A DNA stretch of 64,000 nucleotides, taken from positions 1-64,000 of IMG/VR virus record IMGVR_UViG_3300037424_000485. The stretch is one strand, 5' to 3'. Below are positions 1 to 64,000 of the stretch, piece after piece. The stretch is from a virus. Lineage: Duplodnaviria > Caudoviricetes. The notes under the pieces were generated by a model. That model ran no database searches, had not been told where the DNA came from, and saw only the letters and a program-made list of their open reading frames with translations. Positions within the stretch are counted from its first letter, which is position 1; each line of letters starts with the position of its first letter. The translations under genes were made by a program, and so were the position numbers.

Positions 1-1322
1 TTCTAGACTTGAATCTACAATTAACCCTAACTGTATTCTCCCATCTATATTTTCATCAGAAGATAAGGAAGATGTGACAGATACTAGGTCTATTACTGCC
101 AAAGTTCTGTTGATATTACCATTTTTAATGCGGTCGGCCTTCCTGATATTATAGGCATCCATGCCCCACTTGTGACTGTTGTTATATTTGATACTGTTGT
201 GAGATGATTAATATGTTGTGTGTCATCTCCTTCTAGTGTCGCTATTGTATGATATATAGTCATCTCAGAAGCACTTGCAGTATCTGCAATATTTTTCATT
301 TCAAACCTGAGAGGAAGGGCAGACGCATTTATTCTAGGGCCGAATGTAGTATTTGATAGTGTTTCAATATGTATTGTAAGTCTATTCCCTGTATCATCAA
401 ATGTTCCAAACCTGACACGATTGAATGGAGAATAATCTATCCAATACTTGTTGATTTTTGTAAAATCTAATATGAATCTTGAAGGGCCATTTCCATCAAC
501 TGTATCAATATTAAAATCTGGTTGACATATTTTAGTATCAACAATAGATCCAGTTGCATTCGATCTAGTAACAAGACACATTGATAAATCTCTAATCTCA
601 AGAAATACCCCATTTAAATCATAGTAAAATCCTGCCTGTCTATCAAGGCCCATTTTACCCCAATCACCAGATTGCATAACGAATTCCATATATAAACTTT
701 GATCAGGAGAAACAGGATGGAATTTATCTGTCATTATGTCAATATAGTCACCAGAGGTAGTACCAGTATGTAGAACACAATTTCCTGAGTTATACGTAAT
801 ATAAGCACCACCATTTATTGTGGTAGACATCTGTTTATTTATAGCTCTCTCAGAAAAAAGATATATACCTGTTTTTTTATCTACGCTGATTTTTGATTTT
901 CCAGATGCATCAAGTAGTTGATCTCCTTCTAGATATCTAACATATGCTTGTCCACCACGTCCAACTTTTAAACCATTTCTTGGATTGACAAAACTTGTTA
1001 TATTACTAACATTTGAGAAGAAGTCTTCAAAGGTATCAGCATAGCCCATTGATATACCATTTACAGTAAGCAACTCCCCTGGAATATAGCTATTTTGAGT
1101 TTCATTATCGGCATTGGTATAGTTCATTATGAGCATACCAGAAGTAGTTCCAAATATCTCAATTTGAAGAACCATTCCATCTATACCAGAATCTTCACCA
1201 TGTACGATAGTACCTTCTGCAAAATCTAGTATTTTATTTTTATAACGCAACATCATGGTTTTTCTGGCAAATATTTTCTTGCCAACACCATCAGGTGGTA
1301 ATTGATAATAATTAGTATGCAT
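1..1322 (-). CDS. Probable virion/tail structural protein; apparent frameshift at the A5 run near 122-126, with the shifted frame open to the left window edge
   Basis: ORF 93..1322 starts MHTNYYQLPPDGVGKK, beta-rich G/T/S composition, lies in the late operon; shifted frame reads NGNINRTLAVIDLVSVTSS...SLE for 40 codons without a stop. Confidence 0.5.
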
Positions 1323-1327
1323 TTATT

Positions 1328-2233
1328 TTATCCTTTATATTTACTTCTTTCAATTTTGGGAATATCTGTCCAAAGAATCCATCCTTTGCTAATATATTTA
1401 TCATAATTTATTACCACCTTTTTCTCTTTTGTTATTTTATTCACAACTTTTTTTCTACCTTTTATATTTTCAGAATGTTTTTCTCTAGCTTTTATACCCT
1501 CTTTAGATTTGTAATATGCTTGAACCCTTTCAGAATTTTTCTTTCTATTTTCTGGCTTATTTTGAAAGGCTTTGACTCTTTCTGAATTCTTTATTCTTGC
1601 CTCTGGTGTTCTTAAAGAAGCTAAACGGTTGCTTTCAAAAACAGGGTTTAATCTATTTTCTTTCATATTATCAGAACATATTTTCTTTTTATCAGGATCT
1701 GAATAATACTCTTTAAAAAATTCTCCTACTTCTTTTGCCTTATCAGGATTTTCTTTAAAATATTGCTTTCTTTTTTTAGATTGTTCCTTTCTGTTATCAT
1801 CATCACCCCAATATTCTTGATTTGATTTTGTTAGATTATCTCTGAATTCTTGATCATTATCCCAAAGGTGTTTTATATGCTTACCTATAGCTATTTTAGA
1901 CTTTTCCCTATAGTGTTCAAATAATCTACTATTTTTAATACAAATTATTTTATCATCATTATATCTATTTTTAATAGTAGAAAAAGATGTTATAGCTCGT
2001 ATCATATATCTAGATCTCTTATCATCTTCTCCAAATTCACTTTTAAACATTTTATATAACAATAAATGGGCTACATAATGCTCTCTATATGTCAACATAA
2101 CAGTCTCATTATTATGTCCATATATAGAAATAGGATATATATGATGATTCTCACCCTTACTTATATATATCCTTTCCTTTCCTTTGTTTATTAATTCGTC
2201 ATACCACTTTCCATACTTATTCTCTAATAACAT
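1328..2233 (-). CDS. HNH homing endonuclease (MobD/MobE-like N-terminal HNH, basic helical C-terminus)
   Basis: KWYDELINK...ENHHIYP...MLTYREHYVAHLLL; late promoter at 2267-2274 upstream. Confidence 0.8.
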   Translation of the reverse strand: MLLENKYGKWYDELINKGKERIYISKGENHHIYPISIYGHNNETVMLTYREHYVAHLLLYKMFKSEFGEDDKRSRYMIRAITSFSTIKNRYNDDKIICIKNSRLFEHYREKSKIAIGKHIKHLWDNDQEFRDNLTKSNQEYWGDDDNRKEQSKKRKQYFKENPDKAKEVGEFFKEYYSDPDKKKICSDNMKENRLNPVFESNRLASLRTPEARIKNSERVKAFQNKPENRKKNSERVQAYYKSKEGIKAREKHSENIKGRKKVVNKITKEKKVVINYDKYISKGWILWTDIPKIERSKYKG

Positions 2234-2329
2234 TTTATTTCTCCTTATTGTTTAACTTCTTACATGTATTTATATAAGTTGTGTAAACGATAAGGAGAAA
2301 ATATTAAATAAATGTATAAGTACCTGATA

Positions 2330-3964
2330 TTATGCAGGATTTGAATAATTTCTCTCCAAAGCAGCAACCAAAGAAAAGTTATTTGTTGTTGATTGGGTAA
2401 TTGTGCCTGTTGTCTTTACATACTGTCCTGTGCTCAGACCGATAGCAACAACCGTTACAGCAGCTGGTGTTCCAGGTGTTCTACCACCCTGTACATTACC
2501 ATCATAGTCAAAGGTAAATGATACTGAAGCTTGTGCAGATACAAGACCTGTAATAGGAACTGGTACTTCATCAGCATTTTCTACAATAACTGCATTTACA
2601 GTCCCGAAATCACCAGAAGGAACACTAGTAAAGAACATCCAGTATTTAGCATCGGCATCGGATTGTAAGTTGTCATTAAAGTTAATAGAGCCAGCAGCAA
2701 CATAAGGAAATAGTCTTTGAGTACCACCAGTGTCATAAAATTGAATATTGTTAGTATCACTTGATGTGAAATCATCAATAAAAACACCAGTAGCTGTTAC
2801 AAGAGTATCACCAACGAATGATAGAATAGCAGAAGCTGTATCACCCCTAACACTCCCAGGGCCTTCATCAATATCTGTTGTTTGACGAAGACTGTACTGA
2901 ACTTTCTCGTATATCTGTGCTGTAACCGCTCCTAATAGAGATGCAGGAGAAACAGTCCAGTTAACACTTTCAGCAGCTGTGAATGTATCACCAGTAACAT
3001 TAATTACTGTTGCTGTATTTGTACTCACATTGTATGATTTGCCAGCATCAGTACCAGTATGAATTTTTAAAATACCGCCATCGTAATAACCAATAGTCAT
3101 TGCCATGTCTATATCTGTTAAAGCTGTACCAGCGGCTGTGATACTACCAGCACTACCGCAATCAGTATCACATTGAATGATCTTATCAAATGAGTATCCA
3201 ATACCACCGATACGTCTTGTTTGGTTTGTATCAAAATATTTGATATCAATTAGGGTATATGGGGTTGTTCCAGCAATGGTTGCATCAGAATGTGTTACTT
3301 TAAGATCTACCCCATTTGAAAGAGGAAGAGCATATTTCTTATATGTTAGTGTGGTTAATGACTGTGCTGTAAGTAGATCATAGAAGTCATATGATTTAGC
3401 TTCTTCACGAAGATAAATATTGAAGAATCCACGGTAGTCAAAAGCACCATGAGCAGCATCACCAAAAATTTTAATAGCTTGGTTAACAGGGCCTGTCTCT
3501 ACAATATCTATTGGTGTACCACCATTTTCTTGAGTATAATATGCTTGATCTGCATTTGCATCATGGAAAGTACCCAGAGTAGTGAGATTCATGTACTCTT
3601 CAAAATTGACAGTGTTTGCAGCGTTATATAGCCGCCATCCACCATCACGGATCAAGTTGATGGTTTTGGTTGATAGAGCATCATCGGCCCAACTCCAACC
3701 ATTTACAAGCTCAAACTGTTCACCCGTAATGGAAATGAGTGGGAATGGGAATTTAATCAGGGTAGTATCTATTTTCCATTCTTCTTTACATTTTGAATAT
3801 ACACATTGTAATGTAACTCCATCATATGGGTCTAGTGTCGAAGCACCGGAAGTACCAGCTGATAATTGGATTGTTAAATCTGTTGTATTGAAATATAGAT
3901 GACCATCTGCCGCCGCTGAAGTTGTTCCAGTGCCAAGATTGTCAGGGTCTATGATTTTAGCCAT
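2330..3964 (-). CDS. Virion structural protein (tail/baseplate-associated)
   Basis: 544 aa T/G/A/D-rich; ends ERNYSNPA like its neighbour; late operon context. Confidence 0.55.
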   Translation of the reverse strand: MAKIIDPDNLGTGTTSAAADGHLYFNTTDLTIQLSAGTSGASTLDPYDGVTLQCVYSKCKEEWKIDTTLIKFPFPLISITGEQFELVNGWSWADDALSTKTINLIRDGGWRLYNAANTVNFEEYMNLTTLGTFHDANADQAYYTQENGGTPIDIVETGPVNQAIKIFGDAAHGAFDYRGFFNIYLREEAKSYDFYDLLTAQSLTTLTYKKYALPLSNGVDLKVTHSDATIAGTTPYTLIDIKYFDTNQTRRIGGIGYSFDKIIQCDTDCGSAGSITAAGTALTDIDMAMTIGYYDGGILKIHTGTDAGKSYNVSTNTATVINVTGDTFTAAESVNWTVSPASLLGAVTAQIYEKVQYSLRQTTDIDEGPGSVRGDTASAILSFVGDTLVTATGVFIDDFTSSDTNNIQFYDTGGTQRLFPYVAAGSINFNDNLQSDADAKYWMFFTSVPSGDFGTVNAVIVENADEVPVPITGLVSAQASVSFTFDYDGNVQGGRTPGTPAAVTVVAIGLSTGQYVKTTGTITQSTTNNFSLVAALERNYSNPA

Positions 3965-3975
3965 TGTTTATCTCC

Positions 3976-4176
3976 TTAATTTTTAACAATCTCAACGATT
4001 GCTGTGTAATTGCTATTCCAAAGCCTTACTATTGTTGGTGTTATATACTCAAGATAGTCGAAATGAAATATCCCACCAGAATATATTTCAGTATTTTTTA
4101 GATTAAGATCTGATATTTCAAATATCTGTCCGATATGTTTACCGTCTGTTGATTTTAATACCTTTAATTTAATCAT
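3976..4176 (-). CDS. Hypothetical protein
   Basis: 66-aa ORF with AAGGA RBS and late promoter at 4193-4200. Confidence 0.55.
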   Translation of the reverse strand: MIKLKVLKSTDGKHIGQIFEISDLNLKNTEIYSGGIFHFDYLEYITPTIVRLWNSNYTAIVEIVKN

Positions 4177-4213
4177 ATCTTTCCTTTACTATTATTTATA
4201 TATTATTTATAAA

Positions 4214-5785
4214 TTATATTGGATTGTTGTAGTTTCTATCAAATCTTTGAGATATTGGTATTGAAGAGTCATTAGCTCCTAATATATAGTTGATAATTCT
4301 TAAATATTCATATTCTATATTATGGATAACTATATCAATACCATTACCAACGTCAGCACCTTTATATGCAAAAGCAAATGTTGTTGAACTACTTTCAACT
4401 CCGTCAAGTTCTGTGGTTGTTCCAGTTGATAATATTCTTATTTCAGTACCTGCTATAAGACCTGTTAGTGTTAATGTAACTGATTGAACAACAGCTGTTG
4501 TTGCACCAATACCATTTCTAACACTAGGGGATTGTCCACCACCACCAACATTAAGAGTAATCAAACCACCTGAGTTATTGTAAAACATTGCGTCAGCACT
4601 TCCAGAACTCTCGACAAGATTTGATCCTCTTGTACCAGTGTATCCAGTGTCTGTATTTCCAGTCCATGCGTATGTACCTATGGTATCACATCTAACTGCA
4701 TGTTTAGTTCCACTAGATGTAAAATCACAATATGTTACCAGACTTGGGTTGTCGCTTAATATGGCTTTCTCGGTATCGAATGTCTTATCAAAAATACATC
4801 CAGTGAAAGTAGCTCCACCTTGTGTAACTAACCCACATCTACGATATATGGTACTTAGCAATGTAGAGTTTGATTGATATGTAAAAAACCCCATATCAGT
4901 AAAAGCACAGCTTGTTTTTGCAACAACGACATTGACAACAACTACAAAATCACCACGACTAACAGTACCAAGTGCGGTTATATTTACGGTATTCAATTCT
5001 ATATTTGATCCTATCGTGTTTATCTCTATTCTATTAAAGGTTGGTTTTACAAACAGTGTATTATCAATAACTATGCTAACGTTTGCATCTCTAAAATCAA
5101 CAAGAGAACCATACCCAAGATTCATCAAACCTTTGAATTTATAACCGCCTTCGATCTTCTTAAACAATCCCCACTTTGCATTGATATCATCATTAGCTAA
5201 TGCCATACCAGCAAAGGTTGCATAATTTGCTGTCTCTCCACCATTAACTCTAAACTCACCCCTTCCAAAACGGGTAGCGTCCATGCCTTGTGGTGATCCT
5301 TTAGCAACAGCAGTTATTGCTTTACATCCTATTCCACAATATCTATATGTAGTTCCTGGTGTTCCTGTTGTAACATCAGGAGTCACTTCTGGATCTGCTA
5401 CGAAGTTCTGCCAACCACCCTCTGGGTAAGATCCGAAATCATTACCACCAACATAGTATGCTCTATGGTTTGCTGTGTCTGCGCCGATTATCAGTGCCAC
5501 CCCGCCATTTGCTCTTGTATCAACAGCAGCAGCGGCCAGGAAAACCCCCCACATGAAGAAGTTCCATCCAGAAGTCCATGTGATATTTGATCCATAATCC
5601 ACGGCGATAGATCCCATACCAACTACAGCTAGAATTGCAGAACCATGTGATGTTCCTTGAATAGGAAAATCGGTATCAAGTGATTGTGTACGACCAGCTG
5701 TATAATTAGTAAATTCAAGAGAGGAGAAAGCACTTTCAAAAAGAAAAAAGGTTTGAAGGTCTGTTGTATATGTAGGTGTTGCCAT
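4214..5785 (-). CDS. Virion structural protein (tail-associated)
   Basis: 523 aa G/T-rich beta-type composition; ends DRNYNNPI. Confidence 0.55.
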   Translation of the reverse strand: MATPTYTTDLQTFFLFESAFSSLEFTNYTAGRTQSLDTDFPIQGTSHGSAILAVVGMGSIAVDYGSNITWTSGWNFFMWGVFLAAAAVDTRANGGVALIIGADTANHRAYYVGGNDFGSYPEGGWQNFVADPEVTPDVTTGTPGTTYRYCGIGCKAITAVAKGSPQGMDATRFGRGEFRVNGGETANYATFAGMALANDDINAKWGLFKKIEGGYKFKGLMNLGYGSLVDFRDANVSIVIDNTLFVKPTFNRIEINTIGSNIELNTVNITALGTVSRGDFVVVVNVVVAKTSCAFTDMGFFTYQSNSTLLSTIYRRCGLVTQGGATFTGCIFDKTFDTEKAILSDNPSLVTYCDFTSSGTKHAVRCDTIGTYAWTGNTDTGYTGTRGSNLVESSGSADAMFYNNSGGLITLNVGGGGQSPSVRNGIGATTAVVQSVTLTLTGLIAGTEIRILSTGTTTELDGVESSSTTFAFAYKGADVGNGIDIVIHNIEYEYLRIINYILGANDSSIPISQRFDRNYNNPI

Positions 5786-5806
5786 TATATTCCTATATCA
5801 TTTTTA

Positions 5807-7402
5807 TTATTTTACTATTTCAGTGGGTAAAACTATTCTTACAGTAGTTCCCAAGCCCTTCTTACTATTTATATGAATTGTGCCTTCTAATTCTTCTACA
5901 TATTTTTTTACAAAATATAATCCAAGACCTGTACCGCCCTGATTTTCATAAGTAGTCCATTTTTTCTGAAAGCAATGCTTTAAATCATCTTCAGACATTC
6001 CTATACCATTGTCTTTTATTTTAACAACACATCCAAGGTACGTGCATTTAATACTTATCTTAACACTAGGATGTTCTGGTTGTGCTATATCTACAGCTCT
6101 AATCGCATTATTAACTAGGTTCTCTATTATTTGTCTATATTTATAAGGAGATAGTTTTACCTTATAGTTATGTATATTAGATTCATCATAAAATATAAAA
6201 TTTTCTTTTGGTATTTTCTTAGTAGTATCTGCAAATTGTATAGCATTATAACACTTCTGTGTTAGTATGTTTATGTCATAAAACTTTACTTCGTTATAGT
6301 CTTTTGTATGTCCATAATCCTTCATTATTCTTAGAATAGATTTTATATGTTGAACATTTTCTTGTAGTATTTTTGTAGTGATAGGTATTCTTTTACAAAT
6401 CATTGATTTGGGACAATCGTGTACTATTATATTAGGATCTAGATAGTTATATTTCTTTTCTAGTATTTTTAGATATCCTTCCATTCCTGCAATAGGAGAT
6501 GCAAGTTCATGAGAAGTTCCTGTTATGAACAGTTCCTGCATATCTGATAATGTTTTTGATGATATTGTTTGTTCTTCTAATCTAACTATTGATTCTTTAA
6601 TAAATATCCAAGCTATTATCAATGGTGTTATATTAAGTATTGCATGTCTTATTATATCAATAATAAATATACTATTTGGTGTTATTAATAGTTCTAATAT
6701 TTTACCTAAATCATATAACATATACATACCGAATAGTGCGATAATAATATTTGATATCCACGTATCGTTATACTTATAGATTAGAAATATTGGATATAGT
6801 AGTAGTATAAATGATGATCCATGCCATACATAATCCATTATATAGAATTTATTTATAAAAAATATGGATATAATGAATATTAGCAATGATATAGAAATAC
6901 ATAATGATATATATTTCTGTCTATATTTTCTTTCTTTTGAAGTCTCATCCATTACATATCGTAGCAATGCCATTGATATTAATAGCATGGATATCATATG
7001 TAGAAAATGAGATAGTGGGGGGTATAATTCTATTAGAAGGGATGATAGTGGGGTATTTACAAAACTATGTATATGGATTATAAATCCATTAGAAGGATTA
7101 ATTATATCAGTATGAACAACAGTTAATATATAGGTAATTATTGAAATGGTTAATAGTATAATGTTTCTAAGAAACCCCATACCGAATCCCCATATTATAA
7201 GATTGTCTCTTTTCTCATCAAAGAAACCCCCCGTTCTATGAAGAATAGAAATAGAAAATAAAACAATAAACGATCCTGTGCCTATTAAATATCTTACTAT
7301 TTCAGTTTGTACACCTCCACCTTCTCCCGATGTACTTTTTAATATACTAAATATTATATCTAAAAAAGTATTATTTGTAATAATTTCATATAGATCAATC
7401 AT
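5807..7402 (-). CDS. Multi-pass membrane sensor histidine kinase (HisKA + HATPase_c)
   Basis: About 7 hydrophobic segments in the N-half; H-box FITGTSHELASPI, N-box IIENLVNNAIRA, G1 IKDNGIGM, F-box CFQKKWTT, G2 GGTGLGLYFVKKYVEELEGTI. Confidence 0.93.
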   Translation of the reverse strand: MIDLYEIITNNTFLDIIFSILKSTSGEGGGVQTEIVRYLIGTGSFIVLFSISILHRTGGFFDEKRDNLIIWGFGMGFLRNIILLTISIITYILTVVHTDIINPSNGFIIHIHSFVNTPLSSLLIELYPPLSHFLHMISMLLISMALLRYVMDETSKERKYRQKYISLCISISLLIFIISIFFINKFYIMDYVWHGSSFILLLYPIFLIYKYNDTWISNIIIALFGMYMLYDLGKILELLITPNSIFIIDIIRHAILNITPLIIAWIFIKESIVRLEEQTISSKTLSDMQELFITGTSHELASPIAGMEGYLKILEKKYNYLDPNIIVHDCPKSMICKRIPITTKILQENVQHIKSILRIMKDYGHTKDYNEVKFYDINILTQKCYNAIQFADTTKKIPKENFIFYDESNIHNYKVKLSPYKYRQIIENLVNNAIRAVDIAQPEHPSVKISIKCTYLGCVVKIKDNGIGMSEDDLKHCFQKKWTTYENQGGTGLGLYFVKKYVEELEGTIHINSKKGLGTTVRIVLPTEIVK

Positions 7403-7797
7403 CTAACCTGTTCTTTTATATAATCTATAATGTCATCATACCAGTTATCATCTAGTTTATTAAAATAGAGAAGTTCTTTTCTTTTCTCTATTATTCTTTT
7501 TATTTTATGAACTTGCTCACTAGAATCTTCACATCCAGTTAAAAAAATTATCATTGACTCTGGATATACTCTCATTATCTTTTCTGCAATATCCAAACCA
7601 GATACTCCATTTAATATAATATCCAATACTGCAATATCTGGTTTGTTATCATCTAACCAATGTAAAGTCTCTTTTCCACATGCTTTACTAGTGAATGTGT
7701 CAATCTTTACTTTACTTCCTAAATTCTCCATCTGTAGTAGCTCATTAAACGATTGAACTATCAGGTTTTCATCATCGACAAATATAACACTTTTCAT
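7399..7797 (-). CDS. Stand-alone response-regulator receiver (CheY-like)
   Basis: FVDDE acidic pocket, phosphoacceptor D59 (AVLDII), T87 (FLTG), K114; no output domain; ATGA overlap with the kinase. Confidence 0.92.
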   Translation of the reverse strand: MKSVIFVDDENLIVQSFNELLQMENLGSKVKIDTFTSKACGKETLHWLDDNKPDIAVLDIILNGVSGLDIAEKIMRVYPESMIIFLTGCEDSSEQVHKIKRIIEKRKELLYFNKLDDNWYDDIIDYIKEQVR

Positions 7798-8072
7798 TGC
7801 ATTGCCTTAATTACAAACTCTATTATGTTCACAATACCGTATATACCGGAAATAATACTACCTATAAGTATCATGGTAAATTTAACAGATTTGTAAACTA
7901 TTGATGATACATCTTGTTCTAAATCTCTAATTCTCTTCTCTAGTGCATCTACCTCTTTTACAAGTTTTAAATATCTGACTTCAAGGTTCTCATGCTTTAT
8001 ATTTATGTTTGAAAGATGACCAGCTATCGTCAGCTTTAATTTAAGAATAGCCTTATCTAATTCATGTATCAT
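7794..8072 (-). CDS. Coiled-coil protein with C-terminal transmembrane helix (holin/XhlA-like architecture)
   Basis: Heptad region LEVRYLKLVKEVDALEKRIRDLE then hydrophobic FTMILIGSIISGIYGIVNIIEFVI. Confidence 0.5.
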   Translation of the reverse strand: MIHELDKAILKLKLTIAGHLSNINIKHENLEVRYLKLVKEVDALEKRIRDLEQDVSSIVYKSVKFTMILIGSIISGIYGIVNIIEFVIKAMQ

Positions 8073-8563
8073 ATTCTTCTTGTCCTCTTGGCAGTAGTCA
8101 AATTGCGGAATGTTTTAACAAGGGTTCTTTTCACCTTTGATGAAAAGTCTCTAGCCCATGTAGATACAACAGCAGATTCCATTTCATCCATATGGATATG
8201 TTGAGCACCTTGTATATAGTAATTAGGCTTAAAGAAATATCTTCTTACAGCACCGCTTAGATATGGATACTTATTCTGAACTAAATCCCATGTAAATTCT
8301 ATATCACCATTGGAACGTGCATACTCATATTGCCATTCTTGAGTAAATTTCTTTCTTAGTGTTCTGGGTATATAGGAAAGATTCACGCCTTGAAAATATC
8401 GATGCTGGTGTCCTGTCCTAGGATGTATACCGTCTACCTTATACATTAAAATTATGATAGGTTCTGGGTCATTTTCCCAAGCCTGATACCGAAATTTATA
8501 TAACTCGCCCGACTTCCACACTACGCCATGTGAACGACTTTTTAATTTTAAGCTAATAGCCAT
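8069..8563 (-). CDS. gp2: DNA end-protector protein (T4 gp2-like)
   Basis: YKFRY...DPEPIII...FQGVNLSYIP...KYPYLSGAVRRY resembles gp2 family; near gp4. Confidence 0.65.
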   Translation of the reverse strand: MAISLKLKSRSHGVVWKSGELYKFRYQAWENDPEPIIILMYKVDGIHPRTGHQHRYFQGVNLSYIPRTLRKKFTQEWQYEYARSNGDIEFTWDLVQNKYPYLSGAVRRYFFKPNYYIQGAQHIHMDEMESAVVSTWARDFSSKVKRTLVKTFRNLTTAKRTRRI

Positions 8564-9395
8564 TTATTTCCTTTATATCAAATATGCCTTTAAATAGTTC
8601 TTCTTTTGTTATATCACAATGATAATCTTTGGATATATTATCCTTCTCTAATAACATTTGTAGATTATATATGTGTGATATAATATATGGCGGTATGTTG
8701 TTTTTAAACCCTCTCATGATGCTATATCTATGATCTAAATGATATTTACCCTTACCTCTAGGTAAATTATCAGGATTTATTATACTTTTATATCGTTTAT
8801 AATGTCTTTCTGATATCCTATAACAAATAACTCTATATAATTCCCATTCTGTTTTTATATCTTCTAATTTACAACCTCTTATATTTTCCCAATATTTTTT
8901 GTGTTGTTCTCCTCTTTGTGTGATAGTGTTTCTGTATTTTATTGAACTTTTTACACTATCACTCATATTATCTCTATACTCTTTTGTCTGTCTTGTTTTT
9001 ATATATTTTGTTCTTGTAATTGGATTTAACCAAGCTTTCTTTTGACTACAGCTATTACATATAAAATTTGAAGTAAATAGATCATATGCATTTGTTTGAT
9101 ATTCATTTTCACATTCTTTACAATAAACTATTAATTTTATTGATTTGTTTTTAGGTAAAAATACATCTAATGATATACCATCTACTCGTTCTTTTATATT
9201 ATGTCTTATATCTTCTGGTATATTACAAGATATTAAAGAGTGTTTATTTTTCCAACCTTCCTTACATGCACAACTAGGACATAACTGTATATCTTTTTTT
9301 CTTGTTATATAATAATAACCTTTCCATTCCTTATTACATCTATCACATTTAAATATACAACATGAAGTATTTGGTATTCTATTTCCTATTTGCAT
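8553..9395 (-). CDS. HNH-type homing endonuclease with CxxC zinc ribbons
   Basis: Several CxxC pairs; YHLDHRYSIMRGF...ISHIYNLQML; late promoter at 9404-9411. Confidence 0.7.
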   Translation of the reverse strand: MQIGNRIPNTSCCIFKCDRCNKEWKGYYYITRKKDIQLCPSCACKEGWKNKHSLISCNIPEDIRHNIKERVDGISLDVFLPKNKSIKLIVYCKECENEYQTNAYDLFTSNFICNSCSQKKAWLNPITRTKYIKTRQTKEYRDNMSDSVKSSIKYRNTITQRGEQHKKYWENIRGCKLEDIKTEWELYRVICYRISERHYKRYKSIINPDNLPRGKGKYHLDHRYSIMRGFKNNIPPYIISHIYNLQMLLEKDNISKDYHCDITKEELFKGIFDIKEINGY

Positions 9396-9420
9396 TATAA
9401 TATTATTTATAAGGAGCCAT

Positions 9421-9888
9421 TTATTTACCGTAATATGGAAGACCTTGCTCTTTATGCCATGCTTTTAATTCATCACGCACAGCCTGTGCAATTTTCTGAT
9501 ATGTGTCATAGTCAACAACATAATCAACACCGGATTTAAAAGATTTATTTGAAAAGAATTTCTTCTCAACATTTTGTGTTAATACACCAGCTGATATTGC
9601 TGTAGTGCCTTTAACTCCAATCATACCACTCTTTGATAGTTGAATGTCTTTATATTTATTATCTATATCTTCCCCTAGGAAGTTACTAATCTTATTTTCA
9701 ATTTTCATATTCTCTTCTTTTAAACCTAATTTATTTTTTGTTATTGTTGTTACTAATCCCCAAAATAAAGGATCGCTCTCTTGTTTTTCTTTTTTTGCAA
9801 TGGCCTTGGCTTCATCCCATGCTTTTTCAGCAGTTTGTAAAGATACCCCTGCTTTATCTGCTAGGCTTTTTAATGCTGGTGTTGGCAT
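9421..9888 (-). CDS. Hypothetical protein (possible prohead/core-associated; internal MKIENKISNFLGE motif)
   Basis: 155-aa ORF with RBS in late operon. Confidence 0.5.
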   Translation of the reverse strand: MPTPALKSLADKAGVSLQTAEKAWDEAKAIAKKEKQESDPLFWGLVTTITKNKLGLKEENMKIENKISNFLGEDIDNKYKDIQLSKSGMIGVKGTTAISAGVLTQNVEKKFFSNKSFKSGVDYVVDYDTYQKIAQAVRDELKAWHKEQGLPYYGK

Positions 9889-9897
9889 ATTATTTCC

Positions 9898-10698
9898 TTA
9901 TTTACATTTCCTCATATCATAGTATTTACAGCCATCTTGTTTATGTACTTCTTTATGACATTTTTTACATAATGTAATACAGTTATCAACATCTGCACTT
10001 TCAATAGGATTAATTTCTATCCCTTCAAAATGGTGACATTGTAAGTAATCACCTCTGGTTCCACATTTCTGACATGTCCAATTATCTCTTTCTAGCACCA
10101 TGTTACTTAGCTCGGATTGAACCTCTATACCGTTTGGAACAATAAGACCTGCTTTAATCATATCTCTTTTTATTAGGTCTTCTGTTTTTATTCCATATGA
10201 TGAACAGTTCTTTTTACATTTATCAGAACAATATAAATTTTGCTCTCCCCGATAATTTTCATTTCCTTTTAAAGTTTGTATCCTTCTCACTGTTTGATTT
10301 AAACTAGGTCTAAACCATTTACTACATTCACTGTGATGGCATTTAACTTCTAATACATTGGCATCATTTATTGATCTTCTACATTTGATACCATATGGTG
10401 AAAGTTGTGGCATATATGTTTCAAATGTTGCTAGATGTCTTTTTACAGTACCGCCTCTCCAACATGGATTGTTTTTACCTTTTATATTTATATTTTGGCT
10501 TTTATGAATAGATGAACAAGTTTTTCCACAAAAACTTCCTTTACCTTCATCAATTAATCTTTGTTTTGTAAAATATACATCTCCGCATATTTTACAGCTT
10601 TCTGTTCCTTCTCTTAATACTAAATATCTTTTATTATATCTAAATTTGCTGTTATCTGTAATTTTAAATTTATCTATATTATCCCATGATATTTTCAT
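9898..10698 (-). CDS. HNH homing endonuclease (window family, copy 1)
   Basis: VLERDNWTCQKC...CHHFEGIEINPIESADVDNCITLCKKCHKEVH. Confidence 0.88.
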   Translation of the reverse strand: MKISWDNIDKFKITDNSKFRYNKRYLVLREGTESCKICGDVYFTKQRLIDEGKGSFCGKTCSSIHKSQNINIKGKNNPCWRGGTVKRHLATFETYMPQLSPYGIKCRRSINDANVLEVKCHHSECSKWFRPSLNQTVRRIQTLKGNENYRGEQNLYCSDKCKKNCSSYGIKTEDLIKRDMIKAGLIVPNGIEVQSELSNMVLERDNWTCQKCGTRGDYLQCHHFEGIEINPIESADVDNCITLCKKCHKEVHKQDGCKYYDMRKCK

Positions 10699-10703
10699 AT
10701 TAT

Positions 10704-11177
10704 TTATTTAATCAATTCTTTCTCTGTTATTTTTATGAATTTATAACCCATACGAGCACAATATCTTTCAGCTGCTTTCCATTTAGCACTGTTTATAGCC
10801 CATGTCTTATCTTCGTATAACTTGGTTTTTAATGTCTTACTCTTTCTCGGTTTAGGCTGTATAGTTTCCTTATATGGTTTGATCTCTACTAAATATTTTA
10901 TTATATTATTAGGAGATTCTTGTACAGTGATGAGGAAATCAACATGGTATTTACTAGTCATATACAACCCTTTTATATTCCTCTTAAATGGGTGTTTATA
11001 ATATATCACTATATCTTCACTACTCCAAGATAGTATCTTAGGATTATGGTCACAATATCTACAGAATATTTTTTCCCAGCTACTCATCAAACGTATAGGA
11101 TATGTCCCTATATATTTTTTTGTATTGATAGGTATATAATTACCACATTTAGCCTTCTGTTTTTTTACAAAGTTCAT
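10704..11177 (-). CDS. gp4: Head-completion nuclease (T4 gp4-like, TnsA-type PD-(D/E)xK)
   Basis: SSWEKIFCRYCDHNPKILSWSSEDIVIYY...YHVDF...LVEIKPYKET...NSAKWKAAERYC. Confidence 0.88.
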   Translation of the reverse strand: MNFVKKQKAKCGNYIPINTKKYIGTYPIRLMSSWEKIFCRYCDHNPKILSWSSEDIVIYYKHPFKRNIKGLYMTSKYHVDFLITVQESPNNIIKYLVEIKPYKETIQPKPRKSKTLKTKLYEDKTWAINSAKWKAAERYCARMGYKFIKITEKELIK

Positions 11178-11261
11178 ATAATTTTTCTTTTGTTATACTA
11201 CATTTTATATGTCGTTTTGGGTCAAAATTACATTTTATATAAGACATTTAAAGAGTCCCTA

Positions 11262-11651
11262 TTACTCCCAAGTAAGGTCTACCTTTTTCAAATAATCTAT
11301 AAGAGACTTTTTACTTTCTTCATTAAAATTCATCCACTTAGATTTTCCTTTCTCACCAGATACTTGAAATGTAACATGTTTAGTACCAGCGTGCATAAGC
11401 TCTCTTGAATAGTATGAAGAACTCTCTTCTTTCAAGCTCTCTTCTTTCAAGCTCTCATCTTTATCAGCTTCATCGTCACCTTTCCAACCTTTATCAATTG
11501 CATCAAAAAATTCTTTCTTCTTATCGCCTTCTAGCTCATCAGGTGAAGATACCCCAAATTTCTTTAACATTTTCTCAAAGAATGCTTTATATTCTTCTTT
11601 GTCACCATTTTCTTCATCAAGGTATAGGCCGATTTTTTTTAATATGTCCAT
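11262..11651 (-). CDS. Acidic hypothetical protein, possible prohead core protein (likely start MDILKKIGLYLDEE)
   Basis: AAGGA RBS before 11651 removes the overlap with the upstream ORF; LKEE repeats resemble gp21-type cleavage sites. Confidence 0.5.
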   Translation of the reverse strand: MDILKKIGLYLDEENGDKEEYKAFFEKMLKKFGVSSPDELEGDKKKEFFDAIDKGWKGDDEADKDESLKEESLKEESSSYYSRELMHAGTKHVTFQVSGEKGKSKWMNFNEESKKSLIDYLKKVDLTWE

Positions 11652-11673
11652 TTTATTTTCCTTTTTTTGTTGT

Positions 11674-12024
11674 TTATAGTTGAAATCCAAGCTTTCCAGT
11701 AGTCTTTGTATCATACTGTTTCTCTTGAGATTTCATATACTCTTCAGAAGGCCCCATCTCTTTTCCTAATAGACTTGGCCTTCCAACCGATTCCCATTCA
11801 TCTGGATTTTCTTTTTTCCATTTACTAAATGCTCTTATATATTTTATTGATATGATGAACACAAAAATAAAACTATATATCACTATCTTATTTATATTTA
11901 TATTATTTCCATCTATAAAATTATCAAGTTCAAAGTATAATTGTATTATTGGATATAGAATGAATATATCCAATGACTGAGCTTCTAAGAACTTTAATAT
12001 GTAGCTGAAATTTTTGTCTATCAT
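11674..12024 (-). CDS. Hypothetical membrane protein
   Basis: Hydrophobic IVIYSFIFVFIISI segment; first gene after the divergent promoter. Confidence 0.45.
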   Translation of the reverse strand: MIDKNFSYILKFLEAQSLDIFILYPIIQLYFELDNFIDGNNININKIVIYSFIFVFIISIKYIRAFSKWKKENPDEWESVGRPSLLGKEMGPSEEYMKSQEKQYDTKTTGKLGFQL

Positions 12025-12055
12025 ATAGATTCCTTATTATATTTGATTATGTATG

Positions 12056-12069
12056 TATTTATATAAATA
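12056..12069. promoter_or_regulatory. Palindromic back-to-back T4-type late promoters TATTTATATAAATA
   Basis: Perfect 14-bp palindrome containing TATAAATA on both strands at the strand-switch point. Confidence 0.7.
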
Positions 12070-12099
12070 CTATTATATGAATGTCTAGATTAACCAATT

Positions 12100-12339
12100 A
12101 TGGAGATATTTGATGCCATGTTTGATAATAAAATTGGAAAATATATACTGAAGAAGAATGGATATCCAGATATACCAGTGGGTTTGCTACAATATGGTGT
12201 TGATTATCTTAAAGTAAAAGACATAGACAAAAAAAGAGCGACAGTTTTATTGAAAATAATCAATAATGAGATTGATTGTTTTGGTTTAGATAAAGAAAGA
12301 GCATATAAAGCAATAGGTATAAAAAATGAAAAATATTGA
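12100..12339 (+). CDS. Hypothetical protein
   Basis: 79-aa ORF after late promoter. Confidence 0.5.
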   Translation: MEIFDAMFDNKIGKYILKKNGYPDIPVGLLQYGVDYLKVKDIDKKRATVLLKIINNEIDCFGLDKERAYKAIGIKNEKY

Positions 12340-12460
12340 TGAAACAGTAGAGAAATATGGTTATGTTGTAGAAGACACCAGTAAGTTTAAAGTTGGTGAT
12401 ATGGTTAACTTCCATAATGATTTAAAAAAGCTGCAACATGGAAAGCACAAAATCCAATAA
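12326..12460 (+). CDS. Small hypothetical protein MKNIDETVEKYGYVVE... (44 aa, not in ORF track)
   Basis: Translated by eye; fills the gap between neighbours. Confidence 0.4.
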   Translation: MKNIDETVEKYGYVVEDTSKFKVGDMVNFHNDLKKLQHGKHKIQ

Positions 12461-12473
12461 ACAGGAGTAAATA

Positions 12474-12833
12474 ATGACCAGACTTACTATATTTCTGAAG
12501 GATGACGCAACAGTGGTAGGAGATATATCAACAAATACAGCTGGTGCTAGTGGTGATACCTCACAGACTACCAATAAGAAAAAAAAGAAATCTAATCTGA
12601 TGTCAAGATTGATAGCAGAAAACGTAATAAAATTTAGTATTTCACATGAGAATGGAGTAGAAAGACTAAACAAGCTCCAAGACAAATATCCAGATGCTGT
12701 ATTTACATATAGCCTTACCCATGATATAACTGGTGATGTTAGCGGTAATGGGGTTATAGAAGTCTCAGATGTATGGTATAATGACATTAAAGCGATCATA
12801 AAAGATTATAAATGGCTAGACTTATCCGACTAG
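12474..12833 (+). CDS. Hypothetical protein
   Basis: 119-aa ORF with GGAG RBS. Confidence 0.55.
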   Translation: MTRLTIFLKDDATVVGDISTNTAGASGDTSQTTNKKKKKSNLMSRLIAENVIKFSISHENGVERLNKLQDKYPDAVFTYSLTHDITGDVSGNGVIEVSDVWYNDIKAIIKDYKWLDLSD

Positions 12834-13043
12834 TTGAAATACAAAAAGGTTTACAATTATATGAAAAGATGGAAGAGGTGTATCTTCAAGATAATAAACC
12901 TTCGAGAGGATTGGTTTGTGTGTATCGTACTATTATTTATCTATGCCGTAATATCTGCCATTATGGTATATACTATTGTAATGTTATCTATACCATACGT
13001 TCATCCTGTATTGTGGGGTAAAAATATATTTAATTTATTTTAA
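12834..13043 (+). CDS. Small membrane protein
   Basis: Hydrophobic central segment. Confidence 0.4.
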   Translation: MKYKKVYNYMKRWKRCIFKIINLREDWFVCIVLLFIYAVISAIMVYTIVMLSIPYVHPVLWGKNIFNLF

Positions 13044-13051
13044 ATAATATA

Positions 13052-13080
13052 TTTACAACATATTATAATTATGGTAGGAT
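13052..13080 (+). promoter_or_regulatory. Sigma70-type promoter TTTACA-17-TAGGAT driving the RNAs and Ro60 gene
   Basis: Direct sequence match with 17-bp spacer. Confidence 0.6.
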
Positions 13081-13098
13081 GTGAATATGATTATGTAT

Positions 13099-13140
13099 GG
13101 CGTAGTTAAGAGATACTTCAAAAAACATCTCTCTTAACGA
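13099..13140 (+). ncRNA. Candidate Ro60-associated RNA element 1 (CGTAG-stem-TACTTC)
   Basis: GTTAAGAGA (13105-13113) pairs with TCTCTTAAC (13130-13138); flanking motifs shared with element 2. Confidence 0.5.
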
Positions 13141-13228
13141 TTGTTCCTATATACTCACTTACACATGCTGTGATATTGTATAAAAATATATTGTATAAAA
13201 ATAAAAATAAAAATAAACTTAAATAAAG

Positions 13229-13354
13229 TACCGTAGAAAATGGATACTTCATACAAAACCTTGATTTATAGCTCTGATATTAGAAATCTTGCGCTTTCTA
13301 ATATTACCTATATAATTTGGTAGTAAAATACCCGATTTTATACCCCCATTTTTG
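13229..13354 (+). ncRNA. Candidate Ro60-associated multi-arm RNA element 2 (Y-RNA-like architecture)
   Basis: AAAATGG (13237-13243)/CCATTTT (13346-13352) closing stem; inner hairpins 13277-13304, 13305-13322, 13324-13340; same CGTAG and ATACTTC motifs. Confidence 0.55.
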
Positions 13355-13405
13355 AATGTTGTCTTTATTAATTTGTAAAATTCTATCCAAGGGAGGATAT
13401 GACGT

Positions 13406-14938
13406 ATGAGTAAATTCACAACCAGCACTGTAGGTGCAGACAAAACCGTAAACCATGAGGGCGCACCAGCCTATAAAATGACTCCTGAATTGGAGCTTTA
13501 TAGCTTGGTTTGCACCACAACACTATCAAACACATTCTATACAACATCAAATGACACCGTGACCAGAATTAGATCGTTGATCAAACAGGTATCACCTGAG
13601 TTTGTTGCTAAACTTGCTGTATATGCCAGAGAAAGCATGTATCTGCGATCAATCCCTCTTGTCCTTGTTGTGGAGCTTGCAATGGCATCAACCCCTCAAT
13701 ATAAAGAGGGTCTTGTTAGCAAAACTACAGAGCGTGTGATTCAGAGAGCTGATGAAATTACTGAGATTCTTGGTTACTATGCTATGGCCAATGGTCGTAC
13801 AGGAAGTAAGAAGCTAGGTAAGTTATCAAATCAATTGAAGAAAGGTATTGCTGAATCATTTCATAAATTCGATGAATATGCCTTTGGAAAATATAATCGC
13901 AAGACTGATGTTCGTCTTAGAGATGCCCTATTTCTTACACATCCTAAACCATTGGATGATATAGAAAAAGAGCTGTTCCGTAAGATCGCTCAAGATGAAT
14001 TGGCCACTCCTGAGACATGGGAAGTTAAAATGTCTGAAGCTGGAAAGGCTGATACAGAAGGGACTACCAAGAAACAAGTATGGGAAGACATGATCGACTC
14101 AGATAAGTTTGGATATATGGCATGTATTAGAAACTTGAAAAATATTCTCGAATCTGAAGTTTCATCGGGACATATTGATAAGGTATGTTCACAGATAAGT
14201 GATCGTGATAATGTTCTTAGAAGCAAGCAGTTTCCTTTCAGGTTTCTATCAGCTTATCGCATGCTTGTTAGCAGTAAACCAAGCTTTGATACTGGTAGGG
14301 TGTTGGAAGCACTTGAATTGGCAATGATTCATTCTGCTGAAAATATCCCTATGTTTGATGGTGAGAACGTTAAAATTGCATCTGATGTATCTGGATCAAT
14401 GTGTTCACCTATCTCAGATAAATCAACTGTTCAAATGTATGATGTTGGTATTGTTCTTTCTATGTTGCTACAACATAAATGTAAGAGAGTAGTTACGGGT
14501 ATTTTTGGTACAAGCTATCTGGAACAAACCCTTCCAAAGAATAACATTTTAGCAAATTCCATGAAAATGGGTTCTTTATCTAGTAAGGTTGGCTGGGCCA
14601 CTAATGGTCATCTTATTATTGAAGATGCTATCAAAAAGAAACAAGATCTTGACCGTATCATGATTTTTACCGATATGCAGATTTGGGATAATAATAGGAT
14701 TTCTTATAATCATAATAGTGTACCCTCTATACAGAATTTATGGGTTACATATAAAAAAATGAATCCAAAATGTAAGCTAATCATTTTTGATCTTGCTGGT
14801 TATGGTACAAGTCCATTATCATTAAGAGATAATGATGTATTTTTGATTGCTGGATTCTCTGATAAAGTATTCACTATGCTTGATAGTATAGAAAAAGGTA
14901 GTGATGTATTAGATGTAATCAATAATATCATCATCTGA
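13406..14938 (+). CDS. rsr: Ro60/TROVE-domain RNA-binding protein with C-terminal vWA
   Basis: NHEGAPAY...ELYSLV, YARESMYLRSIP, TPETWEV, MACIRNL, PFRFLSAY, vWA IASDVSGSM and IMIFTDMQ. Confidence 0.92.
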   Translation: MSKFTTSTVGADKTVNHEGAPAYKMTPELELYSLVCTTTLSNTFYTTSNDTVTRIRSLIKQVSPEFVAKLAVYARESMYLRSIPLVLVVELAMASTPQYKEGLVSKTTERVIQRADEITEILGYYAMANGRTGSKKLGKLSNQLKKGIAESFHKFDEYAFGKYNRKTDVRLRDALFLTHPKPLDDIEKELFRKIAQDELATPETWEVKMSEAGKADTEGTTKKQVWEDMIDSDKFGYMACIRNLKNILESEVSSGHIDKVCSQISDRDNVLRSKQFPFRFLSAYRMLVSSKPSFDTGRVLEALELAMIHSAENIPMFDGENVKIASDVSGSMCSPISDKSTVQMYDVGIVLSMLLQHKCKRVVTGIFGTSYLEQTLPKNNILANSMKMGSLSSKVGWATNGHLIIEDAIKKKQDLDRIMIFTDMQIWDNNRISYNHNSVPSIQNLWVTYKKMNPKCKLIIFDLAGYGTSPLSLRDNDVFLIAGFSDKVFTMLDSIEKGSDVLDVINNIII

Positions 14939-15047
14939 GGGAGATTGTCATGGAAGAATTAAAAATTTATCCATTTTGTGGTTATAATGCTGACCATGTT
15001 GATCTATCGTATTAATCATATGCTATTATTTGCATGGAGGTGGTATA

Positions 15048-15251
15048 ATGTTTGAATGTTTAAAACACGGGTCTGACGCTAACGGTCATTCCACTACACA
15101 AAACGGACTTGATTTGATCGTTGGCGCGTTACGAGAACTTGTAGAAACATACGAGGCCGCACCGGATGGAACTCTTGGGTGTGGCTTGACGAATGGCCCC
15201 TTTATCAGAGGGAGAAAGGCACTTAACTATTTTGATAACATAGACGATTGA
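15048..15251 (+). CDS. Small hypothetical protein
   Basis: GGAGG RBS before ATG 15048; higher GC than flanks. Confidence 0.45.
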   Translation: MFECLKHGSDANGHSTTQNGLDLIVGALRELVETYEAAPDGTLGCGLTNGPFIRGRKALNYFDNIDD

Positions 15252-15357
15252 TGGGAACATAACGTTTTAATAACTTACCAGCGTTTAGTGTCTGGTTAAT
15301 TTTTACATTATTTTAGTTATATGTTGATCTTTCTTGATTGTATTGTGAGGAATTATT

Positions 15358-15519
15358 GTGTCTATATCGGGTGATAAGCTTCAAATACACATGGCAGCCA
15401 TTGGGTGTGTGAATGGAACACTGCGAGAATGGCCCTTGTTGCGCTATGCATTGGCCAGACTTGGACACGATCTACACCTAGACACACCAGCATATGAATT
15501 AAAAAACTATGCCTGTTAA
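15358..15519 (+). CDS. Small hypothetical protein (GTG start, 53 aa, not in ORF track)
   Basis: GAGG RBS; open frame VSISGDKLQIHMAAIG...YAC. Confidence 0.35.
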   Translation: MSISGDKLQIHMAAIGCVNGTLREWPLLRYALARLGHDLHLDTPAYELKNYAC

Positions 15520-15802
15520 TACAAGATCAAGATAATAAAGCCGCATAATGAACAAACAAAAGTCTTTCAGGCTGACACTCCCAACGGAAAGTTAATGATA
15601 TGAGCTATTTTCCCAAATTCTTTCTACTAGGCTTTCTAACCAATTCGATATTGACGAGATTGGAGGGTATGAGGCCAATGTCAGATTTCATTTTTCCAGT
15701 ATCTATTTCTTGTCTAGTTTTGATTTTGATAGCGGCAAATATAGTTATGAAAAACGATTTAGGACTATCAGATAAGCCAAAAACGCTGATCCCGGTGTCT
15801 GT

Positions 15803-16057
15803 GTGGAGATCCTTATTATGATAAGATTTGTCGTTTCTGAAATTGCAGAGATAACGTATTTGTGGGGCGAGAAGATCAAGAACCGCCCTGTGAACATTGG
15901 CCTTTGCACAAGCATCACGAAGAGCCGCGAGAACTGGTACCCAGATAACGTAGGAAAGCCATCTATGATTTTCAAAGGATGTAATGCCCAATGGGTTTTT
16001 GATAATGAACAAGACCGTGATAAAGAATATGAGCGCATATTGTCGTTGTTTCCATAG
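15803..16057 (+). CDS. Small hypothetical protein (start possibly 15818)
   Basis: Co-oriented ORF with GGAGA RBS. Confidence 0.45.
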   Translation: MEILIMIRFVVSEIAEITYLWGEKIKNRPVNIGLCTSITKSRENWYPDNVGKPSMIFKGCNAQWVFDNEQDRDKEYERILSLFP

Positions 16058-16206
16058 TCTGTCATCCTTGAGCTTAACGTTAGATTTCGAACTAAATAAT
16101 TATTTTTGCTTATTTCTTATTTCTTATTTTTTGTGTTGACAAGTATCATGTTATGTTATATTTATAAGAGAGGGAATAACCCCAACCAAACAACCGAGGA
16201 CAAGAC

Positions 16207-16398
16207 ATGAAACTCACCATCGGACAAGAAAGGGCGATTAAAGCACTGAAAGAAGCCGCTGATAGATATGGATATGATAAAAAAATACAAACACCACACG
16301 GTGTACAGGTTAGAACACTTCATGCCCTGGTCAAAACGGTGCTTTTTACAGCTAACGCAAAGGTAACTTGCAGCCGTATTAAAATTATAAGAGGTTGA
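16207..16398 (+). CDS. Small hypothetical protein
   Basis: GAGGA RBS; TTGACA element at 16136. Confidence 0.5.
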   Translation: MKLTIGQERAIKALKEAADRYGYDKKIQTPHGVQVRTLHALVKTVLFTANAKVTCSRIKIIRG

Positions 16399-16399
16399 T

Positions 16400-16603
16400 A
16401 TGACAACAGTAATCTATATTTTTGCCGGTGTTTTATGGGGTTGTTTCGCCGGTTTTATGCAAAACAAAATCCACCGCGAAGCTGGATTGTTAAAAATGGT
16501 ACTAGTGATTTTAACGAATACTTTTCTATGGCCTGTCTGCATGGCCCTGGCTGTTTTTAATCTTGCGAGTGGTAGACATGACAAATATTTTATTGACACT
16601 TAA
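16400..16603 (+). CDS. Small membrane protein ending inside an attC-like inverse core site
   Basis: Two hydrophobic segments; stop TAA lies within ACTTAAC. Confidence 0.55.
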   Translation: MTTVIYIFAGVLWGCFAGFMQNKIHREAGLLKMVLVILTNTFLWPVCMALAVFNLASGRHDKYFIDT

Positions 16604-16676
16604 CGGCGAACTAAGCCGCCACTGAACTGACCTAAAAGCGCATACTGTAGTCTGGTCAGCTTTTCATCTATTAAGT
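16598..16676 (+). mobile_element. Degenerate integron attC-like site
   Basis: ACTTAAC (16598-16604) ... ATTAAGT (16670-16676, 6/7 complementary); inner AAGC/GCTT and CTGACC/GGTCAG pairs; 79 nt. Confidence 0.4.
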
Positions 16677-16696
16677 ATAATATAATATAGTAGTGT

Positions 16697-16730
16697 AAAA
16701 CCCCGTTCCTTAATTGGAATGGGGTTTTTT
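16697..16730 (+). terminator. Rho-independent terminator
   Basis: AAAACCCCGTTCC/GGAATGGGGTTTT stem followed by a T-run. Confidence 0.8.
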
Positions 16731-16741
16731 ATTGCACTTTA

Positions 16742-16749
16742 TATAAATA
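16742..16749 (+). promoter_or_regulatory. T4-type late promoter for the lysis cassette and internal-protein array
   Basis: TATAAATA directly after the terminator and before the operon. Confidence 0.7.
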
Positions 16750-16782
16750 CAATTGACTAATCCTATACAAGGAGGAAATATT

Positions 16783-17067
16783 ATGTCAATTGAAAAGAAA
16801 AAGATTTTTAGTTTTGAGTATGTACGTGAAGTGGTGATGAAAATTATTGATAATCTAATATCTGCCAAGGTCTGGATTATCGTGGGGGTATTCTCTATGT
16901 CTGCTAAGATGGTATATGATGGTATGATAACAGGTGGTGATTTTGTAGGTCTTAATACCGTCCTTATAGCCACAGTTGTAGCTATGCGTGAAGTTTGGAA
17001 GACAGAGAAAGTAAGAGCATTATCAACCAGCAATGAAACTGATAAAATAAATGACATGAAGGCATAA
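16783..17067 (+). CDS. Probable holin (2 TM)
   Basis: GGAGG RBS; hydrophobic VWIIVGVFSM and FVGLNTVLIATVVA; first gene of the lysis cluster. Confidence 0.5.
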   Translation: MSIEKKKIFSFEYVREVVMKIIDNLISAKVWIIVGVFSMSAKMVYDGMITGGDFVGLNTVLIATVVAMREVWKTEKVRALSTSNETDKINDMKA

Positions 17068-17069
17068 AT

Positions 17070-17417
17070 ATGTTTGAATCAATAGGTAATTATGGAGTTA
17101 TTGGAGGAGGATTAATAGCCTTTGGTATCTTCTTATATACATGGTTTTTTGGGAAAAGCGGTAGAACTGCAAAGTTTGACCTTAAAAAGATAATGGATAA
17201 GGTACAAAAAGACTCAGAAGATAAAATTGAGTCTATAAGTCACGAACACTCTCAAATAGAAGTTAAACTGAAGAATAAGGAAAAGCTTGCAGTGGAGAGA
17301 CAGATAGCCATTCGCAAAATTGCTGATAATGCCGCTGTTCAGGTTGAAGCTATAATGAAAGAAAAAGATCTTTCAAAATTAACGGGTCAATATAATAGTG
17401 ATTTAGAGGACTTGTAA
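17070..17417 (+). CDS. i-spanin-like protein (N-terminal TM, coiled coil)
   Basis: GVIGGGLIAFGIFLYTWFF anchor then charged helical domain. Confidence 0.5.
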   Translation: MFESIGNYGVIGGGLIAFGIFLYTWFFGKSGRTAKFDLKKIMDKVQKDSEDKIESISHEHSQIEVKLKNKEKLAVERQIAIRKIADNAAVQVEAIMKEKDLSKLTGQYNSDLEDL

Positions 17418-17941
17418 TGAAACGTATATTGTTGATATTGTTATGCTTATCATGTATGGCATGTGCTCCAAAAGAATTTATACCAAGATCAGATGCATTA
17501 GATTTAAAATGGGATAGAACCCCCTCCTATAACAACCAAGAAGATATACAGAGAATAAAAGATATAGGACAGGTTGCATTCTCTCCTAAATATGTGTTAG
17601 AAAACAACACAGAGACAACACCATCAGAGGCCACTCATATAATTTTAACTCGTAAGGAATGGTATGGCATTGGCGTTATTGTCGAAAAAGCAAAGGCATA
17701 TAAAGAACTGGCAGAGCAAGAGGAATCCCTTATAAATACTCATATAGATATTATAAACAGCCAGAAAGAATATATCGAACTGGAAAGACGTAAAAGTATA
17801 GAGTATAGAGATCTATATATGATTTCAGAAAATTCTTTTCGTCAGGAAGAATATAGACATAAACAAGATAATCTAATAAACAAAATTGGTCATTATATTA
17901 TTGTTATCGGTGGTATTGCTTTAGGTATATCAAGTTTATAA
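17417..17941 (+). CDS. Lipoprotein, spanin-like, with additional C-terminal hydrophobic tail
   Basis: MKRILLILLCLSCMAC lipoprotein-like signal; C-terminal YIIVIGGIALGISSL. Confidence 0.5.
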   Translation: MKRILLILLCLSCMACAPKEFIPRSDALDLKWDRTPSYNNQEDIQRIKDIGQVAFSPKYVLENNTETTPSEATHIILTRKEWYGIGVIVEKAKAYKELAEQEESLINTHIDIINSQKEYIELERRKSIEYRDLYMISENSFRQEEYRHKQDNLINKIGHYIIVIGGIALGISSL

Positions 17942-17950
17942 GGAATTATT

Positions 17951-18460
17951 ATGAAAGTATTATCAGATTATATAAAATTAGACAATGGAAAATATAGCAA
18001 TTTTACTTATGGAGAATTTGTCAAGAGTGATACCGCTCTAAGATTAGGTATTAACAACACTCCAAATCAAGACCAATGGAAAAATATAGAGCTATTGGTT
18101 AGAAATATTCTTCAGCCTGTTAGGGATAGGTTCGGCCCAATTAGAATTACCAGTGGATATAGAAGTGTTGCATTGTGTATTGCGGTGGGATCATCAAGCA
18201 CCAGCAATCATACCAGAGGTCAAGCAGCTGATATAGAGCCTTACGATAACAACATCAAATTGATAGATATTATCACATTTATCGATGATGAGCTTGAGTA
18301 TAGAGAATTGATATTAGAGTTCTCACCAGATGGATGGTGTCATGTTGCCTATAGAGAAGGTGGTAATAATCGTCAATTAAAACTAAAAGATAAAAATCAT
18401 GATTATGATAAGATAGATTTAGACTATCTTCAAAGCATTTATAAACCATCTATTGTTTAG
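17951..18460 (+). CDS. Endolysin, peptidase M15A family
   Basis: ITSGYRS...SNHTRGQAADI...WCHV zinc-peptidase motifs. Confidence 0.85.
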   Translation: MKVLSDYIKLDNGKYSNFTYGEFVKSDTALRLGINNTPNQDQWKNIELLVRNILQPVRDRFGPIRITSGYRSVALCIAVGSSSTSNHTRGQAADIEPYDNNIKLIDIITFIDDELEYRELILEFSPDGWCHVAYREGGNNRQLKLKDKNHDYDKIDLDYLQSIYKPSIV

Positions 18461-18522
18461 AAATGTATACTTTAATAGTTATTAACCATAATAAAGTACA
18501 TAATAATAGACATTAATAACTT

Positions 18523-19152
18523 ATGAAACTACAACAATACCTTACAGAGGTAATGAATATCAAGAATTGGATTGAGTTGAGAGACATACTTGATAAAGAT
18601 TGTCAACCATTCATCAAAGAGTTAAAAGGTGCTAAAACTCTTCTATATAGGGGTGTAAAGGCATCTCCTGGCTTCTATGAGAAGAAAGTAACTAGAACAG
18701 ATAGGAAGCCAAGGTTATTAGATCAATCATTACACCAGAGGCTTAGTGATGCATCTAAAGAGATGTTTGGGTGGAACATTAGAGAAGAGGGTGTGTTTGC
18801 AACAAATAATGAAAGAGATGCAGATATTTGGGGCAAACCGGCAATCATATTTCCAGTAGGCAAGATAGAATATGTATGGGAGTGGAATGTCGAAGAACTA
18901 TATAACAATTATGATAAGGGATATGGATCAGGCGGGGGAGAATGGGAAGAAAGAACGTTCAAATCTCATATCATCCCAGAAATAAAGAAATATAAAACAA
19001 AGGATCTCCATATATATCTAAACTATAAATCACCAAGACAGTCTGAATGTATTGTAAAATGTCAGTCTTATTATGTTATTAATGTAGAATGGAAAGAAAC
19101 CCTGATCGGATGGTACGGTACTAAGAAATACGATAAGAGGTATACAGATTGA
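18523..19152 (+). CDS. Capsid-targeted internal protein, ART-like paralogue 1
   Basis: MKLQQYLTE; LLYRG, FATN, QSECIV. Confidence 0.6.
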   Translation: MKLQQYLTEVMNIKNWIELRDILDKDCQPFIKELKGAKTLLYRGVKASPGFYEKKVTRTDRKPRLLDQSLHQRLSDASKEMFGWNIREEGVFATNNERDADIWGKPAIIFPVGKIEYVWEWNVEELYNNYDKGYGSGGGEWEERTFKSHIIPEIKKYKTKDLHIYLNYKSPRQSECIVKCQSYYVINVEWKETLIGWYGTKKYDKRYTD

Positions 19153-19409
19153 AATTTAAACAATATATATTTGAAGTTATATTAAAGAAGGGCGAATTAT
19201 CAAAGTATAAGGATATACATGGTGTGGAAGTCACTATATTTAAAGAAGGTGGTGGCTATTATGTTGATACGAATAGTTATGATTTTGATTTTAGTGCTAA
19301 AAATATGCATGACCTCATAATTATATTAAAAGGTAGAGGATTCACAAAATATGTTGCGGGGAAAGATTTAAAATTATTAAACTACAAAAATACCTTAAAG
19401 AAGATATAG
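19149..19409 (+). CDS. Small capsid-targeted internal protein (TTG start)
   Basis: (M)KFKQYIFE N-terminus. Confidence 0.55.
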   Translation: MKFKQYIFEVILKKGELSKYKDIHGVEVTIFKEGGGYYVDTNSYDFDFSAKNMHDLIIILKGRGFTKYVAGKDLKLLNYKNTLKKI

Positions 19410-20020
19410 AAACTGATATTATTGATACGTTAAGGCGTGATTGTCAGCCTTTCATAAAAGAAATGAAAGGCACTACTGGTATACCTACAAGATATACAAG
19501 TAATAATATAAAATATCTAGAAAAATTAGAGGTTAGAAAGGATCGTAAACCTCTAGATACTCCTAGAGGTGTTCATGAGTATCTAGATAGTTTATTTAAT
19601 AAATATTTTGGATGGAAAGGAAGATCAGAAGGTTTGTTTGTATGGTCACATAAACTTACTATGCCAAGACAAACATATCTTGTATTTCCAATAGGAAAAT
19701 ATAGGTATGTATACTCAGATGATGTGCCGGATTTATTCGCAATACTTGCAGATAATATATTTTTATACACAGACAAAGAATTAGAAAAACTTACACATAT
19801 AGGTAGTAGAGGAATACCTAAAGAAAAATGGAATGATGCTGTTAAAGATAAAGAAAGACAAGAAAAACTTGAAAAGTTAGTTAAAACTTATAAATCAAAA
19901 GGGCTTAAAGAATTATCTTCAAAAAGCATGTCTCCAATTGAAGTAATGATAGATTGTAAAGAATATTATCTTAGAGATATACAGTTTTCTAATCTTATAA
20001 TGGATAGGTTGTTGCGATAA
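19376..20020 (+). CDS. Capsid-targeted internal protein, ART-like paralogue 2 (probable ATT start)
   Basis: Frame of 19463..20020 extends upstream to IKLQKYLKE...RDCQPFIKE, matching its paralogues. Confidence 0.55.
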   Translation: MKLQKYLKEDIETDIIDTLRRDCQPFIKEMKGTTGIPTRYTSNNIKYLEKLEVRKDRKPLDTPRGVHEYLDSLFNKYFGWKGRSEGLFVWSHKLTMPRQTYLVFPIGKYRYVYSDDVPDLFAILADNIFLYTDKELEKLTHIGSRGIPKEKWNDAVKDKERQEKLEKLVKTYKSKGLKELSSKSMSPIEVMIDCKEYYLRDIQFSNLIMDRLLR

Positions 20021-20022
20021 AT

Positions 20023-20640
20023 ATGAAACTACAAAAATACCTAACAGAAAAATATAGAAATGAGACTAAAGATATTGATAAGATATATGATAAGTTAAAA
20101 AAAGACTGTGCTCCTTATATATCTATGCTTAAATCAAACAACATAAAGCCGTTTATAAAAGGTATTATGAAAAATCAAAGTGGTCTTATAAAAAAAGACA
20201 CACAAGCTTATAGATCTCCAAGAGGTATGATGCCATGGGTTGCTGATGAATTTAATAGATGGTTGGAGAAGAATAAACACAATACAAGAAATGGATCTGT
20301 TATAGCCACAAGTAATAGAAAAGTTGCTGAAGATTTTGGTATATTATATTGGGTATTCCCCATTGGAGAGTTAAAATATACATGGGTAGATACAAAAGAT
20401 ATAAATGTTACAGATCCTAGAACTGGATGGTATAATTTTGCGGTAGAGGATTATCTTAATTTTACAGGCCCCGAAGATCATCGTGTACAGAAAATGAAAA
20501 AACCTTTTCCAGATTATTTCCACACTAACAAAGATATAAAAAAAGCATATAATTATTGGAATGAGATATGGTTTAGCTGTGATAAATATTATATATTAAT
20601 GATAAATGATGATGTTGAAGACATAATGAGCAGGTTATAA
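20023..20640 (+). CDS. Capsid-targeted internal protein, ART-like paralogue 3
   Basis: MKLQKYLTE; KDCAPYI, VIATS, FG..YWVFPIG, NEIWF. Confidence 0.6.
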   Translation: MKLQKYLTEKYRNETKDIDKIYDKLKKDCAPYISMLKSNNIKPFIKGIMKNQSGLIKKDTQAYRSPRGMMPWVADEFNRWLEKNKHNTRNGSVIATSNRKVAEDFGILYWVFPIGELKYTWVDTKDINVTDPRTGWYNFAVEDYLNFTGPEDHRVQKMKKPFPDYFHTNKDIKKAYNYWNEIWFSCDKYYILMINDDVEDIMSRL

Positions 20641-20642
20641 GA

Positions 20643-21071
20643 ATGAGATTTAATAAATACATATTAGAAGATGGCAAGATAGTAGGCCATATAGATCTAC
20701 CAGTTGACGATAAAATAACAAGGCAAGACCTATCCCTTTTAGAAAAGATACTAGATCAACTTTTTAAAAACCTTGATATAGATATTGAATTTACTAAGCA
20801 CTTTTTTGATAGGGTTAATGATCCAAGAAACAAGCAACAGATTCAATTTTCAGAGCTTCATTCTCTGTTCACAAAAACGTATGTGAAATTTGGACAACAA
20901 CTATCAAAAATGAGTGACGGAGTTCAGGGAGTTCTTGACGATATACAAGATGATATTAATATTCCTTTTGTTCTTAAATGGAATGAGAAGAGTAAAATGA
21001 TAGAGCTAGTTAATGTGACTGTAATGAGAAAAAAGAATTTTAAAACAAGGGATAGGATATTTAAAATATAA
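20643..21071 (+). CDS. Capsid-targeted internal protein of unknown function
   Basis: MRFNKYILE; DIEFTKHFFDRVNDPRN. Confidence 0.6.
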   Translation: MRFNKYILEDGKIVGHIDLPVDDKITRQDLSLLEKILDQLFKNLDIDIEFTKHFFDRVNDPRNKQQIQFSELHSLFTKTYVKFGQQLSKMSDGVQGVLDDIQDDINIPFVLKWNEKSKMIELVNVTVMRKKNFKTRDRIFKI

Positions 21072-22057
21072 TGAAAATAATACAAGAACACCGATATACT
21101 CTAAAAGAGGCTAAAGAAGAAAAAAAGAAAGAAAAAACAACTAATAAAAAGATTGTTATTCTTACTACTCGTAATACCGATGATCCAGATCCAAAGATTG
21201 TGTATTTTGAGACAGTGAAAGCATTGGTAGATATTATGGAGGAGAGGGGTATAGAATACTATGTACTTTTTACAGAAAACGCCTTCGTCACCAATGAAGA
21301 TGGTGTTATCACCATTTATAATGTTGATGATAAAAAAGGTATGGTTATATCTCCTAAAAACACTATAGTTATCAATAGAAATACTACTGGTGGTGGTCTT
21401 GGATCGTCTGGTATTACTATCCAGCTTGAGAAGAATAACTTTACATGCATTAACTCAAAAGAGTGTATTGATACATGTAGTGATAAATATAGAACATGTT
21501 TGAGACTGGCAGAGAAGGGTATACCAGTTCCAAGGACATTATTAATTCAAGATGAGTTAACCTTTGATAGACTGAAAGGAGAGATAAAATATCCTGTTGT
21601 TGTTAAAACCCTTACAGGATCACAAGGCATAGGCGTTTTTATATCAGAATCAGCTATGAATCTTAAATCTGTTCTTCAAGCAATATGGTCTATTGATGAC
21701 GGAGTAGAGGTGTTATTGCAGGATTTTATTGAAGCCGATGGTGATATAAGAGCTTGGTTCATTGAGAATGAATTAATAGCTGCAATGAAGAGAGTTAAGA
21801 TAGATGGTGATTTCAGATCTAATTTTAGTCTAGGTGGTAAGACAGAGAAAGTTATAATGACACCAGAACAACTAGCTATATGTAAAAAGGTTGTTAGGAT
21901 TGTAGATGGAAAGCTCCTTGGTATTGATCTTATGATTAATGAGAAGGGAGAACCATTTGTTTTAGAGGTTAATTCATCACCTGGAACTACAGGCATTACA
22001 GAGGCTTCAGGTGTTCCAGTAGCTGAAAAAATTGTAGACTACTTGATGTCATTATGA
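21071..22057 (+). CDS. rimK: RimK-family ATP-grasp ligase
   Basis: DKYRTCLRL, YPVVVKTLTGSQGIGV, LLQDFI, DIR, FRSNFSLGG, GIDL, LEVNSSPG. Confidence 0.85.
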   Translation: MKIIQEHRYTLKEAKEEKKKEKTTNKKIVILTTRNTDDPDPKIVYFETVKALVDIMEERGIEYYVLFTENAFVTNEDGVITIYNVDDKKGMVISPKNTIVINRNTTGGGLGSSGITIQLEKNNFTCINSKECIDTCSDKYRTCLRLAEKGIPVPRTLLIQDELTFDRLKGEIKYPVVVKTLTGSQGIGVFISESAMNLKSVLQAIWSIDDGVEVLLQDFIEADGDIRAWFIENELIAAMKRVKIDGDFRSNFSLGGKTEKVIMTPEQLAICKKVVRIVDGKLLGIDLMINEKGEPFVLEVNSSPGTTGITEASGVPVAEKIVDYLMSL

Positions 22058-22857
22058 GATTTAATCAATACATATTATCAGAGGGAAGGGGAAAACCACT
22101 AAAGAAGGCAATGGCTCTTGAATATATTAAAACACACTGCAAGAAAGCTCTTGAGGAATACTATAAAGGCCATATTATATACAGAGGTATTGATAATACG
22201 GATATAGCTTCAGCATTTGAAATAACAGGAAAATCAACAACACCTAGAAAGTCTGCAAACACCACAAATCATTATACATTATTGATAGACAACCTTCCAT
22301 CATGGAGGGGATTTCCTAAGAGAAGTCAGTCTATCATATGTAGCACGTCTAATGATAAAGCTAGTATGTACGGTGAGGTGTTTGTGGTCTTCCCTATCGA
22401 TGGTGCTAAGATAGGCATATGCCCTGAAGATGATATATTCTTTTCTTTTAAGTTTATGAAAGGCGAGACTATGAGGACTTTTAATAATTCCATTAATAAT
22501 ATAATGGAGTTAGTGAGTGGTTTGAAACTTGGGAATACGGATGCTAGTTGGGCTGTAATGATGAAGTATTTTAAAGGTATTGATGATGTAATGAAGCCAT
22601 TAAGTGCTGATGAGAGAAAAGAGATGACATCTCGCATATTTGGTGCTAAGATTGTTTTAGATGGTTATGACCCTGAAAAAGGAATTTTTGTACATCTCAA
22701 TGAAGTTATGGCCCCAAGAGAAAACAATTTTAGACTAATTCAATCTGGTGGGGTTATACCATATGATAAAGAAGTATGGATTGAAGACAAGTGTATTTTA
22801 ATTGATGAATATATGATTAAGACATCAACAAAAGAAAAAAGATTGGAACTAAAATGA
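22054..22857 (+). CDS. Capsid-targeted internal protein, ART-like paralogue 4
   Basis: MRFNQYILSE; IIYRG, IICSTS, MYG.VFVVFP, KEVWI. Confidence 0.65.
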   Translation: MRFNQYILSEGRGKPLKKAMALEYIKTHCKKALEEYYKGHIIYRGIDNTDIASAFEITGKSTTPRKSANTTNHYTLLIDNLPSWRGFPKRSQSIICSTSNDKASMYGEVFVVFPIDGAKIGICPEDDIFFSFKFMKGETMRTFNNSINNIMELVSGLKLGNTDASWAVMMKYFKGIDDVMKPLSADERKEMTSRIFGAKIVLDGYDPEKGIFVHLNEVMAPRENNFRLIQSGGVIPYDKEVWIEDKCILIDEYMIKTSTKEKRLELK

Positions 22858-23576
22858 AATACAATACATTTTTAAATGAATCTATACAAGATATTGGCAT
22901 CCTTAAAGCCGTTTTTATGGGTGGTGTTCCAGGAGGAGGAAAATCCTACGTATTAAAGAAACTTACTAATGCTAAGATAGAGCCAAGAATTGTGAATACT
23001 GATATTTGGACTGAATTTTTAAAAGTTGGTGGTGATAACCAAATATGGATGGATAATGCTGATAAAACCAAACATCTTACCAAGGCTCAGTTAACACATT
23101 ACATTAACTCTATGCTTCCTTTATGGGTAGACGGTACAAGCAATAAGGCCAGCTCTTTATTCACTAGAGAAGGGGCCTTAAAATCAGTTGGTTATGATAC
23201 CGCTATGGTATGGGTAACTACAACACTAGAAACAGCACAGAGAAGAGCTAAAGAGCGTGAAAAAGCTATTGGAAGACATGTAGACCCTAAATTCATAGAA
23301 GAGTTATGGAGCAAAGCAAATAAGATGAAAGACTACTATAAGAGCCATTTTGATGTGTTCCTTGAGGTACATAATGATGATGGCGATCTTAACGATAAAG
23401 TAGTGCTTGATGGATTTAGAAAGATGACATCGTTTTATACATCACCTATTAGGAATCCTATCGGTATTGAATTAAAAGAAAAAATGATAAAAAATGGATG
23501 GAAGTATCTTAACGATACTGATATGTATGACATTGGGGATTTAAATAAAGTAGTTTCAAACTGGTATAAACATTAA
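22854..23576 (+). CDS. Capsid-targeted P-loop kinase (zeta-toxin/AAA_33-like)
   Basis: MKYNTFLNE; Walker A GGVPGGGKS, WVDGT, RAKERE..GRHV. Confidence 0.75.
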   Translation: MKYNTFLNESIQDIGILKAVFMGGVPGGGKSYVLKKLTNAKIEPRIVNTDIWTEFLKVGGDNQIWMDNADKTKHLTKAQLTHYINSMLPLWVDGTSNKASSLFTREGALKSVGYDTAMVWVTTTLETAQRRAKEREKAIGRHVDPKFIEELWSKANKMKDYYKSHFDVFLEVHNDDGDLNDKVVLDGFRKMTSFYTSPIRNPIGIELKEKMIKNGWKYLNDTDMYDIGDLNKVVSNWYKH

Positions 23577-23585
23577 GGAAGTAAT

Positions 23586-23918
23586 ATGAGCAATCTAAAA
23601 GATCATTTAAACAAGCAACAATTAACAGAGTCTAAAAGTCTGTTCGATATTATATCAACATTCTTTAATGATTTCACTGGTTTTATGTCATTCTCTATTA
23701 AGGCCAGGAAAGCCACGAAAGAGTATCAGATTAAGGTAAAAAATACTGCTGACTCTGAAGGAAATATGACAATAAATCAAGTAAATGCTCTTGTTAATGA
23801 ATATGTAAAAACCTTAGAATCTCTTGTAAAAGGTTCTAAAGTATCTAAAGGAGTTACTGACGCATTCATGGCTGATATCTATAAAGAGATAGAAGATTCA
23901 AGAAAGGGATGGACATAA
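23586..23918 (+). CDS. Hypothetical protein (variant targeting motif ..QQLTE)
   Basis: 110-aa ORF with AAGGA RBS. Confidence 0.5.
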   Translation: MSNLKDHLNKQQLTESKSLFDIISTFFNDFTGFMSFSIKARKATKEYQIKVKNTADSEGNMTINQVNALVNEYVKTLESLVKGSKVSKGVTDAFMADIYKEIEDSRKGWT

Positions 23919-23944
23919 TACAAAAAATGTAATATAGTTGTGTT

Positions 23945-24139
23945 ATGAAAAAATCTACTGATCAAAAAATGTTATATGACAAGCAAGTAATTTGTGAGTT
24001 AAGTTTGTTATGGTGTCCACAGAAAAACTATTGTGATGGTGCAAAACCACACCTATTCCAAAAAGATAAATGCGGAAAATGTCCTATTGATAAAGATACT
24101 GTATGTGTAGAGTATAAAGAAAAAAGAACACATACCTAA
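23945..24139 (+). CDS. Small Cys-rich hypothetical protein
   Basis: 64 aa with 6 Cys. Confidence 0.4.
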   Translation: MKKSTDQKMLYDKQVICELSLLWCPQKNYCDGAKPHLFQKDKCGKCPIDKDTVCVEYKEKRTHT

Positions 24140-24201
24140 ACCACTTTATATCATATATGCCTATGTGTGGATATGATAGAAAAATATGATAATGTTATAT
24201 T

Positions 24202-24765
24202 ATGACTTTAGATATCAGATCACATTTACTAAGCAGGAATGTAGATTTCAGCATTGATAGGGTATATGTCAATGAAGAATTAAATACAGCTACATTTATG
24301 TTATTTAATCTAAGCTCTCAAATTGTTGGATATCAACATTACAATCCCAAGGGCCTTAAAGGTAGAAGATCGACTACCAAAAACGTTGATGTCCGTGACC
24401 TGAAATATCATTCTAGAATTACCAAAATTGATAATATTCCTATGCTTGCTGTATATGGGTTAGAGTCATTTGATTTTAATCTTCCCTATCTATTCCTTCT
24501 ACAAGGAATATTTGATTATGTTAAACTCCATAGACTAGGATTAAATGCTATAGCTGTTATTGCTAACAACCCAATTCATCTCTATAGCTGGTTGGAAATA
24601 TTACCACAGAAAAAGATAGCCATTACTGATAATGATGAAAATAATGCTGGTGATATGCTAAGTAAGTACGGTGATGATTCATACATGGTGCCTTTACTTG
24701 GCAATGATTTGGGTGATATGAGTCTATTACAGGTAAAAGAGTTTATTAGTCTTATAGATTACTAA
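24202..24765 (+). CDS. Stand-alone Toprim/primase-like protein
   Basis: IVGYQHYNP...YGLESF...LQGIFD...AITDND; canonical EG replaced by QG. Confidence 0.65.
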   Translation: MTLDIRSHLLSRNVDFSIDRVYVNEELNTATFMLFNLSSQIVGYQHYNPKGLKGRRSTTKNVDVRDLKYHSRITKIDNIPMLAVYGLESFDFNLPYLFLLQGIFDYVKLHRLGLNAIAVIANNPIHLYSWLEILPQKKIAITDNDENNAGDMLSKYGDDSYMVPLLGNDLGDMSLLQVKEFISLIDY

Positions 24766-24786
24766 TACTTAATAATATACAATAAA

Positions 24787-24826
24787 TATAAAACCATAAA
24801 CTCAATAAAGATTTTATGGTTTTATA
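24787..24826. terminator. AT-rich 14-bp hairpin (probable terminator) before late promoter 24837-24844
   Basis: TATAAAACCATAAA/TTTATGGTTTTATA. Confidence 0.6.
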
Positions 24827-24879
24827 TTTTAATTTATATAAATAATATAAAGATGTTTTAATAAAAAAAGGAGAATGAT

Positions 24880-25083
24880 ATGACCACTAAAAAAATACAC
24901 ATAGAAGATCCAATATTTGAAAAGGGAGATAAAGTTTATTTCCATGATAAAGATAAAATTCTACATGAAGATGGTATAATAACAGATCTAGAGATTCTTA
25001 CAGATTATATAGTATATACTGTTGAAGAAAAAGATAAAACATATCAATGTAGATGGCCTGATATATACATAAACAGCATATGA
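24880..25083 (+). CDS. Small SH3-like hypothetical protein
   Basis: FEKGDKVYF motif; AGGAG RBS. Confidence 0.5.
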   Translation: MTTKKIHIEDPIFEKGDKVYFHDKDKILHEDGIITDLEILTDYIVYTVEEKDKTYQCRWPDIYINSI

Positions 25084-25793
25084 AACTACAACAATATCTC
25101 ATAGAAGATAATAAAATAGAAATAATACATAGGGGCATAACAGCTGTTTATGATAACTGTATGCCGTTTATTAAAGATCTAGTAAAGGGTGGGTTTGACA
25201 ACACCCATAGACAGGATGATCTTCTATATAGTGGGAGGAATAAAACAATTCCTATGTTTAGTTCTGAGATAAGAAAAAACAGAAGACCAAAAGATATGCA
25301 ACCTTTCCGTCATGACACATATGACAGACTTTTTAATGATAAATTTGGTGTTAAGGTCAGGAGCAATTCATTATTTTGCACTGGCAATTACACAGAAGCA
25401 CTCAGTTATGGCAGCGGTCTTGCATATTTGATATTTCCTATTGGTCAGTATAAGGTTATATGGTCTGATAAGGTAAGAGATCTTTATACTGATTATATAG
25501 CAAATAAAGTATTTGAAAAATATCCTTCTATGATAGATCCAACACCACCAAGCAGAGAAGAAATAAAAAAGCTAGATCAAGAGCTTAACAAAATGATCAT
25601 ATCAACTTACCATGATGGTAAGTTGATGGGTGCTATTAGATCTGGTCATGAGATAATGTTAAGTGGTAAGGGATATATAGGATTAGATTATGATCTGTTT
25701 AGTAATCAACTTAAATTCTATATTACCAATTTCAAAACTAAAAAACCTACTCCTGAAATTCTAAATCAATTAACGGATTTATGGCCTATATGA
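25080..25793 (+). CDS. Capsid-targeted internal protein, ART-like paralogue 5
   Basis: MKLQQYLIE; LLYSG, LFCTG, YG..AYLIFPIG, HEIML. Confidence 0.6.
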   Translation: MKLQQYLIEDNKIEIIHRGITAVYDNCMPFIKDLVKGGFDNTHRQDDLLYSGRNKTIPMFSSEIRKNRRPKDMQPFRHDTYDRLFNDKFGVKVRSNSLFCTGNYTEALSYGSGLAYLIFPIGQYKVIWSDKVRDLYTDYIANKVFEKYPSMIDPTPPSREEIKKLDQELNKMIISTYHDGKLMGAIRSGHEIMLSGKGYIGLDYDLFSNQLKFYITNFKTKKPTPEILNQLTDLWPI

Positions 25794-26620
25794 AACTAAA
25801 ACAATATTTAAAAGAAAGCAGGAGTGATTCAATAGAAAAATTTGAGGCTATCGATTATATAAAAAAGAATTGTAAAAAAGCTCTTGATCGTGTTAAAAAA
25901 GGAGATATTATATATAGGGGTATGAGACAAGATAGCGACAACACATATCTTTTCATAGATCCCACCAAAGGAAATCCTAGGGTATCTGCAAACACATCAA
26001 ATCATACCACTCTTATAATAGATAACTCGCCAAAATGGAAGAGCTACCCTAAAAGAAGTCGATCTATCATATGTAGCACAGATAAAGCATATACTCACGG
26101 ATTTGGTAATATGACCTATATAGTTTTTCCATATGATAGTTGTACTTATGGTGTATGTCCCACTACAGATATATGGGGTTCATTTATGAAAACTACTAAA
26201 GCATATATTGATCAATTTAATGAGCGTTTAGATTTTACTATTAAAATGTCTATTGATGAGAAGAGTATTGTTACAGATAAGTCATGGGATTCCCTAAAAT
26301 CTTTTCTTAAAATATCATCTGACAGCATTAATTTAGAATTTAATAGAATAAGAAATATGGATAGCGGTATACAGAGTGATGATGCTATAAGAAAGTATAT
26401 TTCAGGTATTACTTTTGATGGTGTAATTAAATTATATCTTATCAATGCCTTCGATAAAAAAGAAAAAGTTGATATGCTTCAATTTGTTATAGATATTATA
26501 GACCCTGTAAAAAATAACTTCTCTAATAAATACAAAAATATACAATCTGAAGTATGGATTGGCGGTGCTCCATGTATTCTTGTTGATGCAGATTATAAAT
26601 CACTGATAGATATTATATAA
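25790..26620 (+). CDS. Capsid-targeted internal protein, ART-like paralogue 6
   Basis: MKLKQYLKE (ATGA overlap at 25790); IIYRG, IICST, FG..YIVFP, QSEVWI. Confidence 0.65.
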   Translation: MKLKQYLKESRSDSIEKFEAIDYIKKNCKKALDRVKKGDIIYRGMRQDSDNTYLFIDPTKGNPRVSANTSNHTTLIIDNSPKWKSYPKRSRSIICSTDKAYTHGFGNMTYIVFPYDSCTYGVCPTTDIWGSFMKTTKAYIDQFNERLDFTIKMSIDEKSIVTDKSWDSLKSFLKISSDSINLEFNRIRNMDSGIQSDDAIRKYISGITFDGVIKLYLINAFDKKEKVDMLQFVIDIIDPVKNNFSNKYKNIQSEVWIGGAPCILVDADYKSLIDII

Positions 26621-26749
26621 TGGATGATAAAGAGATAAGAATAACAGTATGTAAAGATTGTCTCTATAATATGGAAGATGACCATTGTATGATATACTCG
26701 CAATGTCATATAGATTATATTAAAAAGTCTTGTAAAAAGAAGGTAAAGC

Positions 26750-27406
26750 ATGAAATTTAAACAATATTTGATAGAAGATTTATTAACAGAGTATTATAAT
26801 GGTGATTATTTTTTAGATTGTAATGAAAATGTCACACTACCAGCAGAGATAATACCTAAAAATACTGTAAAGGCATATAAGCTATTTCGTACAAAAGGCA
26901 ATAAAATTTATCCATTATATGTTGATGCTAATACTCCTATTCCTGTAGGTAAATGGGTGGAAGCAGAAGTAGGGCCAATGACAGATAAAGGAAAGGTCAA
27001 ATCCAAACTAGGCCCACTGGCATTTAGACCTGGGTTTCATTCTGGTGATATGCCTATGGCTACACATATTGGTGGATTGATTAAAGGATCTATTAAGCCA
27101 GCATATAGGCCAGACAATCAAGTTTGGGCTGAAGTATTGGTTCCTGCTGATGTTGATTGGCAGGAAGAAGCTAATAAAAGAGCACAGAAAACAAAAGATG
27201 GAAAAATTATATCACGGACAGCTCAGATATCAGATCAAATACCAACAGGTGGTTATTACAAATATAAAACAAATTCTAATATGACAGGATCGTGGCTGAT
27301 TAGTGGTGCTATGAAAGTGCTTAAAATATTATCTGATGAAGAGGTTGAAAAAATAAATAAAAAATTTGGTGTTTCTGACCTACCAAGACTATCAGCTTTA
27401 AAGTAA
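26750..27406 (+). CDS. Capsid-targeted internal protein of unknown function
   Basis: MKFKQYLIE; AYKLF...IYPLY...LAFRPGFH. Confidence 0.6.
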   Translation: MKFKQYLIEDLLTEYYNGDYFLDCNENVTLPAEIIPKNTVKAYKLFRTKGNKIYPLYVDANTPIPVGKWVEAEVGPMTDKGKVKSKLGPLAFRPGFHSGDMPMATHIGGLIKGSIKPAYRPDNQVWAEVLVPADVDWQEEANKRAQKTKDGKIISRTAQISDQIPTGGYYKYKTNSNMTGSWLISGAMKVLKILSDEEVEKINKKFGVSDLPRLSALK

Positions 27407-27426
27407 TATTATAAGGAATTTTATAA

Positions 27427-28182
27427 ATGAAATTTAAACAATACTTAAAAGAAGACTTCTTTGATAATGGTGGAGCACCAGAAGCTTTTAAAAAACTAGA
27501 AGATAGGTCTATAGCCAAAGCATATACATATCTATTTCTCACATTAAAGAAGCCAATAGGTATATTACCAACCCTTCTAAAATACCTCAAAAAACACCTT
27601 CATACGCCTCTAGACAATCTATCTTATAAGTCAGGAGAGCAAGGCAATCTAGCCGTGTATTCCCCATCTATGGACTCTGTACAGTTAAATTTAACAGCAA
27701 TGAAAAAATTATCATCACCTAGAGGTGTTAAGGTTACCAATCTACAAGACCGTTTGGCAAATGCAAAAGAAAATCTTAAAAAATGGGAAAAGTTTCAGAG
27801 CAAAGCGAAATCACCAAAAGATGTAAAGACAGGCAGAGGTGGTTATAGTAAAACATCATCAATTATTATCCATTTAGAAGACAAGATAAGAAGGGGAGAT
27901 ATTCCAGTACCCTATAATTCATTTGACTATGCTAAAGACTCAGAACAAGTTCTTGAGATGATAATAGTCCATGAGTTGGGGCATAGATATTGGCACAAGA
28001 AGCTTGGAGGAAGTGATTCAAAAATACATGTTTTTTACAACCAAAAACAATTCCCATCTGAATACTCAAAGATTAACATTACTGAGTATTTTGCGGAACT
28101 ATATTCATTAACAAAGGTTGGTCTGATTGACAAAGCTGATATATCTAATGAGGTTAAAACATATATGAAGAGTTTGAAATGA
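27427..28182 (+). CDS. Capsid-targeted zincin-like metallopeptidase
   Basis: MKFKQYLKE; HELGH followed by EYFAE. Confidence 0.65.
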   Translation: MKFKQYLKEDFFDNGGAPEAFKKLEDRSIAKAYTYLFLTLKKPIGILPTLLKYLKKHLHTPLDNLSYKSGEQGNLAVYSPSMDSVQLNLTAMKKLSSPRGVKVTNLQDRLANAKENLKKWEKFQSKAKSPKDVKTGRGGYSKTSSIIIHLEDKIRRGDIPVPYNSFDYAKDSEQVLEMIIVHELGHRYWHKKLGGSDSKIHVFYNQKQFPSEYSKINITEYFAELYSLTKVGLIDKADISNEVKTYMKSLK

Positions 28183-28826
28183 AATTTAAACAATATCTCA
28201 CAGAGATGGAAGATGCTGGCACTGGTGGTAAAGCCTTTGAGAAGGTTTTTATGGGTGCTTGTGATCTTATTGGCCTTCAGTATGAGAAAAATGGTGTTAA
28301 TGGTAGAGGTTGGGATATAAAACCTATTGGTGATGGCTGGACAAGAATTATTAGTAGTATGGATGTAAATATCAAGGTTGCTAATACCAAATGGCTTTTT
28401 AGTTCCACTGAGCTAACAAATATTGTGCCATGGGATGGTATTGATGATAACTATGATGAAAAAAGTGTTATCAATAGGATAAAAGACATATTTAAAAGAA
28501 TTGGTCTACCTCAGACAGTATTCTTAAAGCCAAAAACAGATGCCATTCAAGATAAGATAACAGATGCTGTTAAAGGTAAAGATATCATAGAGTTAGAGAA
28601 GATATTTGTTAGCAATAATTTCTATGCTGAGAAGTTAGGAAGAAATTACAATATAAGAATATCTGTACATGATGATGGTAAAATAGGATCTATAGCAATT
28701 GATAAAAGTGGTAAGGTGTTCATGAGATCTGAGAGGCCCAGAAAGCTAGGTGGTTCTGTATCTGTTACATTCAGAACACCAACACCAAAATTAAACAAGA
28801 CAGAAAGACCTATTAAGTTGAGATAA
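28179..28826 (+). CDS. Capsid-targeted protein, possible PD-(D/E)xK nuclease fold
   Basis: MKFKQYLTE; AFE...WDI...VNIK. Confidence 0.45.
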   Translation: MKFKQYLTEMEDAGTGGKAFEKVFMGACDLIGLQYEKNGVNGRGWDIKPIGDGWTRIISSMDVNIKVANTKWLFSSTELTNIVPWDGIDDNYDEKSVINRIKDIFKRIGLPQTVFLKPKTDAIQDKITDAVKGKDIIELEKIFVSNNFYAEKLGRNYNIRISVHDDGKIGSIAIDKSGKVFMRSERPRKLGGSVSVTFRTPTPKLNKTERPIKLR

Positions 28827-28830
28827 CATT

Positions 28831-29472
28831 ATGAAATTTAAACAATATATCATAGAAATGGCAATGCCGAGAGCACAGGATATTGCTAAAGTATATTACC
28901 ACGGCACAAGTACCGATAAAGCAGCACAAGGTATCTTGAAAAATGGTATCCAACCGCCTGATCTTGTAAATAAAAAAGGCCAATTAACACCTGTTGAAGG
29001 TAAGACATATCTAACATCTGACTTATCATATGCTACAATGTATGCTGTAGGTGCAGATATGGTTGGTAGTAAACTTCCTGATAGTTTTATTAAAAATGGG
29101 GAAGAATATGCTTATATATTTGTTATTGATGGCAGAGAATTAAGAGACATACAGCCGGATGAAGATGCAGTGGGGGAAATGGTAAGTAAAAAATTACCAT
29201 ATTGGCTTTATAACATGGCAGAGAAGCACCTAACAGAGAACCAAATGAAAAAAGTGCTTTGGGGTGAATATGCATATTGGGCGCAAGCTGGTAAGAAGTT
29301 AAACAAGATAATGACATCGGCCCAAAAGTTAGAGATTATTGATCTAGGTGCAAGCATAGCCAACACTGGCAGTCTAAGAATTAAAGAAGCCTGGAAGCTA
29401 CATAAAAACGATAATATAAAACTTAAAGAAGATGGATCTAATTTCTTTAAAGTTGCTGAGAGAATAAAATGA
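28831..29472 (+). CDS. Capsid-targeted ADP-ribosyltransferase-like protein (H-Y-E class)
   Basis: MKFKQYIIE; YYHGTS, TYLTSDLSYATMYA, QPDED. Confidence 0.65.
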   Translation: MKFKQYIIEMAMPRAQDIAKVYYHGTSTDKAAQGILKNGIQPPDLVNKKGQLTPVEGKTYLTSDLSYATMYAVGADMVGSKLPDSFIKNGEEYAYIFVIDGRELRDIQPDEDAVGEMVSKKLPYWLYNMAEKHLTENQMKKVLWGEYAYWAQAGKKLNKIMTSAQKLEIIDLGASIANTGSLRIKEAWKLHKNDNIKLKEDGSNFFKVAERIK

Positions 29473-29513
29473 AATTTCCTTGACATACCCTGTAAAAATG
29501 TTATAGTAGATAT

Positions 29514-30092
29514 ATGAGAAACGAAATGAATAAAATAATTTATATACATGGTCTTAATAGTTCTACTGAAGCAGATAATGCAAAGGTATTAAAAAAGAAA
29601 TTTGGGGATCTGGTCTATACCCCTAACCTGCCTAACAATCCTGCTAATTGGGAAGAATATTTGAATGACTACTTCATTCAGTTTAAAGACGAAGAGATGA
29701 TAACTATTATCGGCTCATCTACTGGTGGCTTCTTTGCAGATTATTTTGCTGATAAATATGGATATAATAAAGTATTGATTAACCCCTTGGTTGATGTCGA
29801 TGACTTAAAAGTTTTTGTTGGTGAAAACACCAACTTCCATACTGGTGAAAAATGGACTCTTACCATAGAAGATATTCAGAAAATGAAAGAGTTTGTTATA
29901 AATAAAAGAAAGGTTGTTCCCACATATTTGTTCTTGGGTGTTAACGATGATGTTCTAGATTATAGAAAAGCTGAAAAGATTTTTGATGGTCATGCAGAGA
30001 TTGTTAAAAAAGATAATGGTCATATATACAAAATTACCGATGATGATTTAGATATAATCACTAAGTCTTTGTGGGTATCTTGTATTTACTAA
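29514..30092 (+). CDS. YqiA/YcfP-family alpha/beta hydrolase (esterase)
   Basis: IYIHGLNSS, IGSSTGG nucleophile elbow, VLINP, DDVLD, GH; own TTGACA promoter at 29480. Confidence 0.85.
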   Translation: MRNEMNKIIYIHGLNSSTEADNAKVLKKKFGDLVYTPNLPNNPANWEEYLNDYFIQFKDEEMITIIGSSTGGFFADYFADKYGYNKVLINPLVDVDDLKVFVGENTNFHTGEKWTLTIEDIQKMKEFVINKRKVVPTYLFLGVNDDVLDYRKAEKIFDGHAEIVKKDNGHIYKITDDDLDIITKSLWVSCIY

Positions 30093-30102
30093 AGGATGTT
30101 AT

Positions 30103-30653
30103 ATGGATATTAACAAAACGGTAAATAAATATCTAGTAGAGAAGTATATCAATCTCCTATCTAATGATACGGATCTAAAGCAGAGATATAAAGATGATGT
30201 ATATGCATTGCTACAAGATGCATACGCCTCTATTGGTGGTGTTAAAGGTAGTGGATTCTCATCACCTGAAGATATGGTCAGATCAATTCCATTCTGGAAG
30301 TTAGGATTTGTAGATGGGAGATTGGTTGCAGTTGTTATGTATAAGTTTGTAGATGGTGAACGTAAACTAGTTGCTATCGGTGGAACACATGATACAGATG
30401 GTAAAAAAGACTGAAAGAAATTGTAGCTATAGAATTTACCCGATCTTATGCTGAGATAAGCGATCCTCTACTTGGATGGCTGGCAAGAACACATCCAGAA
30501 ATTATTAAAAAATATAGAGTTCCTGTTGAAATAGCAATGAAAATAATTAAAAGAGAGATTCATCCTATTGATTATTATTTCTATTCTCGTAATATAGGTG
30601 GAGATCAACACACCAAAATGCTAATTGGTAAAATACCGCCCGGTTATAAATAA
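30103..30653 (+). pseudogene. Internal-protein-like gene split by a frameshift at the A6 run 30403-30408
   Basis: ORF stops at 30414; the -1 frame continues RLKEIVAIEFTRSYAEISDP...RNIGGDQHTKMLIGK to TAA 30651-30653. Confidence 0.55.
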
Positions 30654-30735
30654 AAATCTGTTTGTATTATAATAAATTGTTTAGAGCTGCTATTGGTATT
30701 GAATATTATATTATTAGTGGAGTATGAAAACAATA

Positions 30736-31587
30736 TTAAGTATCACATGATTTTCTTCTCATATTACAATCTTTTCTTTTATGTATTTCTTTATGACACT
30801 CTTTACATAATGTAATACATATATCCATATCTGCTGATTCTATTGGATTGATCTCTATACCTTCTGTGTGATGACAGTGTAGTGGCGATTGTTCTTTTGT
30901 TTTATGACACATTTGACATGTCCAATTATCTCTCTCAAGTACAAGCTTTCTTAAAACAGGTTGTACTTCCCTTGAGGTGTTAATTTTATGACCTTTGGGG
31001 TATGCTTTTTGACCAAAAGTTCCGCATGATTTCTTACAGCCTGTAGAACAATATAGATTATTACCACCACCGGCTTTCCCAACAACAACACTTATTCTTG
31101 ATGTAACATCAATATTAGTAGGTTTAAAGTAATCACCACAGTATTTACACCTAACTTCAAGGGACGCGCCATCATCTGCCAATCTAGGATCTTCTTCTGT
31201 TGTTAGTTGGTCTTTATATGTCATATAAGATGCATAATCTTTTCTATATTTTCTCTTATATTCCCTTGTTTTATCAATATTCTTTTCGTAATTTTTATGG
31301 TAATAATCTTTCATATATTTGCTGATCTTTTCTGCATTATCTTGTCTATATTTTCTCTTATACTCTCTTAATCTATCAATATTTAATCCTATATATTTAC
31401 TATTTTTCTTTATGATATATTCCTTATTGTTGATATAATATTGATTTTTATATTCTTTAGTACATGAGCTACACCATATGTTATGCCCATCTTTAGATGA
31501 TTTTTTTTTGTTAAATTCGCCAATAGATTTTATTTCTTTACATTTACTACATTGTTTTGTGTTTGGGGTATAAATACTATTAGACAT
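30736..31587 (-). CDS. HNH homing endonuclease (family copy 2)
   Basis: CSKCKEIK zinc ribbon; RLADDGASLEVRCKYC; shared C-terminal HNH. Confidence 0.88.
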   Translation of the reverse strand: MSNSIYTPNTKQCSKCKEIKSIGEFNKKKSSKDGHNIWCSSCTKEYKNQYYINNKEYIIKKNSKYIGLNIDRLREYKRKYRQDNAEKISKYMKDYYHKNYEKNIDKTREYKRKYRKDYASYMTYKDQLTTEEDPRLADDGASLEVRCKYCGDYFKPTNIDVTSRISVVVGKAGGGNNLYCSTGCKKSCGTFGQKAYPKGHKINTSREVQPVLRKLVLERDNWTCQMCHKTKEQSPLHCHHTEGIEINPIESADMDICITLCKECHKEIHKRKDCNMRRKSCDT

Positions 31588-31677
31588 GACTTAATCCTTT
31601 AAAGTAGTCTGTTGTTTAGAAACCTACCAATTACTCTAATAATTGGTAGGTTTTGTTTTTGTCTAAATATATTTATA
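31569..31677. promoter_or_regulatory. HNH leader cassette: sense late promoter, 14-bp hairpin, antisense late promoter
   Basis: TATTTATA 31670-31677, stem 31620-31653, plus-strand TATAAATA 31569-31576. Confidence 0.65.
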
Positions 31678-31681
31678 AAAG

Positions 31682-31710
31682 TTGACAAAAAAACAATAAT
31701 ATATTATTAT
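31682..31710 (+). promoter_or_regulatory. Sigma70-type promoter TTGACA-17-TATTAT
   Basis: Direct match upstream of 31738. Confidence 0.7.
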
Positions 31711-31737
31711 TAAAATAATATTTCAATAGGAGATCAA

Positions 31738-32778
31738 ATGAATAACAAAATAACTAACCAAAGACATCTAAATAATTTAAACGAAATCGTAAATTTTCTA
31801 AATACTAATAGTATATCATTCAGACAGGATGATGTCAATGAGAGAATTTTCTATCTAAAAGATGGTGAGCTTGAATTAAGATATGTAGATACAGAAAATC
31901 ATAAAATGGACTATACCAAAAGATTTGGTATTGTTGGTATCCCACACAACTATTTTATCGATATTACACTAGCCAATAGAGAAAAGGGTATTAGGACTAT
32001 TTGGATAAAAGACTGGGAGGTCGAAGAGACTAAAACAATTACTGATATCAACGGGAATGAAGTAAAAGATTATAGACGAAAATGGAATGTGTTACAATCT
32101 TATATAAAAACATCTGTAGGTCAGATTGAACATAGAATATATGCTAGAGATTGTGAGATTAGAGAGGTTCCTAATAAAGAACTAAGACCTTTTTTAGTGA
32201 CAAATTGTTTTTATGGATATCGCAGTGCAACAAAAAATCTAGGGCTGTATCTGAAGAAAGATAAGAACGGTATTGAGAAAGGAACATTAATGATGGTCTA
32301 TACATTCGGACATCCTTTCTATGGAAAAAATCTATATGATGTTGAGGTTATTAGGGTAGGTACTAAATTATTTTGTCAAGTAATAGGTGGTGCAAGTAAA
32401 TTGCTGAAGCACTTCTTGGTTAATAATCCGACAATAACATATAATAAAAAAGAAAGAGATGTCAATGATATTGTTTTTATAGTTGATGCTGATCATAATG
32501 ATGGCGGCTCTTTAGTTACATTAGGATTTGAATTTGTGAGCCATAAAGGAGCTGGATTTATGAATGTAAACATGACTACCGGAGAGGTTTTTCACCGGAA
32601 ACCTATGCAACACAAACAAATTATGGAAAAAATGGCAAAAGGTGAGATATATAGTGTTGCGAATGCTGGTAGTATTATATATAAATTGGATAGAAAATCA
32701 TATATGTTAGAGCACAATATTGAAGAAGTCGAAAAACCAGTAAAAGCAGATTGTTTTGATAAATGGTTTGGTACATGA
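31738..32778 (+). CDS. Hef-like protein with degenerate Vsr-like N-domain and Mom-like GNAT C-domain
   Basis: RIYARDCEIREV...LGLY...EVIRVGTK...VIGGASKLLKHF...VDADHNDG..LVTLGF. Confidence 0.6.
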   Translation: MNNKITNQRHLNNLNEIVNFLNTNSISFRQDDVNERIFYLKDGELELRYVDTENHKMDYTKRFGIVGIPHNYFIDITLANREKGIRTIWIKDWEVEETKTITDINGNEVKDYRRKWNVLQSYIKTSVGQIEHRIYARDCEIREVPNKELRPFLVTNCFYGYRSATKNLGLYLKKDKNGIEKGTLMMVYTFGHPFYGKNLYDVEVIRVGTKLFCQVIGGASKLLKHFLVNNPTITYNKKERDVNDIVFIVDADHNDGGSLVTLGFEFVSHKGAGFMNVNMTTGEVFHRKPMQHKQIMEKMAKGEIYSVANAGSIIYKLDRKSYMLEHNIEEVEKPVKADCFDKWFGT

Positions 32779-33650
32779 TAGAAAAGACTAAAATTTTTAA
32801 TAAACAATGTACCAAATGTAAAGAAATTAAGGATGTTGGTGAATTCTATAAAAAGAAAAATGGTTATTATGACTCTTGGTGTGATGTATGTAGAAAACAA
32901 AAAAGAAATTATATAGAACTAAATACACTAGGTAGTAAACAATGCCAAATATGTAAAGAATTTAAGGATATTAAAGAGTATGGAAGAGCGAACACATGTA
33001 AAGATGGTTATAGAAATATTTGTAAAGAATGTATAGGTTTATATAAAAAACAATATCATATCAGAAATAAAAAACAGATACATGAAAAAAAGAAACAGTA
33101 TAGTATAGATAACAAGAAAAGATTATCAAAGTATAAAAAGTTATACTACTCTTCTCATGCTTCATACGAAACATATGCTCATCAATTAACAATAGATGAA
33201 GAGCCTAGATTAGCTGATGATGGCGTGTCACTTGAAGTTAGATGCAAATATTGTGGTAAATATTTTAAACCTAAAAATTTACAAATAATACATCGAATTA
33301 ATAGTATTGACGGGAAGGGAGAGGGAGAAAACAATTTATATTGTTCAGATAATTGCAAAAATTCATGTTCTATATACAATAGAAGTAAATACCCTAAAGG
33401 TTTCAAACCAGATACATCAAGAGAAGTACAACCGGCTTTAAGAAAGCTTGTATTGGAAAGAGATAATTGGACATGTCAGAAATGTGGTAATTCTACCGAT
33501 GATTACCCACTACACTGTCATCACTTTGAAGGTATTGAGATCAATCCTGTTGAGAGTGCTGATGTTGATAATTGTGTTACACTATGCAAAAAATGCCATA
33601 AAGCAGTACATAAACAAGATGGATGTAATATGAAAAGGGAAAGATGTTAG
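32775..33650 (+). CDS. HNH homing endonuclease (family copy 3)
   Basis: Two CxxC ribbons, EEPRLADDGVSLEVRCKYC, shared HNH. Confidence 0.88.
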   Translation: MIEKTKIFNKQCTKCKEIKDVGEFYKKKNGYYDSWCDVCRKQKRNYIELNTLGSKQCQICKEFKDIKEYGRANTCKDGYRNICKECIGLYKKQYHIRNKKQIHEKKKQYSIDNKKRLSKYKKLYYSSHASYETYAHQLTIDEEPRLADDGVSLEVRCKYCGKYFKPKNLQIIHRINSIDGKGEGENNLYCSDNCKNSCSIYNRSKYPKGFKPDTSREVQPALRKLVLERDNWTCQKCGNSTDDYPLHCHHFEGIEINPVESADVDNCVTLCKKCHKAVHKQDGCNMKRERC

Positions 33651-33688
33651 ATTTTCTTAACTATATATACAAATAAGGATCTAGTACA

Positions 33689-34195
33689 ATGCAATATTCA
33701 TTCGACAACAAAAATTTTCACAACACACCATATGATGCTTTTTTATCTCACAAAAGTTATATTATTTATTGTAGTAATGGCGAACAATATAATATTAATT
33801 ATTTTTTAAGAGACTTTGCTAGATGGTGCGCCTTACAAGTCTTACACTTATGGGATGCTCCCGATATTGTTGTTGAATATCTTAAAACAGGTAATGAAGA
33901 TTTAAGAAAAAAAGCTAAACACGATGCTTTAGCAGTTGCTAATGCTGCTGCTTATGCTGCTTATGCTGCTAATGATGCTGCTAATGCTGATGCTTATGCT
34001 GCTTATGCTGCTAATGCTGCTGCTTATGCTGCTTATGCTGCTAATGATGCTGCTAATGCTGCTGCTTATGCTGCTTATGCTGCTAATGATGCTGCTAATG
34101 CTGCTAATGATGTTAAAGAAAAACAAAGAAATAAATTTAACGAATTTATTAATAATATAATTGACTATATTCCAAAAGAGCTGTTTGAAATGTGA
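33689..34195 (+). CDS. Protein with Ala-rich AAYAAYAAN repeats and PEELF-type tail
   Basis: RDFARWCALQVLHLW; low-complexity 33929-34110; ends YIPKELFEM. Confidence 0.6.
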   Translation: MQYSFDNKNFHNTPYDAFLSHKSYIIYCSNGEQYNINYFLRDFARWCALQVLHLWDAPDIVVEYLKTGNEDLRKKAKHDALAVANAAAYAAYAANDAANADAYAAYAANAAAYAAYAANDAANAAAYAAYAANDAANAANDVKEKQRNKFNEFINNIIDYIPKELFEM

Positions 34196-34202
34196 TATTT
34201 TC

Positions 34203-34231
34203 TTGACTAGATCCTGGAAAAGTTTTATAAT
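34203..34231 (+). promoter_or_regulatory. Sigma70-type promoter TTGACT-17-TATAAT
   Basis: Direct match upstream of cca. Confidence 0.75.
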
Positions 34232-34267
34232 ATATTAAAGATTAATTCAAACAAATAGGTATAGTAA

Positions 34268-35716
34268 ATGAAATTTATACAGTATATAAATGAATCCTCA
34301 GATGTAGATATCAAGAAAAGATGGGCTGATTATATCAAATCTGATCTCATGATTAAGAATGGTGTGGATATCCTTAGAAAAATTAACTCTAAAGGATATG
34401 ATGCTTTTATTGTTGGCGGTGCTGTTCGTGATCTCATCCTTGGTGATAAACCTCATGATATAGATATATCTACCAATTGTCCTATGGATGTTCTTGAGAA
34501 GATGTTCAAGACATATGATATCGGCAAATCCAAAACATTTGGTATTGTTGCTGTTAATCAAGGCGGTAATACTTATGAGATAGCTCAATTTAGAAATGAG
34601 AGTGATTATTCAAACGGTAGACACCCTGATACTATCAAAATAGTTAAAGATTTTAAATCAGATGCTGCACGTAGGGATTTAACCATCAATGCAATGGCTG
34701 TAGATGCTGATGGTAATATTATAGATCATTTCAACGGTAAGAGAGCTGTTTTCGATAAGGTAATCAAAACTGTTGGTAATCCTAATGATAGATTCCAAGA
34801 AGACCACCTCAGAATGATGAGGGCTGTACGTTTTTCTGGCAAGTTGGGGTTTGACATTGATGTTGAAACTAAAGATTCTATCAAGAAAAACAAAGACCTT
34901 ATCAAGAACATCTCTATTGAGAGAGTTAAAGATGAGCTTATTAAGATGGCATCCCAAGAAGGTAATAAATTTGCAGATAGCATTTTGATGTTGGATGAAG
35001 TTGGCATTCTTGATATCATCCTTCCAGAGATTACTAAATTAAAGCAGTTCAAAGAGACTGAGAGGCACCATCCTGAAGCATATGAGAATGGGGGAGGTAC
35101 TGTATTCGATCATACCATTGCAGCTCTTAGAATGAATAAATTGATAGATCCTCTTGTTAATTTGGGTGTGTTGTTTCATGACATTGGCAAGCAATCTACA
35201 TATAAATGGGATTCTGATAAAGATTCTCATTCTTACCATGGACATGCTAAAGAGGGTAAAGACCTTATTGATATTATAGCTAAGAGGCTGAAGTTATCAA
35301 ATAAAGAGTATGATTCTATCTTGTTTTCTATGGTAAATCACATGAGTCTGTTTAATGGCATTGATATGAAGCCATCGAAAATTATAAAACTGGTTAAAGA
35401 TGAAAACTGGAATATCTTAGTTCAAGTAAGTTACTGTGATGACAGTTGCAGGACTAACCTTTTTGACAAAAAAACATTTGACAGCACCATTGATAATATG
35501 ATTTCTATTGCTAATAAATGGGGTGATAAGATCTCTGGGACTACTGTTAAAGTTATCGATGGTAAACAGGTTATGAAATTAACTGGTATAAAACAAGGGA
35601 AACAGATTGGAGAAATAATCAGTACGGTTACTGATATTGTTCTCAGAAATGGTATTAAAAATCAAAAAGATATAAATACACTTATAATGAAAGTCTTTAA
35701 TGACATGGAGAAATAA
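34268..35716 (+). CDS. cca: CCA tRNA nucleotidyltransferase with HD domain and capsid-targeting-like N-terminus
   Basis: VGGAVRDL..DIDI, ARRDLTINAMA, EDHLRMMRAVRF, DHT...FHDIGK; starts MKFIQYINE. Confidence 0.9.
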   Translation: MKFIQYINESSDVDIKKRWADYIKSDLMIKNGVDILRKINSKGYDAFIVGGAVRDLILGDKPHDIDISTNCPMDVLEKMFKTYDIGKSKTFGIVAVNQGGNTYEIAQFRNESDYSNGRHPDTIKIVKDFKSDAARRDLTINAMAVDADGNIIDHFNGKRAVFDKVIKTVGNPNDRFQEDHLRMMRAVRFSGKLGFDIDVETKDSIKKNKDLIKNISIERVKDELIKMASQEGNKFADSILMLDEVGILDIILPEITKLKQFKETERHHPEAYENGGGTVFDHTIAALRMNKLIDPLVNLGVLFHDIGKQSTYKWDSDKDSHSYHGHAKEGKDLIDIIAKRLKLSNKEYDSILFSMVNHMSLFNGIDMKPSKIIKLVKDENWNILVQVSYCDDSCRTNLFDKKTFDSTIDNMISIANKWGDKISGTTVKVIDGKQVMKLTGIKQGKQIGEIISTVTDIVLRNGIKNQKDINTLIMKVFNDMEK

Positions 35717-35717
35717 A

Positions 35718-36092
35718 ATGAAAGATTTAGTAGATAAATATTTGGTTAGTGAGGCCGCTGCTGATAAAGCAGCTGCAAAAGAGTTAGAACTGTATATTTC
35801 TAATGATAGTACACTTTACAGACAACAAACAGTTACTATTCAGAAGAACCTTATGACTAAGAAAGCACAAGGTAAATATGATTCTGAGATGTCTGTGAAG
35901 CTATGGATGTACTTGATGGATGCTGGTGCAAAGAAGTATGCAAAAGACCATGCAAATCCTAACGACTGGAATACCATCTTTACAAAAGAAACTCGTATCG
36001 AAGCAGCAAAAATGTTTAGAGATGAGTTTGAGGAAAATGCAGAAAATGGTGAATATGATAAATATATTCCTAAAAAGTATCAAAATAAATAA
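35718..36092 (+). CDS. Hypothetical protein, variant targeting motif MKDLVDKYLVSE
   Basis: GGAG RBS before 35718. Confidence 0.55.
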   Translation: MKDLVDKYLVSEAAADKAAAKELELYISNDSTLYRQQTVTIQKNLMTKKAQGKYDSEMSVKLWMYLMDAGAKKYAKDHANPNDWNTIFTKETRIEAAKMFRDEFEENAENGEYDKYIPKKYQNK

Positions 36093-36105
36093 CACATAAA
36101 GCCAA

Positions 36106-36149
36106 ATTATAAACCCTTTTATTATAAATAAGTATAAAGGGTTTATAAT
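36106..36149. promoter_or_regulatory. 14-bp hairpin whose loop contains a late promoter (36123-36130)
   Basis: ATTATAAACCCTTT/AAAGGGTTTATAAT with TATAAATA in the loop. Confidence 0.5.
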
Positions 36150-36173
36150 TTAACAAAAAGGAATATAGCTACT

Positions 36174-36356
36174 ATGAAACTAAAGAATTTTATATCAGAG
36201 GCACAATTCCGTAAGGGTCAGAATGTAACTATTATCGATACTGGTGAGGCCGGATGTATAGTAAAGATTGGTTCAAATACCCAAATGGTTCAATTCTCTG
36301 ATGGTTCTACTAGACCTTTCGGAAATCATGAGCTTAAAGATCGTATGGTAAGCTAA
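36174..36356 (+). CDS. Small capsid-targeted SH3-like protein
   Basis: MKLKNFISE; FRKGQNV. Confidence 0.55.
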   Translation: MKLKNFISEAQFRKGQNVTIIDTGEAGCIVKIGSNTQMVQFSDGSTRPFGNHELKDRMVS

Positions 36357-36490
36357 AAGAAATGATATATAATTAAATGCTGGCAGTAGCAAGATATCAA
36401 AAGATGCTGTTAAATCAGGAAGTCTTAAAGGCTATGAAAATACTGTAAAAGGCATCATAGATTACTACTATAAATATCTGGATAAATAAT

Positions 36491-36805
36491 ATGAGTTCAC
36501 TAGACAAGATAACATCTATACTGGAAGAAATAGACCTTATACACTCAAGACTTAATGAAAGTATATCTCCAAAAGAAAAACGAGAAATTAATGATATAAT
36601 CAATAAGAAGAAAAATGGAGATTTTATATTCAATAGTATAGATGTACATGTGAAGTCTAGCAGCAATGATGTAGTTTTATCATATAGCAGTGATGGAAAG
36701 ACGGATGATCTAACACTATCCCTTACTGATATAGCAGATGCACGTGGTCTTGAGTTTAAATTCACCACTAGTGGTAAGACCAATAATTTTAAAATACTAA
36801 CATAA
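36491..36805 (+). CDS. Hypothetical protein
   Basis: Late promoter TATAAATA 36469-36476 upstream. Confidence 0.5.
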   Translation: MSSLDKITSILEEIDLIHSRLNESISPKEKREINDIINKKKNGDFIFNSIDVHVKSSSNDVVLSYSSDGKTDDLTLSLTDIADARGLEFKFTTSGKTNNFKILT

Positions 36806-36810
36806 TAAAC

Positions 36811-37590
36811 ATGATTCCAAAAAGTAGATTAACTATACGAAAGATTATGCCAGAATTGGTTAAGATCCTAGACCAATATAATTGGGATGTGGATGATGCT
36901 AAATTTGCTATGATTCTGTCAATGGTTTTATATCCTGCGGATAATGTAAGATTTACACCAAAAGAAAGCGAACACTCTATTGAAATATATGTCAGTGGTA
37001 TTGTACAAACCTTCTTGAATAACTCCATAAGCCAGCAAAAAGATCAAATAATAAATAATCTCTTGGATGAGAAAAAGAACCCATTATATGTTGCTCTTGG
37101 AGTAATCCTTGACAAAGCATTTGAATGGCGTAAATATCTAGAGAAACTTAACATTCAAAGACCTATGCTTTTTGATACTGATCATACAATTCAATTTCAA
37201 TTAGATATGAATATTGATGATTATATCGAAATGGCTGTAAATGAGACACTAGAATACGATTACACGGACATTTACGATATATATGGTGTCTTCCTACCTA
37301 AAATGGAAAAAACCGTTAGAAGTGAAGTAGGTGACGTTATTGAGGGCAGTGATTTTGATCAAGCACCAGAGCCTGAAAAAAAGAATAATGAGAAGCCAGA
37401 GTCAGAGAATTTTGATTATATCCAATGGAAGACAGATCGTAAGAAATCAAGAGAGCAGGAAGACAAGTTAAAAGTACATGATGACTTAAATCCTGGTGAG
37501 GATATAGTACCTGAAAATCCAGACCAGGAATCTAAAGTAGAAACCCCACCAAATAAAGCTAAGAAAAGAAAACTAAAAAAGAAGAAATAA
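36811..37590 (+). CDS. Hypothetical protein with acidic/basic C-terminus
   Basis: 259-aa co-oriented ORF. Confidence 0.55.
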   Translation: MIPKSRLTIRKIMPELVKILDQYNWDVDDAKFAMILSMVLYPADNVRFTPKESEHSIEIYVSGIVQTFLNNSISQQKDQIINNLLDEKKNPLYVALGVILDKAFEWRKYLEKLNIQRPMLFDTDHTIQFQLDMNIDDYIEMAVNETLEYDYTDIYDIYGVFLPKMEKTVRSEVGDVIEGSDFDQAPEPEKKNNEKPESENFDYIQWKTDRKKSREQEDKLKVHDDLNPGEDIVPENPDQESKVETPPNKAKKRKLKKKK

Positions 37591-37901
37591 TGAAAGATTT
37601 AGTAGAAAAATATTTAAATAGTGTAGATATAAATGAAGCAAGGACAAATCCAGATGACTATCTTAAAAACTTTATAGTTATTGGAAAGCAAGTTTTTCTA
37701 GCTATAGATGTTATTACAGCTGAAAATAATGGATGGAGAGCAGAAGTTGGTATATCACAGAGTGGTATGGTTATTGAAGATCCAAAATATACTTTTAAAT
37801 CTAGTTGGTTTAGCACTTTTGAACAAGCAGAGAAGGCGGCCTTGGGAATGGCAAAAGATATGAAAGTAAATTGGAATCCAAAACCATATGGTAGACGGTA
37901 A
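37590..37901 (+). CDS. Hypothetical protein, variant motif MKDLVEKYL
   Basis: TAATG coupling; N-terminus like 35718. Confidence 0.5.
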   Translation: MKDLVEKYLNSVDINEARTNPDDYLKNFIVIGKQVFLAIDVITAENNGWRAEVGISQSGMVIEDPKYTFKSSWFSTFEQAEKAALGMAKDMKVNWNPKPYGRR

Positions 37902-37911
37902 GTAAAAAATA

Positions 37912-38340
37912 ATGACTAAACCAGCATTTATCAACACAATTAAAGTAGAGTGGGATGCAAAAGATCCACGTGCTATGATTCTTCTTGAAGATGTGAGATT
38001 TATAGATGGACATGGTAAAACATGGATTGCTACGAAAGACTCTAGAATAGATGGTGCTAGTATACCTAAACTTTTATGGAGTTTAGTTGGATCTCCATTT
38101 ATTGGTATGTACAGACGTGCAAGTGTTATCCATGATGTATATTGTGTGAGTAGAACAGAGCCATGGGAAAAGGTACATAAGATGTTTTATGATGCTATGA
38201 TTACCGATGGGGTTTTAGAGAGTAAGGCAAAGATTATATACAAATCTATAATGGAACATGGGCCTAAATGGGATAAGAATGGTAAGACCATCACAGCCTT
38301 GGATATTGGAAATATAGATAAAAATTATGATTTGTTATAG
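37912..38340 (+). CDS. DUF1353-family protein
   Basis: DGASIPKLLWSLVGSPF...RASVIHDVYC. Confidence 0.75.
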   Translation: MTKPAFINTIKVEWDAKDPRAMILLEDVRFIDGHGKTWIATKDSRIDGASIPKLLWSLVGSPFIGMYRRASVIHDVYCVSRTEPWEKVHKMFYDAMITDGVLESKAKIIYKSIMEHGPKWDKNGKTITALDIGNIDKNYDLL

Positions 38341-38341
38341 G

Positions 38342-38623
38342 TTAAGAGAAATCAAAAAAAGGATTTGATTTTTGTTCTTTTAATATCTGTACCAATACAT
38401 CACCATGACATGCTTTAGGAGAACAATAGCATCCAAGTCTCTTTCCCTCTAGCTCATGGATTTGAGACATCAGCTCTTTGTTATTACGTATATATTCGTT
38501 ATACTTCTTAATAACCTCCGCTCTTGTACCATCAGGGCCTATATGAAATGGATTACCCCAAATTGATCCCCTTCCAATATAGATATCATAAGGCTCTTTG
38601 TTTAAGTTAACTACTTTTGACAT
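38342..38623 (-). CDS. DUF4326-family protein
   Basis: YIGRGSIWGNPF...LEGKRLGCYCSPKACHGDVL. Confidence 0.8.
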   Translation of the reverse strand: MSKVVNLNKEPYDIYIGRGSIWGNPFHIGPDGTRAEVIKKYNEYIRNNKELMSQIHELEGKRLGCYCSPKACHGDVLVQILKEQKSNPFFDFS

Positions 38624-38684
38624 TCTGTTCTCTCGTTTGAAATTAATTGCAATACTACAGTTGATCTATTTAGAAAAAGTCAAC

Positions 38685-38737
38685 AAAAAAGGTGATTTAG
38701 GTACAGTCGATAATTAGACTGTCTAAATCACCTTTTT
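38685..38737 (-). terminator. Long hairpin terminator
   Basis: 15-bp + 6-bp stem (AAAAAGGTGATTTAG..ACAGTC / GACTGT-CTAAATCACCTTTTT), T-run on the minus strand. Confidence 0.75.
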
Positions 38738-38901
38738 AGGGAAGCATTAATACCTCTTGGTGTGAAGAAACCATACAATAAAACAAAAAACATATGGATG
38801 GTTATCAAACCTTCAGGGTCTTATGTCCTTTGTGTAGGTATTGCCCTTACTGTTCATCCATTTTAGGGTACTTGACTTAGAAGCCGTTCTCCCGTTTTGA
38901 T
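38738..38901 (-). ncRNA. Candidate sRNA or attenuator leader between a promoter and terminator
   Basis: Minus-strand TTGACA(38936)-17-TATATT; no ORF of note; ATGGATG/CATCCAT pairing. Confidence 0.4.
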
Positions 38902-38943
38902 ATTAATAATATAAACCATTTTGAATATAATGTCAATGTTTTT

Positions 38944-39318
38944 TTATAATCTAAATAATTCATCTGGTAAGACATATCTACTCTCATGAGTTTTTATATA
39001 ATATCTACGTAGGCCATTCGTTTCATAATACATCGATCTGTTAGCATCTATATGAATAGACAATACATCTATTACATTATTATCATATCTGGTATATTGT
39101 GCTATTCCAAGCCCTATTGCCTTTATAACTATAACTATATCTTTAACAGTCTTATCTACAAATACTGGAATATAGTAAGCACCATCTATTTGGCCTTCCT
39201 GTATAAGTCTGGTCGATTCAGTTTCAAACCCCTCTGAATCATATACAGAGTAATACGCATCTGGATCTCCTCTAAGAACCTCGCAAAAAGTAAGTGTAAA
39301 TGAATTGGTATCTGACAT
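38944..39318 (-). CDS. Hypothetical protein with PEELF-type tail
   Basis: Ends YVLPDELFRL. Confidence 0.5.
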   Translation of the reverse strand: MSDTNSFTLTFCEVLRGDPDAYYSVYDSEGFETESTRLIQEGQIDGAYYIPVFVDKTVKDIVIVIKAIGLGIAQYTRYDNNVIDVLSIHIDANRSMYYETNGLRRYYIKTHESRYVLPDELFRL

Positions 39319-39321
39319 ATT

Positions 39322-39732
39322 TTATTTCTCCATATCAAATAGATGGTCAGGTAAGATGTCAATGTTTTTCTTATACATTGTCTTTGAAAGAATCATTTCT
39401 TCACCATCAAAATATGTAAGAGATGACCTTTGAGGATCTTCTGACCAACCACCATCTCTTATTACTTGTCTAAAATCACAATATGTTATTGATCCTTGTA
39501 TATGAGTATATCGATGGTCTGGATTAGCATGAAACCCTCTTGTATCTATAATAGGTAATCCATCTATATCATAATAGGCAGGAATTTCTAATCTACTATA
39601 TCTTGGGTCTGGATTAGCATGAAACCCTCTTGTATCTATAATAGGTAATCCATCTATATCATAATAGGCAGGAATTTCTAATCTACTCAATTCGCTCACA
39701 TCCCATATATATTCTTCATTTGTCCAGGCCAT
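39322..39732 (-). CDS. Hypothetical protein with 30-aa internal duplication and PEELF-type tail
   Basis: SRLEIPAYYDIDGLPIIDTRGFHANPD x2; ends ILPDHLFDMEK. Confidence 0.5.
   Translation of the reverse strand: MAWTNEEYIWDVSELSRLEIPAYYDIDGLPIIDTRGFHANPDPRYSRLEIPAYYDIDGLPIIDTRGFHANPDHRYTHIQGSITYCDFRQVIRDGGWSEDPQRSSLTYFDGEEMILSKTMYKKNIDILPDHLFDMEK
39516..39687. repeat. 82-bp exact direct repeat, period 90
   Basis: 39516-39597 equals 39606-39687. Confidence 0.9.
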
Positions 39733-39793
39733 TAATCCATCCTAAATAGTTCTTCTTGTATTGTATATTCATCATCTACATTTGTTTCTACAT

Positions 39794-40705
39794 TTAACAT
39801 CTTTCCCTTTTCATATTACAGCCATCTTGTTTATGTACTGCTTTATGGCATTTTTTGCATAGTGTAACACAATTATCAACATCAGCACTCTCAACAGGAT
39901 TGATCTCAATACCTTCAAAGTGATGACAGTGTAATTCTTTTGATGAATCACATTTTTGACATACCCAATTGTCTCTTTCTAATACAAGCTTTCTAAGTTG
40001 TGGTTGTACTTCTCTTGATGTTGATTTTTTATCATATCTATTATCATCTTTTGAATATACTTTTTGATAATATGTTCCACATGCGTTCTTACATCCATAA
40101 GAACAATAAAGGTTGCTCTCTCCATTAAGGTTCCCTTTTATTGATTGTATCTTTGATTGTACTGTAGATCTCGATGGGATAAACCATTTATTACAATACC
40201 AGCATCTAACCTCAAGAATATTTTCATCTATAACTGACCGTCTGCATTGAATACCGTATGGTTGAAGTGAGTAATATTGAGAGTTATATAATGGTATATT
40301 ATTCTTTTTATAACATTTACCATCACCAACACCACATTTATAACAACCCATCCCTCTTAGATGACTTATAGCTTTTTGTTCAAAAACTCCATGTATAGGA
40401 CATATAATTTTAACTTTGGTAAGACAGTCTGTATATTCAACTAATGAGTAATCATATCTATCACCATGTACATCTACACTACTATCTATAAAATCTTTTG
40501 TTGTTCTATATTTTCCAGAACATTTAGGACAATTTATTCCTCTTTTATGATGATATGGAGATTGTTCAAATACACCATGTATTAAACATATAATTTTAAC
40601 TTTAATATGAGATGTTATATATTCAACTAATGAGTAATCATACCTATCACCATGTATTAATCTACAATCAGCGATAAATCTATATGTTGTTAGTTTTCTT
40701 GACAT
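39794..40705 (-). CDS. HNH homing endonuclease (family copy 4; HGDRYDYSLVEY repeats)
   Basis: Two HGDRYDYSLVEY...KIICxIHGVFEQ repeats plus shared HNH. Confidence 0.88.
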   Translation of the reverse strand: MSRKLTTYRFIADCRLIHGDRYDYSLVEYITSHIKVKIICLIHGVFEQSPYHHKRGINCPKCSGKYRTTKDFIDSSVDVHGDRYDYSLVEYTDCLTKVKIICPIHGVFEQKAISHLRGMGCYKCGVGDGKCYKKNNIPLYNSQYYSLQPYGIQCRRSVIDENILEVRCWYCNKWFIPSRSTVQSKIQSIKGNLNGESNLYCSYGCKNACGTYYQKVYSKDDNRYDKKSTSREVQPQLRKLVLERDNWVCQKCDSSKELHCHHFEGIEINPVESADVDNCVTLCKKCHKAVHKQDGCNMKRERC

Positions 40706-42150
40706 AACTCCATTTCAAAATTTGCATTTGATTCTAACAGCTTATATTCATTTATAGTATGTTTCTCAAATGTATAATGTCTATGCCTGATCTCACCGTG
40801 CTTCTTTAAAAATTTGGTGTTATCAACAATATCCCATATAATAGCCCCAACACCTTCTTTATCCTCATGAAGTCTAAGTGTTCTGCCGATTGATTGAATT
40901 ACACGTATATAGCTTTTGCTTGGACTAGCAAAGACTAGAGATCTAAGAGAAGGCATGTTGATGCCAACACTAAAGACTTGGTAAGTAGCTATAATTATTA
41001 CATCATCCCTTAAATCACCCAACAATCTCCATTTTTCTCTAAGCTCTGCTTTATCTCTTCCCGATATAAAAACAACTTGACGGTTTGGAAATTTATCTCT
41101 GAGGGCTTCCTCCAAATCCTCACCCTCTTTTATTTTATCAACAAGAAGAAGGATTGTATGATCTGTTATACCACATAGATGTTTTATAAGTCCAAGCCTG
41201 TATTTACTTTCCCCTATCTTCTCTCTTACTTGATTATAATCACCCTTTATCTTGTCAAGATAGTTTACATGCAACATATTTATATTACAGTGCGATATAA
41301 AACCATCATCAGCAAGATCTTTCGATGTTACATTTTTAAGAACAGGCCCTATATATGACTTGACCATTAATTCATCAAGTCTACATTTTGGCATAGTACC
41401 AGTAAATCCTAATCTCCATCTAGCTTTAGTTGCATGTTGTAATACTTCATGTAATATCTTTGCGGCACAACTATGAACCTCATCGACAATGACACAATCG
41501 AATGTACCTACCATCTCTTTTTTATTCTTTAAGGATTGCCATGTTGATATAACAATCCTCTTATCAAATTCTTTTAATTTACTATTAACACATCCCAATA
41601 ATTCTGGGTATATACCATAGTCTAATAGATCATTATAAAATTGGGTAGTTAATCCTATCGTAGGTACAATTATAATAGCATTATTAATCTCTTCCTTTAG
41701 TAGTTCTTTAATGATATATGCTATAATAAGACTCTTTCCAGATGCAGTACATGATACTATACATCCTTTAGAATAGGATAGTGCTGCTAATATACAATCT
41801 TCTTGATATGCCCTTGGATAGTGTTTAAGATTCCATGTTGGGTCTGGTTTAATACCCTCAAACATCTTCTTAACATCATTTTCAATGTTGATTTCTAAAT
41901 GAGGAAATTCCTTTTTAGTAAACTTAACAAGATCTAGTAAAAGTCCATAAGATAATCTACGAACGTTAGGATTAAAAAGAGATTTTTTCCCATTCCACTG
42001 ACCAGATTTATATTTTGATGTGAACATATAACCGTCCACATATTCTGTATAATGTTCTTTAACTTTATTTAAATATTCATAATCAGTAGTATCTATACGT
42101 ATGTTTAAATTATCATGTAGAACTATATTTACATTTTCTTTATTACTCAT
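40690..42150 (-). CDS. uvsW: UvsW-like SF2 DNA helicase
   Basis: PRAYQEDC, CTASGKS, IIVPT, VDEVH, GFTGT, QSIGRTLR. Confidence 0.9.
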   Translation of the reverse strand: MSNKENVNIVLHDNLNIRIDTTDYEYLNKVKEHYTEYVDGYMFTSKYKSGQWNGKKSLFNPNVRRLSYGLLLDLVKFTKKEFPHLEINIENDVKKMFEGIKPDPTWNLKHYPRAYQEDCILAALSYSKGCIVSCTASGKSLIIAYIIKELLKEEINNAIIIVPTIGLTTQFYNDLLDYGIYPELLGCVNSKLKEFDKRIVISTWQSLKNKKEMVGTFDCVIVDEVHSCAAKILHEVLQHATKARWRLGFTGTMPKCRLDELMVKSYIGPVLKNVTSKDLADDGFISHCNINMLHVNYLDKIKGDYNQVREKIGESKYRLGLIKHLCGITDHTILLLVDKIKEGEDLEEALRDKFPNRQVVFISGRDKAELREKWRLLGDLRDDVIIIATYQVFSVGINMPSLRSLVFASPSKSYIRVIQSIGRTLRLHEDKEGVGAIIWDIVDNTKFLKKHGEIRHRHYTFEKHTINEYKLLESNANFEMELCQEN

Positions 42151-42742
42151 TTATATATTCACATTTATATCCTTTGTGGTGTGTTTGTATATTTTTTGCC
42201 ACCTTTATCATCAGTTGATGTAAAAGTTTGGATTTATGTTCTCTACACCATTTCCTAATACCACTAACTATAATGACCTCACCTGTTGGTGTAATGACTT
42301 TATAAGTTCTTGATTTTATATGATTACTACCTGACATCTTCTCACTTAATATTTTTTTAATTTCATCACTATGTGTTTTACCATAGAAAGGATTACTATC
42401 ACCTTTGGTTGCATCACTTATCTTTTGTTTTGTCTCTTTGGTATGATGGTGTCCTGTCATTCCCCCACCAGAGCCACCCCATGCTAGATTATATCCACAA
42501 ACGCCGAATGAATTATACTGTTTAATATAGTGAAATTCCATTTCATCAAGCTCTTCTTTGGATTTACATTCACATAACACTTCCCATATGAAATTTTCTT
42601 TACCATATTTGTTTATTGCCTTGGAAAAATAAGTGTTGATTTTAGATATGATATGTTGTCTCTTTCTAAATTTTAATGTATTTTTGGTTTGTCCTATATA
42701 ACACTTACCATCGACTGTATTTGTTGCTTTATAAATAATCAT
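42143..42742 (-). CDS. GIY-YIG homing endonuclease with NUMOD3 repeats (Seg-like)
   Basis: IIYKATN..GKCYIGQT, GYN, HHTKETKQKIS, FYGKTHSDEIK; late promoter 42764-42771. Confidence 0.85.
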   Translation of the reverse strand: MIIYKATNTVDGKCYIGQTKNTLKFRKRQHIISKINTYFSKAINKYGKENFIWEVLCECKSKEELDEMEFHYIKQYNSFGVCGYNLAWGGSGGGMTGHHHTKETKQKISDATKGDSNPFYGKTHSDEIKKILSEKMSGSNHIKSRTYKVITPTGEVIIVSGIRKWCREHKSKLLHQLMIKVAKNIQTHHKGYKCEYINE

Positions 42743-42808
42743 ATATTTATCTCCTTATATGATTATTTATAAAAACATTCCATAGTCCAGACGATTTATA
42801 TTAGTTAC

Positions 42809-43216
42809 TCAATCAACTTTATATACCCATACAGGCAATCCTTTTTCTTTAGCTAGTTGAATCATATTTTTTGTTCCTCTACTACCATTTTTGTGAAGGG
42901 CGAGAAGGGCATCTCCATAAGTAGCCATCTGTTTATTTCTTATATATCCGGCAGCGGCATCATATTTAATACCACTGCTATTTATACGTACTGTAGCACC
43001 AGATCTGGTTATATTACCCCAATCAGCAGGAAAACGCTTAATAATTATGTTATTTTCTTCAGCGTACCTTTCACCTAGCTTATCAGCACCATTAGCAGTT
43101 CCACTAACGATCTCCCTAATACCAATTATCTCAAAATGAGATATAGCATCAATAAGTATTTGATAATCTGTGACATCTCTCGATCCTGCAATTATAAGCT
43201 TCAAGTAACACTCCAT
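42809..43216 (-). CDS. SLOG-family protein (YspA/DUF2493-like)
   Basis: IIAGSRD, IVSGTANGAD, FPADW, AGYIRNKQM, SRGTKNMI. Confidence 0.85.
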   Translation of the reverse strand: MECYLKLIIAGSRDVTDYQILIDAISHFEIIGIREIVSGTANGADKLGERYAEENNIIIKRFPADWGNITRSGATVRINSSGIKYDAAAGYIRNKQMATYGDALLALHKNGSRGTKNMIQLAKEKGLPVWVYKVD

Positions 43217-43437
43217 TGTTTTTTATTTTCTAGATCGATGGATGCAATAGCACCAGATGACCTTTCTCTATACCATTTAACACTTGCATCAATCTGTATG
43301 ATATCAACAACCATACCATTTACCTTATGTGTTGCTATATCACCAACTTGTATATCTTTATTCATCTTAGTCTTCGTCATCATATATACGACCTTTTTTC
43401 TTCTTTTGGCCTTCTCTCCAAGCTTTGGTATCTCCAA
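43201..43437 (-). CDS. Hypothetical protein
   Basis: Co-oriented ORF; start uncertain. Confidence 0.35.
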   Translation of the reverse strand: MEIPKLGEKAKRRKKVVYMMTKTKMNKDIQVGDIATHKVNGMVVDIIQIDASVKWYRERSSGAIASIDLENKKQWSVT

Positions 43438-43529
43438 CCGGAAACTCAGGTTTTTTTACACCAGCAACCTCTTTCCAGAAGTCAATCACATCGTCTTTTA
43501 TACTTTCTTCATATTCTCTACGATCTTGT

Positions 43530-43871
43530 TTATTCATTTGATATATCCCTAACTTTTTTCATCATAGATTCTAACCCTGGATGATCTTCAAGTATATAAC
43601 GACAATCCTTATCTATCCATATATCTATATCTATATTATATTTATCTTTTATATATTTTTCTTTTCCATGTCTACTTGTAAATAGTATCCCATCTACACT
43701 CTCTCCTATACAATCGTGGAGGTATTCACCTTCGAGTAATTCATTTTTTAGGGTCACTATATAGGATTTATGACCTAATCTATGCACTATCTCAAAGAAT
43801 TCCAACCATAAATCTGGATCTTCAGTGTATGTACCATCAAAATCAATACCAAAATTTAAACTATTATTCAA
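43530..43871 (-). CDS. HAD-superfamily phosphatase-like protein
   Basis: FGIDFDGT (DxD motif I), IVT, DIWIDKD. Confidence 0.7.
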   Translation of the reverse strand: MNNSLNFGIDFDGTYTEDPDLWLEFFEIVHRLGHKSYIVTLKNELLEGEYLHDCIGESVDGILFTSRHGKEKYIKDKYNIDIDIWIDKDCRYILEDHPGLESMMKKVRDISNE

Positions 43872-44130
43872 AATTCACCTCTATTATTTTATCTGTAAGA
43901 TTAACATCATTTATTATAGTCCAACTGCCTACAACTACAAACTCGACATTTTTTCTGGTTTCATTACAATATTTCCAATTTATTGGAAATGGATATTTTA
44001 TAAGTTCTGTATCATGACACCATATATCTCTAATTTTAGAATATAACTCTTTCCATGTTGTCTTCTCAAGACACTCTATTGTTCTATTCTCAATATCAAC
44101 ATCTATATCTATATCTATATTATACTTCAT
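43864..44130 (-). CDS. Hypothetical protein
   Basis: 88 aa with AGGAG RBS. Confidence 0.45.
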   Translation of the reverse strand: MKYNIDIDIDVDIENRTIECLEKTTWKELYSKIRDIWCHDTELIKYPFPINWKYCNETRKNVEFVVVGSWTIINDVNLTDKIIEVNFE

Positions 44131-44178
44131 ATATCTCCTTTTGCAACTATCATAGAAAGCTCTTTTAGATAATGTTCG

Positions 44179-44610
44179 TTATTTATTAATATCTACCCAT
44201 AATTTTAGCTGCCAGCCTTGAGTTTTGAAGGCTTCCCATACAGCTTCAAAAAATTGCATACGTATCTCTATCTCCAACTCTAGCTTTCTAAGCTTGATGA
44301 CTCTACTATCTTTTGGAATATAGAACCTCTCTATTTCTACTTTTGAAAGTATCACATCATTCTTATGTTTTAGATCATCATAGAGCTGGCCTATATAGGC
44401 ATCTCTCACTATCTCAAGCTCCATCAACCTACTCTTCTCAGCAAGGTATAGAAGCCTGAATTGCTCTTGATAATATGGGTTCTTTTCAATTTGATCCCTT
44501 ATCTTGAATTCATTGGTTGTTACTAGTGGGAACACATCATACTCAAGCTGTAATTGTTTGAGTATTTCATTTTTTTGTATATCTGTAAATACTTTACTAT
44601 CTAATGTCAT
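44179..44610 (-). CDS. uvsY: UvsY-like recombination mediator
   Basis: Helical; ...LSKVEIERFYIPKD...FFEAVWEAFKTQGWQLK resembles the UvsY C-terminus; near uvsW. Confidence 0.6.
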   Translation of the reverse strand: MTLDSKVFTDIQKNEILKQLQLEYDVFPLVTTNEFKIRDQIEKNPYYQEQFRLLYLAEKSRLMELEIVRDAYIGQLYDDLKHKNDVILSKVEIERFYIPKDSRVIKLRKLELEIEIRMQFFEAVWEAFKTQGWQLKLWVDINK

Positions 44611-44812
44611 TTATACTTTCCTTATATTTCTTCCATAAGTCTGTGTAGCACTCAGAAGAACAAATAAATACATCCCATGTAGGTTCAATCCATTTAGTAG
44701 GCTCATTACATATAGCGCAATGGCATTCCTCTATACCCTTAAAAAACCCACCATTTCTCCACTTTTCATCTACTTTTGCATATATAATATCAAGTTTCAT
44801 GGTTTCTTCCAA
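44597..44812 (-). CDS. Small zinc-finger protein
   Basis: CAIC...ICSSEC. Confidence 0.5.
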   Translation of the reverse strand: MEETMKLDIIYAKVDEKWRNGGFFKGIEECHCAICNEPTKWIEPTWDVFICSSECYTDLWKKYKESINDIR

Positions 44813-44840
44813 TAATCATCACATTCTGATTGTCTACATC

Positions 44841-45059
44841 CTAGTTTTTACCAAAGAATGTTGATTTAATACCAGATCCACATTTTTCACATCTAAATAT
44901 ATCAAAATCCCCAATTACACGAATAAGAGGTGGTTTTGGTATTAATGTATTTTTAATAAGATGCTTAATATCTTCATACTTTACATATCTACCATCATCA
45001 TCTGATTCGATTTTAACAATATTAAATAGGGTTATTATGTTAAATCTTTTAATTTTCAT
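44841..45059 (-). CDS. Small hypothetical protein
   Basis: CEKC near the C-terminus. Confidence 0.45.
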   Translation of the reverse strand: MKIKRFNIITLFNIVKIESDDDGRYVKYEDIKHLIKNTLIPKPPLIRVIGDFDIFRCEKCGSGIKSTFFGKN

Positions 45060-45296
45060 GGTTTCTTACCACATTCGTATATATTTTCTTCTCTAAAGTA
45101 TATTTCATCTTCTATCTTCCATGCCCAATGGACTATTATATATTCATATATAAGAATATCATTAGAGGGAATTGGGGGTATGAGAATGTCGTTGCATATA
45201 CATATTTTTCATGTATGCTAAAACTTCATCTTCTGTACGTACTACAGTACAATTTCCATTGTATTCTGATGGTTCATTATATACATACTTAACCAT
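45056..45296 (-). pseudogene. Small gene with one extra base in a C5 run (45174-45178)
   Basis: Coupled to both neighbours (TAATG at 45296, ATGA at 45056); 241 nt = 80 codons + 1; shifted frame gives ...YEYIIVHWAW. Confidence 0.5.
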
Positions 45297-45745
45297 TATA
45301 ACCCTCCTTTTTGAAATATTTCTCTTAATTGCATTAGCTGTATACCTAGGTGATTTTCGCCTTTTATATGTTCACATTGAGAGCACCTACAATCTCCCCA
45401 GATATTATCATGATGTTTATTGCCCTCTATCAATATCTCTCTACCAGTATCAAGAAGTCTATTTCTTATCTCTGGGTTCTGAACAAATTTATACTGTAAG
45501 GCAATCCACATAATCTCAAATTTCTTATCTTGGAAAGCAAGGCTTTGTTTTACAAATCGTCCTATTTTCTTGGCATCACCAGGAGTCTTGGCGGTATGTA
45601 TCAGTATTATGTCCTTTTTATTAAGACATTTATGAGCCTGATAATAGTGCTCAGAGGTTGTCCATCTGACACCAAAATTATCGGTGAATGGGCAAGGTGA
45701 AAAGTTGGATAGGTAGAAATATTTACCACGAAAATCATCTATCAT
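45296..45745 (-). CDS. NADAR (YbiA-like) family protein
   Basis: YLSNF, TSEHYYQAHK, AKKIGR, KFVQN, LIEGN..DNIWG, NHLGIQLMQLR. Confidence 0.88.
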   Translation of the reverse strand: MIDDFRGKYFYLSNFSPCPFTDNFGVRWTTSEHYYQAHKCLNKKDIILIHTAKTPGDAKKIGRFVKQSLAFQDKKFEIMWIALQYKFVQNPEIRNRLLDTGREILIEGNKHHDNIWGDCRCSQCEHIKGENHLGIQLMQLREIFQKGGL

Positions 45746-45876
45746 ATTTTTTATCCTGTTAAATTAGTCTTATGTACAATATATAATTAACCACATTAAC
45801 ACATAATAGTCGAGATGTAAATATCCATTGACTATATCTTAAAATATATTATAATAGCTAAAAAAGGAGATATATC

Positions 45877-46185
45877 ATGCACAATTATAAAGTTGGTGAT
45901 AGAGTAAAATACATCTCTAACCACTGGAAGGACACCGAAACCAATCCTCTATGGGATGGCAAGTATGGTAGGATTACAGGAACTATTATTCCTTATATTG
46001 CTAATGATTTTACCAACAAGGTGTTATGGGATAGCAAGTATGGTAGGATTACAGGAACTATTATTCCTTATATTGCTAATGATTTTACCAACAAGGTGTT
46101 ATGGGATAATGGATATACAAATTCATACTGTCTAGATGATTTGGAGATTGTGGATTATATACCAGAAGATATGTTTAAAATGTGA
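45877..46185 (+). CDS. SH3-like hypothetical protein with 25-aa duplication and PEELF-type tail
   Basis: YKVGDRVKY; ends YIPEDMFKM. Confidence 0.55.
   Translation: MHNYKVGDRVKYISNHWKDTETNPLWDGKYGRITGTIIPYIANDFTNKVLWDSKYGRITGTIIPYIANDFTNKVLWDNGYTNSYCLDDLEIVDYIPEDMFKM
45961..46108. repeat. 73-bp exact direct repeat, period 75
   Basis: 45961-46033 equals 46036-46108. Confidence 0.9.
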
Positions 46186-46224
46186 TAGGGCGAAATACCA
46201 TGAAGGTTATAAAGGAGATATATC

Positions 46225-46362
46225 ATGCACAAATATAAAGTTGGTGATAAATTTATATGTGTAATACCCCATCGAAATATCAATGATTATAATATTGGAG
46301 TATGGATAGATTGTGCCAGACCTTATTACAATATACCAGAAGATATGTTTAGGATGGGTTAA
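46225..46362 (+). CDS. Short paralogue of 45877 (same RBS/start and same tail, different middle; not in ORF track)
   Basis: AAAGGAGATATATCATGCACAA-TATAAAGTTGGTGAT repeated; ends NIPEDMFRMG. Confidence 0.55.
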   Translation: MHKYKVGDKFICVIPHRNINDYNIGVWIDCARPYYNIPEDMFRMG

Positions 46363-46475
46363 TTATGAATGGCTATTGGTTAGATACATATAAAATATTA
46401 TAACCTATAGCGTGTAATATCCCTTGTATTTTATTCTGTTATATGTTATGATGTTTTAATTAAACAGGAGATAAA

Positions 46476-47654
46476 ATGTTAGATATTAGTGTAATTGAAT
46501 CAATTAAAACAAGTGGTGTTTTTCCAGAGCTATATATTAAAGATAGTAAAGGAAAAACACGAACTTGGCGTATATATGTAGAGGCTGTAGATGATATTGC
46601 CTCTATTAGTATCGAGAGTGGTATTCTAGGTGGTAAAATTACCAAAAAAACATCATGGACTCGTATCGGCACTAATATAGGACGTGCTAATGAGATGAGT
46701 CCTCTTCAGAAGGCTTTATTCGATGCTGGTAATAGCTGGCAGGATAAGTATGAGCATAATTATGTTCTTAGCGTTGATGATGTAGACAACCCACCTGAAT
46801 TTATATATCCTATGCTGGCTCTTACTGCTAAAAAGCAGGTACTTCCTTGTTTTGCACAAGGAAAGCTTAATGGTATTAGAGCTTTTAGTATTCGTGCTGG
46901 ACTTCCTGAATATAATTACAAACCAAATGACATGTTAACCAGTCGTGGAGGTAAAGATCTACCCACACTTGCTCATATTAAAGCAGCATGTGATGAGGTT
47001 TTTGGAAATCATACAAATCATGATGGTGAAGTATATCTACATGGTGTGCCTCTTCAAGATATTAGCGGTATGAGTAAGAAAGAGCGTGGTGGTTTAGAGA
47101 CTCTTGAATATTGGGTTTATGATATTCCTATGGTAGGTGTTGCTTTTAAAGATCGTCTTGAAATAATGAAAAAGGTTATTCCTAAAAATCATCCTATTGT
47201 TAAGATGGTTCCTACATATTGGATTGAAACACAGGAAGAGCTTGACAGGTTTCGTGCAGATATAATCAGTCAGGGCTTCGAGGGTCTTATCACAAGAACA
47301 CCAAATGGTGTTTATGGATTTGATAATCGTGGTAAAGACCTTATGAAGGATAAAGATTTTCAAGATGAAGAGTTTGATATTGTTGGATATACATCAGAAG
47401 AATATGACGATTTTGGAACAATCAGACATCTTGTAATATGGATATGTAAGGCCGGAAATCATACCTTTAATTGCAGACCAAAAGGCACTGTAGAGAATAA
47501 AGAGACACTTTTAAAGAATGCCGATGCTATGATTGGAAAACCTTTAACTGTTAGGTTTCTTGAGAAGTCGAACTTAGGTATCCCTATTGGAAATCCTGTG
47601 GGAAATTGTATAGGTGTGGATGAATTTGACACTATTGTGAGGGATTATGAATAA
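46476..47654 (+). CDS. lig: ATP-dependent DNA ligase
   Basis: Motif I variant QGKLNGIR, DGEVY, YWVYDI, FEGLITR, LMKDK, OB-fold tail. Confidence 0.85.
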   Translation: MLDISVIESIKTSGVFPELYIKDSKGKTRTWRIYVEAVDDIASISIESGILGGKITKKTSWTRIGTNIGRANEMSPLQKALFDAGNSWQDKYEHNYVLSVDDVDNPPEFIYPMLALTAKKQVLPCFAQGKLNGIRAFSIRAGLPEYNYKPNDMLTSRGGKDLPTLAHIKAACDEVFGNHTNHDGEVYLHGVPLQDISGMSKKERGGLETLEYWVYDIPMVGVAFKDRLEIMKKVIPKNHPIVKMVPTYWIETQEELDRFRADIISQGFEGLITRTPNGVYGFDNRGKDLMKDKDFQDEEFDIVGYTSEEYDDFGTIRHLVIWICKAGNHTFNCRPKGTVENKETLLKNADAMIGKPLTVRFLEKSNLGIPIGNPVGNCIGVDEFDTIVRDYE

Positions 47655-47856
47655 AACTATGTTTAAAATTGGAGATATAGTAAAATATACTGGTAAATTT
47701 TCTAGAAACCTTATTAATAAAAAAAGGATTATTACAGAACAGCCAACAGTAAGAAATATCAAAGTTAAATGGGATGGTGTGGACATCGAATGTGGTGTGT
47801 ATCCTGAAAATATAGAGATATATCGTACTATACCAGATGAAATGTTTATATTATGA
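47647..47856 (+). CDS. SH3-like small protein with PEELF-type tail
   Basis: FKIGDIVKY; ends TIPDEMFIL. Confidence 0.55.
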   Translation: MNKTMFKIGDIVKYTGKFSRNLINKKRIITEQPTVRNIKVKWDGVDIECGVYPENIEIYRTIPDEMFIL

Positions 47857-48071
47857 TTATTAAATATATGAAAATATTATTAAGGATATTTCTATTCATC
47901 AGACAAATTTCTTTATTACGAGATATAGAGTTATATCACCCTGAGTCGCCGGGGATGAAGATCACTATCACTCGTTCTTGGATTGGTAGATTATCAAAAC
48001 CAAAAGATTTTGCAACAATATCAGAGTGTTGCAAATCCTATAGACTTAGAAGAAAATATAAAATGTTATGA
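47853..48071 (+). CDS. Small hypothetical protein
   Basis: ATGA coupling on both sides. Confidence 0.4.
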   Translation: MIIKYMKILLRIFLFIRQISLLRDIELYHPESPGMKITITRSWIGRLSKPKDFATISECCKSYRLRRKYKML

Positions 48072-48406
48072 AAATATTATTAGTTGATGATATAAGAACA
48101 CCAGATAATATGAATCTTATAGACTCATATTTTTTGAAGTATATTAATGAAGTTGTAGAGTGGGATGTGGCTATAAATTATGCTGAAGCTATCCAATATC
48201 TTATGGAGAATAGTTATGATCTTATTACATTAGATCATGACCTTGGTGAAATAAAAACTGGTTATGATGTTGCCAACTGGTTGGAAAATTCTATTGTTAA
48301 TGGTAATATCATACATTCTGAAATTAGATGTCATTCTGCAAATCCCGTTGGTAGATTACGTATAAATAAGGTTATAACAAGCATAGAGAGGTTTAGAAGA
48401 CTATAA
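48068..48406 (+). CDS. Cyclic-phosphate-processing receiver-like domain protein
   Basis: LLVDDIRTP, ITLDHDLG..KTGYDVANWLE, HSANPVG. Confidence 0.75.
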   Translation: MKILLVDDIRTPDNMNLIDSYFLKYINEVVEWDVAINYAEAIQYLMENSYDLITLDHDLGEIKTGYDVANWLENSIVNGNIIHSEIRCHSANPVGRLRINKVITSIERFRRL

Positions 48407-48407
48407 A

Positions 48408-48695
48408 ATGTATTATACTGGATGGAAGTATCATATAGACAATGAAGATCATTTTAAAACTCTTCAAAGATATTGGATTGATAAACACTATACATGGGTA
48501 ACAGGTATTAAAAATGTATTAGATTTTGATTATATATATAACGAGTGTTGAACAGTACCAAACTGGCTTTATATCCAAGAAGACTGTGAAATGTTTTTTT
48601 GTAGAGGACTAGATAATGGTCAAGAAATCAATGATGATCATATTTACAATCTTGCTTATTTATATACAATACCAGAGGAGATGTTTAAAATATAA
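48408..48695 (+). pseudogene. Small gene with one in-frame TGA (48549-48551) and PEELF-type tail
   Basis: Frame otherwise open for 95 codons; ends YTIPEEMFKI. Confidence 0.55.
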
Positions 48696-48703
48696 ATACG
48701 TAT

Positions 48704-49087
48704 ATGAAAAAAGAAAATGAATTAGAGCCTTTGAGATGTGTATGTAAGAATCATCCTGATAATCTTGATATATTTAAAGAAGAAGGAACATGGATAATTT
48801 TATGTCATGAATGTGACTGTATGACTTATTCAGAGATAAGCAAGGATGATGCTATTAATGAGTGGAATGATATTATTGAATCAGAGAAGGATAGTATTCA
48901 CAAATCAAATATTGATTTTAATAATGAAATGCATGAAAGTATGTATAGATGGATTTATAATATTTCTGTTAGATGGAAGAAAGAGAATGGAAATTATATG
49001 ACTAGTTTAGATATGGAAGAAATGTATGAATTATTTTCTTTCCAACTTGAAGATATTAATAATAAAATTTCTAATTCAAATTTCTAA
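48704..49087 (+). CDS. Lar-like (restriction alleviation) zinc-ribbon protein
   Basis: LEPLRCVC...LCHECD...DAINEWN. Confidence 0.55.
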   Translation: MKKENELEPLRCVCKNHPDNLDIFKEEGTWIILCHECDCMTYSEISKDDAINEWNDIIESEKDSIHKSNIDFNNEMHESMYRWIYNISVRWKKENGNYMTSLDMEEMYELFSFQLEDINNKISNSNF

Positions 49088-49239
49088 TTCAAATTTGAAT
49101 CTGTTGCTTCTAAAATTCAAATATTATATTTCCCCCCTTAACAGGTTTTATTATACCTGTGAGAGTAAGGTTTGTAAACATAGAATATTAAAATAATTTA
49201 ATATATACAAATTATAATGTAAATACATAGAGATAAATT

Positions 49240-49385
49240 AACATAAAGAATTTAGCATTTTTTTCTTCTCATATTTTGGTATAAATATGGATAGACATGA
49301 TTTACTCCTTCAAAGTAGATTGTGGTTAGAAACCCATTAGCTATTAGCGTAGCAGTGGGTTTTGTTATTTCTAGTAGTATTTGAA
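49240..49385 (-). pseudogene. Relic of an HNH gene retaining its leader cassette
   Basis: ATG 49298 MSIHIYTKI* (compare MSIPIYIKK at 54705); leader nearly identical to 54706-54793; sense promoter decayed to TTCAAATA; left boundary approximate. Confidence 0.6.
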
Positions 49386-49428
49386 ATAGTTAGTTTACAT
49401 CTATTATGATATATATTACAATTATAGT

Positions 49429-50415
49429 ATGAAAAATTTATGTATGACAGACACTCACTTGGGTTTAAAAAAAGGGAGCCATTTTTGGCATGACGTAAGC
49501 ATAAGAGCATTTGAAGCTGTATGCAGACATGCAAAAGAAAACAATATCAACCGACTAATCCATTTAGGCGATTGGCATGATGATAGAAAACATATCAATA
49601 TCAACACTCTAACAATATCACAGAAGATAGGTGAAATGGTAAGTGAAGTATTTGATGAAGTCATCATACTAGCTGGAAACCACGACCTCTACTACAAGCA
49701 TAACGTTGAACCTTCGTCCCTTGAAGTTCTATCCAAATTCCACAACATAAAAATCATTTATGAACCTACCGTTATAAACAATATACTTTTTGTTCCTTGG
49801 ATTTTCGACAAAGCCATACTAGAAGATCCTACTGTTCCCTATTGTATAGGACACTTTGAAATTGGGGGTTTTATACCCGGTATGGAAGGTACTCTATCTC
49901 TAGGTGCTTTATCAGGGTTTAAGAAAGTCCTTTCAGGTCACTTTCATACCAAAATGGAATCAGGTAATGTTCATTATCTAGGAAGTCCATATCACATGAC
50001 ATTTAGTGATGTAGGTGAGAGAGGATTTCATATATTTGATGATGAAAATGGAGATCTAGAATTTTCCCCCTTGATAGATTTACCTAAATATATCACCCTA
50101 CGTCATGAAGATACTTTTAATAAAGAAGACATCACTGGAAACATAGTTAGAATATTTTTTACTAAAGACTTAGGAACAATAGAAACATCAAAAATTATAG
50201 AGAATGCCAAACAATATAATCCATATCAGCTATTTACCAAATTTCAAATAGAGGCCGGATTTACAAATGTAACTGTAGAAGAAAAGGACAAAGAAATTGT
50301 ATTCAAAAGTAACAAAGACCTTCATATGGAATATGTTGGACTATCTGAAGTTCCAGAGAATATAAAACATAAAACAGTCATGAAGATGATTGAAAATCTA
50401 TGGAAGGAAATTTAG
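49429..50415 (+). CDS. gp47: Recombination nuclease gp47 (Mre11/SbcD-like)
   Basis: TDTHLG, HLGDWHD, AGNHD, GHFE, SGHFH, GSPY. Confidence 0.9.
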   Translation: MKNLCMTDTHLGLKKGSHFWHDVSIRAFEAVCRHAKENNINRLIHLGDWHDDRKHININTLTISQKIGEMVSEVFDEVIILAGNHDLYYKHNVEPSSLEVLSKFHNIKIIYEPTVINNILFVPWIFDKAILEDPTVPYCIGHFEIGGFIPGMEGTLSLGALSGFKKVLSGHFHTKMESGNVHYLGSPYHMTFSDVGERGFHIFDDENGDLEFSPLIDLPKYITLRHEDTFNKEDITGNIVRIFFTKDLGTIETSKIIENAKQYNPYQLFTKFQIEAGFTNVTVEEKDKEIVFKSNKDLHMEYVGLSEVPENIKHKTVMKMIENLWKEI

Positions 50416-50765
50416 TAATGATTAAAGACCGTGTAATACCAAATATTGAAGTATCACCTAAAGTATATGCCTTTCATTTTAAATTAGGTGGTATATTACA
50501 TTCTGATGGTAGAAAAGCAAATTTTGAATGGGAAAATATAAAACAGTATGTATCGTATACTTACGAAGGGGCTGTAAAACAGCTACAAGATGAATTAGAA
50601 TCAGATGCTGATACTTCCAATTTAATTATATTTATTGGAAACATCAATATAGTAAAATTTAGTTATTGGGGTGTTAATGACATTTTCAATACAGCCTTTG
50701 AAATGTATGGTGATAAAGATATTGAGGATATTACAGATCCAGAACTATTTTGTGAGTTTAAATAA
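50400..50765 (+). CDS. Hypothetical protein (weak PELF tail)
   Basis: Between gp47 and gp46; ends TDPELFCEFK. Confidence 0.45.
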   Translation: MEGNLVMIKDRVIPNIEVSPKVYAFHFKLGGILHSDGRKANFEWENIKQYVSYTYEGAVKQLQDELESDADTSNLIIFIGNINIVKFSYWGVNDIFNTAFEMYGDKDIEDITDPELFCEFK

Positions 50766-50768
50766 TAA

Positions 50769-52967
50769 ATGTTAAAAATTTTAAGTACAGAATTCCGTAA
50801 TTTTCTATCGTATGGCAATCAGTGGACTCGCTTTGATGTTACATCTGGAATTCATCTGGTTATAGGCGAGGATACTGACAAGAAAAGATCAAATGGTAGT
50901 GGTAAAACTAGTTGTCTTGAACCTATATCTTATGGTCTTTTTGGAAACACTATTAAAGACCTAAACAAATCTAGAATCATAAACTGGAAAAATAAGAAAG
51001 AGTGTGAAGTTAAGATTAATTTTATAGCCATAACTGGTGATGAAATTATCATTCATCGTGGAATGAAGCCCAATATTTTTGATGTGTGGGTTAATGGTAA
51101 TAAACTAGAAACAACAGCCAGTGTAGTTGATTTTCAAAAAGAGATAGAAGAAACCTATATTGGTATGGATTTTAAAACCTTCTCTGGTATTGTTCATAGT
51201 AACCCTAATAACTCTATTTCGCTTCTTAGTACAAAGAAAGACCAGAAGAGAGCATTCCTTGAGAGATTGTTTAATTTGGAATCCTATTCTAAATTAGGAA
51301 AAGTTATCAATGTTAAATTACGAGGACTTAATGATACTCTAATTGTCTTGGAAAATGATCTTAAACATAAAAGGGAATATAAAGACTCATTTGACCGTCA
51401 ATTAATAGATGCTAAAGAAGAATTTGATTCTATCAATACAACAGGTCTTCAGAATGATATAAACCTCTTACACGTTGAATTAGATGCCTTAAAGAAGGTA
51501 TCCGTATTTGATTATGATAGCGACCAATTAATCAAAGACAAAGACATCCTTATAAATCAGGCTAACTCAATAGATATTGAAAAAGATACCCATAAGACAA
51601 AGAGAACAGAGCTATATGCAGAAAGAAAAAGTCTTCAAGATAGAAAACAAAGTATTGGGGATCTAACAGAAAAGCGTTATAAGGTTAAAAATGCAGAAAA
51701 GAATGTAGCTGAATTAGAGAAGATTAACTTTGAGGATATATTATCTAACCTTAATAAGGAACTAAAATATATCGATACCCGATCAGATGAGTTAGAACAA
51801 TATAGAGTAGAAAACTCTAATACTCTTGCTCAGATACGCGCAGACCTATCAAATTTACCATCTGTAGATGATTTGATAGGAAAATCTTCATGTCCTACAT
51901 GTGGACATGACGTGGACTACACAGCAATTAAAGATGATACTGATGTAAAGAAGAAAGAACTAAAAAAGCGTAGAGATTTTTGTGATACAAAAGGGATACA
52001 ACTAATAGAATGTGTTGCTACCAATAAAGAGAATCAAAAGATTCTTCTAGATGATAAGAAAAACATTGAAGATAAAAAAATCCTTCTTGACAAACTTAGA
52101 TTGATTATTGATAGTATGGATCTTGATGGTAAAGAGAAAGATTTAGAGATTATAGATAAAAGATTAATTAATATTGATATTGAAATAAAGGAGTTAGATG
52201 ATAAGATAGAAGCTATTGATATAACTCAAGCTAAAATACGGGCTGATATAGCAGATCTTGGAAATAAAATTGAGGACTATATAAAAGCTTTACATGATAT
52301 AGAAAAGAAAAATACTATAATAGATATTGTAGTGGAAAAGCTTGAAATTCATAAAGATAATAAAAAAAGATTTCAAACAAGATTAGATACCATTAATAAA
52401 TCGCTAGAAGAAATTTATAAAGAAATAACTAAGATTGAGGACTCATATAATAAATCAAACACCCTTAAAGACTATCTAACATTTATAAAAGATTCTCTAA
52501 AGGATGAGCATGTAAAGCAATACGCCATTAGCAGCATCTTACCAATACTAAACAAGCAAACAAACCACTATTTATCAGAAACAGGTCATTCATTTTACTT
52601 GCTTCTGGATGGATGGTTAGAGGCTGAAATTCGTGGTATTGGTATGGAAGATTGCAGCTTTGCTAACCTTTCAGGAGGTGAATCAAAGAGTATAGATTTA
52701 GCTATTAAATTTGCATGTCATGATATTGCAAAAGCGTTATCAACAGCATCAACTAACATATTGATATTAGATGAGATTTTGGATAGTAGTATTGACTCTT
52801 ATGGTATTCAACAGTTAGTAGATATTGTTTCTATTAAACAGCAAGAAGACAATCTTGCTGTTTATATAATCAGTCATCGTCCTGAAGTTGGAGATTTAGA
52901 GTTTGATAGTGTTATTAAAGTGGTAAAAGAAGATGGCTATAGCCATTTAGAGTTATCGATAGAATAA
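50769..52967 (+). CDS. gp46: Recombination ATPase gp46 (Rad50/SbcC-like)
   Basis: FRNFLSYGN, NGSGKTS, coiled coils with CPTCG hook, LSGGE, ILILDEILD. Confidence 0.92.
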   Translation: MLKILSTEFRNFLSYGNQWTRFDVTSGIHLVIGEDTDKKRSNGSGKTSCLEPISYGLFGNTIKDLNKSRIINWKNKKECEVKINFIAITGDEIIIHRGMKPNIFDVWVNGNKLETTASVVDFQKEIEETYIGMDFKTFSGIVHSNPNNSISLLSTKKDQKRAFLERLFNLESYSKLGKVINVKLRGLNDTLIVLENDLKHKREYKDSFDRQLIDAKEEFDSINTTGLQNDINLLHVELDALKKVSVFDYDSDQLIKDKDILINQANSIDIEKDTHKTKRTELYAERKSLQDRKQSIGDLTEKRYKVKNAEKNVAELEKINFEDILSNLNKELKYIDTRSDELEQYRVENSNTLAQIRADLSNLPSVDDLIGKSSCPTCGHDVDYTAIKDDTDVKKKELKKRRDFCDTKGIQLIECVATNKENQKILLDDKKNIEDKKILLDKLRLIIDSMDLDGKEKDLEIIDKRLINIDIEIKELDDKIEAIDITQAKIRADIADLGNKIEDYIKALHDIEKKNTIIDIVVEKLEIHKDNKKRFQTRLDTINKSLEEIYKEITKIEDSYNKSNTLKDYLTFIKDSLKDEHVKQYAISSILPILNKQTNHYLSETGHSFYLLLDGWLEAEIRGIGMEDCSFANLSGGESKSIDLAIKFACHDIAKALSTASTNILILDEILDSSIDSYGIQQLVDIVSIKQQEDNLAVYIISHRPEVGDLEFDSVIKVVKEDGYSHLELSIE

Positions 52968-53040
52968 AAGGAGAAACAAATGAAAAACAAAAAATGTGAA
53001 ATTAAGGAAAAACAAATGAAAAACAAAAAATGTGAAATTA
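52968..53040. repeat. 36-bp tandem duplication of RBS + start of the vWA gene
   Basis: AAGG-x-AAACAAATGAAAAACAAAAAATGTGAAATTA twice. Confidence 0.8.
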
Positions 53041-53675
53041 TTGCAATCGTAGACCGTAGTGGATCTATGTATGATATTGTAAATGATGCTATTGGCGGGT
53101 TTAACACTTTCTTAAACGGACAAAAGAAAGAAGAAGGAGAAGCAAATTTTACCCTTGTACTTTTTGATACTGAGTATTCATCTCCTTATGAAAGTAGACC
53201 TATCAACGAAGTTAAAGAACTTGATAAGACTACTTTTGTACCTCGCGGAGGTACTGCATTATATGATGCTGTTGGTAAATCTATTGTATCAACACAAGAG
53301 CGTATCAAAACCATGAAAGATAGTGAGAAACCAGATAATGTTATTATTGCAATTCTTACTGATGGTGGTGAAAATGCAAGTCGTGAATTCACACAAAGCG
53401 CAATTAAGAAAATGATTGAAGATGTTCAGAAAGATTCAGATTGGGGTTTTGTTTTTCTTGCTGCAAATCAAGATGCTACTCTTGCCGCTACTAATATTGG
53501 TATAGGTAGTCAATATGCAATGAATTTTGCCGGGTCTTCAAGGGGTATTGCTAAGTCATTTGATGCTATGAATAACACAGTATCAGCCTATCGTTCAGGT
53601 GTTGATAAGAGTACCTTATATGCGTCTGCTATGACATCTATGACCGATGAGATTGATGATAAGAGGGGAGTATAA
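52980..53675 (+). CDS. Stand-alone vWA-domain protein
   Basis: IAIVDRSGSM (MIDAS DxSxS), GGTALYDAVG, ILTDGGENAS. Confidence 0.85.
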   Translation: MKNKKCEIKEKQMKNKKCEIIAIVDRSGSMYDIVNDAIGGFNTFLNGQKKEEGEANFTLVLFDTEYSSPYESRPINEVKELDKTTFVPRGGTALYDAVGKSIVSTQERIKTMKDSEKPDNVIIAILTDGGENASREFTQSAIKKMIEDVQKDSDWGFVFLAANQDATLAATNIGIGSQYAMNFAGSSRGIAKSFDAMNNTVSAYRSGVDKSTLYASAMTSMTDEIDDKRGV

Positions 53676-53896
53676 TGCGTATATTCACAACTAACAAAAG
53701 AGCGTTAGAGTCTGTATCAAACAAAAAGCAGCTATGGATGAATTCATTATGTCCTTTTAAAGAAAATAAGCTGTGCGGCAACTGGTGTGCTATGTTCTTT
53801 ATGGGGAAGAGCACAGCAGAAAGTACACCTTATGTGATACTAGGATGTAAAGGAAGTGATAAAATGCTATATATAGACGATATTATATATGAATAA
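53675..53896 (+). CDS. Small Cys-containing hypothetical protein
   Basis: LCPFKENKLCGNWCAMF. Confidence 0.45.
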   Translation: MRIFTTNKRALESVSNKKQLWMNSLCPFKENKLCGNWCAMFFMGKSTAESTPYVILGCKGSDKMLYIDDIIYE

Positions 53897-53904
53897 ATAT
53901 TACA

Positions 53905-54705
53905 TTATTTACATTTTTTTCTTCTCATGTCACAATGCTTATGAATAGCATTGTGACATTTTTTGCATAATGTAATACAATTATCAACATCGGCACTTTC
54001 TATTTTATTTATCTCAATGCCTTCAAAGTGATGGCAATGAAGGTCTGATGTTGAATTACATTTTTGACATTTCCAATTATCTCTTTCAAGAACCAATTTT
54101 CTCAACTGAGGGCCTACTTCACGTGAAGTATCCGGTTTGATGCCTTCTAAGTGTTTGTATTTATTATAAGTTCCGCATGATTTTTTACAACTGGTAGAAC
54201 AATAAAGATTTGATTCCCCTGTTTTTGTACCATCAATAGCTTGAATTCTCAATCTAACTTCTCCTGTTTTGGGCTTAAAATATTTACCACAATATTTACA
54301 TCTTACTTCAAGTGATACACCATCATCAGCTAATCTAGGTTCTTCTTCTACTGTTAGCCTGTTATTATATAATTGATATAGCGCGTCTGTTTTTAGATGG
54401 TATTTCTTTTTCTCAGAAATAATATCTTTGTTATTTGCTCTATATTTTTTATTACTATCGTTAATATTTTCTTTGTTATCTGTTCTATACTGTCTATGGT
54501 ATAGATTAATTTTTTCTTGATTATTATAATAATATTTCTTATTACTATCGTTAATATTTTCTTTGTTATCATCTCTATACTGTTTTTGGCATTGTTTGCA
54601 AGTATATGAAATTCCATCAAAATATCTCTTATTACTATTAAATTCATCAAAAGATTTTATTTCATTACATTTAGGACATTTTTTGATATAAATAGGGATA
54701 GACAC
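53905..54705 (-). CDS. HNH homing endonuclease (family copy 5; GTG start)
   Basis: CPKCNEIK, YRxDNKENINDSNKKY x2, EEPRLADDGVSLEVRC, shared HNH. Confidence 0.88.
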   Translation of the reverse strand: MSIPIYIKKCPKCNEIKSFDEFNSNKRYFDGISYTCKQCQKQYRDDNKENINDSNKKYYYNNQEKINLYHRQYRTDNKENINDSNKKYRANNKDIISEKKKYHLKTDALYQLYNNRLTVEEEPRLADDGVSLEVRCKYCGKYFKPKTGEVRLRIQAIDGTKTGESNLYCSTSCKKSCGTYNKYKHLEGIKPDTSREVGPQLRKLVLERDNWKCQKCNSTSDLHCHHFEGIEINKIESADVDNCITLCKKCHNAIHKHCDMRRKKCK

Positions 54706-54793
54706 GACTTACTCCTTTCAAGTAGATTGTGGTTAGAAACCCATTAGCTACTGATAATAGCAATGGGTTTTGTTGTCTCTATTAGTATTTATA
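54687..54793. promoter_or_regulatory. HNH leader cassette: sense late promoter, hairpin, antisense late promoter
   Basis: TATTTATA 54786-54793, stem 54737-54770, plus-strand TATAAATA 54687-54694. Confidence 0.65.
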
Positions 54794-54926
54794 TAATTTT
54801 TCTCTTGACCTTTATTGATTAGTAGAGTATATATAGATTTTATTAATTATTAAAATGTGTGTTATGTGATAGATATTAAAAAGGACATTATAAAATATAC
54901 TTTTTCTGTGCACACTTTCCCAGTTA

Positions 54927-55214
54927 GTGGTGTTACCTATGTATAATTTTGATAAAGGCGAATATAAAATATATGTGTATAATGATGGAAAATTAATAGA
55001 TGAGTTAAAAAGAAAATTTAAGGGTGATGATAGAATGTTATCACATCTTAAATGTATTAATCAAGATACGTATTATTTTAGAATAAAAAATGGCATATTC
55101 GTAGGACATAACCATGAAGAATACAAACATTATGATACTAAAAATACAATAATGGTAGATGGTAGAACCTTAGTATGTATGGGTATTGTTCCAGAAGAAT
55201 TATTTAAAATGTGA
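54927..55214 (+). CDS. Hypothetical protein with PEELF-type tail
   Basis: Ends GIVPEELFKM. Confidence 0.5.
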   Translation: MVLPMYNFDKGEYKIYVYNDGKLIDELKRKFKGDDRMLSHLKCINQDTYYFRIKNGIFVGHNHEEYKHYDTKNTIMVDGRTLVCMGIVPEELFKM

Positions 55215-55230
55215 ACACTAAAGGTATTTT

Positions 55231-55800
55231 ATGAGATGGATTAGAAAAGAGATAGATATTACAGAATGGCATGATTGGTATGCTTGGCATCCTGTAGCTA
55301 TAGGTGGATCTGTAGTTTGGTTTGAGACTGTAAAAAGAAAATGGAATATCTCTAAATCATGGGATATTGATCATCTTGTAACTAGCTATTATGTAGGTGG
55401 ATGGGATTATACAACTGGTAGTAAATATTTAAATATCTACCTAGCTGGTGGTATGAAAACAGACTGGCAGGATAAAGTAATTCTATCATATGCCGAACAC
55501 ACCTACTTCGATCCAAGGTCACATGGTCTTGAAAATCCTGTTGAATATACAAAATGGGATATGGATCATGTAGCCAAAGCAGATCTGGTATTTGCTTATT
55601 TTGAAAAAACAAATCCTTTGGGTTTCGCTATGTGTGCTGAGATTGGAGCTGCTTATAATGCAGGGAAAATCATAATTCTTGTCGATGAGAAACAGCAAAA
55701 ATCATGGGATCTGATTAGGTGTTGTTGTGATCATGTTGTTGACAACCTTGAGGATGGTATTGCTATCCTTGGCGAATATTCTAAAATTATTATGAAATAA
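55231..55800 (+). CDS. Nucleoside 2-deoxyribosyltransferase-like domain fused to a Trp-rich N-terminal module
   Basis: IYLAGG...DMDHVAKADLVFAY...AEIGAAY. Confidence 0.7.
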   Translation: MRWIRKEIDITEWHDWYAWHPVAIGGSVVWFETVKRKWNISKSWDIDHLVTSYYVGGWDYTTGSKYLNIYLAGGMKTDWQDKVILSYAEHTYFDPRSHGLENPVEYTKWDMDHVAKADLVFAYFEKTNPLGFAMCAEIGAAYNAGKIIILVDEKQQKSWDLIRCCCDHVVDNLEDGIAILGEYSKIIMK

Positions 55801-55885
55801 CCATTCTTTTTTCTTGACAATGGTTTGAATAGTATGTATAGTACATATATAACAAAGAGAGAAACACAACAATAGGCAGGTAAAT

Positions 55886-56128
55886 ATGGGTGTTGAAAGA
55901 GTTGACTACTATTCTGATGATGATTTCCCTTTACAGCATGAGGTGTATGATGGTTTGCTATATGATGAATATGAGCCAGATCAAATCGATATGATGTCTG
56001 AAGACGAGCTAAGAGAAGAACTACGTAAATCAATTTCAATCATATTAGAACAGAGACAAGGAGAATTTATCTGTAAAAAATGTGGATTACGCCAAGAAAA
56101 TAAAATGGGAAATGACAGTCCTTTCTAA
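55886..56128 (+). CDS. Small acidic protein with CxxC
   Basis: Promoter TTGACA-17-TATAGT at 55814. Confidence 0.5.
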   Translation: MGVERVDYYSDDDFPLQHEVYDGLLYDEYEPDQIDMMSEDELREELRKSISIILEQRQGEFICKKCGLRQENKMGNDSPF

Positions 56129-56141
56129 TTAACAATAAAAG

Positions 56142-56444
56142 GTGAACGGTATGAAAACTAAAAGAATCCCCACTATCAATATTAACCGTGAAGATGTAAA
56201 AGCTATTATTAAGACAGCCACTGGTACGATGTTCACTGTTGTTTTTGAGAAGAAAGACAAAACCATCCGTACACTTAACGGTAGACTTCAAGTATGGAAA
56301 TATACCAAAGGTGGTGTTAATACCGTTGCTCATATTCCTGATTATATGACAATGTTTGATGTTAATATTAATGACTATCGTAATGTTAATGTTAACCGGG
56401 TAACTGAAATGCGTATCCGTGGTCATAGGTATGTAGTAAAATAA
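56142..56444 (+). CDS. WYL-like/SH3-fold phage protein
   Basis: FTVVFEKKDKTIRTLNGR...MFDV...YRNVNV. Confidence 0.5.
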   Translation: MNGMKTKRIPTININREDVKAIIKTATGTMFTVVFEKKDKTIRTLNGRLQVWKYTKGGVNTVAHIPDYMTMFDVNINDYRNVNVNRVTEMRIRGHRYVVK

Positions 56445-56507
56445 AGTTGTTTTCTTTTAAAAAATTATTATTTTATATAAATAAATATAACAATCAAAGG
56501 AATTTAT

Positions 56508-56984
56508 ATGAAATTTAATAATTTTTTAAAAGAAAGTACAAAACCACCAAAACCATCCACCAATTGTGATTATAAAGTAAATGTTTTTACTTCATTTTTA
56601 TCACCAGATGAAAAGGATGTATCCTATCTATATTCATTATCAGATAAGACAAATAAAAACTTTGTATTGTCAAATGACGGGTCTGTATTCTTTTGGGAGT
56701 ATACAGGTAGTAAAAAAGATAAAGAAATATTTTCATGTGCTGAAAAGTCAGATGAGAAACTTGAAAAACCTCATGCATCTAAAAAAGAATACTTTGCTGG
56801 TGTTCTTGATGGGAAGTATGTAGTTATAGATTCAAACCATAAGATTGTTATCTCAGCAAATTCATTTGATCGTATGATGGCTGATATTGTTGAAGATTGG
56901 GGAAAATATCCAATTTACGATTGGCCTGAACCAGATAGTAAGGATGGATCTGCTGGAGTTTATGACAGAAACCATTACAGTTAA
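56508..56984 (+). CDS. Isolated capsid-targeted protein with its own late promoter
   Basis: MKFNNFLKE; TATAAATA 56476-56483. Confidence 0.6.
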   Translation: MKFNNFLKESTKPPKPSTNCDYKVNVFTSFLSPDEKDVSYLYSLSDKTNKNFVLSNDGSVFFWEYTGSKKDKEIFSCAEKSDEKLEKPHASKKEYFAGVLDGKYVVIDSNHKIVISANSFDRMMADIVEDWGKYPIYDWPEPDSKDGSAGVYDRNHYS

Positions 56985-57024
56985 ATAAGTAGTTGACATC
57001 TGTATATAAAATGTAGTATAGTAG

Positions 57025-57266
57025 TGCAACATATAAATGATGGAGAGTTAAAGATATTGTTCTTTAACTTAAAGTTATTTCGCATAAGAGAGCAATTCTC
57101 TTAGACCATCTTACGGATGGTAGGAAACCTTTAAAGGGAGTAGAAATGATGAAAAATACAATGGACACCTATATAGTGTCATCGTCACATTCATTCGATC
57201 ATACCGGATAGAAAAACCCCAAGTAGTAAATAAATACGTTACAACTGAAGTACAAATTTTGTTGCA
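57025..57266 (+). ncRNA. Candidate multi-hairpin ncRNA or leader
   Basis: TTGACA promoter at 56993; hairpins 57046-57069, 57085-57103, 57105-57121, 57164-57180; terminal TGCAAC/GTTGCA. Confidence 0.45.
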
Positions 57267-57330
57267 TAGTTATATCTAAAAATTTATATATCTATCCAGC
57301 ACATACCTATTATCTATAAGGATATTTAAA

Positions 57331-57702
57331 ATGAGAAGTTTAGTATTTACAACTGATAGTTATAAAGTAGGACATTACCTACAGCAACCAAAGGGTACAA
57401 AAGGTAGCTATTACTATATTGAAGCTGAGTGGGCTATTGACGATTATACTTTAAATATTCCTACAGGTGGCTATCTCTATATTTTAATGTCGAAAATACC
57501 TCTAAATGTTATCAAGGATTTTAATGATGGCAAATAAACGTTAGACACTAAACTTAAATATTCATATCAATTAAAATCATATACAGAAATTAGGCGTGTT
57601 ATTGATAGTAACGGTCTTGATAAAATATATAAGATAAAGTATGTCGATGCTGTTGAATGGGAACAAATAAAAAAGCGACACTGGAAGAAAAGAGATTCTT
57701 AA
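57331..57702 (+). pseudogene. NAMPT N-terminal relic fused to unrelated sequence, in-frame TAA at 57535
   Basis: FTTDSYKVGHYLQQPKGT..YYYIEA matches the NAMPT N-terminus (TDSYK.SH..QYP..T....YIE); remainder not NAMPT-like. Confidence 0.6.
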
Positions 57703-57727
57703 TAACCAATAAAATATTTATTTTTAA

Positions 57728-57768
57728 AAAACACCCCACTTATGTTTACATTTTAAGTGGGGTGTTTT
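57728..57768. terminator. 15-bp hairpin terminator
   Basis: AAAACACCCCACTTA/TAAGTGGGGTGTTTT. Confidence 0.8.
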
Positions 57769-57789
57769 ATTATGTGTTAAGGAGATAAA

Positions 57790-57987
57790 ATGAATATACC
57801 AAAAAGAGATTGTTTGTTTTTTACAAAATATGGGAAGTGTACTCATTTAGATAGAGGACGAGGATTCCTATGGCTAGGAAAACCATGTATCCTAGATTAT
57901 AATTTTGTGGGTAGCTGTACAAAGCAGCATAGACATCCAAGACCAACAAAAAACCCTTTAGGGTCAAATCCAGCAAAAATGAAATAA
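57790..57987 (+). CDS. Small Cys-rich hypothetical protein
   Basis: AGGAG RBS. Confidence 0.45.
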   Translation: MNIPKRDCLFFTKYGKCTHLDRGRGFLWLGKPCILDYNFVGSCTKQHRHPRPTKNPLGSNPAKMK

Positions 57988-57989
57988 CC

Positions 57990-58244
57990 ATGACATATCA
58001 AGAGATAACAAATAAAGAAGTCCAGAAGACTAGGAAGCCACATCAATGTTGTTGGTGTTCAGAATTGATTGATACGGGTGAAAAGGCAAGACACCGTGTT
58101 TATGTTGGTGATGGGTTCACCAGCGATTATATGCATCCAGAATGTTATAATGCTTTGTTAGAAAAACCTAATGAATATTATTTTAATGAGGAGGGGTGGA
58201 TGCCAGGGGATTTTAAGAGAGGATCATATGAAGAAATAGACTAG
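57990..58244 (+). CDS. Small zinc-binding hypothetical protein
   Basis: TRKPHQCCWC...YMHPEC. Confidence 0.55.
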   Translation: MTYQEITNKEVQKTRKPHQCCWCSELIDTGEKARHRVYVGDGFTSDYMHPECYNALLEKPNEYYFNEEGWMPGDFKRGSYEEID

Positions 58245-58315
58245 CTATTATAGTGGTATGTATGTATTGATAACGTTACAACAGAGTATAGCAAAAATTT
58301 AAAGGAGAATTAAAA

Positions 58316-58774
58316 ATGTCAACCAGATTTGAAGATGTGCCATCCCAATACTATACCATGATGCAAGACATCATTGGTAAGAGCTTTACCCATCTCAGCA
58401 ATGCAGTTATTGAAATGGTATTTGATACAAAAAAACGCACCGCTGGTGGAAGATATGTGCTAGGAAGACTACAGAAGTCAAATGACTTTACACGTCATCT
58501 GTCAGCTAAGAATGACATACCAGAAGGTGTTGATTATTTCCTTCATCTCGATAAAGCTACTTTTGAGGCTGTTAATGATGCTGATAAAATTCGCATTATC
58601 AGACATGAACTGCAACATGCTGAAGTTTCATATGATAAGACAAATCCTTATGGTATTCGTGATCATGAGATCAATGATTTTTATGACGAACTGGAATATA
58701 ATAAAGATGACACTCGTTGGTTGGAGCGCGTAAGTGTAATAGCTGATGCTCTGTATAGCAGAGATGAAGAGTAA
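58316..58774 (+). CDS. Putative phage metallopeptidase
   Basis: IIRHELQH (HExxH) followed by IRDHEINDF. Confidence 0.7.
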   Translation: MSTRFEDVPSQYYTMMQDIIGKSFTHLSNAVIEMVFDTKKRTAGGRYVLGRLQKSNDFTRHLSAKNDIPEGVDYFLHLDKATFEAVNDADKIRIIRHELQHAEVSYDKTNPYGIRDHEINDFYDELEYNKDDTRWLERVSVIADALYSRDEE

Positions 58775-58894
58775 AAATAACTGGTATATACGATAATTGT
58801 ATGATTACACTATATCATCCCTAGATTTTGTATGTGATACTGGTGATGAAATAGAGAATACATACCATCAGAATTATTTGGCATGGAGATATAG

Positions 58895-59392
58895 ATGAAG
58901 CATATTATAGTAGTAAACGGACAGGGAGGTGTCGGAAAAGACACCTTCTGTCTATATGCCATGAGGTATATGGCAAAAGAATATAAATTTAGATCGTCTA
59001 ATATATCTACTGTTGATGAAGTAAAAGGATATGGTAAATTATTGGGTTGGGATGGTGTTAAGGATGAGAAGGGGCGTAAGTTCCTATCTGATCTAAAAGC
59101 CCTCTCGACCATATATAATGGCCCTTTGAGATATGTATCTAACCATCTAGATAAATGTGGTGCTGATGTTGTTTTTGTACATATAAGAGAGCCAGAGGAA
59201 ATTTCAAAATTTGTAAATTTATATCCAAGTGCTATCACAATTATAATTAAAAAAGGCGATATGGCTTCATATGGTAATAAATCTGATGATAATGTAAATA
59301 ATTATCCATATAATTATTGTATAGATAATAATGGATCTAAAGATGATTTGAAAAAAACTGCTATAGAATTTGTTAATCATTTAATGCGTTGA
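58895..59392 (+). CDS. P-loop nucleotide (dNMP) kinase-like protein
   Basis: VVNGQGGVGKDT, KDEKGRKFLSDLK, FVHIREPEE. Confidence 0.7.
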   Translation: MKHIIVVNGQGGVGKDTFCLYAMRYMAKEYKFRSSNISTVDEVKGYGKLLGWDGVKDEKGRKFLSDLKALSTIYNGPLRYVSNHLDKCGADVVFVHIREPEEISKFVNLYPSAITIIIKKGDMASYGNKSDDNVNNYPYNYCIDNNGSKDDLKKTAIEFVNHLMR

Positions 59393-59442
59393 TTTACATA
59401 ACGATAAAATAGTAGTAAAATATATAATTAAGGAGAATAATT

Positions 59443-59739
59443 ATGACAGGCGGTGTAATAGTAAGAGAATGTATTCAGAAAGAAAGAGAGCCTAGTAAAC
59501 ATGTAAGATTATTAAGTTCAATATCACGTCTACGTAGTGTTATAGGGAACCTACATGATTTTGTAGATTCAGTAGATGGAAGTGATACAGTAGTATCAAC
59601 AACAGGGTGTGAACCGACCCCAGCAGATCCTAATGAATACACTCTATGTAGGGTGCTTACTGAAAGCCCAGATGATATTGATGTACTGACAGGAAGATTG
59701 TCTAATTTAACAGACAGGCTATATAATCTATTATACTAA
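59443..59739 (+). CDS. Hypothetical protein
   Basis: Promoter TTTACA-17-TAAAAT at 59393; AGGAG RBS. Confidence 0.5.
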   Translation: MTGGVIVRECIQKEREPSKHVRLLSSISRLRSVIGNLHDFVDSVDGSDTVVSTTGCEPTPADPNEYTLCRVLTESPDDIDVLTGRLSNLTDRLYNLLY

Positions 59740-59744
59740 GAGCT

Positions 59745-60503
59745 ATGAAAATAACCTGGGATAATATAGATGATTTTATTATTTATAATGGATTATTTAA
59801 AAGAAAAAATGTTAAATATTATCTGATGATATGTGAAGTGTGTAAAAATGAATATTTTGCTAGGAAATATGGATATGATAGAGGTAGGGAGAGATGTTGT
59901 TGTTTTCTATGCTCAACCAAATCAAAGAGGCTGAAGGATAGTGTTAGTAATAAATTGAAGGGATCTATAAGCAATCTTTGGAAAGGAGGTTATTATAATA
60001 GAAATATACCTACTTATGATACATTTGCATATCAATTAGAGCCATATGGTGTGGAATGTAGAAGAAATAATGATGACTGTAATATATTAGAAGTTAAATG
60101 TCATTTGTCTAATTGTGATAGTTGGTTTATTCCTACTATATTAGAAGCAAGAAATAAAATAAGATCTATAAATACTGGTTTTTGTAGTAGAAATATATAT
60201 TGTTCTGATGATTGTAAGAAAATATGTCCTAGTTTTAATAAACAAATATATCAAGAAGGTTTTAAACGCTATACTTCTAGAGAATCACAACCAGCTTTAA
60301 GAAAATTGGTTCTTGAGAGAGACAATTGGACATGTCAGAAGTGTGGATCAACAAAAGACCTTCATTGTCATCACTTTGAAGGCATAGAAATAAATCCTGT
60401 TGAGAGTGCTGATATAGACAATTGTATAACATTATGTAAAAAGTGTCATAAAGAAGTACATAAACAAGATGGATGTAATATGCAAAGGGAAAAATGTAAA
60501 TAA
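59745..60503 (+). CDS. HNH homing endonuclease (family copy 6)
   Basis: MKITWDNID N-terminus like 9898; shared HNH. Confidence 0.88.
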   Translation: MKITWDNIDDFIIYNGLFKRKNVKYYLMICEVCKNEYFARKYGYDRGRERCCCFLCSTKSKRLKDSVSNKLKGSISNLWKGGYYNRNIPTYDTFAYQLEPYGVECRRNNDDCNILEVKCHLSNCDSWFIPTILEARNKIRSINTGFCSRNIYCSDDCKKICPSFNKQIYQEGFKRYTSRESQPALRKLVLERDNWTCQKCGSTKDLHCHHFEGIEINPVESADIDNCITLCKKCHKEVHKQDGCNMQREKCK

Positions 60504-60512
60504 GGAGAATTT

Positions 60513-61619
60513 ATGGATATAAATGAATTAAAAGCAAGATTGCAAAAAGCAGCAAAGGGTGTACATATCGAGGTTCTAAGTGAATCTAATATAGCAAATG
60601 TTTCAAAGTTTTTAGATGGCCCATCATATGATGTAAATAGAATTTTAACAGGATCTTTGTTCAAAGGACTTCCTGAGAAATCTGTAACATGTCTAGTTGC
60701 ACCAGAGGGCGTATTTAAATCATCATTGATGGCTATTGCAGCCGCTGATGCTCAGAGAAAAGGATATAAACCGATTATATTTGATACAGAGGGAGCTTTT
60801 AGTAAAGAGTTTTGTGAAAGATGGGGTGTTGATCCTGACAACATGCTACATATCTATACAATTTACGTTGAAGAAATAACAACCCTTCTTGGTGATTTTA
60901 TAGATAATAAAGACCAAGATATATTTCTTATTTTGGACTCTCTTGGTGGTCTTGAATCAACAAAGATAATTAGAGATACCACATCTGGTGATCATGAGGC
61001 CAAAGCAGATCAGGGTGGTCTTGCCAGAAAGATCAAAAGAATGTTGAAAATGTTTGTATCTGTAGTAAAATCACAGAATGGTATGGGTATGTTTTCTGGT
61101 CATTGGTATGGAAAGCCTGACTCATATGGAGCAGCTGAAGATATTGGTGGTGGTAAGTATGTAAAATTAGCCGCTGATATTATTATCTCAATGAAAAAAA
61201 CCTCTATCTATGCAAATCCAGCAGGTAAGACAATAAAAGAAAAGGGTGATATTGTAGGTAGTGAAATCAGTGCGTGTACACTAAAAAATAGATTCTATCC
61301 ACCATTTCAAGAGGCAAAAATCCAGATTAACTATAAAGATGGTATAAATAAATTTGCTGGTATTATGGATATGGCGTTGACTTGCGGTATTATTCAACAA
61401 TCTGGTGCTTGGTATTCATACCAAGGCGAGAGATTAGGACAAGGTATTGTTAAAGCTACAGATGCTGTTATTACCAATGATGCCATATCAAAATCTATTT
61501 TGAACGAGTTGGAAGTCATTCTAAAAACCACTGGATATTCTAATGTGAATAATGAAGTATTAAATCTAGCAAGAGAGTTAGTCGAGCAAGATAACAATAA
61601 TTTTAAGGATACTGAATAA
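60513..61619 (+). CDS. uvsX: UvsX/RecA-like recombinase
   Basis: APEGVFKS Walker A variant, FDTEGA, ILDSLGGL, GGGKYVKLAADIII, KNRFYPPFQE, QSGAWY. Confidence 0.9.
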   Translation: MDINELKARLQKAAKGVHIEVLSESNIANVSKFLDGPSYDVNRILTGSLFKGLPEKSVTCLVAPEGVFKSSLMAIAAADAQRKGYKPIIFDTEGAFSKEFCERWGVDPDNMLHIYTIYVEEITTLLGDFIDNKDQDIFLILDSLGGLESTKIIRDTTSGDHEAKADQGGLARKIKRMLKMFVSVVKSQNGMGMFSGHWYGKPDSYGAAEDIGGGKYVKLAADIIISMKKTSIYANPAGKTIKEKGDIVGSEISACTLKNRFYPPFQEAKIQINYKDGINKFAGIMDMALTCGIIQQSGAWYSYQGERLGQGIVKATDAVITNDAISKSILNELEVILKTTGYSNVNNEVLNLARELVEQDNNNFKDTE

Positions 61620-61620
61620 A

Positions 61621-61875
61621 ATGAGGTGTGTTCTAAGCTGTGATTTTATTGGGGTGGTGTCTGAGGATTGTATTTGTAAATATCACAAAGTGACACTTGT
61701 GAAAAAAGATGGTGTGTTGCAACGATGTGAGCAATGTGAGAAAAACGCTTACTATAATAGACTTGTTAATGAAATGAGTGATGTTCTTGATGAGTATAAT
61801 TCTTTTGTGTCTAATATGGATAAAAAGATTGATGATCTTCATTTTTTAATGAAGATGTTAAAAGAAAAAATATAA
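61621..61875 (+). CDS. Small Cys-rich protein
   Basis: CICKYH...RCEQC. Confidence 0.45.
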   Translation: MRCVLSCDFIGVVSEDCICKYHKVTLVKKDGVLQRCEQCEKNAYYNRLVNEMSDVLDEYNSFVSNMDKKIDDLHFLMKMLKEKI

Positions 61876-61887
61876 GGAGATATTAAA

Positions 61888-62253
61888 ATGTTAAAAGAAG
61901 ATGCTAAAGTATATAAAATGAAGTTTATTCGTAGTGAAGGAAGAAATGATAATCAACACTCTGTGAATATCATTGCTATGAGTTGGAATGATGCAGAAGA
62001 CTATCTAAGATCACAAATTCCTGAGAAAATTAGGATTGAAGAGCGTGGTGGTACATGGGATATTAATGCTGTCACTCCACATGCTATCATTGCTGTAAAA
62101 CCTCAAGTAATAACAAAAACTATTGTTAAAGAAAGAGATGCTATTATTGATATAGAGAGTGAAGGAAATTTTGAATGTCCTTGGTGTAAAAAACCCTATA
62201 AACTCTTAAAGACTCTTGAAAATCATATGAAGAAAGAACATATGGCGATATAA
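61888..62253 (+). CDS. Hypothetical protein with C-terminal C2H2 zinc finger
   Basis: CPWCKKPYKLLKTLENHMKKEH. Confidence 0.6.
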   Translation: MLKEDAKVYKMKFIRSEGRNDNQHSVNIIAMSWNDAEDYLRSQIPEKIRIEERGGTWDINAVTPHAIIAVKPQVITKTIVKERDAIIDIESEGNFECPWCKKPYKLLKTLENHMKKEHMAI

Positions 62254-63071
62254 TGACAATAATTTTACAAAATGTAGATAAAACTATTGGTCAAATTGGT
62301 TTGGTTAATTCAAATATATTGGGCCAATTTTACATTGATGAGTGTATTGGTTTATTTGTTGATTGGGTTGATACAAAATCCAATAATGTAGATTTATTAA
62401 TACAGCAGACTGAAATTATTGAGAATTTTATAAAATCAGGTAAAAAGATCGTCATCTTTGATAGATACTGTTCTATAACATCTGATGAGTTTAGATATCT
62501 ATCTAAACATAATGTAGATTTTTGGGAGCCTAGAATTTTTACACGTAAGGGATTTCATTATCAACCATGCTGGGTTGATGCCCCCGATAGTGTTGACGAT
62601 GTTGATTGGGTCTTTGATAAAAATAAAAAATATGATGTTGGGTATAAGGGATCTATATATAACAAGCTATATACACAATCAAAAAAATATACAAATGAAT
62701 GGTTTGATGATACAAGCCTAGTGAAGAGAGATATAGAAATAGGTAATTTAAAAATAGATGAATATAAATTGTTTCTTCTATTAGGAACACCAGACGATTA
62801 CTCGTCTGGTTTTATTGATCCAATTTTTGTTGATTGTATCAAAGAAGGAGTTATTCCTATACTACCAAAAGAGCATAGATGGTATCATGCTATTTTTCAG
62901 GGTCTAGTAATACAAAATGAAATAGAGGATATTAAGCATTGTGTAAACCTTTCCGATAGTGCTAGTTTTGGTATGGTATATGGAATACTTAGAAATATAA
63001 AGAAATACCATACTGAAATGACATCTAAATATGTCATGGAAAGAATTTTTAAACATTTTAATAAAATATGA
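62253..63071 (+). CDS. Glycosyltransferase-like protein (GT-B type, divergent)
   Basis: KIVIFDRY...YDVGYKGS...EGVIPIL; adjacent to a GT2. Confidence 0.4.
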   Translation: MTIILQNVDKTIGQIGLVNSNILGQFYIDECIGLFVDWVDTKSNNVDLLIQQTEIIENFIKSGKKIVIFDRYCSITSDEFRYLSKHNVDFWEPRIFTRKGFHYQPCWVDAPDSVDDVDWVFDKNKKYDVGYKGSIYNKLYTQSKKYTNEWFDDTSLVKRDIEIGNLKIDEYKLFLLLGTPDDYSSGFIDPIFVDCIKEGVIPILPKEHRWYHAIFQGLVIQNEIEDIKHCVNLSDSASFGMVYGILRNIKKYHTEMTSKYVMERIFKHFNKI

Positions 63072-63787
63072 AATCTGATATTATAGAGTTGCCATATCAA
63101 GTGGTTAGAAGTAATGAAAGACCATTAGTGCTTGTCATAACACCCTTATATTCTAGAGATGTAGATGGTGTGCGTGTAATAGATAAGATATCTAAGAAAA
63201 CCAAAATATCTATAAAACGTAATACTACTCCTATGTTGTGGATTGCTTGGGAGGGTGAGGGTAATGTGGCTAAGAATACCCAAGACTGTTATGATTATGT
63301 AAAAAGAGTGTTTAGTACAGACTTTAAAACTCTAAAATATATAATCAAAATTGATAATGATATAGACGCATCTAGATGTATGATAGATAAGATGTATCAA
63401 AATCTTGAAAGAACAAGAGCGGGTGTAGGATATACGTATTGTTCTTTTAAATATGAGGGTGCTGTTAATGTAGAATTTAATGCCGCTGCATTTGATGTTA
63501 AGAAATTGTTGCAGTGTAATTATATCAGTAGTAACTCCATGATTAAAATACCTGTATTAGATGAGGTGGGAGGATTTGTAACCGATGATAAGTATAAGAG
63601 GTTACTTGATTGGGCAATGTGGTTAAAGTTGCTTAAACATACTTATTTAGGGGTTCCTACTTATGATGTATCATTTATTGCTAAAGCTTCAGCTGAGAGT
63701 GTATCAGCCCAAGGTTCGGAGGATTATATTTTAAAACATCAAAGAGTATATGAAGATTTTGTTAAAGATATTCTGAAAGGTGTGTAA
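63068..63787 (+). CDS. Glycosyltransferase family 2
   Basis: VLVITPLY, IKIDNDI (DxD), NYISSNSMI, VGGF, LDWAMWLKL. Confidence 0.75.
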   Translation: MKSDIIELPYQVVRSNERPLVLVITPLYSRDVDGVRVIDKISKKTKISIKRNTTPMLWIAWEGEGNVAKNTQDCYDYVKRVFSTDFKTLKYIIKIDNDIDASRCMIDKMYQNLERTRAGVGYTYCSFKYEGAVNVEFNAAAFDVKKLLQCNYISSNSMIKIPVLDEVGGFVTDDKYKRLLDWAMWLKLLKHTYLGVPTYDVSFIAKASAESVSAQGSEDYILKHQRVYEDFVKDILKGV

Positions 63788-63811
63788 GAAGATTTAACAA
63801 CATTTACGATT

Positions 63812-63850
63812 AAGCCCAATCCCTTTATTATAGGGGGTTGGGCTTTTTTT
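63812..63850 (+). terminator. Rho-independent terminator
   Basis: AAGCCCAATCCCT/AGGGGGTTGGGCTT plus T-run. Confidence 0.8.
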
Positions 63851-63935
63851 ATTATGTTGTTAAAAATAAATTTGGAGATCTCGTATAAATAAGAGTAGAA
63901 AATATAAAGAAATAAAAAATATAAGGAAATATAAA

Positions 63936-64000
63936 ATGGGGAAAAGTTCTAAAGGTGGAGAGTTTGAAAGAGATATTAGTCGCCTATTAACAAAATGGAT
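63936..64000 (+). CDS. Partial Holliday-junction-resolvase-like PD-(D/E)xK protein (runs off window)
   Basis: MGKSSKGGEFERDISRLLTKW; late promoter TATAAATA 63884-63891. Confidence 0.5.
   Translation, partial: MGKSSKGGEFERDISRLLTKW

Follow-up and report, generated by a model that had tools for sequence, protein, structure and literature searches.

Six related open reading frames lie close together in the genome of an uncultured T4-like phage (204,431 bp, about 204 kb). They fall within the window analysed here, a stretch of 64,000 nucleotides. What kind of protein do they encode, and when in the infection would it act? T4 offers one precedent. T4 Alt is an ADP-ribosyltransferase (ART) that is packed in the head, trimmed by gp21 and injected with the DNA, and it acts before phage gene expression. 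To our knowledge, Alt was long the only example in the textbooks of a phage head carrying an ADP-ribosylating enzyme.

Six paralogs of one family

The first-pass annotation of this DNA had proposed six paralogs at 18523-26620. A profile built from the six proteins and searched against all six reading frames of the genome (204,431 bp) bore this out: the six form one family, found in this interval and nowhere else. The genes, and the three residues of paralog 1 discussed below, are as follows.

18523..19152, + strand: paralog 1, subfamily 1, 209 aa, leader MKLQQYLTE (18523-18549)
18649-18651, + strand: strand-1 Arg of paralog 1 (R43)
18802-18804, + strand: strand-2 Thr of paralog 1 (T94)
19045-19047, + strand: strand-5 Glu of paralog 1 (E175)
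19376..20020, + strand: paralog 2, subfamily 1, 214 aa counted from the ATT at 19376, leader IKLQKYLKE
20023..20640, + strand: paralog 3, subfamily 1, 205 aa, leader MKLQKYLTE
22054..22857, + strand: paralog 4, subfamily 2, 267 aa, leader MRFNQYILSE
25080..25793, + strand: paralog 5, subfamily 1, 237 aa, leader MKLQQYLIE
25790..26620, + strand: paralog 6, subfamily 2, 276 aa, leader MKLKQYLKE

In pairwise BLASTP among the six, 22054 and 25790 matched at E 1e-40, and 18523 and 19376 at E 1e-21. The two subfamilies are akin (hhalign of their alignments, probability 99.1%, E 1.4e-18). All six proteins matched PHROG 11975; 22054 and 25790 additionally matched PHROG 12810. The open reading frame of paralog 6 at 25781 is better begun at 25790, the first codon of the conserved leader. 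Paralog 2 (19376) has ATT where the other leaders have ATG, its earliest ATG being at 19463, and the near-invariant G44, T94 and Y103-G104 are absent from it. It may be a decaying copy, the sole one of the six that looks decayed.

The family profile found 8,952 metagenomic cluster representatives. The family is absent from the Pfam models and is "hypothetical" in every source that names it. Pfam searches of the six proteins and 128 aligned relatives turned up no family that was meaningful or recurred, and PDB searches with three sequence profiles gave chance matches only. Neither the Pfam nor the PDB profiles provided a sequence-level link to any ART family. Profiles for Alt-type, ART-PolyVal, DarT and DUF2441 proteins had no match over the six genes. 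ADPrib_exo_Tox (Alt-type) had no match in the genome, and the DUF2441 profile had none among the relatives in the cultured phage Atu_ph07 either.

Predicted fold

AlphaFold models were obtained for paralog 1 (model 1, pLDDT 91.9) and paralog 4 (model 2, pLDDT 88.9). Both show the ART order of secondary structure: strand 1, strand 2 with a helix, strands 3-4, then strands 5-6. In model 1, YRG is on strand 1, the Ser/Thr is on strand 2 ahead of the helix, and the Glu opens strand 5.

An unbiased structure search of 48,161 chains placed ART-superfamily members at ranks 1-8 for model 1. In all the structure comparisons Z was at or below 6.7, against the tool's own trust level of about 8. The best structural match is BC2332 of Bacillus cereus (PDB 2AUA, DUF2441), at Z 6.5-6.7 over 128-130 residues with an rmsd of 3.5-3.8 Å (Z 6.5, 3.5 Å and 128 aa for model 1). 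We know of no activity or function for BC2332 or DUF2441. Further matches of model 1 were Arr (Z 4.6), cholix (4.4), Spx (4.2), diphtheria toxin (4.0), exotoxin A (3.8) and DarT (3.5). Model 2 was led by Arr (Z 5.7) and BC2332 (Z 5.2); its other high-ranking matches were Spx, cholix, CteC, PARPs, DarT and 9ld3, an entry with bound ADPR which we take to be of the Tpt1 type (the protein is not named in the entry title). BC2332 is classified as SCOP d.166.1.6, and DUF2441 belongs to the Pfam ART clan (PMC3000352, PMC7955679).

Foldseek against the PDB gave no match at E <= 1e-3 for either model, and what it listed for model 2 was noise. When the Foldseek candidates were rescored, 19 of the 20 entries listed were ART folds. 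Against Swiss-Prot models Foldseek returned noise only, with T4 Alt, ModA and ModB absent, and the AFDB clusters and BFVD yielded uncharacterised relatives only. An independent model from the ESM Atlas had a DUF2441 cluster as its top match (TM 0.51/0.62 over 137 aa), followed by ART-PolyVal, DUF3990, Arr-ms and Pertussis_S1.

We conclude that the family has an ADP-ribosyltransferase-superfamily fold, with moderate support given the modest Z scores. An expanded family with this fold had been suggested from the letters, and the structure searches and the ESM Atlas agree in putting ART-superfamily folds foremost. Its placement in the cholera-toxin-like Arg-Ser-Glu clade was not supported. Structurally closest are BC2332/DUF2441, Arr, the diphtheria-toxin group and DarT. 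Pertussis toxin S1 heads the weak Foldseek rows (E 0.07), but its Z is just 2.3 (VIA), and no ExE or QxE motif is conserved in the family.

The paralogs have a fold core in common with Arr, DarT, Tpt1 and the diphtheria-toxin group (minimal, His-Tyr-Glu ARTs) at Z 3.5-5.7, and like them carry a lone catalytic-type acid on strand 5. However, the strand-1 residue is Arg in the paralogs and His in those enzymes, and identity is 7-16%; their substrates are not transferable to the paralogs.

Conserved residues

The motifs listed in the first-pass annotation are present in the alignment of the six proteins. DCxP[FY]I occurs in four copies, the remaining two having [HN]CKKAL. Strand 1 reads LLYRG, IIYRG, IIYRG, LLYSG, FIKG and PTRY among the six. 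Strand 2 reads FATN, ICSTS, ICST, IATS and FCTG in five copies, and FVWSH in 19376. [YFW]G...[IV]FP is present in five of six copies and the Glu strand in all. Paralogs 4 and 6 both have IIYRG on strand 1, followed by IICSTS and KEVWI (strands 2 and 5) in paralog 4 and by IICST and QSEVWI in paralog 6. In paralog 3 Lys replaces the strand-1 Arg (FIKG), with IATS on strand 2 and NEIWF on strand 5. Paralog 5 has LLYSGR, FCTG and HEIML.

Conservation was measured over the 128 aligned relatives, whose mean column identity is 17%. E175, the first residue of strand 5, is present in 128/128, as are P63 and P111. R61 and R87 are each found in 127/128, and together with R58 make three Args that are invariant or nearly so. 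Position 94 on strand 2 is Thr or Ser in 106/128. The strand-1 Arg is R43 in 97 relatives; 26 have S43 with R45, and five have neither. The LLYSG of 25080 had been called degenerate. Since S43 co-occurs with R45 in 26 of the 128 relatives, it is, on sequence grounds, a conserved variant in which the Arg is displaced by two residues, a compensated shift.

No ExE or QxE ([QE]-x-E) ahead of the strand-5 Glu is conserved across the 128 relatives: two residues ahead of it, 29 have G, 25 K, 13 E and 10 N. QSE occurs in two of the six paralogs and is not characteristic of the family. The predicted model and the conservation together place the Arg, Ser/Thr and Glu on strands 1, 2 and 5, as had been proposed. 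In paralog 1, R43, T94 and E175 appear to stand where ART catalytic residues stand, an equivalence that rests on topology.

Leader and virion presence of homologues

All six paralogs begin with the leader M-K/R-L/F-x-Q/K-Y-L/I-x-E (with the ATT start in 19376), and almost all of the 150 best relatives share it. As in T4 IPI, IPII and IPIII, an aromatic pair three residues apart is followed by [LI]-x-E; the paralog leader is one residue shorter. The positions of the T4 capsid-targeting sequence (CTS) that govern targeting and cleavage, as determined by mutagenesis (PMC9026906), are retained. The genome encodes a gp23-type capsid protein and a gp21-type prohead protease (Peptidase_S77 above the cut-off, genome positions 198943-200448, minus strand).

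In Atu_ph07, eleven consecutive genes, gp53-gp63, are all family members. All eleven products appear in the mass spectrometry table of the purified virion with 3-31 unique peptides each (PMC6102473 Table S5), evidence from a distant relative that speaks to presence and not to cleavage or injection. The suggestion that the six proteins are virion-borne is backed by the T4-like leader, the protease gene and the proteomics of the eleven homologues. With the leader removed, the proteins would be mildly basic (pI 8.5-9.1) and 23-31 kDa in size. The six proteins are probably injected into the host together with the DNA.

Neighbouring genes and putative regulation

Near the paralogs are other genes with the leader or a leader-like start, and sites that may bear on expression.

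16742..16749, + strand: TATAAATA, T4-late-promoter-like octamer, upstream of the co-directional run with paralogs 1-4
22854..23576, + strand: Zeta-toxin/AAA_33-type P-loop kinase (Pfam), 240 aa
24837..24844, + strand: TATAAATA octamer, upstream of the run with paralogs 5 and 6
28831..29472, + strand: seventh leader-tagged ART-fold protein, 213 aa, separate family, His-Tyr type (YYHGTS, YLTSD)

The kinase has a leader-like start (MKYNTFLNES), and its gene overlaps paralog 4 by ATGA. It is 32.5% identical (E 3e-25) to residues 250-444 of Atu_ph07 gp53, a fusion protein that joins a subfamily-2 domain with a Zeta_toxin/AAA_33 kinase. The 28831 protein matched a viral DarT/PARP-named cluster in the ESM Atlas (feature score 0.93, TM 0.61), and further DUF3990, Arr-ms and Pertussis_S1; the hhalign comparison of its family with the six-paralog family was not significant (probability 0.9%). 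A leader-tagged CCA-adding enzyme is encoded at 34268. Amidoligases with the same leader occur in another phage's contig, and Atu_ph07 gp66 has a weak RNA_ligase match.

We infer that both octamers are putative late promoters. Sigma-70-like promoters in the region were at chance level in number, and no terminator-like sites were found on the + strand between 16000 and 30000.

Proposed function and alternatives

On balance we lean toward reading the six gene products as enzymes that belong to a large, unannotated ART-fold family and are packaged in the head and injected. The proteins would be made late in infection, a timing taken from the TATAAATA motif alone, and the nine-residue leader would dock them on the prohead scaffolding core. 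The gp21-type protease would then cleave behind the leader Glu (L/I-x-E), and the mature proteins would enter the host along with the phage DNA. Once inside, they would transfer ADP-ribose from host NAD+, which the strand-1 Arg and strand-2 Ser/Thr would hold while the strand-5 Glu acted as catalyst. The helical insert that precedes strand 5 is variable, sits at the position of the ART target-recognition loop and is long in subfamily 2, with 125 residues from FP to the Glu in paralog 4 and 139 in paralog 6. By means of this insert each paralog would recognise a host target of its own, whether protein or nucleic acid.

T4 Alt, with ModA and ModB, may serve as a functional analogue, although neither sequence comparison nor Foldseek linked the paralogs to Alt/Mod. 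The paralogs are smaller (200-280 aa vs. 682 aa for Alt), come in six copies, have a short leader of the internal-protein type and lack the ExE motif. As with the T4 internal proteins, the cargo varies among related phages; those proteins are small and basic, whereas the paralogs have a predicted enzyme fold with conserved catalytic-type residues. BC2332, their best structural match, has no leader.

The chemistry could be directed at nucleic acids or nucleotides instead of proteins, as it is in DarT, Tpt1 and Arr. Arr modifies a small molecule, DarT single-stranded DNA and Tpt1 RNA, and all three are structural neighbours of the paralogs. Subfamily 2 would work with the zeta-like kinase, for example in RNA or DNA end modification or repair, or on NAD-type metabolites. 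The three conserved Args R58/R61/R87 suit this idea, as do the kinase fused to subfamily 2 in Atu_ph07 gp53 and encoded by an adjoining, overlapping gene here, the CCA-adding enzyme and the gp66 match. However, Z does not set Arr, DarT and Tpt1 apart from the protein-modifying diphtheria-type toxins, the Tpt1 matches span the NAD+ lobe only, and a gene fusion indicates a functional link, not a substrate. We consider this reading unlikely. The same holds for its fullest form, an injected NAD+-dependent system acting on nucleic acids or nucleotide signals and not an Alt-like set of protein modifiers, in which subfamily 2 acts with the co-packaged kinase and each insert variant would put a different host defence out of action within seconds of entering the cell.

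It is rather improbable that the packaged proteins have an ART fold and no catalysis, serving as binders. In that case they would inhibit host defence proteins or act as their decoys, after the fashion of T4 IPI*, or else soak up NAD+ or immune signals derived from it. The many paralogs with a variable insert would suit an arms race of binding surfaces, paralog 2 is missing its ATG and a number of near-invariant residues, and the nearest fold is the one for which we know of no activity. Against this, in sequences as diverse as the 128 relatives the Glu never varies and the Args, Pro and Gly hardly do, and the strand-1 Arg shifts in a compensated way, as expected of a catalytic or ligand site, not of a protein-binding surface. 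A structural or assembly part in the head interior (core or inner body), with no role after injection, would account for the abundance of the homologues in Atu_ph07 virions and for a mature pI like that of DNA-associated internal proteins. We regard it as very unlikely: copy number and inserts differ widely among phages, the same leader is on clearly enzymatic cargo (kinase, CCA-adding enzyme, amidoligases), and the conserved polar residues gather at enzyme-like positions.

Under the preferred reading of injected ART-fold enzymes, this family of thousands appears to be the T4 Alt idea multiplied, with as many as a dozen copies in one genome, whose inserts differ at the target-recognition position, accompanied by other leader-tagged enzymes including the second ART type. 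If active, the proteins would form a large arsenal of pre-made effectors delivered by large T4-like phages ahead of transcription, and new NAD+-dependent activities and host targets could be found among them. The short leader offers a handy marker with which to find such cargo in uncultured phages. A megablast search of phage genomes found nothing. In a search of sequencing runs, none of those listed was an RNA run, and the DNA was found in sediment metagenomes.

The paralogs and their relatives

The virus record (204,431 bp, 32% G+C, a single record whose first 64 kb form the window) comes from an assembly of sediment metagenomes. Because the genome encodes a gp23-type major capsid protein (≤36% identity to that of any cultured phage) and a gp21-type prohead protease (Peptidase_S77, score over the curated cut-off), its sequence places the phage as a deep-branching, uncultured, T4-like phage. 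The ORFs starting at 18523, 19376, 20023, 22054, 25080 and 25790 are paralogous, as proposed in the first-pass annotation (BLASTP E down to 1e-40), and an alignment of the six contains all the motifs listed there. All six match PHROG 11975 (function unknown), and the two longer ones, 22054 and 25790, additionally match PHROG 12810. A whole-genome six-frame profile search found these six copies and no further ones. They fall into subfamily 1 (18523, 19376, 20023 and 25080) and subfamily 2 (22054 and 25790), whose alignments, relatives included, matched each other in hhalign with a probability of 99.1% (E 1.4e-18). ORF 19376 has ATT at the position of the paralogs' leader ATG; its next ATG is at 19463, and a product from there would be without the leader and first helix. 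It is also the sole paralog in which several near-invariant residues are lost (G44, T94 and Y103-G104, numbering of 18523). A RimK-type ATP-grasp ligase without a leader (21071-22057, + strand; Pfam E 9e-41) lies inside the array between the third and fourth paralogs. A recognisable Shine-Dalgarno sequence is missing 5' of most array genes (18493-18522 and other gene starts), which may hint at a host with little Shine-Dalgarno-led initiation.

With a cut-off of E ≤ 1e-3, a profile built from the six paralogs matched 8,952 cluster representatives (clusters at 50% identity); 6,257 of them also passed E ≤ 1e-10. Pfam contains no model that matches any of the six, nor one that recurs across 128 relatives; family members are named "hypothetical" in their sources. 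Among cultured phages, the family is carried by the jumbo phages Atu_ph07, RsoM2USA and SCTP-2, with several copies apiece. Jumbo phages encode several ADP-ribosyltransferases (ARTs), according to a survey (PMC7824862). One predicted metagenomic protein of 2645 aa (P0027) contains five family domains, four of them in tandem and internal leaders absent, and other relatives have two family domains.

Predicted fold and candidate catalytic residues

Confident AlphaFold2 models were obtained from family alignments for 18523 (model 1; pLDDT 91.9, pTM 0.87) and 22054 (model 2; pLDDT 88.9). Foldseek against the PDB gave nothing at E ≤ 1e-3; the weak rows for model 1 were led by pertussis toxin S1, 2AUA, OspC3 and PltA, and re-examination of the Foldseek candidates revealed ART folds in 19 of the 20 listed entries. 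A second aligner, independent of Foldseek, was run against 48,161 chains, and ranks 1-8 for model 1 were held by the ART superfamily only. With all Z scores below the tool's own trust level, model 1 matched BC2332/2AUA best (Z 6.5, 3.5 Å, 128 residues), then Arr (4.6), cholix toxin (4.4), Spx (4.2), diphtheria toxin (4.0), exotoxin A (3.8) and two DarT entries (3.5), and model 2 matched Arr (5.7), 2AUA (5.2), Spx (4.1), 9ld3 (3.9; title without a protein name, presumably Tpt1-type), cholix (3.9), CteC (3.7), PARP1/2 (3.6) and DarT (3.5), interspersed with cyclic-nucleotide-binding domains. ESM Atlas's own model of 18523 matched a DUF2441 cluster (TM 0.51/0.62, 137 residues), followed by ART-PolyVal, DUF3990, Arr-ms and Scabin/Pertussis_S1. 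BC2332 belongs to the SCOP ADP-ribosylation superfamily (PMC3000352), and a structure-based analysis found that it matches diphtheria-type toxins at their active sites (PMC3024214); the Pfam ART clan includes DUF2441 and DUF3990 (PMC7955679). The DUF2441 profile gave no match to the six genes or to their Atu_ph07 relatives. No single score carries our argument for an ART fold, which rests instead on agreement among our two models, one third-party model and four libraries; in these predicted structures the family shows those features of the ART superfamily that were tested. The ART core anticipated at first pass is supported by the predicted strand order of model 1 and by the ART folds that lead the matches.

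Structural elements of model 1 (numbering of 18523)
Residues 42-45: strand 1, YRG
Residues 52-56: extra strand
Residues 90-94: strand 2, ends in Thr, helix after
Residues 105-112: strand 3
Residues 116-120: strand 4
Between strands 4 and 5: helical insert
Residues 175-179: strand 5, Glu first
Residues 182-186: strand 6

This is the established ART strand order. By topology, rather than by coordinate superposition, we infer that Arg, Ser/Thr and Glu occupy the ART triad positions. In subfamily 2, the counterparts of the conserved residues listed below vary little or not at all.

Conservation in 128 subfamily-1 sequences (mean column identity 17%)
E175: Glu, 128/128
P63 and P111: Pro, 128/128 each
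R61: Arg, 127/128
R87: Arg, 127/128
G44: Gly, 125/128
C27: Cys, 125/128
Position 94: Thr or Ser, 106/128

An R-S-E signature of the cholera-toxin-like type had been proposed for these proteins. The three residues stand, on topology. The residue two before Glu is not conserved in the 128 sequences, so the family lacks ExE/QxE, the signature of cholera-toxin-like enzymes; taken with the structural neighbours, this makes affiliation with that clade no more than possible. The strand-1 Arg is R43 in 97 sequences, is replaced by S43 plus R45 in 26, and is found at neither position in five. Since strand positions i and i+2 lie on the same face, S43 plus R45 reads as compensated variation that keeps the guanidinium group in place. 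The LLYSGR of 25080, earlier called degenerate, is therefore a standard variant.

Within the domain core, conservation is lowest in the stretch between strands 4 and 5; the C-terminal tail alone varies more. Among relatives, this stretch spans 37-146 residues in subfamily 1 and 88-152 in subfamily 2 when counted up to Glu from the conserved Asp that follows strand 4; in the six paralogs, counted from FP to Glu, it spans 63-139. The target-recognition loop of ARTs sits between strands 4 and 5, and by analogy the insert may play that role in these proteins.

Leader sequence and virion association

All six paralogs begin with a leader, M-K/R-L/F-x-Q/K-Y-L/I-x-E, of the type used by T4 internal proteins. 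It is one residue shorter than the T4 capsid-targeting sequence and retains that sequence's two aromatic residues, spaced three apart, and then [LI]-x-E. The roles of these positions were established by mutagenesis of T4 IPIII, in which residues 4 and 7 govern targeting, and 8 and 10 cleavage (PMC9026906). The leader is retained in nearly all of the best 150 relatives. In the genome 16 ORFs share this start, all within 18.5-57 kb; besides the six they include genes for a zeta-like kinase, a CCA-adding enzyme and several small proteins.

Leader-tagged genes besides the six paralogs
19149-19409, +: unrelated unannotated family; TTG start
20643-21071, +: unrelated unannotated family
22854-23576, +: zeta-toxin/AAA_33 kinase, separate gene; ATGA overlap with 22054
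26750-27406, +: unrelated unannotated family; match to PHROG 30118
27427-28182, +: unrelated unannotated family; HELGH zinc-peptidase-like motif
28179-28826, +: unrelated unannotated family
28831-29472, +: protein of another family with an ART-like fold, the seventh of that fold to bear the leader; His-Tyr type with the motifs YYHGTS and YLTSD
34268-35716, +: CCA-adding/poly(A) polymerase-type nucleotidyltransferase with HD domain; leader MKFIQYINES
36174-36356, +: unrelated unannotated family
56508-56984, +: unrelated unannotated family

On a JGI metagenome contig from another T4-like phage (L005:4801-13022), the leader occurs on four subfamily-2 members in tandem as well as on three Amidoligase_2 proteins, and these genes adjoin the large terminase gene.

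A profile search of Atu_ph07 identified eleven consecutive family members of both subfamilies, gp53-gp63 (two family domains in gp54), which start with M-R/K-W/L-x-x-L-x-E, gp63 being the most divergent. Gene numbers were verified via the sizes in the published table and the gp054 locus tag. Each of gp53-gp63 appears in the published ESI-MS/MS table for purified Atu_ph07 virions (PMC6102473, Table S5), where their unique peptides number 3 to 31 and their coverage is 12-46%. This shows that homologues are virion-associated in a distant relative, and backs the earlier suggestion that the paralogs are virion-borne. TATAAATA octamers occur on the + strand upstream of both paralog gene runs in the window, and no + strand terminator-like site intervenes across the runs; the octamer motif suggests late expression of the array. 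The predicted mature forms of the paralogs are mildly basic (pI 8.5-9.1).

Possible function

T4 Alt is a packaged, protease-trimmed and injected ART, and we propose that the family works likewise. No relation to Alt was detectable in a profile search of the genome or by Foldseek against Swiss-Prot models, and the profile search found no Alt-type gene in the phage. On balance we lean towards pre-made ART-fold enzymes: the leader would load them into the head, the prohead protease would free them, and after injection they would use host NAD+ on targets selected by the insert. Purely structural head proteins would fit the conservation pattern less well, and we consider them very unlikely. Non-catalytic binders, also a poorer fit to that pattern, are unlikely.

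If the proteins are injected ART enzymes, their targets could be nucleic acids or nucleotides, a serious option although we think it fairly unlikely. Arr, DarT and Tpt1 among the structural neighbours and three invariant Args favour it, as does a kinase fusion: gp53 of Atu_ph07 (L001:3485-5821, - strand, 778 aa) combines in one polypeptide a Zeta_toxin/AAA_33 P-loop kinase and, at residues 1-238, a domain of subfamily 2. The separate kinase at 22854 is 32.5% identical to the kinase part of gp53 (E 3e-25). The pairing of subfamily 2 with a kinase points to a shared pathway; the fusion does not indicate the substrate.

The ART-like protein at 28831 matched a viral DarT/PARP-named cluster in ESM Atlas (feature score 0.93, TM 0.61) and has 120 relatives, all unannotated; its strand-1 motif aligned weakly with Tpt1 (E 0.31). 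Judging from the leader on 34268-35716, the phage may also package a tRNA-repair enzyme.
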